From the NCBI GenBank assembly GCA_036338595.1, contig JAYZBV010000108.1, positions 1 through 29,705 on the forward strand: a stretch of DNA of 29,705 nucleotides. Reading direction: 5' to 3'. The position numbers and the translations under genes were made by a program. This document shows, in pieces, positions 1 through 29,705 of this stretch; position 1 is the stretch's first letter, and every line of letters begins with the position of its first letter. The DNA is from Planctomycetota bacterium (GTDB lineage Bacteria > Planctomycetota > UBA8108 > UBA1146). The notes under the pieces are model-generated. The model was not told the origin of the DNA. It worked only from the letters and a program-made list of their open reading frames with translations, and searched no databases.

Positions 1-1200
1 TTTGATGTGGTGGTCTCGCCCCGGATCATCACCACCTCCCTGGGACATCGGGGTTCGCCCGAACTCCCCGCCCCAGATGATCAGAGTGTCATCGAGCATG
101 CCTTTATTCTTCAGATCCTGGATCAACGCCGCTGTTGGCTGATCGCACAGATTGCAGCAGGTCTTCATGTACTGCTTGAGACCCCCGTGGTGATCCCAGC
201 CCCTGTGATAGAGATGGATGAAACGAACCCCGCGCTCCGCCAATCTTCGCGCCAGCAGGCAATTGCTGGCATAGGTTCCATCGCCGGGAACCGCTCCGTA
301 CATCGCCAGTGTCTCGGGAGTCTCATCGGAAATGTCCATCAACTCCGGAACCGAAACCTGCATCCGAAATGCCAGTTCATACTGCGAGATCCTCGCCTCG
401 ACTTCGGGGTCTTTGGTCTCACTGGCCCGCATCCGATCGAGATCACGAATCGCCTCGATCAGGTGCTGCTGTCGATCCCGGCTGATGCCGGGTGGGTTGG
501 CCACGTAGTGAACCGGATCGCCCTTCGAGTGGAACTCGACGCCTCCAAGATTGCTCGGCAAGAAACCACTCGACCACTGCCTGGCTGCGATCGGCTGTGG
601 ATTCCTTCCCCCGACACTGGTCAACACCACGAAGCCGGGCAAGCTCTCCCCATCGGAACCCAGTCCATAGTTGATCCAGGATCCCATGCTCGGTCGATGG
701 GGGATGATGGAACCCGTGTTCATGAAGGTGTGTGCAGGATCGTGATTGATCTGTTCGGTGACCATCGATTTCACGATGGCGATGTCATCGGCAACGGTAC
801 TGATATGTGGCAGGTAGTCGCTGATCAGCTGACCACTCTCACCGTAGCGCGCAAAAGTGGCCCTTGGCCCGAGACAACGCAACTCCTTACCCTGGAGCTG
901 GGCGATCGGCATCCCCCTCGTGAAGGACTCCGGCATCGGCTGCCCGTCGAGCAGTGCCAGTTTCGGTTTCTCATCAAAGGTCTCCAGATGGCTGGGACCT
1001 CCCGCCATGCACAGGAAGATGACTCTCTTGGCTCGAGGGATCGCACCCGATGCCAGCAGTAGGTCCGATGCCGCGACCTGTCCGGAGGGCCACCACTGGC
1101 TCAGTGCTGCTGCACCGATCCCCATCGACAGCGAACCGAGAAACTGTCTGCGATTCAGATGGTGAATCTGGTTCAGAATTTGATCGTGGGAATCACTCAC
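1..1200 (-). CDS. DUF1501 domain-containing protein with Tat-like signal; partial, C-terminus runs off the left edge
   Basis: Absent from the ORF track. Manual translation from GTG at 1200 (overlapping the end of the PSD1 gene): MSDSHDQILNQIHHLNRRQFLGSLSMGIGAAAL...AKRVIFLCMAGGPSHLETFDEKPKL. In the same frame near the edge: WGGEFGRTPM and GRDHH. These are hallmark DUF1501 motifs, and the gene sits in the usual position after a PSD1 gene. Confidence 0.92.
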   Translation of the reverse strand, partial: MSDSHDQILNQIHHLNRRQFLGSLSMGIGAAALSQWWPSGQVAASDLLLASGAIPRAKRVIFLCMAGGPSHLETFDEKPKLALLDGQPMPESFTRGMPIAQLQGKELRCLGPRATFARYGESGQLISDYLPHISTVADDIAIVKSMVTEQINHDPAHTFMNTGSIIPHRPSMGSWINYGLGSDGESLPGFVVLTSVGGRNPQPIAARQWSSGFLPSNLGGVEFHSKGDPVHYVANPPGISRDRQQHLIEAIRDLDRMRASETKDPEVEARISQYELAFRMQVSVPELMDISDETPETLAMYGAVPGDGTYASNCLLARRLAERGVRFIHLYHRGWDHHGGLKQYMKTCCNLCDQPTAALIQDLKNKGMLDDTLIIWGGEFGRTPMSQGGGDDPGRDHHIK

Positions 1201-4200
1201 GGGTCGTCGTTTCATGCAGATTCAAGATGGCCCGCGCGACTTCTACCCAGGCAGCAAGATCGGCGGGTTCGATGAACTCCACCGCTTCCCCCGCCCCGGC
1301 ATCGAGCAACTCCTTGACCTGTTCCGGATGCTCGGCGAAGTGCTCTCTGCTCGATTCGAGCAAGTTCAACAGCAATTCGATCTCCCTCGGTTCCGGAACC
1401 CGAGAAGTTGCCCGTTTCATGGCGAACTCGATCGCTTCCTCGTCAGTGCCTGCAGAGTCTCGTCCGATGATGTCTGGATCGTGTTGCCATCTCGTGATTC
1501 TCAGGGCAAAGGAGCGAGCGGCTTCGACAAAACTTGGATCGTTCAGCAGCACCAGTGCGGCCAGTGGTGTATTCGATCGATGGCGCCTGGCGGTGCAATC
1601 CTCCCGGGTCGGGGCATCGAAGGCGAGTAACATCGGATGCAGGTACTGCCTTTGCCAGTGCACGTAAACACCCCGGCGCCATTGTTTTGATCCCATGTCG
1701 GGCTTGTAGCGCCGCGGTGGAAAGTTCAGATGACGGTAATAGTGAGGTGGTTGAGGCGGCTTGACGCTGGGCCCGCCCTGCTGGTCGACAAGTAGTCCGC
1801 TGATCCAGAGCGAAGCATCTCGAACCATCTCTGCCGAAAATCTGTGGCGAGCCTGATGAGAAAAGAGCAGGTTCTCGGGGTCGATCTCGGCTGCACGCGA
1901 CGACGGCCTGGACGATTGTCGATAGGTTCTGGACATCACCAGCCTCCGGATGAGGCGCTGGATATCCCATCCGGAATCGACGAACTCGATGGCCAGCGCA
2001 TCGAGCAGTTCTGGATGAGTCACCGGTCTCCCTTGCCCCCCGAAATCCTCCACCGACGGGCACAGGCCCTCGCCCAGGAACTGCGCCCACACCCGATTGA
2101 CGAACACCCGCGCCGTCAGACCACCAACTCCGCCATCGGCCTCCGGGGTCACGAGCCAGCGAGCCAGGTCGAGCCGGGTGGCTCTCTGATCGGTTTCCAG
2201 GGATCCAAAGAAATGCGGAATCGCCGGCTCGACGACTTCACCCGTTTCGTCGAGCCAGTTTCCACCGGGCAAGATTCGAACTGTTCGTGGTGACTCGAGA
2301 CTGCGCGTGAAGAGCGCCAGCGGCAGTGTGTCGGTCAAGGTCGAGGCCCGCTTCCGAAGGTGCGCCAGTTCGCCTCGAAGATCGATCACCTGCTGAGACT
2401 GGTCTGCTTGAAAAGTGCTCAGGACAAGCCTGTGGGCGTCCGTTCGATCGGTAGCCGCCACGGCCAGTGCATCGACCACCGGAGCCGGTGCCGCCGTGGC
2501 ATTCTCGACGCCGCACAGATCCCAGTACACGGTGCCACCGAACTGCGTGAATGCGACACCACTGACGACGCTTCCAGGTTTCAGGCCGATCGACTCGAAG
2601 GGAACTTCCAGCCGCACCCACTTTCCTACCGCTGGCAATTTTCCCATTCGCTGGTAGGCGGCTGAACTCTCCGGTTGCCTGCCGTATACGATCTCATCGC
2701 CACCCCAGAGGGCCCGGTGCTGCCAGTCCCCTGCCGTGTTGCACTGCAACATCACCGCAGCAGGTTGCGAATCCGCTGCCATGTAGATCCAGGCAAAGAG
2801 CACATCCCCTTCACTGACCGTGATCGTCTTCTCGGTGGTGCCCACCGTGTAATGCTGAATCAGCCCATCGCTCGACTGCTTCCGATACAACTGACCGCTG
2901 TGAGCAGGCACTTCCTCTACAGTGACGAAATTCCATCTTCCGCTGACGGTTCCACCGGTATCGAGCACATCATCGACCCAGACTGACTGCCGGCGCTCGG
3001 TGGATTCAATTCGTGCCACCAGTTGCTGTTCCCACGCCTGCTGCTCTGGCACCAGCGCCTCGATGGCACCGTCGATCTGCTGCTCGGTTTCCGTGATCTT
3101 GCGCGCCAGTTCCTCACCCATCGATCGCCCCTCATCGGTCATCAGGCGCATCTCCGGCCTGCGCCGGGTCGGGGTCGAGTTGAGACCACCGTATGGATTT
3201 CTCAGGTGCTCTTCATCATCGATGTCAGCAAAGAAAGCTCCCATCGAGTAGAAGTCTCGAGTCGTGTACGGGTCGTACTTGTGATCGTGACACTGGGCAC
3301 AACCGAGCGTCCCGCCCATCCATGTCTCTGTCACGTTTCGCACCCGATCCGCCATGTAGATGGCTCGATACTCCTTGAGTTGTAGACCACCTTCATGTGT
3401 CGTCTGGAGCAGACGGTTGTAACCCGTTGCTACCAGCTGGTTCTGATCGGGTTGCTCGAGAAGATCGCCTGCGATCTGTTCGATGGTGAACTGATCAAAT
3501 GGCATGTTCGAGTTGAAGGCATCGACCACCCAGTCGCGGTAGGGCCAGCTGTGATGTTCCTGATCGCCGTGGTAGCCGACGGTGTCTGCATATCGAACCA
3601 GATCGAGCCAGAAACTCGCAAGCCGTTCGCCGAAGTGAGGACTGGCGAGCAACCGATTCACCTGTTCGAGATAGGCCCCTTCGCCACTCTCGTTCAAAAA
3701 CTCCGCGACCAGGTCAGGCTCGGGCGGCAATCCGGAGAGATCCAGATGCAGACGACGAATCAAGGTGGTGTCGTCCGCATCGGGAGCGGGTTCCAGTGCG
3801 ACAGCCTGGAGTTGCGCCAGGATGTAGTGATCGATGGTTGAAACGGGCCAGTCATGAGCCGTGACAGGCTGCTTGGTCGGCTCCGGAGTGACGTAAGCCC
3901 AGTGGGGTGAGTACTCGGCCCCCTCATCGATCCAGCGACCCAGCAACTCGACCTGTTGGGCACTCAATTCATCATGTTCCTTGGCAGGAGGCATCGGATC
4001 CTCGGGATCCGTGATGCGCAGCCACATCTCGCTGTCATCCCGACTGCCAGGCACGATCGCCGTGAAGCCGGACTCCAGTTCTCGCGTCGCGGATTCGCGT
4101 TCGACCAGCCTCAATCCAGCCTTGCGGGATTCATCGTTTGGCCCATGACAGGGAAAACAATGCTGCGAGAGAATCGGTCTCACCTGCCGTGAAAAATCGA

Positions 4201-4315
4201 TGGGTGCTTGCGGGTCATCGCCAGGACGATTTGCAAGTACAACCATCGACAGCAGCAGCAACACCATGGCGGTGAAGATCGGCTTCAGATCTCGTGAGAT
4301 GGCATACTTTTCCAT
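1193..4315 (-). CDS. PSD1 / planctomycete cytochrome c domain protein (DUF1549 + DUF1553)
   Basis: DFSRQVRPILSQHCFPCHG (CxxCH), HFGERLASFWLDLVRYADT, CAQCHDHKYDP, ARVFVNRVW, HPELLDALA, NTPLAALVLLND, ILNLHETTTRE. Start uncertain: ATG 4315 precedes a hydrophobic signal segment; the ORF is open to 4441. Confidence 0.93.
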   Translation of the reverse strand: MEKYAISRDLKPIFTAMVLLLLSMVVLANRPGDDPQAPIDFSRQVRPILSQHCFPCHGPNDESRKAGLRLVERESATRELESGFTAIVPGSRDDSEMWLRITDPEDPMPPAKEHDELSAQQVELLGRWIDEGAEYSPHWAYVTPEPTKQPVTAHDWPVSTIDHYILAQLQAVALEPAPDADDTTLIRRLHLDLSGLPPEPDLVAEFLNESGEGAYLEQVNRLLASPHFGERLASFWLDLVRYADTVGYHGDQEHHSWPYRDWVVDAFNSNMPFDQFTIEQIAGDLLEQPDQNQLVATGYNRLLQTTHEGGLQLKEYRAIYMADRVRNVTETWMGGTLGCAQCHDHKYDPYTTRDFYSMGAFFADIDDEEHLRNPYGGLNSTPTRRRPEMRLMTDEGRSMGEELARKITETEQQIDGAIEALVPEQQAWEQQLVARIESTERRQSVWVDDVLDTGGTVSGRWNFVTVEEVPAHSGQLYRKQSSDGLIQHYTVGTTEKTITVSEGDVLFAWIYMAADSQPAAVMLQCNTAGDWQHRALWGGDEIVYGRQPESSAAYQRMGKLPAVGKWVRLEVPFESIGLKPGSVVSGVAFTQFGGTVYWDLCGVENATAAPAPVVDALAVAATDRTDAHRLVLSTFQADQSQQVIDLRGELAHLRKRASTLTDTLPLALFTRSLESPRTVRILPGGNWLDETGEVVEPAIPHFFGSLETDQRATRLDLARWLVTPEADGGVGGLTARVFVNRVWAQFLGEGLCPSVEDFGGQGRPVTHPELLDALAIEFVDSGWDIQRLIRRLVMSRTYRQSSRPSSRAAEIDPENLLFSHQARHRFSAEMVRDASLWISGLLVDQQGGPSVKPPQPPHYYRHLNFPPRRYKPDMGSKQWRRGVYVHWQRQYLHPMLLAFDAPTREDCTARRHRSNTPLAALVLLNDPSFVEAARSFALRITRWQHDPDIIGRDSAGTDEEAIEFAMKRATSRVPEPREIELLLNLLESSREHFAEHPEQVKELLDAGAGEAVEFIEPADLAAWVEVARAILNLHETTTRE

Positions 4316-4458
4316 GACGGGCTCGACTCTATCACCCACGGGATGGAGGGACAATGCGGGGGTCTTCGGACTGCTGTGGACCGTTGCAGTCATCGCAGAG
4401 TGATCGCTGACTTGCATGGGAACACCGGTCAACCGTTGCAAGATGATCGGCTGCGAAG

Positions 4459-6021
4459 CTAGAAGAGGCAGGGCAGTGAATCGGGGGTGGGGTCAGGTCC
4501 GAACGAGATGTCACTGGGAAGAGGCAACGGCGCTGCTCCGACGAACAGGCGAGCCAGCAGAGCCACCGGATCGGCGATATCGATGGTTCCATCGTCATTC
4601 GCATCCGAGGCATCCTCACACAGGATCGTACCGCCGGTGAAGAGGAACTGTAGCGATGCGATGGCATCCGAAATATCAACTGCCCCATCGACATTGGAAT
4701 CACCGCGAACAAAGAAGGGCTGCATCGTCGGATGGTCAAATGGAGGCAGCGCAAATTCTACCCTCGGATCGGTCAGCCCCTCCTCCAGAAAGTCTTTGAT
4801 CTGAGCCAGTTCACTGTTGGGAAGATTCATCTCGACGATCAACGGATCAGCCGGTGCGAAATCTCCTCCCCCGTTGTAGAACGCCAGCACCTCATCGAGG
4901 TCTGCCTTGCCGCCGTTGTGAAAGTACGGGGCACGGAGACCGACATTTCGGAGCGAGGGTGATTTGAACTGGCCCGCATGCTCTGGATCTCCGGTCACTG
5001 CACCGAGTCCTTCATCCTCGAACGCTGGGCGTACTCCTATATTCCGAAAGGAACCATCTCCGAGTGCCGGAGTCTCGTGACAGGGGAGACAGTTGTCGGC
5101 AAAGAGCAGCAATCCTAACTGCTGGTCTTCGGTCATGGCATCGTTGTTACCTTCATTGAAGAGATCGAATGGAGTTCGGTCCGGAACCAGTGTGCGTTCG
5201 TAACTCGCGATGGCAAAGGCGATCCGCGCAGCCGAGATCTCCGGATCGCCGAAAGCATTATCGAACAGAGCCGGGTAGTCGGGAAACTGGATCAGGCCAT
5301 CGATGATGTCATCTGGCAGGTCGGTGGCGAGAGCCAGAGGACTGATTGCGATCAACTTCTGTCGAACGCTGTCCCATCCCAGCGTGTCACATCCCATCTC
5401 CACCATCGACAAGATCGGGGCCACTGCTTGCGCCTCCAGCGCGCCTCCCGTCGCGATCAGCACCTGCCCCGTTTCGGGGTCGACAAACTCCGGTCCCGCT
5501 CGGCCATCCCAGAAGAGCGTGGGGTGATATCCAGAAGCGATGAAAGATGGCGATCTTCTCCCGGTGACCTGACGCTCGGGAAAGAAGACCCCGTCGTCAA
5601 TCGTGTCTCCCCCGCACGCCTGAAGCACGACTCCGATCGAACCGACCACATCATCTTCGTTGCCGAAGATGCCATCGTACCCGGGGTGAATGGAGCGGGG
5701 TTGGTGAACCCGCGGATCCGATCCTCCCACTTCGGGGATGTGACAGGTGCCACAGGAAGTGGAATTGTCATGGGAGAGCTGTTCCTCCCAGAAGAGAAAC
5801 TTACCGAGCAGTGCCTTCTCCTCCGTGAGGGGATTTTCCGGCGGTTCCGGCATGGCGGGGAGGGGAGCCAGGATGTCACCGGGACCGATCTGTGCCGACA
5901 GCGGTGCGCACAGCATCAGCGCCACGATGACGGCACCGAGGCGCCAGCTGATTCGATTCCAGATGTCAGATGATGGCGACCGGAACATCGGGGGGGGTCC
6001 TCTCCTGATCACATCATCCAT
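4459..6021 (-). CDS. Secreted diheme cytochrome c peroxidase (bCcP/MauG family) with C-terminal dockerin-like module
   Basis: ENPLTEEKALLGKFLFWEEQLS, CGTCH, LFWDGRA, AIASYERTL, CLPCH, FKSPSLRNV, APYFHNG; signal peptide ending LCAPLSA-Q; C-terminal FVRGDSNVDGAVDISDA...DANDDGTIDIAD. Start may be 6021 or 5988. Confidence 0.9.
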   Translation of the reverse strand: MDDVIRRGPPPMFRSPSSDIWNRISWRLGAVIVALMLCAPLSAQIGPGDILAPLPAMPEPPENPLTEEKALLGKFLFWEEQLSHDNSTSCGTCHIPEVGGSDPRVHQPRSIHPGYDGIFGNEDDVVGSIGVVLQACGGDTIDDGVFFPERQVTGRRSPSFIASGYHPTLFWDGRAGPEFVDPETGQVLIATGGALEAQAVAPILSMVEMGCDTLGWDSVRQKLIAISPLALATDLPDDIIDGLIQFPDYPALFDNAFGDPEISAARIAFAIASYERTLVPDRTPFDLFNEGNNDAMTEDQQLGLLLFADNCLPCHETPALGDGSFRNIGVRPAFEDEGLGAVTGDPEHAGQFKSPSLRNVGLRAPYFHNGGKADLDEVLAFYNGGGDFAPADPLIVEMNLPNSELAQIKDFLEEGLTDPRVEFALPPFDHPTMQPFFVRGDSNVDGAVDISDAIASLQFLFTGGTILCEDASDANDDGTIDIADPVALLARLFVGAAPLPLPSDISFGPDPTPDSLPCLF

Positions 6022-6086
6022 TCTACCGCATAAGTGCAGATCGACGAGATCGTGGTGAGATCTCCTCGATCGCCGCGATGAGGACC

Positions 6087-9044
6087 TCAAGGACAGGCCG
6101 GATTACTACACTCCAGCGCATCCGAGCTCGGATCGACCCCGCACAGGGGAAATGGAGGCAGGATGGGACCGCCTGCCGAGAAGAGGTGATCGAGCACCGT
6201 CACCGCATCGGCGACATTGTTGGCCCCGTCATCGTTGGCATCGATGGCGGACTGGCACCCTCCATCGGAGCCGCCGCCAAAGAGGTAGGTGAGGATGAAC
6301 ACCGCATCGGCGATGTCGAGCGCCTGATCCTGATTGGCATCGGCTCGGATGAAGCCGGGAAGTGCTTCACCGACGACGATGGCATCGACCACAGTCATCG
6401 AATCGACTCCTCCAGGTCCCGTCACGGTCAAGGTCACCGTATACGATCCCGCTTCGGAATAGACGTGCTGCGGTGAGGTGGAAGGGCTCTCCTGTGCATC
6501 GCCGAACTGCCAGAGGAAGTCATCGACGAAGCCGATGGATTGACTGGTGAACTGAACCGTCAGGGGGGCCGGCCCGGCAGCTGGATCGAAACTGAATTGC
6601 GCCACGGGAGGCTCGACAGGGAGACAGCTGATGTACCTCTCGATCAGTTCCTTGCGATCATGGTTGGCACCGATGCCCCCCATCTCTGGAGACTGGGAAA
6701 TCACCGCTCCACCGACGCCGACATAGTTGATGACAGCACAGGTGAACCCCTCACTTGCGAACAGGATCTCCTCTCCTGTGGTCACTGGCTGCAACTGATC
6801 GACATAGGCGGCCTCCCCATCGTAGGGAACGACCTGATCGAAGTTGTCCTGACCACAGGAGGCCGAGACGATCGCAGAGATATCCCCCACCGATCCGCCG
6901 CCGTCGCTGCAACTCTCGAATCCGACAAGATCCTGGATCGGCGTGTCGGGATCAAAGCAGAAGGTGTCGCCACCACTGATGTACAGCTGGCCGCCAGCGA
7001 GAACATAGTCTGCCAGTGCCTGTCCCTCTTCCGTCGTGATCATGTGATTATTGGGATACATCCCCACCTCGACCCAGACGCGCGGGAACTCGCCGATGAG
7101 GAACCCCTGCGATGGCAAGTCGGTCAGGTCATCGATCTCCACGGTGAGTGCAAAAATCGTATTGTCCTCGAGTCCTTGCATGATCGCGCTCACCGAATCG
7201 GTACTGCCGTTGTCATCATCGGTGAATCCGATCACCAGATCGGTCACATCTGTAGGCAATATCTGTAGCGTGCAGGTCGCCGGCGGCGCCTCTGCACCCA
7301 GTGCTACCGGAACGATCTGATAAGCAGCAATCCCGTAGTCCGGTACCAGATCCAGGAAGGACTCGTTCGAACCGGGGATGGTCGCGATCTCGATTCCGTT
7401 ATTCACGACCCGAATCAGGTCATACGGATCTCCGGTCACTGCACCCTGGTTCTGCCATTGCAACTGCACATCTTCTTCGATCTGATCGCACAACAACTGC
7501 AACACCGGTTCGACCAGACTCACATTGACGATGCAGGCAACCTGGGGCGAATCATCGGTGCCCACCTCTGCGATGAGGGTATAGGAGTGCTGCCCCGAGC
7601 TGGGTGCCAGATCCGAGTAGGTGGCCTGGCTGCCTGGAACCTCGGCGATCAGGATTCCATCGCGGCGAATCTCCACCGAGTCGTAAGCTTCACCAGGATT
7701 CCAGCTGATCTCCACATCGAGGAGTTGCTGGTCACAGGTCAACTGCGTCGGAGGATACACGTCCGGGACATTCGAGATCTGAAAGTAGAGGTCGTTACCC
7801 TCGCAGTGACCGACCCAGATATCCGGAGTTCCGTCTCCGTTGAAATCTGCAACCGCCACATCGTAGGTGCCAGAGTGATGAGCAGCGGTCCACTGGCCCG
7901 TTGGATATGGATCCTCCAGCAAGGGCGGTGAGGCGCCATCATTACGCAGAAAGGAGAGGCGTCGGCTGCAACTGGGAACATCCGTGTCGACATCGGTGAC
8001 GACCACATCGTTATCCCCATCGTTATCGAGATCCACGATGTAGGTGTTGCCTCCAAATCCTCCCGTCAGCGGACTGTTGCCGATGGGCACATTTTGCCAG
8101 TCCACAGGAATCGTTCCGGCAGCAGATGTGTTGAGCAAGAATTGATCCTGGGGATCCTGGACAGCAAATACATCCGTGAGTCCGTCGCCATCGATGTCAC
8201 CCAGGTTGAAGTGGTAACAGGACGAGACGACCAGCTCCTGCGGAAATCCAAATGAACTTCCGCCCTGGTTGTAGGCGATCCGCACTGCAGGAACTGAATT
8301 CTTGACGATATCCGGCCAACCATCGCCATTCACATCGCCGATCTGTCCGGCAGTGGCAAAGCCTGAATCGACGAAGCCTCCCGGCATCCATGCTGTCTGA
8401 TCGGTGAAGTTGCCGCTGCCATCATTGATCAGAAGGCGATCCTCGACCGAGTTGTTGTAGTCGACGAGATAGATGTCATCGACTCCATTGCCGGTCAGAT
8501 CGCCGACTGCCACGGCACAGGAGTTCGGGTTTGCACCGGATGACGAGAGCAACTCGGGTAATCGGTCGGGTTGCTCATCGAGACCGAGCCAGTTGCCCAG
8601 AGCATCGACACCCAGGTTGATGTAGATGCGCGGCTGTTGTCCGTTGCTGCCATCGTTTCCGGCATTGGCGACGATCACATCGGGGTAGTTGTTGCCATCA
8701 AAGTCACCGACCTGCACATCACGGGAGTTGTCCGCAATTGTCATCCCCGGGGCCAGGTCGGCCGTTCGGTCGGTCATCACACCACCGACATTGATGAAGA
8801 GTACGTTGGTGCGATTTCCGAAGGTGGTGTATGGCAACTTTCGAACGGAGACCAGGTCAATATCGCCATCCTGATCGAAATCTGCCGTGGCGAAGTCCTT
8901 TTCCTCGACATCGGCGAGGCCCACGCTCGGGTCAGCGAGAATGTTGGTGGCACTGACTGTCTGCCATTCGAGCCAGATGGGAGTCTGCCCCCAGGACACT
9001 CCACCGATCAACAACGACACACCGATTACCGTGACCATCGTCAT
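6087..9044 (-). CDS. Secreted FG-GAP/VCBS-repeat protein with two Ig/FN3-like repeats, a PKD domain and a dockerin-like C-terminus
   Basis: About seven D-x-D/N-x-D/N-G-x-x-D repeats (ADFDQDGDID, GDFDGNNYPD, GDVNGDGWPD, GDIDGDGLTD, ADFNGDGTPD); two LxCDQ...W...YD repeats; PKD motif WQFGD...PQHVYSEAGSYTVTLTV; FIRADANQD...DANDDG tail. Start approximate (ORF open to 9086). Confidence 0.85.
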   Translation of the reverse strand: MTMVTVIGVSLLIGGVSWGQTPIWLEWQTVSATNILADPSVGLADVEEKDFATADFDQDGDIDLVSVRKLPYTTFGNRTNVLFINVGGVMTDRTADLAPGMTIADNSRDVQVGDFDGNNYPDVIVANAGNDGSNGQQPRIYINLGVDALGNWLGLDEQPDRLPELLSSSGANPNSCAVAVGDLTGNGVDDIYLVDYNNSVEDRLLINDGSGNFTDQTAWMPGGFVDSGFATAGQIGDVNGDGWPDIVKNSVPAVRIAYNQGGSSFGFPQELVVSSCYHFNLGDIDGDGLTDVFAVQDPQDQFLLNTSAAGTIPVDWQNVPIGNSPLTGGFGGNTYIVDLDNDGDNDVVVTDVDTDVPSCSRRLSFLRNDGASPPLLEDPYPTGQWTAAHHSGTYDVAVADFNGDGTPDIWVGHCEGNDLYFQISNVPDVYPPTQLTCDQQLLDVEISWNPGEAYDSVEIRRDGILIAEVPGSQATYSDLAPSSGQHSYTLIAEVGTDDSPQVACIVNVSLVEPVLQLLCDQIEEDVQLQWQNQGAVTGDPYDLIRVVNNGIEIATIPGSNESFLDLVPDYGIAAYQIVPVALGAEAPPATCTLQILPTDVTDLVIGFTDDDNGSTDSVSAIMQGLEDNTIFALTVEIDDLTDLPSQGFLIGEFPRVWVEVGMYPNNHMITTEEGQALADYVLAGGQLYISGGDTFCFDPDTPIQDLVGFESCSDGGGSVGDISAIVSASCGQDNFDQVVPYDGEAAYVDQLQPVTTGEEILFASEGFTCAVINYVGVGGAVISQSPEMGGIGANHDRKELIERYISCLPVEPPVAQFSFDPAAGPAPLTVQFTSQSIGFVDDFLWQFGDAQESPSTSPQHVYSEAGSYTVTLTVTGPGGVDSMTVVDAIVVGEALPGFIRADANQDQALDIADAVFILTYLFGGGSDGGCQSAIDANDDGANNVADAVTVLDHLFSAGGPILPPFPLCGVDPSSDALECSNPACP

Positions 9045-9165
9045 GAATCTCAAGAAATACTCCCATCCCGGAACCCCGAGGCACACTGGCCGCTCCCCTG
9101 ATCTGCACTGTTCAGGGTAAACCTACAGGTGCTCGAAGGCTATCGCCGGACGGACCTGGTTCGGT

Positions 9166-9696
9166 TCAACTGGCGCCCAGTGGTGCTTCCAGGAGGCGCT
9201 GGTGCTCGGCACCGGTTGGCAACAACCGACTCAGCACAAGATCAAGAGTGTCGAACCTCAGCAACGGACCCGCAAACTCCCGATCGAGTTTGAAGCCCGA
9301 AGGTGCGGGAGTGAATCGAGCCAGAGTCATGTGCGGCAAGAAGGGCCGATTCTTGCTGCTTCTCGCCAGGCGTTGTGAAAGTCGCCGGTGCAACTCGTCG
9401 AGACCGCGGCTGGATGGACCCAGTGCTGCCACGGTTCTGGCGGCACCCCGGACTGGCAGCGTACCGATGCGATCGACTCCCCACTGCAACGGTTCCACTG
9501 CAGTTGCGGCGCGCAACACGGATTCCTTGACCTCATCGAGATCCCTGGCATCCACATCTCCGATGAAGAGCAGTGTCATGTGAACTTGCGGCAGAGGTGT
9601 GAGTCGATGATCAGGAAGCGACTCGAGAGATTCCACGGCGGCGATCAGTGACTGTGCCGCCACGGGGTCGGCGTGCAGTGCACAGAAGAGCCGCAC
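9166..9696 (-). CDS. thpR: RNA 2',3'-cyclic phosphodiesterase (2H phosphoesterase, LigT/ThpR family)
   Basis: GTG at 9696 gives the typical MRLFCAL start, preceded by GAGGGGG; two HxT motifs (VHMTLLFIG, PHMTLAR); 176 aa. The longer ORF-track start (10059) overlaps the sulfatase. Confidence 0.88.
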   Translation of the reverse strand: MRLFCALHADPVAAQSLIAAVESLESLPDHRLTPLPQVHMTLLFIGDVDARDLDEVKESVLRAATAVEPLQWGVDRIGTLPVRGAARTVAALGPSSRGLDELHRRLSQRLARSSKNRPFLPHMTLARFTPAPSGFKLDREFAGPLLRFDTLDLVLSRLLPTGAEHQRLLEAPLGAS

Positions 9697-9757
9697 GAGA
9701 CGACCCCCTCTGCGATGCTCACGATCGACCACTCTTCTCCTCAACGGTACTTCTCCA

Positions 9758-11236
9758 TCAGGGCGCTTCCCGCAACCTGACCTGGTCGAGTTGTCGCTGC
9801 AGTCTCTCCACCACCTCAGGATGAGTCTTGGCGAGATCGTTCTCCTCGCGCGGGTCATCGCCGAGGTGATAGAGCTGGCCGACGGGGCCATCGGAGGGCT
9901 GAATACGTCTCGGTGCCGTGAAGCCACCGCTTCCGAGTCCCTCGATCCACTTCCAGGGCCCGTTGCGAAACGCAAACATACCATCGAGGGAGTGGTGCAC
10001 GATGTTCTCACGCAGTCCATCCGCCCCCGCCACGATGGCGGGCAAGAAACTGATCCCATCGGGGGCAGCCCCGTCGGGAACCTCGACTCCAGCCGCCTGG
10101 GCCAGAGTCGGAAGCAGGTCCGTCAGGCCGATCAGAGTGTCGTTCGCTTCACCACGGCGACTCTCTCCGATCCGATCGGGCCAGCGTACCAGCAGTGGTA
10201 CCCGGTGACCTCCCTCGTGAATATCCGCCTTCTGTCCGCGCCACTGCCCGTTGGCTCGATGCTCGAACTGCTGTCGATCCGAAGCGGTCCAGTGAGCGCC
10301 ATTGTCGCTGGTGAATACGAGCAAGGTGTCATCGGTCATGCCGGTGCGATCGAGGGCAGCGAGAATCTCCCCGACGACCGAGTCGACATGGGCCACGAAC
10401 TGGCCATAGACCCCTGCCCCCTCGACCGACTGGAAGCGCTTCGCCGGCATCCATGGCGTGTGGGGTGCAGAGAGTGCCACGTAGAGAAACAGGGGGTCTC
10501 CGGATGGGCGTCCGTGATGGCGTTCGATCTCGGCGACGGCTCTCGCAGCAGTGTCGGGCAACACCTCTTCGTGACGAAACCCGGGAGCGATGGCACCGCC
10601 ACGCCAGAAACCACGCCCCCCTTTTCGCGCCTGAGCACTTCCCTGGATCTTCTCGGTCGGCTGTGCCACTGCCCGGGCATCTTCGAAGTAAAGATAGGGT
10701 GCCATGTCGAGGCTCGCCGGAATCCCCCACCAGCGCTCGAATCCGGCGGTGGTCGGTCCGGGAACCAGTGGCTTCGAGTAATCGGTAGGACCGCTCGACT
10801 GCAGTCCAAGGTGCCACTTGCCAGCCCCCGAAGTTCGGTATCCTGCCGCAGCCAGTATCGATGGCAGCGTCGGGCGTGTGGTTTCGATCAGTGCCGGAGA
10901 GCGCCCTCCCAGAACCCCCTGACGCATGTGAGTTCGCCAGGCGTAGCGTCCCGTCAGCAATCCATATCGAGTCGGAGTGCAGACGGCAGAAGGAGAATGA
11001 GCGTCGGTGAAACGAAGCCCCTCCGCCGCGATCCGTGCCAGGTTCGGCGTCGGGATCAGCGATCTAGCCGTCGTCTCGGCGAGGTCTCCCGAGCCGAGAT
11101 CATCGGCGAGGATGACGACGATATTCGGGGCGGTGACCGCCTGCGACTGGCGCGCCGCCAGACCACTGCAGCCAGCGGCAAGTGGCAGCCACGCCAGCAC
11201 CAAAAAAAGCGCCCTGAGAGCGGATCGACATCGCAT
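9758..11236 (-). CDS. Formylglycine-dependent (Cys-type) sulfatase, predicted lipoprotein
   Basis: PNIVVILADDLG, signature CTPTRYGLLTGRY, GKWHLG, FTSDNG, EGGHRVP, LYHLGDDPRE; lipobox-like LAAG-C; AGGAGG upstream of ATG 11236. Confidence 0.93.
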   Translation of the reverse strand: MRCRSALRALFLVLAWLPLAAGCSGLAARQSQAVTAPNIVVILADDLGSGDLAETTARSLIPTPNLARIAAEGLRFTDAHSPSAVCTPTRYGLLTGRYAWRTHMRQGVLGGRSPALIETTRPTLPSILAAAGYRTSGAGKWHLGLQSSGPTDYSKPLVPGPTTAGFERWWGIPASLDMAPYLYFEDARAVAQPTEKIQGSAQARKGGRGFWRGGAIAPGFRHEEVLPDTAARAVAEIERHHGRPSGDPLFLYVALSAPHTPWMPAKRFQSVEGAGVYGQFVAHVDSVVGEILAALDRTGMTDDTLLVFTSDNGAHWTASDRQQFEHRANGQWRGQKADIHEGGHRVPLLVRWPDRIGESRRGEANDTLIGLTDLLPTLAQAAGVEVPDGAAPDGISFLPAIVAGADGLRENIVHHSLDGMFAFRNGPWKWIEGLGSGGFTAPRRIQPSDGPVGQLYHLGDDPREENDLAKTHPEVVERLQRQLDQVRLREAP

Positions 11237-11302
11237 CTGAACCTCCTGAACAGTCCGGAGGATCGTATCGGAGAAGATCGGTTCCGCACACTGCGTCATT
11301 TT

Positions 11303-11347
11303 AGTGCACTATAATGAAGCAATCTCAGTGCGTTATTATGAAGCACT
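11303..11347. promoter_or_regulatory. Two tandem imperfect 21-bp palindromes, putative operator sites upstream of the sulfatase
   Basis: AGTGCACTATAATGAAGCAAT (11303-11323) and AGTGCGTTATTATGAAGCACT (11327-11347), 24-bp period, in an AT-rich patch about 65-110 bp upstream of the sulfatase start. Confidence 0.5.
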
Positions 11348-11372
11348 CCGGCGTGTGCGTTGCGATGTTTCC

Positions 11373-11409
11373 AGAAGAAAACCCCCGAGCGCCGAGGCGA
11401 TCGGGGGTC
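11373..11409 (-). terminator. Intrinsic terminator downstream of the ECF sigma factor
   Basis: Minus strand GACCCCCGATCGCC-TC-GGCGCTCGGGGG-TTTTCTTCT: GC-rich hairpin plus U-rich tract, about 35 nt after the stop at 11443. Confidence 0.75.
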
Positions 11410-11442
11410 AGAGATGGTTGGCAAACTGGTGAGGATGGCCGA

Positions 11443-12069
11443 TCAGGCCGCCGGAAGAGCGTCGACGGGAAACCCGCTTTCACGGGCGTAGTCCCTCAAT
11501 TCGTCACGCAATCGGCCTCTGGCCCTCGAAATGCGCGAGCGGATCGTGCCCAGCGGCACCGACAGAGTCTTTGCGATCTCCTGGTAGCCGAGACCGTCCA
11601 GGTCACACATCAGCAGCGGCTCACGAAATTCCGCAGGAAGGTTACGGATGGCGTTTCTGACCGCGTCTCCGACCAGGTCGAGACGTGGCTGATCACCATT
11701 CTCGAGCCTCTCCTGCTCTTTTTGCAGCTCCCAGGAGCGATCCTGTGAGATCGGCTGGGCCATATCTACATCCTCGTGCAGAGGCCTGCGCAGACGACGG
11801 CGACAGTGGTCGTAGAAGCGATTCTTGCAGATCCTGAACAACCAGGAGCGGCAATCGGTGCCGGGAGTGAAGCGGTCAAATGCCTTCAATGCCCTCAGGA
11901 AGGTATCCTGGACCAGATCCTCCGCACTGGAGAAATCTCCGGCAAGGGACATCGCAAAGGCCCGTACCGAGGGCATATGGGGCAAGGCCACCGTCTCGAA
12001 GGAGTGGACTGGCTCTGGATCATCGCTGGCAAGGAGCTGGGCTTCCCCGGCGAGTCTGAAGTGGTTCAT
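11443..12069 (-). CDS. ECF-type sigma-70 family RNA polymerase sigma factor
   Basis: Region 2: AEDLVQDTFLRALKAFDRF...SWLFRICKNRFYDHCR. Region 4: LPAEFREPLLMCDLDGLGYQEIAKTLSVPLGTIRSRISRAR. ATG 12069 is preceded by GAGAGGGAAAG; the ORF-track start 12363 would overlap the divergent aas gene. Confidence 0.92.
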   Translation of the reverse strand: MNHFRLAGEAQLLASDDPEPVHSFETVALPHMPSVRAFAMSLAGDFSSAEDLVQDTFLRALKAFDRFTPGTDCRSWLFRICKNRFYDHCRRRLRRPLHEDVDMAQPISQDRSWELQKEQERLENGDQPRLDLVGDAVRNAIRNLPAEFREPLLMCDLDGLGYQEIAKTLSVPLGTIRSRISRARGRLRDELRDYARESGFPVDALPAA

Positions 12070-12222
12070 GGCGTCTTTCCCTCTCACAGGAGTGGCGGCA
12101 GGCATGGAAACCAGTGCAGAATCCGTGCCAAACATGGACATCTCGTCCCAGGCAGACAGAGTGGTGCTGGATCTATAGACTCTGGGCGCATCTACAGAAC
12201 TCCCCCCGAGGAAGGAAGCCAC

Positions 12223-15200
12223 TTGTCGCTGCGGGATAACCACTCGTTCCATGCGCTGACCGGGGCTCAACTGCTCGGCGCCTTCAACGACAATGTCTTC
12301 CGACAGTTCATCATGCTGATCGCCATCAGGGTTTCCCTCGACTGGCTCCCCGTCGATGGACAATCGATGGCGATGGCGGTCTTCGCACTGCCGTTCGTGC
12401 TGTTCGCTGTTCTCGGCGGTTCGCTGGCAGATCGATTCTCCAAGCGTCAGATCATCGTCGTGGCCAAGGGCATGGAGGTGATGGCGATGGCGCTCGGAAT
12501 GGCGGCCTTCGCTCTGCAGGGGATCAACCCGAACCTATCGATCATTGCGATGCTCTCGGTGCTGTTCCTGATGGGTACTCAGAGTGCTTTCTTTGGCCCC
12601 TCGAAGTACGGCATCCTGCCCGAGATGGTGGGCGAGAAGGACCTGACCCGCGCCAACGGGATCATCAACATGACCACCAATGTGGCGACCATCCTCGGAA
12701 CCGTGGTCGCCGGCGCAATGTTCCTCTATCTTCACCCCGATGGAGATCTGGCGACAGGTCACCCCAACTGGTGGAGCGGGTTCTTCTTCATCACCGTGGC
12801 GCTGATCGGTTGGGGAATCTCGACGCGCATCGCAAAGGGACGAGGATCCGCCGACCCTGATCGCGCTCTCAACTTCAATCCCGTGGCGGGATTCGGTGAG
12901 ATCCGGTTCTTGTTCACCGATCGACCCCTCTTCGGCGCCGTCATCGCTACCAGCTGGTTCTATCTGATCGGCGCACTGGCGCTGCTGGTTCTCAATGTGT
13001 TCGGCTCGGAAATTCTGGATCTACATGACGGAGGCTCGCGCCTGTTCTTCTTCGTCGCCGGCGGCATCGCCCTGGGTAGCCTGCTGGCGAGTCGTCTTTC
13101 TGGAGATCACATCGAGATTGGCATCGTTCCGCTGGGCGGCATCCTGATGACGGTCGGGTTTTCGCTGGCTCCATTCGTTGACGAAACGATGCTGAGCGTA
13201 GGAGCTGCGCTGGGACTGGCAGGCATCGGCGGCGGATTGTTCCTGGTGCCTCTGGCCTCCTATGTCCAGGACCGCGCCAATGGAACCGAGAAGGGACGGG
13301 TGCAAGGAGCTCAGGAACTGCTCACATTCCTCTTCATCTTCGCATCTGCGTTGGTCTTCGAGGTGATCCAGAACGAGAGATTACTCGGTCTCGATCCGCA
13401 GGGAGCCGTTCTGGTGCTGGCAGTGCTATCGCTGGTCGGAACCCTCGGCGTTTTTCTTGCAGTCCCTCACATCTCCGTGAGGTTCCCCGCCTGGCTGATC
13501 GTCCATCTGTTCTATCGCGTCACCGTGATCGGGGCGGAACACATCCCGCGAAGAGGCGGCGCACTGATCGTTGTGAACCATCTCTCCTACGCAGACCCAT
13601 TCCTGGTCGGTTCTGCAGTACCTCGTTTCGTTCACTTCCTGGCACACCGTCAGTTCAGTGGTAGGTCGCTGATTGGTTTTGCAACGGGATTGATGCGGGC
13701 GATTCCCGTCTCCAGTGAGGATGGACCCAGATCGATTCTCCGCTCACTCGATGAAGCCGCAAAGCGGGCAAGCGATGGGCACCTGGTCTGCATCTTTGCC
13801 GAGGGGGGAATTTCTCGCACCGGAAACCTGCTTCCCTTCTCCAAGGGCCTGGAGCGGATCGCTCGAAAAGGGGATGTGCCGATTCTTCCGATGTATCTCG
13901 ATCGGGTCTGGGGAAGCATCTTCTCCTTCCGTGGAAAACGCTTCCTCTTCAAGCGGCCACTTCGAGTGCCCTATCCGATCACGGTTGCGATCGGGAAGCC
14001 GCTGGATCCGAGCTCGTCTGCAAATGAGGTCAGGCAGGCCGTCCAGGAGTTGAGCGCCGTCGCTCTCGATTCCCGTAAGCAGGAGGGGCAAACCCTCGCC
14101 ACCCGCTTCCTATCCTCTGCACGGAGAGCTCCTCGTCGTATCGCAGCAATCGAACTGGAAAAGTCTGTCACTTACAGGAAATTTCTCATCCTGGTGCTGA
14201 TCCTGCGTAGAAGACTGAGGGCGAAATTTGCCCAGCAGCGGCACATTGGAATATTGCTGCCTGCCGGAATCGGCGGTGCAGCGGCAAACATTGCGATTGC
14301 GGTGATGGGGAAGGTCGCCACCAACCTGAACTTCACTGCAGGACCTGAAGCGCTCCGCTCTGCCTGCGAGCAGACCGAACTGAAGACCATCATCACTGCG
14401 AAGATCTTTCTCAGCAAGATCGACCTGGACCCGGAAGAATTCGCGCCCGGCGTCGAGATTATCGATCTTCCATCACTGCTGGCTCGAGAGGTCACGAAGA
14501 AGGACAAGATCCTGGCACTGATGACGGCGCTGCTTCCATCCTTCATCCTCACCAGGCTCGCGGATGTCCCCCACGATCCGGATGACGATGTTTCCGTGAT
14601 GTTCTCGAGCGGCTCCACGGGAACGCCCAAGGGGATCCGTCTCACCCATCACAACATTCTTTCCAATGTCAGGAGTATTTCTCAGGTATTCGATGTGGAT
14701 AGCAAGGATCGGGTTGTCGGTTCGTTACCCTTCTTTCATGTCTTCGGATTCACCGTCACGTTGTGGTTTCCGCTCGCCAATGCCATCGGAGCGATCTATC
14801 ACCCGAATCCGATGGATACCGATGCACTCGCCACTCTCATCCGTGAGCACAAGGGAACCATCTTCCTCTCGACTCCAACCTTCTACCGCACCTACCTGAG
14901 GAGATTTGAGCCTGCAGATTTTGCAAGCATCCGCCTCGCCGGGGCTGGAGCAGAGAAGTTGAAGGCATCGCTGGCCGAGGCATGGGAGGAAAAGTTCGGT
15001 TGTGCGCTACTGGAGGGATACGGCTGCACCGAATTGAGCCCAGTGGTCTCAGTAAATCTGCCCGATCTGAACGAGGCTAATATCAAGCAAACGACCCGCA
15101 AATTCGGCTCGATAGGTATGCCTGTTCCCGGCGTTGTCACCCGGATCGTCGATCCCGAAACTCTTGAGGATCTGCCTGTCGGAGAGTCCGGCCTGCTGTT

Positions 15201-15693
15201 GATCAAGGGTCCAAATGTCATGAAGGGATATCTCGGAAGAGATGATCTCACTGAGGATGCCTTTGAGGGGCAGTGGTACAAGACAGGCGATATTGCGAAG
15301 ATGGATTCTGACGGATTCCTCAGCATCACCGACCGCCTTTCTCGCTTCTCGAAACTCGGTGGCGAGATGGTTCCGCACATCCTGGTCGAGGAACAATTGC
15401 AAGAAATCGTCGATGAGCACTTCAAAGGCGATGCTGATTCGGAAGACCAGTCCCAACTCGCCGTCACCGCGATTCCCGATGAAGCCAAGGGTGAAAAATT
15501 GGTCGTCCTTCACGGGCCACTACCGATCGAGCCGGCCCAGATCATCGAAGAACTTCGAGGCAAGCAGGCGCTTCCAAATCTGTGGATTCCCAGAGCAGAT
15601 GCCTTCATCGAGGTGGATGGGATCCCCACACTGGGAACCGGCAAGGTGGACCTTCGCGCCATCAAGCAGATCGCCCTGGATTCGCTAGCCTGA
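12223..15693 (+). CDS. aas: Trifunctional LplT-type MFS transporter / PlsC-type acyltransferase / acyl-ACP synthetase (acyl-[ACP]--phospholipid O-acyltransferase)
   Basis: AQLLGAFNDNVFRQ, GSLADRFSKR, FFGPSKYGILPE (LplT-like MFS); NHLSYAD and FAEGGISRTG (acyltransferase); FSSGSTGTPKG, EGYGCTELSP, YKTGD, DRLSRFSKLGGEMV, GKVD (AMP-binding). TTG start at 12223 follows GAGGAAGGAAG. Confidence 0.92.
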   Translation: MSLRDNHSFHALTGAQLLGAFNDNVFRQFIMLIAIRVSLDWLPVDGQSMAMAVFALPFVLFAVLGGSLADRFSKRQIIVVAKGMEVMAMALGMAAFALQGINPNLSIIAMLSVLFLMGTQSAFFGPSKYGILPEMVGEKDLTRANGIINMTTNVATILGTVVAGAMFLYLHPDGDLATGHPNWWSGFFFITVALIGWGISTRIAKGRGSADPDRALNFNPVAGFGEIRFLFTDRPLFGAVIATSWFYLIGALALLVLNVFGSEILDLHDGGSRLFFFVAGGIALGSLLASRLSGDHIEIGIVPLGGILMTVGFSLAPFVDETMLSVGAALGLAGIGGGLFLVPLASYVQDRANGTEKGRVQGAQELLTFLFIFASALVFEVIQNERLLGLDPQGAVLVLAVLSLVGTLGVFLAVPHISVRFPAWLIVHLFYRVTVIGAEHIPRRGGALIVVNHLSYADPFLVGSAVPRFVHFLAHRQFSGRSLIGFATGLMRAIPVSSEDGPRSILRSLDEAAKRASDGHLVCIFAEGGISRTGNLLPFSKGLERIARKGDVPILPMYLDRVWGSIFSFRGKRFLFKRPLRVPYPITVAIGKPLDPSSSANEVRQAVQELSAVALDSRKQEGQTLATRFLSSARRAPRRIAAIELEKSVTYRKFLILVLILRRRLRAKFAQQRHIGILLPAGIGGAAANIAIAVMGKVATNLNFTAGPEALRSACEQTELKTIITAKIFLSKIDLDPEEFAPGVEIIDLPSLLAREVTKKDKILALMTALLPSFILTRLADVPHDPDDDVSVMFSSGSTGTPKGIRLTHHNILSNVRSISQVFDVDSKDRVVGSLPFFHVFGFTVTLWFPLANAIGAIYHPNPMDTDALATLIREHKGTIFLSTPTFYRTYLRRFEPADFASIRLAGAGAEKLKASLAEAWEEKFGCALLEGYGCTELSPVVSVNLPDLNEANIKQTTRKFGSIGMPVPGVVTRIVDPETLEDLPVGESGLLLIKGPNVMKGYLGRDDLTEDAFEGQWYKTGDIAKMDSDGFLSITDRLSRFSKLGGEMVPHILVEEQLQEIVDEHFKGDADSEDQSQLAVTAIPDEAKGEKLVVLHGPLPIEPAQIIEELRGKQALPNLWIPRADAFIEVDGIPTLGTGKVDLRAIKQIALDSLA

Positions 15694-15765
15694 GTCTGCC
15701 GAAGGTAGTCCCGAGACCTCCGACATGGTGTACCGTATTCCCAGGTACGAAGGAGCAATGAAGAG

Positions 15766-16101
15766 ATGGACAACGGCACGGAACCCGAACTCGGTATTCG
15801 AGAATTCCAGCGCAAGATAGAAGACATCTACTTCCAGAAGGACTCCTCAAGAGGCGTGAGTGGATCGTTCATGTGGTTGGTGGAGGAGGTAGGCGAACTG
15901 GCAAGATCCCTCAACACTGGAGAACCCAACTCCGCAGAGGAACGTGCCGAGTTCGCAGATGTATTTGCCTGGCTATCTAGCCTCGCATCGCTTCGCGGTA
16001 TCGACCTCGCAGATTGCGCGAGAGAAAAGTACTGCTCCGGTTGTCCTCGTTGTCAGGAAACACCGTGCAGTTGCCAGCACCGCCGCGAGGGGGATCAGTG
16101 A
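15766..16101 (+). CDS. MazG-like nucleotide pyrophosphohydrolase, single domain with Cys-rich tail
   Basis: WLVEEVGELAR...AEFADVFAWLSSLA MazG-type motif; C-terminal CSGCPRCQETPCSC; GTGA overlap with the next gene. Confidence 0.88.
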   Translation: MDNGTEPELGIREFQRKIEDIYFQKDSSRGVSGSFMWLVEEVGELARSLNTGEPNSAEERAEFADVFAWLSSLASLRGIDLADCAREKYCSGCPRCQETPCSCQHRREGDQ

Positions 16102-17351
16102 AAATCCGCAATTTCGGCGCGCTGGATCGATATCTGTTCCGCGAGCTGCTATTGAACTTCATCTTCAGCCTGCTGTTTCTATGCATGCTGGTCGGCATCG
16201 TGTTTTCAATGAAAGCTGTCGACTCTGGTTACTCGCTCAAGATCATCTTTCCATGGCTACTGGATAGCCTGCTCTACAGTTTGTACTTCACCGCACCCAT
16301 CTCGATTCTGGTCTCCTGCACCCTGAGTTACGGCCGTTTCGTCGCAGATCGAGAGTTCACTGCCGCTGTAGCCAGCGGGATCTCACCGATCAGACTGATC
16401 GTCCCGATGGCCTGGCTGGCAACTCCTCTGGCACTGGTCCTGATGCTGACCCAGTCGACGATCCTTCCTGAACTCCAGCACCGAAAGGAAGACATCGGGC
16501 GCTTCCTCGTCAAACAGCTAGAAAGTCTCGGCAACGGCAAGATGGGGCAACTTCGACTCGACAATCACGGCGGTATCGTTCACTGGAAAGAAATACGAGA
16601 CGGCAAGGAACTGACCGATGTGTTCATCCAGAAACAGATGAGTATCGGAACAGGTGCTGGCGGAATCGCCAATGCCATGACAACTCCTGTCGGAATCGGC
16701 GAGACTCCTGGTACCAAGATCAGGGCCGAGCGCGCGCACCTATTGGTCGACGACTTCGAGGACATGATTCGGCTGACACTCAGCAATGTAGAGGTCAGTT
16801 TTCCTGTCAGCGAAATCGCCCTGGACAAGCGTGATTTTCTCGACTGGCGTCATGAAAAGATACGCCTCGACCGATTCAACATCGATTTTCCGATCAATAC
16901 CGAGGCCAGGCGGCTGAACGATATGCCTACCGCCCAGCTCCAGAAGCGACTGGACGAGTATCGAGATGAAATCAACAAGCTTCGCAATGAGATCGAAAAT
17001 ACGGAAGACCCTGTCATCATCGGCGGTGCACAACAAACCATGAGGTTGGCACAGAAGAACATCCGAAAGGGAGACACGGAGATCTGGAGGCGCAGGGCGA
17101 TGGCGCTGGCAGTGATCACATTTTCACTGCTCGGATTTCCCATCTCATTGACTCTGAGAACCTCACAGAAGTTGCTACCATTCTTCTTCGGAATGCTGAC
17201 CGTGATGGTTTTCTTCTTTCCGCTCACCTATGGCGGAATACAGTACACCAGGGCCACGGGTGCTCCTGCCTGGGCAACGGTGATGTCTGGTAACTACGTT
17301 TTACTGCTCATCTCTGCCGTCCTGATCTACAGGGTGAGGACACGCGGATGA
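16098..17351 (+). CDS. lptF: LptF/LptG family LPS export permease (LptF-like)
   Basis: LDRYLFRELL N-terminus, YGRFVADREFTAAVASGISP motif, 3 TM + periplasmic domain + 3 TM; GTG at 16098 overlaps the mazG stop. Confidence 0.85.
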   Translation: MKIRNFGALDRYLFRELLLNFIFSLLFLCMLVGIVFSMKAVDSGYSLKIIFPWLLDSLLYSLYFTAPISILVSCTLSYGRFVADREFTAAVASGISPIRLIVPMAWLATPLALVLMLTQSTILPELQHRKEDIGRFLVKQLESLGNGKMGQLRLDNHGGIVHWKEIRDGKELTDVFIQKQMSIGTGAGGIANAMTTPVGIGETPGTKIRAERAHLLVDDFEDMIRLTLSNVEVSFPVSEIALDKRDFLDWRHEKIRLDRFNIDFPINTEARRLNDMPTAQLQKRLDEYRDEINKLRNEIENTEDPVIIGGAQQTMRLAQKNIRKGDTEIWRRRAMALAVITFSLLGFPISLTLRTSQKLLPFFFGMLTVMVFFFPLTYGGIQYTRATGAPAWATVMSGNYVLLLISAVLIYRVRTRG

Positions 17352-18493
17352 TGAACGCAATCCACAGGATTCTAGAGCGCCTTCCGATCCGCACCATCGA
17401 TCGATACATGATGCGTCAGTTCATGATCTCCTGGGGAATCTGTGCTTTTGCTGTATTTGGTCTTTTCAGCGTGATCGATGGCGTTTCACGCCTCGACCGC
17501 TTCCTCAGGCAAGACGCCCCACTGCCGCTTGTTGCGCTCAAGTACTTTGCCGGCATGGTTCCCATCTACTTCACCCAGTACCTCGGCCCGATATTGACAC
17601 TACTGGCCGCGATGTTCACAACGACCAACCTCAACAAGGGGTGCGAACTTGTGCCACTACGGGCAGCAGGATTGCCGCTTTCTCGCATCCTTGCGTCGAT
17701 GTTCCTCATCGCGTTCTTCATGGCTACCTTGATGATTGCGGTTCAGGAATTTGTGGTGCCAAACTTGAAGGATCAGATCCGCCTCGCGGATTCATATGGC
17801 CGGGCACTCGATAGCATTCAACCGGATATCGTCAACGACAGCAGGAACAACCTGATCGATGTCGCCAGCTACCTGCCCCATGAAAAACGCGGCCAGCGTG
17901 TCGAGATCAGCACCAAACATGCTGGACACGCCTCCTCGAAGTCCATCATTCGTGCGCGAGAGATCCTCTGGAAAGATCCCGAGGAGGGAGAGCCATACTG
18001 GCTCCTTCGCGATGGAAAGGTGGAGCAGTTCGACCTCCAGGGAATGAAGATCCCAGTCCCCGGTCCCGACGGGAGCTTGCAACTGGTTCAGGAATTTTCC
18101 CAGATGAAACTGGAGACTGACATGAGGCCTGTTGACCTCGAATCGAGCGACAGGGAGATCGAATATCTGTCCTTTCGGGAACTCCGCAATCAGTACAAAC
18201 GCCGCCCTCATCTCAAGCACCTTGAAGTGAAACTTCACCGACGCTTCGCATTTCCGCTGTCCAATTTCATCCTCTTGATGCTTGGACTCCCCTTCGTGCT
18301 GCGTAAAGAATCGCGATCGATCCTGCTCGGCATCTCGATCGCAATGGCGCTAGGGACCGTCTACCTGATTGCCACCGAAGTATGTACCAATCTGGGGACC
18401 AAGGGCGCGCTCAACCCGATGCTCGCAGCCTGGTTACCGGTACTCTTCTTCGGAGCGCTCGGCATCACCTTGTTTGATGGAATTGAAGAATAG
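17348..18493 (+). CDS. lptG: LptF/LptG family LPS export permease (LptG-like)
   Basis: IDRYMMRQF, ELVPLRAAGLPLSRI, HRRFAFPL, LNPMLAAWLP; ATGA overlap with the preceding paralog. Confidence 0.88.
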   Translation: MMNAIHRILERLPIRTIDRYMMRQFMISWGICAFAVFGLFSVIDGVSRLDRFLRQDAPLPLVALKYFAGMVPIYFTQYLGPILTLLAAMFTTTNLNKGCELVPLRAAGLPLSRILASMFLIAFFMATLMIAVQEFVVPNLKDQIRLADSYGRALDSIQPDIVNDSRNNLIDVASYLPHEKRGQRVEISTKHAGHASSKSIIRAREILWKDPEEGEPYWLLRDGKVEQFDLQGMKIPVPGPDGSLQLVQEFSQMKLETDMRPVDLESSDREIEYLSFRELRNQYKRRPHLKHLEVKLHRRFAFPLSNFILLMLGLPFVLRKESRSILLGISIAMALGTVYLIATEVCTNLGTKGALNPMLAAWLPVLFFGALGITLFDGIEE

Positions 18494-18530
18494 GCACCAG
18501 CCAGGATAAACAGAACTTCCATCAGCAAAT

Positions 18531-19670
18531 TTATCCGATGGCTGCGTCCAGATCCTCTTTGAGGTCTTCCAGATCTTCGATTCCGACCGAGAGGCGAATC
18601 AATGCATCGCTGAGTCCTGCCTTGTGGCGAACCTCTGCTGGAATTGCGCCATGGGTCATCGAAATCGGGTGCTCGATCAGGCTCTCAACACCGCCGAGAC
18701 TCTCTGCGAGTGTAAATATGTTGGTTCTGGAGACCATCTCTCGAGCATGCGTTTCAGATTCATCGACCAGTACAAAAGACACCATCCCCCCGGGCGCAGA
18801 CATCTGTCGGCAAGCGATCTCGTGTCCGGGATGAGTCTCCAGCCCCGGGTAGTAGACCGTGGAGATCCTCGGGTCGTCTTGTAACCACCGCGCAATCTGT
18901 TCGGCATTCTTGCAATGCCGCTCCATTCTGACATCAAGAGTCTTGGTTCCCCGCAAGGTGAGGAAGCAATCGAGCGGACCGGGAATCGCTCCAGCTGCAT
19001 TCTGGATGAAGGCCAGTCGTTCTCGAAGGTCATCATCTGAAGTGACCAGTGCCCCACCCACCACATCGGAATGACCGCCCAGGTACTTTGTTGTCGAGTG
19101 AAGAACAATGTCTGCACCCAGCGAGATCGGCTGTTGCAGGCAAGGCGTTGCGAAGGTGTTATCGACCACCAGCAGAATCGATTTTTCACGACAGATTCTG
19201 GAGATCTCGGCAATATCGGTAATCTTCAGCAGCGGGTTGGTGGGTGTTTCGATCCAGACCATCCTGGTGCTCTCACCGATCGCATCGACGATCTTTTGTG
19301 GATCGGTCGCGTCGACAAAATCGAACTGCATACCAAACTGCTGGAAGATCTGCGTGAAGAGTCGATGGGTTCCTCCGTAGAGGTCATCGCCAGCAATCAC
19401 ATGGTCTCCCGATTTGAACAGCTTGAGAACTGCATCCGTCGCAGCGAGCCCACTTGCGAAGCAGAGCCCATGCCTGGCACTTTCCAGAGATGCGAGGTTC
19501 TGTTCCAGGGCCGTTCTTGTCGGGTTGCCGGTGCGGGAGTATTCGTAACCAAGATGGGTTCCGGGATTTTCCTGAACATATGTGGAGGTCAGGTACACCG
19601 GGGTCATGATCGCCCCGGTAGTCGGATCCGGAGCCTGACCGGCATGGATGGCTCTAGTCGAGAACTTCAA
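18531..19670 (-). CDS. Cystathionine gamma-lyase/gamma-synthase family PLP enzyme
   Basis: YEYSRTGNPTR, FASGLAA, ETPTNP, VDNTF, PLP lysine motif HSTTKYLGGHSD, AESLGGVESL, RLSVGIED. TTG start 1 nt after the cbs stop. Confidence 0.95.
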   Translation of the reverse strand: MKFSTRAIHAGQAPDPTTGAIMTPVYLTSTYVQENPGTHLGYEYSRTGNPTRTALEQNLASLESARHGLCFASGLAATDAVLKLFKSGDHVIAGDDLYGGTHRLFTQIFQQFGMQFDFVDATDPQKIVDAIGESTRMVWIETPTNPLLKITDIAEISRICREKSILLVVDNTFATPCLQQPISLGADIVLHSTTKYLGGHSDVVGGALVTSDDDLRERLAFIQNAAGAIPGPLDCFLTLRGTKTLDVRMERHCKNAEQIARWLQDDPRISTVYYPGLETHPGHEIACRQMSAPGGMVSFVLVDESETHAREMVSRTNIFTLAESLGGVESLIEHPISMTHGAIPAEVRHKAGLSDALIRLSVGIEDLEDLKEDLDAAIG

Positions 19671-19671
19671 C

Positions 19672-21048
19672 TCAGGACCTTCTTCCGCTGACGGAGTGAA
19701 TCATGTCGTAGTTGGTGATGATCCGCAGTCCATCGCTGGTATTGACGAGGACTGCGTTGGACGGCCTACGAGCCAGCAGTTTGAAGACATCGTCGGAAGA
19801 TGCCCCTTCATCTACCATCGGAAACGCCTCCTCCATGACTTCGCTGATCTTTCGCTCCAGCTCGCCATCTCCCTGAAGGATTTTTTCGATGACGAGACCC
19901 TCACGAATGCTGCCAACAGGTACGCCATCTTCCAGGATCGGAATCTGACTCACCTCTTCACTTTGCATCAATTCGATGGCAGATCGGATTAAATCCTCTG
20001 GCTGCAACGAGAATAGCTTTTGCTTCCTGGTGCCTCTACGGTCCAGGATCTCGCCAGCGGTGAGACTGAGACCACTCTCCAAAAGACCGTTGCGACGCAG
20101 CCAGTCCTCGTCATAGACCTTGCTGAGATAGCGCTCTCCCGTATCCGGGATGATCACGATCATCAGGTCGCCATCTTTCATCTGTTTCGCGGCCTCGAGT
20201 GCTGCGCAGACAGCTGTACCCGCAGATGAACCGCTGAGAATCCCCTCTTCACGAGCCAATCGCTGCGCCATCGCAAAGGCGTCCACATCACTGACCTGGA
20301 TCACCTGATCGATGAGTGATAGATCGATGGTGGAAGGAATCATGTCCTCGCCGATTCCTTCTGTCTTGTAGGAATTCGCCTCACCCAGCACTCCCGTCTC
20401 AAAGTAATCCTTGTAGAGCGACCCCACCGGATCGCCCCCGATCACCTTAACATCCGGATTCTTCTCCTTGAGGTACTTGGCGACACCGCTGATGGTTCCG
20501 CCGGTGCCCATGCCTGCCACCAGGTGGGTCACGGTTCCATCGGTGTCATCCCAGATCTCTGGACCGGTGCTGACGTAGTGCGCGTGGGGATTCCATTCGT
20601 TCTCGTACTGATTCGGCGAGAAGCAGTTTTCTCTCTCTTCGGTAACGCGCCTCGCAACCGAGTAGTATGAGCGAGGATCATCCGGCTCCACCGCAGTCGG
20701 GCAGATGATCACCTCTGCCCCGAAGGCACGAAGCAACTTTGATTTTTCTTCTGCGACCTTGTCCGGCATGGTGAAGACGGCCTTGTATCCTCGGATGCAG
20801 GCGATCAATGCCAGCCCGAGACCCGTATTTCCAGATGTACATTCGACGATGGTGCCACCAGGCTTGAGCGATCCGTCGCGTTCTGCTGCATCGATCATGT
20901 GGATCGCGATGCGGTCCTTGACGCTTCCACCCGGATTGAAGGCTTCGAGTTTTGCGGCGATGGTTCCGGAGAAGCCCCTCGAGATCTGGCGAAATCGCAC
21001 CAGGGGAGTCCCGCCCACGGTTTCAAGGATGTGATCGTAGATTTTCAT
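19672..21048 (-). CDS. cbs: Cystathionine beta-synthase with C-terminal CBS-domain pair
   Basis: KLEAFNPGGSVKDRIA, TSGNTGLGLA, GMGTGGT, EGIGED, PDTGERYLSKVYDEDW, followed by a CBS pair. Start taken at MKIYD (21048); the ORF is open to 21090. Confidence 0.92.
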   Translation of the reverse strand: MKIYDHILETVGGTPLVRFRQISRGFSGTIAAKLEAFNPGGSVKDRIAIHMIDAAERDGSLKPGGTIVECTSGNTGLGLALIACIRGYKAVFTMPDKVAEEKSKLLRAFGAEVIICPTAVEPDDPRSYYSVARRVTEERENCFSPNQYENEWNPHAHYVSTGPEIWDDTDGTVTHLVAGMGTGGTISGVAKYLKEKNPDVKVIGGDPVGSLYKDYFETGVLGEANSYKTEGIGEDMIPSTIDLSLIDQVIQVSDVDAFAMAQRLAREEGILSGSSAGTAVCAALEAAKQMKDGDLMIVIIPDTGERYLSKVYDEDWLRRNGLLESGLSLTAGEILDRRGTRKQKLFSLQPEDLIRSAIELMQSEEVSQIPILEDGVPVGSIREGLVIEKILQGDGELERKISEVMEEAFPMVDEGASSDDVFKLLARRPSNAVLVNTSDGLRIITNYDMIHSVSGRRS

Positions 21049-21101
21049 TTCATCACCCAGTTCACCAATTTTCGTTCGAGGTACCACCACCGGTGCCGAA
21101 A

Positions 21102-21230
21102 CTACTGCCGCACACGGAAGAAGCCGTGCCTTCCCGGCGGGACCGGTGTCAGCACCTTCCCGAGATCATAAGGGTGCAGGGTGCAGGAAACACTGCGTCT
21201 GGGCAATTTCCTCGCCACGGAAGGCGCCAT
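21102..21230 (-). CDS. Possible 42-aa upstream ORF in the cbs leader
   Basis: AGGAGG-AAAT-ATG then MAPSVARKLPRRSVSCTLHPYDLGKVLTPVPPGRHGFFRVRQ*; no recognisable homology. Confidence 0.25.
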   Translation of the reverse strand: MAPSVARKLPRRSVSCTLHPYDLGKVLTPVPPGRHGFFRVRQ

Positions 21231-21333
21231 ATTTCCTCCTCGCCCCTCTTGGCCCCCCGCTCCCGATCCACTAGGCTTCGCCCTCTGGACCCTGCCTTGT
21301 GGCAACATCCCGGAGCGGATCGGTGAAATCACG

Positions 21334-22023
21334 ATGGGCGATCAAACCACCATACGAGAGGCTGATCCTGGGCTCCTCGCCGAGAGGTTGCGGCAGGATC
21401 TGTGTTCCCATCTGCAACCTGGAGAATTGATCTGCATCCCGACCGGCAGATCCCCCCAACGATTTTATACTGCTCTTGGCGAGGATCCGACATCCATCGA
21501 TCTTTGGCGGCAGTTGTGCTTTCTTCAACTCGACGAGTACATCGCTCCTCCTGCAGGGACCATCAGCTTTCGTGAAACCCTCCAGCAGCAAGTCTACGAT
21601 CCGCTCGGAGTTCCCGCTGATCAGATCCACTCCATCGACTCGATGGCGCATCCGGCACAGGAGATCGAGAGGCTCGAACAGCTCGTTGCCAGACTCGGCC
21701 CCCCTCGAACCGCCATCCTCGGACTGGGAAGCAATGGCCACATCGCATTCAATGAGCCTTGCGATCATCCAGTGCCGGGTTACCACCAGGTGAGTCTGAG
21801 TCAGGAAACCATGAACGACAACTTTTCCGACCCGGTGCCCGATCAACTCCAGGCGATCACCATCGGACTCGATCTTCTGAAGGCATCGAGACGAATTTAT
21901 CTTCTGGTTCCTCAGGCCAAAAAATCGGAAATCCTCGATCGCTGCTTACAAGGTCCCTACGACCCTCACATTCCTGGCACCTGCCTGCACGATCATCCAG
22001 ATCTGCACATCTATCGCAGTTGA
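21334..22023 (+). CDS. nagB: Glucosamine-6-phosphate deaminase / 6-phosphogluconolactonase family protein (NagB-like)
   Basis: PTGRSP, LQLDEY, LGLGSNGHIAFNEP, AITIG motifs; start taken at ATG 21334. Confidence 0.8.
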   Translation: MGDQTTIREADPGLLAERLRQDLCSHLQPGELICIPTGRSPQRFYTALGEDPTSIDLWRQLCFLQLDEYIAPPAGTISFRETLQQQVYDPLGVPADQIHSIDSMAHPAQEIERLEQLVARLGPPRTAILGLGSNGHIAFNEPCDHPVPGYHQVSLSQETMNDNFSDPVPDQLQAITIGLDLLKASRRIYLLVPQAKKSEILDRCLQGPYDPHIPGTCLHDHPDLHIYRS

Positions 22024-22082
22024 GGGGTTCCGGTCGCCCCCGTCGAGGCTACCATCCGGGCTGAACCTGCGAGGAGGCGACG

Positions 22083-24731
22083 ATGTGGATGGCTCTTCTG
22101 TTGGCGATGGCATGGCTTCCTGTTCCTGCCCTGCCCGGCTCCGATGTGGTGGATCCGGTCGGAGGTGAAGGAGCCCGTGGTGTGCTCACCTTTCGGGTCG
22201 AATCCAGCGAGGGAAATACGGTTCCCGCTCGGCTCACCTTTCGTGAGCCAGACGGATCCAAGCCCTCTCTCTTCATGAACCGGGCCGCAAATCCGTCAGA
22301 TCTGGCCATCCGGGCCGATGTGATCTGCACACTCTCTGGTGCTGGCAGCATCACCGTGCCAACCGGCACCTGGAAGGTCTATGCCAGCCGTGGTCCCGAA
22401 TGGAGCATCGATCAACAAACCATCATCATCGAAACGGACCAGACTCTCGAGATCACCCTTTCACTGGAACACCAGGTCGACACCCGCGGCTGGGCTGCGG
22501 CTGATTACCACCTCCACACACTGACCCACTCGGGGCATGGCGACAGCAACATGCCCGAGCGCATCATCAGCATCGCCAGCGAAGCACTCGAGGTGGGTGT
22601 CGCCACCGATCACAACGTTCACACTGACTACTCCGACATCATCTCTGAACTGGGAGCTGGCGATGAATTTCAGGGGATCGTCGGTAACGAGATCTCGGTG
22701 CCGCTGGGCCACTTCAATGCGTTCCCGCTGGAACCGTGGGCCAATGTCATCGATCGAAATTCCGCCGACGGCCCGGCACTCTTCAGGGCAGTCCGCGCCG
22801 CAGGAGATGCATCTGGCAATATCCCGGTGGTACAGGTCAACCATCCGCGCTGGGAGGGCATCGATTACTTCCGCGTTGCAGGGCTGGACCCCATCACCGG
22901 GGGGTCGGTAGCCAGAAACTGGTCGGTCGATTTCGATAGCGTCGAGATCTTCAATGAAAACGCCGGCTGGGGTTACAGAGATGCCGACAATACCGAGCAC
23001 ATGGTCGGTTCCAGTCGCCACTGGGTGCTGCAGGACTGGCAAAACCTGCTCAACCACGGTGCCAGGGTCACCGGTGTCGGCAACTCTGATAGTCACACCG
23101 TCTCTTCCAACCTGGCTGGCTGGCCACGGAACTACTTTCCCTCATCGAGCGATCTTCCCGCCGAAATTTCGGTGAAGGAGGTGTGCGATACCGTGAAGGC
23201 GGGCCAGATCGTCACCACCTTTGGTCCCTTCGTTACATTCTCGGTCAATGACGCTTCGATGGGTGAAATCGTGACCGCGAGCAATGCTGCAGTACGCCTC
23301 AAGACGAAGGTGCAGGCAGCAGACTGGATCGATGTGGATCGAGTGCTGGTGATCGTCGACGGCGATATCGTCGAGACGATTCCCGTTCCCGACACGCGAG
23401 AGATTGTTCGTCTTCTCGACGAACGAAAGATCCCCGTACGCACCGATGGCTGGATCTCACTGCGAGTCGAGGGCGATGACAGCCTCGACCCCATCGTTCC
23501 CGGATCCAAGCGGCCCGTTTTACCGATCGCCATCACCAATCCTGTCTATGTCGACGCCGATGGCGACGGAAAGTACACGCCTCCTGTGGAAGTGGCGCGG
23601 CTGTGGATAGAGCAACATGGAGACAACGAGTCGATGCTGTATGCCGAGTGGCAAGCGCGCCAGCCGAACCAGCGCGCCTCGATGCTCCACGCCTGCAATG
23701 TGGACTCCGCATCCACTCGAACCCTCGCGCGGTGGGGTATCACCGACCCCTCTCGACTGGTCAGGCTCTGTGCCTGCCGTCTCATCGAGAGGATCGGCTG
23801 CGGCGACGATCCGGCGCTGAAGCAGCCCATCATCGAGATCGCCACTGCAGAAGGGTCCGATCCCTGGCTTCGAGTCGTGGCCATCCGCGCTCTGGCCGCC
23901 GATGTGGCGGGCGATATTCTGGCCGATCTGCTCCGGAATTCGGGCCAGCAGAGCTTTTCTCCCCATGCATCCGAGATCACACATCTTCTGCCGGGACAAT
24001 GGGTGATGAAGTGGCGCGCCACCGATCCGTTGCCGTTCAGCGGCGAAGATGGATTGCGCAAGGTGCTGGCGATGCCGTGGGCAGACCGACCCTTCAAGCG
24101 AACCGTACTGGCAGCCGAGTCGGGCATCGTCGATCTCAAAAAGTATGCCGCCGCCCATGGCCGCAGCGAGAAGTGCACCGTTGTCCTCGATTGCGTTCTC
24201 TACAGCCCCGACGATCGGATGGTGACCATCGCCGCAGGATCCGATGACGGCTGCATCCTCAAGGTTGGAAATCAGCTATTGATCGAGGACTTCGCCCAGC
24301 AGGGGGTCGATCCGATGCGACATCTTGTACAAGTTTCTCTGCAACGCGGCTCGAACTCGCTGGTGATGCTGATCGAGAATGGCGGCGGCGGATACGGCGC
24401 AGCGGTGAGGATCCTCGATGACGAGGTGAGGATCGCGCAGGCGGGAGCGTCGCAGTCCAGAAGGTCGACTGGCGATCCGCTGCAACGAATCACATCCGAC
24501 ATGGCGGGAATCGAGGCAGCTGCCCAGTTGTTCTTCCTCGACAAGGGACGCTGGCCGAAGAATCTCGACGAATTGACCGATGACAATGGACTGGTGCTTC
24601 CAGTGGTCGACCCCTGGGGCAACAACTACCGATTACACAGCAGTACCACCCGCTTCACCGTGCTGTGCCTAGGCGCAGATGGCTCCGAGGGTGGAGATGG
24701 AATCAACGCCGATATCGTCTCGAGTAATTGA
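22083..24731 (+). CDS. Secreted CehA/McbA-family (PHP-like) metallohydrolase with HEAT-like region, beta-sandwich domain and C-terminal GspG-like domain
   Basis: GAGGAGG RBS; signal peptide; VYASRGPEWS, ADYHLHT, ATDHN, GNEI, GHFNAFP, NHPR, GNSDSH, ITNPVYVDADGDG; later GSDDG motif and DPWGNNY...LGADGSEGGDGINADI. Confidence 0.85.
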   Translation: MWMALLLAMAWLPVPALPGSDVVDPVGGEGARGVLTFRVESSEGNTVPARLTFREPDGSKPSLFMNRAANPSDLAIRADVICTLSGAGSITVPTGTWKVYASRGPEWSIDQQTIIIETDQTLEITLSLEHQVDTRGWAAADYHLHTLTHSGHGDSNMPERIISIASEALEVGVATDHNVHTDYSDIISELGAGDEFQGIVGNEISVPLGHFNAFPLEPWANVIDRNSADGPALFRAVRAAGDASGNIPVVQVNHPRWEGIDYFRVAGLDPITGGSVARNWSVDFDSVEIFNENAGWGYRDADNTEHMVGSSRHWVLQDWQNLLNHGARVTGVGNSDSHTVSSNLAGWPRNYFPSSSDLPAEISVKEVCDTVKAGQIVTTFGPFVTFSVNDASMGEIVTASNAAVRLKTKVQAADWIDVDRVLVIVDGDIVETIPVPDTREIVRLLDERKIPVRTDGWISLRVEGDDSLDPIVPGSKRPVLPIAITNPVYVDADGDGKYTPPVEVARLWIEQHGDNESMLYAEWQARQPNQRASMLHACNVDSASTRTLARWGITDPSRLVRLCACRLIERIGCGDDPALKQPIIEIATAEGSDPWLRVVAIRALAADVAGDILADLLRNSGQQSFSPHASEITHLLPGQWVMKWRATDPLPFSGEDGLRKVLAMPWADRPFKRTVLAAESGIVDLKKYAAAHGRSEKCTVVLDCVLYSPDDRMVTIAAGSDDGCILKVGNQLLIEDFAQQGVDPMRHLVQVSLQRGSNSLVMLIENGGGGYGAAVRILDDEVRIAQAGASQSRRSTGDPLQRITSDMAGIEAAAQLFFLDKGRWPKNLDELTDDNGLVLPVVDPWGNNYRLHSSTTRFTVLCLGADGSEGGDGINADIVSSN

Positions 24732-24759
24732 GGATACTGAACCGAGGATTACCGAGATA

Positions 24760-26724
24760 TCAGCCCAGCTCGTCCAGTTTCTCACTGCGTATCTCGCGGC
24801 GATCACCCTTGCGGCGAGTCCAACCACTCTTGTCGAGGTACTCCAGCAACGGAATCGCAAATTTTCTCGTCGTGCCCAGGGCATCCTTGGCCTGGGAGGC
24901 GGAGAAGGCTCCTTCACTCTCGAATAACTGTGCCAGCTTCTTCACTGCGCCCGGTATCGCCTCTGCCGACAGTGCCACATCGCTGGCGATCCGGATCACC
25001 TCGCCGCGGTCGATGAGAAAGGCCTGCAACTTCTCGATCAGCGAAATCTCTACACCGATGGTGCTCGCCAGATCTTCCGCCCTGGCCGGATCAAAGAGGT
25101 GCTGCTGATAGTGCTCTCGCAGTGACGTGAGTGCGGCCTGCTCGGTGTCGGAGAACTCCGGCTCTCTGCCTGGCTGGAGAATTCGTCCGCCTCGAATCTT
25201 CTCGATCTTTCCCCCGGCAGCAAGATCCTCGATCACCTTGTCGAGAAAGGCATCGACGAGCCGGGTTCGATCACGGATCTCCAGAACCTTGACCGAGATC
25301 CTGTAGGGGTCTTCTCGGTAGGCATGATCGAGGGCGTCAAGCACTCTCTCTGCACCTCGTTCAAGTCCCTCCCTCAGTGCCCACTTCCCATCCGAGGTCG
25401 GCTCGATGACACCGGCCTGTTGAAGACTGCTCAGACTGTTCGCCACATCTTCAGTGGTCATCGCAGCTCGACGCGCCAGATCGGCCTGCTCGTGGATCTC
25501 CAGTTCTTCTTCCTGCATGACACTGGTGATGAACGCTTCCGGTGTACCCAGAGCATCCATCTTTCGCCGCATCGATTCGACAATAAATTCCTTGCCCGCC
25601 TTGAGCCTCCAGCGTGATCTGTCGAGCACTTCTCCACCGCCGAGAGTCACCATCGGAGATGCCTGTCTCAACACGAAGCGATCTCCCGGAGCCACGACCA
25701 CCGGCTGATCGAGCCGGATCTGGGCCAGTGCCTCACCGCCAGCCTCTACCGTCTGGCAGTCGATGAGGTAAAGACGGCCCACCGCTTCCATCGTTCCCTG
25801 GAGAAAACGAACTGGCATCCGGTGCACCATCGGTTTTGCCAGACTATCGAGTGCCCTCAGACTCACCTCCACCATCTCGGTGGCACGGAAAAAGCCCGGT
25901 GTAGCAGCAATCATGCCACGGTGAAGATCTCGGTAGTCCACATCGGCGAGGTTGATGGCAGTGGAGTGCCCGGCGCGCGCCTTCTCCACCTGAACCCTGT
26001 AAGCCTGAAGCCCCCGGACACGCCCCGTCTTTCCAGGCGGCAGCAATTCGAGTCGGTCATCGAGTTTGACCTGCCCGCTGACAGGCACACCGGTCACGAC
26101 GGTGCCATGGCCACGAGACGAAAACACACGCTGGATCGGCAGGCGAAAGACTCCGCTCCCGTCACGGGGAGGCAGTTCTCGAACCATCGTCTGGACCAGT
26201 TGACGCAGATCATCCACACCTTCACCGGTCTCTGCACTGACCGATATCATCGGAGCATCTTCAAGAAATGTTCCTGAGATCATCTCGCGGACTTCTTCCT
26301 GCACCAGGTCCACCATGTCGGCCTCGACCAGATCGATCTTGTTGATGGCGATGATTCCGCGGCGGACTCCGAGCAGCGTCATGATGTCGAGGTGTTCCAT
26401 CGTCTGGGGCATCACCGAGTCATCTGCGGCCACGACCAGGATGACGATGTCGATACCACTGGCACCCGCGACCATGTTCCGGATGAACTTCTCGTGACCC
26501 GGCACATCGATGATCCCGACCAGTTCGCCGTCATCGAGCGACATCGGAGCAAAACCGAGATCGATGGTCAGACCCCTGTCCTTCTCCTCTGGCAGCCGAT
26601 CGGGGTCGATTCCGGTCAGTTTTCTGACCAGAGATGACTTGCCGTGGTCGATGTGCCCTGCAGTGCCCACGACGACCCCGAATATTGTCGCTTCTGGTTG
26701 TGCCACTGGCTTCCTCCCGGTCAC
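24760..26724 (-). CDS. selB: Selenocysteine-specific translation elongation factor
   Basis: GTAGHIDHGKS, DRLPEEKDRGLTIDLGFA, DVPGHEKFIRNMVAG, FRLPIQRVFS; C-terminal SECIS-binding winged helix LGTTRKFAIPLLEYLDKSGWTRRKGDRR. Confidence 0.96.
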   Translation of the reverse strand: MTGRKPVAQPEATIFGVVVGTAGHIDHGKSSLVRKLTGIDPDRLPEEKDRGLTIDLGFAPMSLDDGELVGIIDVPGHEKFIRNMVAGASGIDIVILVVAADDSVMPQTMEHLDIMTLLGVRRGIIAINKIDLVEADMVDLVQEEVREMISGTFLEDAPMISVSAETGEGVDDLRQLVQTMVRELPPRDGSGVFRLPIQRVFSSRGHGTVVTGVPVSGQVKLDDRLELLPPGKTGRVRGLQAYRVQVEKARAGHSTAINLADVDYRDLHRGMIAATPGFFRATEMVEVSLRALDSLAKPMVHRMPVRFLQGTMEAVGRLYLIDCQTVEAGGEALAQIRLDQPVVVAPGDRFVLRQASPMVTLGGGEVLDRSRWRLKAGKEFIVESMRRKMDALGTPEAFITSVMQEEELEIHEQADLARRAAMTTEDVANSLSSLQQAGVIEPTSDGKWALREGLERGAERVLDALDHAYREDPYRISVKVLEIRDRTRLVDAFLDKVIEDLAAGGKIEKIRGGRILQPGREPEFSDTEQAALTSLREHYQQHLFDPARAEDLASTIGVEISLIEKLQAFLIDRGEVIRIASDVALSAEAIPGAVKKLAQLFESEGAFSASQAKDALGTTRKFAIPLLEYLDKSGWTRRKGDRREIRSEKLDELG

Positions 26725-26800
26725 CGAGGATCCCGGTTGGGAGCCAGCATGTAAAGCCCTCCTCCTTGACCTGCCGCCACATCTGCTCCAGCATCACTTC

Positions 26801-27673
26801 ATGGCTACTTCCCGAGATGAACTTTTCTGCAAGCTCGCCATCCGCCAGGGTGCATGGACCCAGGAGGAGGCGGTCCTGTTTCTCCAGCACTACCGCCTGG
26901 AGGGACAAGGACAACGCTTTGGTGAGTGGGCAGCCAAGCAGGGAGCCATCGACGGCAACCTGGCAGCACGCATAGAAAACGCCATCAATCAGCGAGTCGA
27001 AGGCCATGTGCAGGACAATCGTAAGCGCGTTCCAGCAGTCGGCGCTCAGGGAGCGACCGCTTCCCCGGGAGCAAAGCGATCCACAAGGCGTTCGCGTCGT
27101 GGCGGAGCAGGATCCGGTCTCGATTTCAACCGTCGTCCAGTTCAATCCACGATCTATGTCGCCTGTGGTGTCATCGCGATAGGGCTGTTGTTTTACATCG
27201 TGTTCCTGTTCCAGAGGCCGGATGTGCCCACTCCTGCTCCACAGGTCGCAGATTCCTCGAAGGATGGTACCGCTGGTTCCGGATCCTCTGCCACGTCCAC
27301 CTCGCAGGCAGCGCAACACGTTCCCACTTTCACTTCTGAAGAGTTGAAAGCGATGTCCAATCGGATCCAGATGTCGATCACGGATGCCAGAGGATATCTG
27401 CGCGATGGCAAGACCCCCATCGGGCTGAAGGGGCTGATGAAAGTGCGTGAAGAACTGGGAGGCGACAGCCTTCCAGAGGAACTGCGCGGCAAGATCGATG
27501 CCGAGATTGCAGAGATCTCTACCATCGTCGCCGAGATCTACGGTGAGTTGCTGGAAGAACTGAAGGAAGCGAGAGCCGCAAAGAACACCGAAGACATCCA
27601 GGACCTGCTGTCCGAGATCGAAAGTTCCTGTGGTACCGCTTTCAGGGCTCGTGCCGAAAAGGAAGGTTCCTGA
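26801..27673 (+). CDS. Hypothetical single-pass membrane protein
   Basis: ATG 26801; N-terminal helical domain, basic linker, one TM (IYVACGVIAIGLLFYIVFLF), P/S/T-rich linker, helical C-terminal domain; 17 nt upstream of the next gene. Confidence 0.8.
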   Translation: MATSRDELFCKLAIRQGAWTQEEAVLFLQHYRLEGQGQRFGEWAAKQGAIDGNLAARIENAINQRVEGHVQDNRKRVPAVGAQGATASPGAKRSTRRSRRGGAGSGLDFNRRPVQSTIYVACGVIAIGLLFYIVFLFQRPDVPTPAPQVADSSKDGTAGSGSSATSTSQAAQHVPTFTSEELKAMSNRIQMSITDARGYLRDGKTPIGLKGLMKVREELGGDSLPEELRGKIDAEIAEISTIVAEIYGELLEELKEARAAKNTEDIQDLLSEIESSCGTAFRARAEKEGS

Positions 27674-27690
27674 GGAACCGCCCCTCCGAG

Positions 27691-28467
27691 ATGCCATCAC
27701 CGAGAGAACGACTCCAGAAATACCTCGCACGCTGTGGTCACGGCTCACGCCGCCGCGCCGAGTTGCTCATCGAGCAGGGCCTGGTCAAGGTCAACGGCAA
27801 GCAGGCTTCGCTGGGTGATCAGATCACACCTGGAAAAGATCTTGTGGTGCTCCACGGAGAGACAGTAGTGCCTCCCAGGGCGCTGACCGTGATGTACCAC
27901 AAGACTTCCGGCACCATCACCAGCACCCACGACACCCACGACCGACTCACCGTGATGGATATGTTGCCGAAGAAGATGGTCGATCAGGGATTGCTTCCTG
28001 CAGGGCGCCTCGATCTCGAGACGGAAGGGTTGCTGATTCTCACAAACGATGGAGATCTGCAGCACCGCATCACTCATCCTCGCTACGAATGCTGCAAGGA
28101 ATACTTCGCCATCCTGTCGAGAGCTCCTGCCTTCAGAGAACTGGCAGCTCTTCGAAAGGGTGTGTTCCTTCCTGATGTGGGAAAGAAAACATCTCCGGCA
28201 AAGTTGAATCGACTGCGTCGTCGTAAGGATGGAACGGCATCGATTCATATCCAGATTCACGAGGGCCTGAAGCGCCAGATCCGCAGGATGTTCTCGGGGC
28301 AGGGGATCCGGGTGACATACCTCAAGAGGGTCTCGGTCGGTGGCTTGCATCTGGGTGATCTGGCGGCGGGCAAGCACCGCACTCTGTCAAAACGAGACAT
28401 CGAGTTACTGTTAGCGCCCCCGAAAAAAGATCGTCCCCCGGTCCGAAAGCGAACCGGGAGACGCTAG
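27691..28467 (+). CDS. rRNA pseudouridine synthase, RsuA/RluB family
   Basis: S4 domain RLQKYLARCGHGSRRRAELLIEQGLVKVNG; catalytic GRLDLETEGLLILTNDG; EGLKRQIRRMF. Confidence 0.95.
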   Translation: MPSPRERLQKYLARCGHGSRRRAELLIEQGLVKVNGKQASLGDQITPGKDLVVLHGETVVPPRALTVMYHKTSGTITSTHDTHDRLTVMDMLPKKMVDQGLLPAGRLDLETEGLLILTNDGDLQHRITHPRYECCKEYFAILSRAPAFRELAALRKGVFLPDVGKKTSPAKLNRLRRRKDGTASIHIQIHEGLKRQIRRMFSGQGIRVTYLKRVSVGGLHLGDLAAGKHRTLSKRDIELLLAPPKKDRPPVRKRTGRR

Positions 28468-28474
28468 ATTTCCA

Positions 28475-28882
28475 CTAGTCGAGGATCACCTGGATGAAAC
28501 CGTCAACATCGGTGCTGTCGATCTGCACCTCCCACAGCCCGGAGATACCGAAACTGGATATCGACTTGGAGCGCAGCGTTCCACCGTTGCCGAAGTAGAT
28601 CTCATCGAAGATCAGGATCTTGAAATCGTCGTAGATCCGCACACGCACCATGCCGTAAAAGCCGATCCCCTCGAAGGAAACAAATGCGTCATTGAGGATC
28701 GTGTCCCAGAAGTAACTCTCCGAGGAATTGTAGGCAAAGAAATCACCCTCGTAGATGAAATCCACAGCAGATGCCGAGGCGATCGGATCGTTGTAGCAGC
28801 CATCTGAACAGCGAGGCGGGTTGCAGCCGGTAAAGGTCAGCAACAGCGCACATCCGAGCAGCATCAGGAAAGAAAATCTCAT
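28475..28882 (-). CDS. Hypothetical lipoprotein (135 aa)
   Basis: GAAGGGGG RBS; MRFSFLMLLGCALLLTFTG-C lipobox-like signal; acidic/aromatic beta-rich mature part ending GLWEVQIDSTDVDGFIQVILD. Confidence 0.75.
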   Translation of the reverse strand: MRFSFLMLLGCALLLTFTGCNPPRCSDGCYNDPIASASAVDFIYEGDFFAYNSSESYFWDTILNDAFVSFEGIGFYGMVRVRIYDDFKILIFDEIYFGNGGTLRSKSISSFGISGLWEVQIDSTDVDGFIQVILD

Positions 28883-29105
28883 CGTCTTTCCCCCTTCACC
28901 AGAGAAGCACCCCATGTACCCCTCTCAAGGCAATAGACGCACGAATACCGCCTGTATTCTAAACAATCCGGTAATCTTTGTATCGAGACTACATGGCGAT
29001 GTTGGTCATGCCACCGCGCACCATCTTGATGTAACATGAGGTGTTCGCGATGCGTGGGCATCGCACGTTTGCACTACCGCCACAGCCCCGCCGAAAGGTT
29101 GCGCC

Positions 29106-29273
29106 ATGAATGACGAGAAGAAGCTCTCCGACGACGATTTGAAGGACATTGCAGGAGGAGCCGGCAAGGTAACACCCTCCAAGAAAGAGTCCAAAGGTGA
29201 TGGAACGAAGGAAGAGACCAAGCCAGGTTTCAGTGCGGGTGCCGGACTCGATTCGGGTAGCAAGGGCAAGTAA
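29106..29273 (+). CDS. Double-glycine-leader peptide precursor 1 (55 aa)
   Basis: Below the ORF-track cutoff. AAAGG 7 nt upstream of ATG; MNDEKKLSDDDLKDIAGG-AGKVTPSKKESKGDGTKEETKPGFSAGAGLDSGSKGK*. Confidence 0.85.
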   Translation: MNDEKKLSDDDLKDIAGGAGKVTPSKKESKGDGTKEETKPGFSAGAGLDSGSKGK

Positions 29274-29290
29274 CTCCACAGGGAGCTGAC

Positions 29291-29335
29291 GGTGGCAGAT
29301 GGGCTCCTCGACGGTGCCCGTCTGCCCCCTTTTTT
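29291..29335 (+). terminator. Intrinsic terminator after precursor 1
   Basis: GGCAGATGGGC-TCCTCGACGGT-GCCCGTCTGCC-CCC-TTTTTT (11-bp stem with one G-U pair). Confidence 0.85.
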
Positions 29336-29409
29336 GACCGACCAGAAGCCGAGAGGTGCGCAAGGATGTCCTTCGCATTACAGCCACAGCCCCGCCGAAA
29401 GGTTACGCC

Positions 29410-29571
29410 ATGAATGACGAGAAGAAGCTCTCCGACGACGAGTTGAAGGATGTTGCAGGAGGAGTCAGGACCTTCAACTCCGCCAAGTCCAACACCAGTT
29501 TCAGTGTTGACGACAAAAAAGACGGAGACCCCAATAAGGGAGAAATCTCAAAAGGCACACCTGTCAAGTAA
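29410..29571 (+). CDS. Double-glycine-leader peptide precursor 2 (53 aa)
   Basis: AAAGG 7 nt upstream of ATG 29410 (the ORF track starts it too early, at 29356); MNDEKKLSDDELKDVAGG-VRTFNSAKSNTSFSVDDKKDGDPNKGEISKGTPVK*. Confidence 0.85.
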   Translation: MNDEKKLSDDELKDVAGGVRTFNSAKSNTSFSVDDKKDGDPNKGEISKGTPVK

Positions 29572-29588
29572 CTCCACAGGGAGCTGAC

Positions 29589-29633
29589 GGTGGCAGATGG
29601 GCTCCCTGATGGTGCCCGTCTGCCCCCTTTTTT
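29589..29633 (+). terminator. Intrinsic terminator after precursor 2
   Basis: GGCAGATGGGC-TCCCTGATGGT-GCCCGTCTGCC-CCC-TTTTTT; stem identical to the first copy, loop changed. Confidence 0.85.
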
Positions 29634-29705
29634 GCCCGACCAGAAACGAGATGGTCGCCAAGCCGTCCTTCGCCTCTCCATGGGCCAGGACCAGAAAGGA
29701 CTCGA

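Follow-up and report, generated by a model that had tools for sequence, protein, structure and literature searches.

Tandem double-glycine-leader peptide genes in an uncultured planctomycete: predicted C39-type export and cores built from motif blocks common to several lineages

The CCRG-2 peptides of Prochlorococcus and Synechococcus are defined, as the family name indicates, by their induction in co-culture. They are described in PMC8120280 as small secreted peptides, and Wang et al. (PMC3140520) report little conservation among cyanobacterial cores. The three-gene NHLP/Nif11 export cassette is treated by Haft et al. 2010 (PMC2887384). PMC5974335 mentions CCRG-1 only, and the terms CCRG, Hcp and pilin do not occur in the text of PMC10783134. 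The literature searched, which held few subscription papers and had the original CCRG-2 description outside its scope, yielded no planctomycete family and no shared borrowed motifs. The two peptides described here, which carry double-glycine (GG) leaders, appear to work like CCRG-2 peptides but fall outside that family by model, as neither they (at E<=5) nor 14 planctomycete paralogues matched NF033456 (cut-off 24 bits).

The window analysed in this study is an entire contig of 29,705 nucleotides (C108 of the genome labelled G000). The initial annotation had described, near its right end, two tandem 304-bp cassettes, each with a ribosome binding site (RBS), a leader, a core and a TAA stop codon, and this description was borne out (Table 1). 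The open reading frames of units 1 and 2 occupy positions 29106-29273 (55 aa) and 29410-29571 (53 aa), with start codons spaced 304 nt, and GAAAGG is placed 7 nt upstream of the ATG in both. The leader DNAs are identical at 51 of 54 nt, and the flanks at 28/30 positions upstream (5') and 77/81 downstream (3'). Both units read GGA-GGA and then G, after which the cores (37 and 35 aa) align poorly up to a joint ending, CAAGTAA. The expectation that gene callers would mis-start these genes was also correct, for a 71-aa version of unit 2, begun at an upstream GTG, is present in the protein collection (P0012).

Table 1. Positions of the peptide cassette elements in the window and of the exporter cassette elsewhere in the same genome.
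Feature	Position	Strand	Basis or remarks
Shine-Dalgarno-like GAAAGGT, unit 1	29093..29099	+	sequence; similar purine tracts precede listed family starts
Unit 1 double-glycine leader, 18 aa (Leu-12, Leu-7, Ile-4, Gly-Gly)	29106..29159	+	
Unit 1 core, 37 aa, and stop	29160..29273	+	GRAVY -1.22, net +3, hydrophilic; tail also found in relatives whose head is of unit-2 type
Unit 1 hairpin (11-bp stem) and U6 tract	29294..29335	+	
Shine-Dalgarno-like GAAAGGT, unit 2	29397..29403	+	sequence
Unit 2 double-glycine leader, 18 aa (Leu-12, Leu-7, Val-4, Gly-Gly)	29410..29463	+	
Unit 2 core, 35 aa, and stop	29464..29571	+	GRAVY -1.2, net +2
Conserved unit 2 core block FNSAKSNTS (family form YNSSKSNTS)	29473..29499	+	
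Unit 2 hairpin and U6 tract	29592..29633	+	
Probable third precursor: upstream region and RBS, cut by contig end	29678..29705	+	comparison with L008
Exporter cassette	G000:C68:6748-14219 (L034)		GG precursor, cNMP-binding gene, TIGR03794, TIGR03796, TIGR03797 in order

The elements that follow the stop codons had been called terminators. The 11-bp hairpins with their U6 tracts are real (-33.8 kcal/mol and z -3.2 each, equalled by 0/200 and 2/200 shuffles for units 1 and 2), and in one of eight aligned rows, a single relative, two pairs are altered on both sides of the stem. A simple terminator scan of the window listed neither of them because their T run begins 3 nt past the stem, while the scan permits 0-2. 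However, in three relatives (L007, L009 and L010) the following ATG lies about 20 nt beyond the U tract, leaving no room for a promoter, so the hairpin is more likely a leaky terminator or a stabilising element than a full stop. A Sigma-70 promoter scan of the window returned no match. A small hairpin 5' of unit 1 (29046-29066; z 0.64, not significant alone) keeps its stem and varies in its loop in L008, L010 and L007.

The array probably continues beyond the assembly. The relative L008 aligns to window positions 29378-29704 at 88% (blastn), and the final 28 nt of the contig match the RBS region of a third precursor in that relative, suggesting that the contig end truncates the array before its third gene. 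Gene order in relatives (L007-L010, L137, L140-L142 and L144) places after unit 2 a gene with a 26-aa leader, whose core most often starts with a Flp-pilin motif. The left-hand neighbours of the cassettes (a pseudouridine synthase, a 146-aa open reading frame and SelB) are unrelated to them. The 146-aa frame (28475-28915, minus strand) is lipoprotein-like, has no family match and is divergent from the cassettes, beside which its position is kept across the genus. The SelB elongation factor gene (24760-26724) implies that the organism probably uses selenocysteine, and positions 22083-24731 encode an 882-aa protein in which a PHP-like region is joined to HEAT-like repeats and, at the C-terminus, to a T2SS-G-like domain (E 7e-8).

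The window peptides belong to a multi-copy family, as the initial annotation had proposed. In G000, GG-leader genes number six or more and are spread over three contigs; a further remnant, on C34, is doubtful. A second tandem precursor pair with 26-28-aa leaders (G000:C37:29271-29730, that is L001:14272-14729, minus strand) sits between tRNA-Phe and a gene that we take to be vWA-like; one of its cores ends HNSGRSN. A leader profile built from 24 rows, used on 28 genomes of the taxonomic family, matched 18 of them, including all eight other genomes of the genus, with up to 13-20 matches per genome. From the loci, 110 distinct leader-core pairs were extracted; leaving out one 258-aa reading and seven Prochlorococcus rows gave 102 cores, a set in which some entries are close orthologues, a few are partial and one is a nested reading, and which covers the fetched subset of profile matches. 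The assignment of the organism to the planctomycetes is supported: six of seven non-cyanobacterial relatives bear Planctomycetota/Planctomycetia labels and one Bacillota.

Across 99 complete leaders, positions -14 to -3 have a column entropy of 0.4-2.1 bits, as against 3.0-4.0 bits at +1 and beyond; the conservation of the Gly-Gly columns is imposed, as the leader filter required it. Position -12 is L, V or I across the family, -7 is L or M, and -4 is V or I. Tested against double-glycine leader models, the window peptides gave matches below cut-off only, located in the leader: 12.9 bits (unit 1) and 15.5 bits (unit 2) on TIGR03949 (cut-off 21.5), and 16.8 bits for unit 2 on NF038167 (cut-off 32), which is also the best NF038167 score among the window peptides and paralogues. 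Assignment to a known Pfam or NCBIfam family was rejected on these results. The best ESM Atlas scores for the window peptides (0.88 and 0.87) fall in unnamed clusters and serve as leads only. In one precursor (L013:167-376) a second leader is nested in the core, which would allow two products per open reading frame; doubled leader starts also occur in L059 and L090.

The leader type proposed initially is supported by the residues themselves. According to PMC6363468, the LahT protease reads Leu-12, Leu-7 and Val-4 of the leader; the window leaders carry L/L/I (unit 1) and L/L/V (unit 2) at these positions, followed by Gly-Gly. Processing in trans had been suggested too, and a search for a C39 ABC transporter with HlyD succeeded: the sole C39 peptidase match in G000 lies on another contig, within a cassette whose three export genes all exceed their cut-offs (TIGR03794, 277.6 against 156.2; TIGR03796, 1032.3 against 853.3; TIGR03797, 845.2 against 709.4). 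The cNMP-binding gene ahead of this trio resembles TIGR03896, below cut-off. In PDB the C39 domain is closest to this LahT enzyme, 6MPZ (E 2e-47), and its catalytic Cys, His and Asp align. HlyD is encoded in the cassette, and TolC-family genes are present in the genome. Farther along the exporter contig are a homocysteine S-methyltransferase, a GNAT-aminotransferase fusion and a haem-oxygenase-like enzyme (L035).

Leaders and exporter co-occur. TIGR03796 is present, whole or split, in 19 of the 28 family genomes; leader matches were found in 17 of these 19 as against one of the nine others, these genomes being kin and not independent. Within genera g5 and g7, precursor and exporter show matching patchiness. 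In the two exporter genomes lacking a leader match (G009 and G021) the exporter is at a contig end, and G014, with no exporter in its assembly, has a single weak leader match that looks like a real orthologue. Outside the family the exporter occurs in one of 33 genomes (G060), and no precursor was found upstream of it in G060 or in G011. Leader residues, a cognate exporter and co-distribution thus agree in marking the window peptides as predicted C39/PCAT double-glycine substrates, and we regard their cleavage and export by this route as very probable.

Whether the peptides are modified before export bears on a further suggestion, the analogy with RiPPs such as prochlorosins. A constant leader end, many paralogues and the C39 motif speak for the analogy, while an 18-aa leader, the absence of recognised maturases and the composition of the cores speak against it, so that it is only weakly supported. 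A search of G000 for YcaO, PqqD/RRE and SPASM returned nothing (positive controls were detected; the assembly is 88% complete), and LanC-like or LanM proteins were found in 0/28 genomes, the positive control set being likewise undetected. Cys makes up 0.5% of core residues; 15 of 102 cores contain any, four contain two, and the window cores contain none. The peptides might still be genuine RiPPs whose modifying enzyme acts in trans, either a radical-SAM protein or the methyltransferase that follows some cassettes: the NHLP exporter is often tied to modified peptides (PMC2887384), the cores are rich in Ser, Thr and Asn, and G000 has 14 radical-SAM genes, all unclassified. The methyltransferase, a class I SAM enzyme resembling NF045823 below cut-off, is the next gene after the cassette in five relatives, which belong to two genera (L010:2023-2841; L012:1669-2505), and its close orthologues occur in 6/28 genomes, all of them precursor-bearing and five with the gene adjacent. 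However, it is missing from the intact loci L009, L137 and L142 and was not found in G000. It was therefore rejected as an obligatory maturase; it may tailor some of the peptides but is not required. Taken together, a genuine RiPP system seems quite unlikely.

The composition of the cores also bears on classical membrane-active class II bacteriocins. The 102 family cores are 13-54 aa long (median 35), with 15.7% Lys, 12.5% Gly and a median GRAVY of -1.2. The leader type fits a bacteriocin, and one paralogue (L001:14272-14457) passes TIGR03949 (25.1 over 21.5), although chiefly through its leader. In contrast, the window cores have no hydrophobic stretch (best 11-residue hydropathy, 0.32 and -0.55), GRAVY exceeds 0 in only five of the 102 family cores, and no immunity-like gene was recognised beside the window cassettes. 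We consider membrane-active bacteriocins very improbable.

The initial annotation had placed the boundary of variability at the Gly-Gly and had taken the core beyond it to be variable. Between paralogues the boundary does fall there, yet N-S-[SA]-K-S-N is retained after the Gly-Gly in 10 of the 11 unit 2 homologues, and a freely variable core was not borne out. In 11 unit-2-class genes the leader has a pN/pS of 0.22 and the NSSKSN block (core codons 4-12) one of 0.20, whereas a tail window free of gaps reaches 0.70; these are crude pooled estimates, and the class is defined by its motif, which depresses pN. They indicate that the block FNSAKSNTS is under purifying selection like the leader. 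In addition, a gene of a relative (L137) fuses a unit-2-type head to a unit-1 tail, and an RNA-run contig (X6) carries the same joint (29499->29196), from which we conclude that core heads and tails have been swapped. The codon-level constraint argues against untranslated duplicated repeats or an assembly artefact, as do the matches in all eight other genomes of the genus and the co-occurrence with the exporter. Such an artefact is scarcely credible, even though the cassettes lie at a contig end and RNA support for them is weak: short contigs cover parts of them in 4/4 RNA runs (four studies) at a depth of 1-14, but the runs had been selected on this stretch, their word shares are small (0.04-0.14), flanking DNA is covered too, and DNA carry-over is possible. 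This coverage is compatible with expression of the cassettes and nothing further.

Several cores carry motifs recognisable from other proteins. A Pfam search with 104 cores and core-bearing pieces (97 planctomycete, seven Prochlorococcus) gave no match for 92, including the window cores, and a nested leader for one. Two cores exceed the cut-off for Cu-binding_MopE, and two match eCIS_core weakly (E about 0.05). Positions 8-19 of the Flp_Fap model are matched by seven cores at E 8e-5 to 0.06, under the whole-pilin cut-off; the seven fall into two or three sets of orthologues. The match starts at the first residue after the Gly-Gly, which is presumably the pilin's own cleavage position. Lineages that diverge in their codons (pS 0.69) retain this motif in the protein; its pN is circular, as four rows were retrieved by the motif itself. 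No Flp pilin was found in G000.

Several candidate origins were examined. The likeness of the unit 2 block to an N-x-x-R-S-N stretch of Endonuclease I is borderline: a sister-core match (E 0.007) is within shuffle range, with 18/33 DNA identity, and neither the unit 2 core nor a donor for its block was matched in PDB. Three others were rejected. For motifs taken from genes of the host itself, 7-mer and short-blast matches to G000 were barely above shuffles once self-matches were excluded. A cold-shock-protein origin of GKKGLNAVNVK had no Pfam or PDB support, and a direct Hcp match of a planctomycete core was not seen in Pfam, while PDB gave EF-hand noise.

The motif blocks are not confined to planctomycetes. 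When 44 picocyanobacterial GG cores (L145 excluded) were compared with the 102 planctomycete cores, independently of the pattern search described below, seven 7-mers were shared, against a shuffle mean of 0.036 and a maximum of 2 in 500 shuffles. These 7-mers come from two motifs, FMKLGDIKGE and GMGLDRLGT; a 6-mer, ECKVPP, is also shared. Cross-phylum local alignment was rejected as evidence (top score 59, null up to 58), and the k-mer test was used alone. A Synechococcus-type CCRG-2 core with FMKLGDIKGE matches T6SS_HCP 1-36 over its cut-off (28 against 23.5) as well as solved Hcp-type chains, which identifies the motif as the Hcp N-terminus; this identity comes from the cyanobacterial core only. 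Picocyanobacterial CCRG-2 cores starting with the Hcp motif were seen at L161:1378-1503 and in L160, L159, L147 and L170, one of them over the Pfam cut-off.

A search for the GG-Flp junction pattern returned 10 metagenome loci: five of this genus's type, one of another lineage, adjoining a Nif11-leader gene, and four representing one picocyanobacterial-type locus; one of these four contains a CCRG-2 gene (NF033456, 29.3 over 24) with a core that begins with the Flp motif. This picocyanobacterial-type locus is also found in G346, of the Prochlorococcus genome's family; in that family the junction occurs in one of 401, as a degenerate-looking copy, and in viral contigs there was none. At L143:1438-2111, of unassigned lineage, a GG-Flp peptide adjoins a Cys-rich Nif11-leader precursor. 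NSSKSN-type precursors were found in 0/251 picocyanobacterial genomes (E<=1e-6, a search run without a positive control).

The unit 2 block is repeated five times in P0038, a protein named Ca. Poseidoniia. The N-terminal part of P0038 retrieved 63 proteins, of which 61 share its C-terminal domain and only two records bear an archaeal name. Two further planctomycete core motifs recur in this archaeal-type set, HEAAHVVQQ in 14/63 and GLNAVNVK in 2/63, although the query had neither. A single hydrophobic helix lies C-terminal to the motifs, which may be on the cytoplasmic side, an arrangement that fits an extracellular role awkwardly. The family (P0038 and P0054-P0115) consists of membrane proteins with a Gly/Asp-rich N-terminal region and repeated motifs shared with cores, and HDTAKASIN is also found there. 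P0034, a separate protein of 613 aa without Pfam or NCBIfam match, has eight repeats of RAQDYNSSRSN alternating with LRKRPGR, and thereby carries the unit 2 block in the form YNSSRSN.

These data show that the cores are modular, with conserved motif blocks common to several lineages. That three lineages should each have acquired this same handful of motifs separately would be unlikely without selection, and this, together with the constraint on the NSSKSN block and the protein-level retention of the Flp motif, weighs against the cores being neutral passengers, that is, DNA pieces captured behind a leader and serving at most a bulk role by composition, such as metal or nutrient binding or surface coating. 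Most cores are of low complexity and match nothing, those adjacent to the exporter carry no recognised motif, and head and tail shuffling is evident, all as that explanation would have it; we nevertheless consider it distinctly improbable. Alternatively, the same export might serve self-signalling pheromones read by the producer's own receptors in quorum or kin recognition, with the motif likeness incidental. GG-leader pheromones of the ComC/EntF type are established, one family member has an EntF match below cut-off, orthologous cores are conserved within the genus, and a cNMP-binding gene lies inside the exporter cassette. However, no receptor or two-component gene was seen beside the loci inspected, up to 13-20 leaders per genome are many for this purpose, and the recurrence of identical motifs in lineages far apart, as well as in an archaeal protein, suits private signals poorly. 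Private signalling is, in our estimate, rather unlikely.

The explanation that we find reasonably probable is that motif-displaying peptides, for the most part unmodified, are cleaved by the C39 domain, exported by a type I route and act on other cells; its uncertain half is the role of the motifs. Accordingly worded as a model, it proposes that: both window genes would be translated as precursors within a family-wide library of small secreted peptides; a single NHLP-type exporter (C39 ABC protein, second ABC subunit, HlyD and a TolC-type channel) would bind the short acidic leader, cut after Gly-Gly and export the core mostly unmodified; the core would be a hydrophilic spacer rich in Lys, Gly, Ser and Asp that displays one or two motifs of 8-14 residues; the cassettes would multiply by tandem duplication, and their heads and tails swap by recombination; and the active part would be the motifs, copied from conserved parts of proteins that belong to other microbes (residues +1 to +12 of the Flp pilin, the N-terminus of Hcp, a repeat like that of MopE, the HExxH stretch of the eCIS core and N-x-x-[KR]-S-N) and acting as ligands or mimics on the proteins of other cells.

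A bolder and doubtful extension is that marine plankton of two domains share a peptide lexicon copied from contact-attack and surface machines (the N-terminal helix of the Flp/Tad pilin, the N-terminus of the Hcp tube, the eCIS-core stretch and the nuclease-like N-x-x-R-S-N) and use it as decoys or competitive inhibitors. Planctomycetes and picocyanobacteria would secrete the motifs from GG-leader libraries, archaea would display them on a membrane protein, and predators, competitors or phages would be the targets, amounting to a defence through peptide mimicry whose repertoire is shuffled. Against this stand the facts that most cores match nothing known and that the archaeal copies may face the cytoplasm. 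Short of this extension, the sharing of motifs points to a common signalling or decoy vocabulary. A small set of motifs in Planctomycetota, Cyanobacteria and an archaeal protein family offers concrete targets that can be tested with cheap synthetic peptides, and a gene class that annotation misses or mis-starts proves to have expanded, to as many as 20 leader matches in a genome, among uncultured planctomycetes with small genomes.

Compared with known systems, the family resembles CTB (NF038167) and the class IIb lactobin A/cerein 7B group (TIGR03949) in its short GG leaders and weak leader-only matches, but the window peptides stay below both cut-offs and their cores are hydrophilic instead of hydrophobic and Gly/Ala-rich. 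With the prochlorosins (ProcA/ProcM) it shares a constant leader end, a variable core, many paralogues and a C39 cleavage motif; unlike them, it has no Nif11 leader, almost no Cys and conserved motif blocks in its cores, and no LanM was found. Its exporter is like the NHLP/Nif11 cassette, with three genes over cut-off in the same order, an upstream cNMP-binding gene and GG precursor, and substrates in trans. However, the planctomycete leaders are 18-33 aa long as against about 70-83 aa, the cores are not of the Cys/Ser/Thr heterocycle type, no cyclodehydratase or LanM was found, and the precursor models TIGR03793 and TIGR03798 gave no match for the window peptides and E about 0.07 for two paralogues. 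In design the family is like CCRG-2 (NF033456), which likewise has short GG leaders, numerous paralogues either scattered or in tandem, and diverse, mostly Cys-poor cores with some motifs in common, although the phylum is another and the window leaders are acidic and Lys-rich. While the export route was already known, the apparent reuse of borrowed motifs by GG-peptide cores across lineages has no counterpart in the literature searched.
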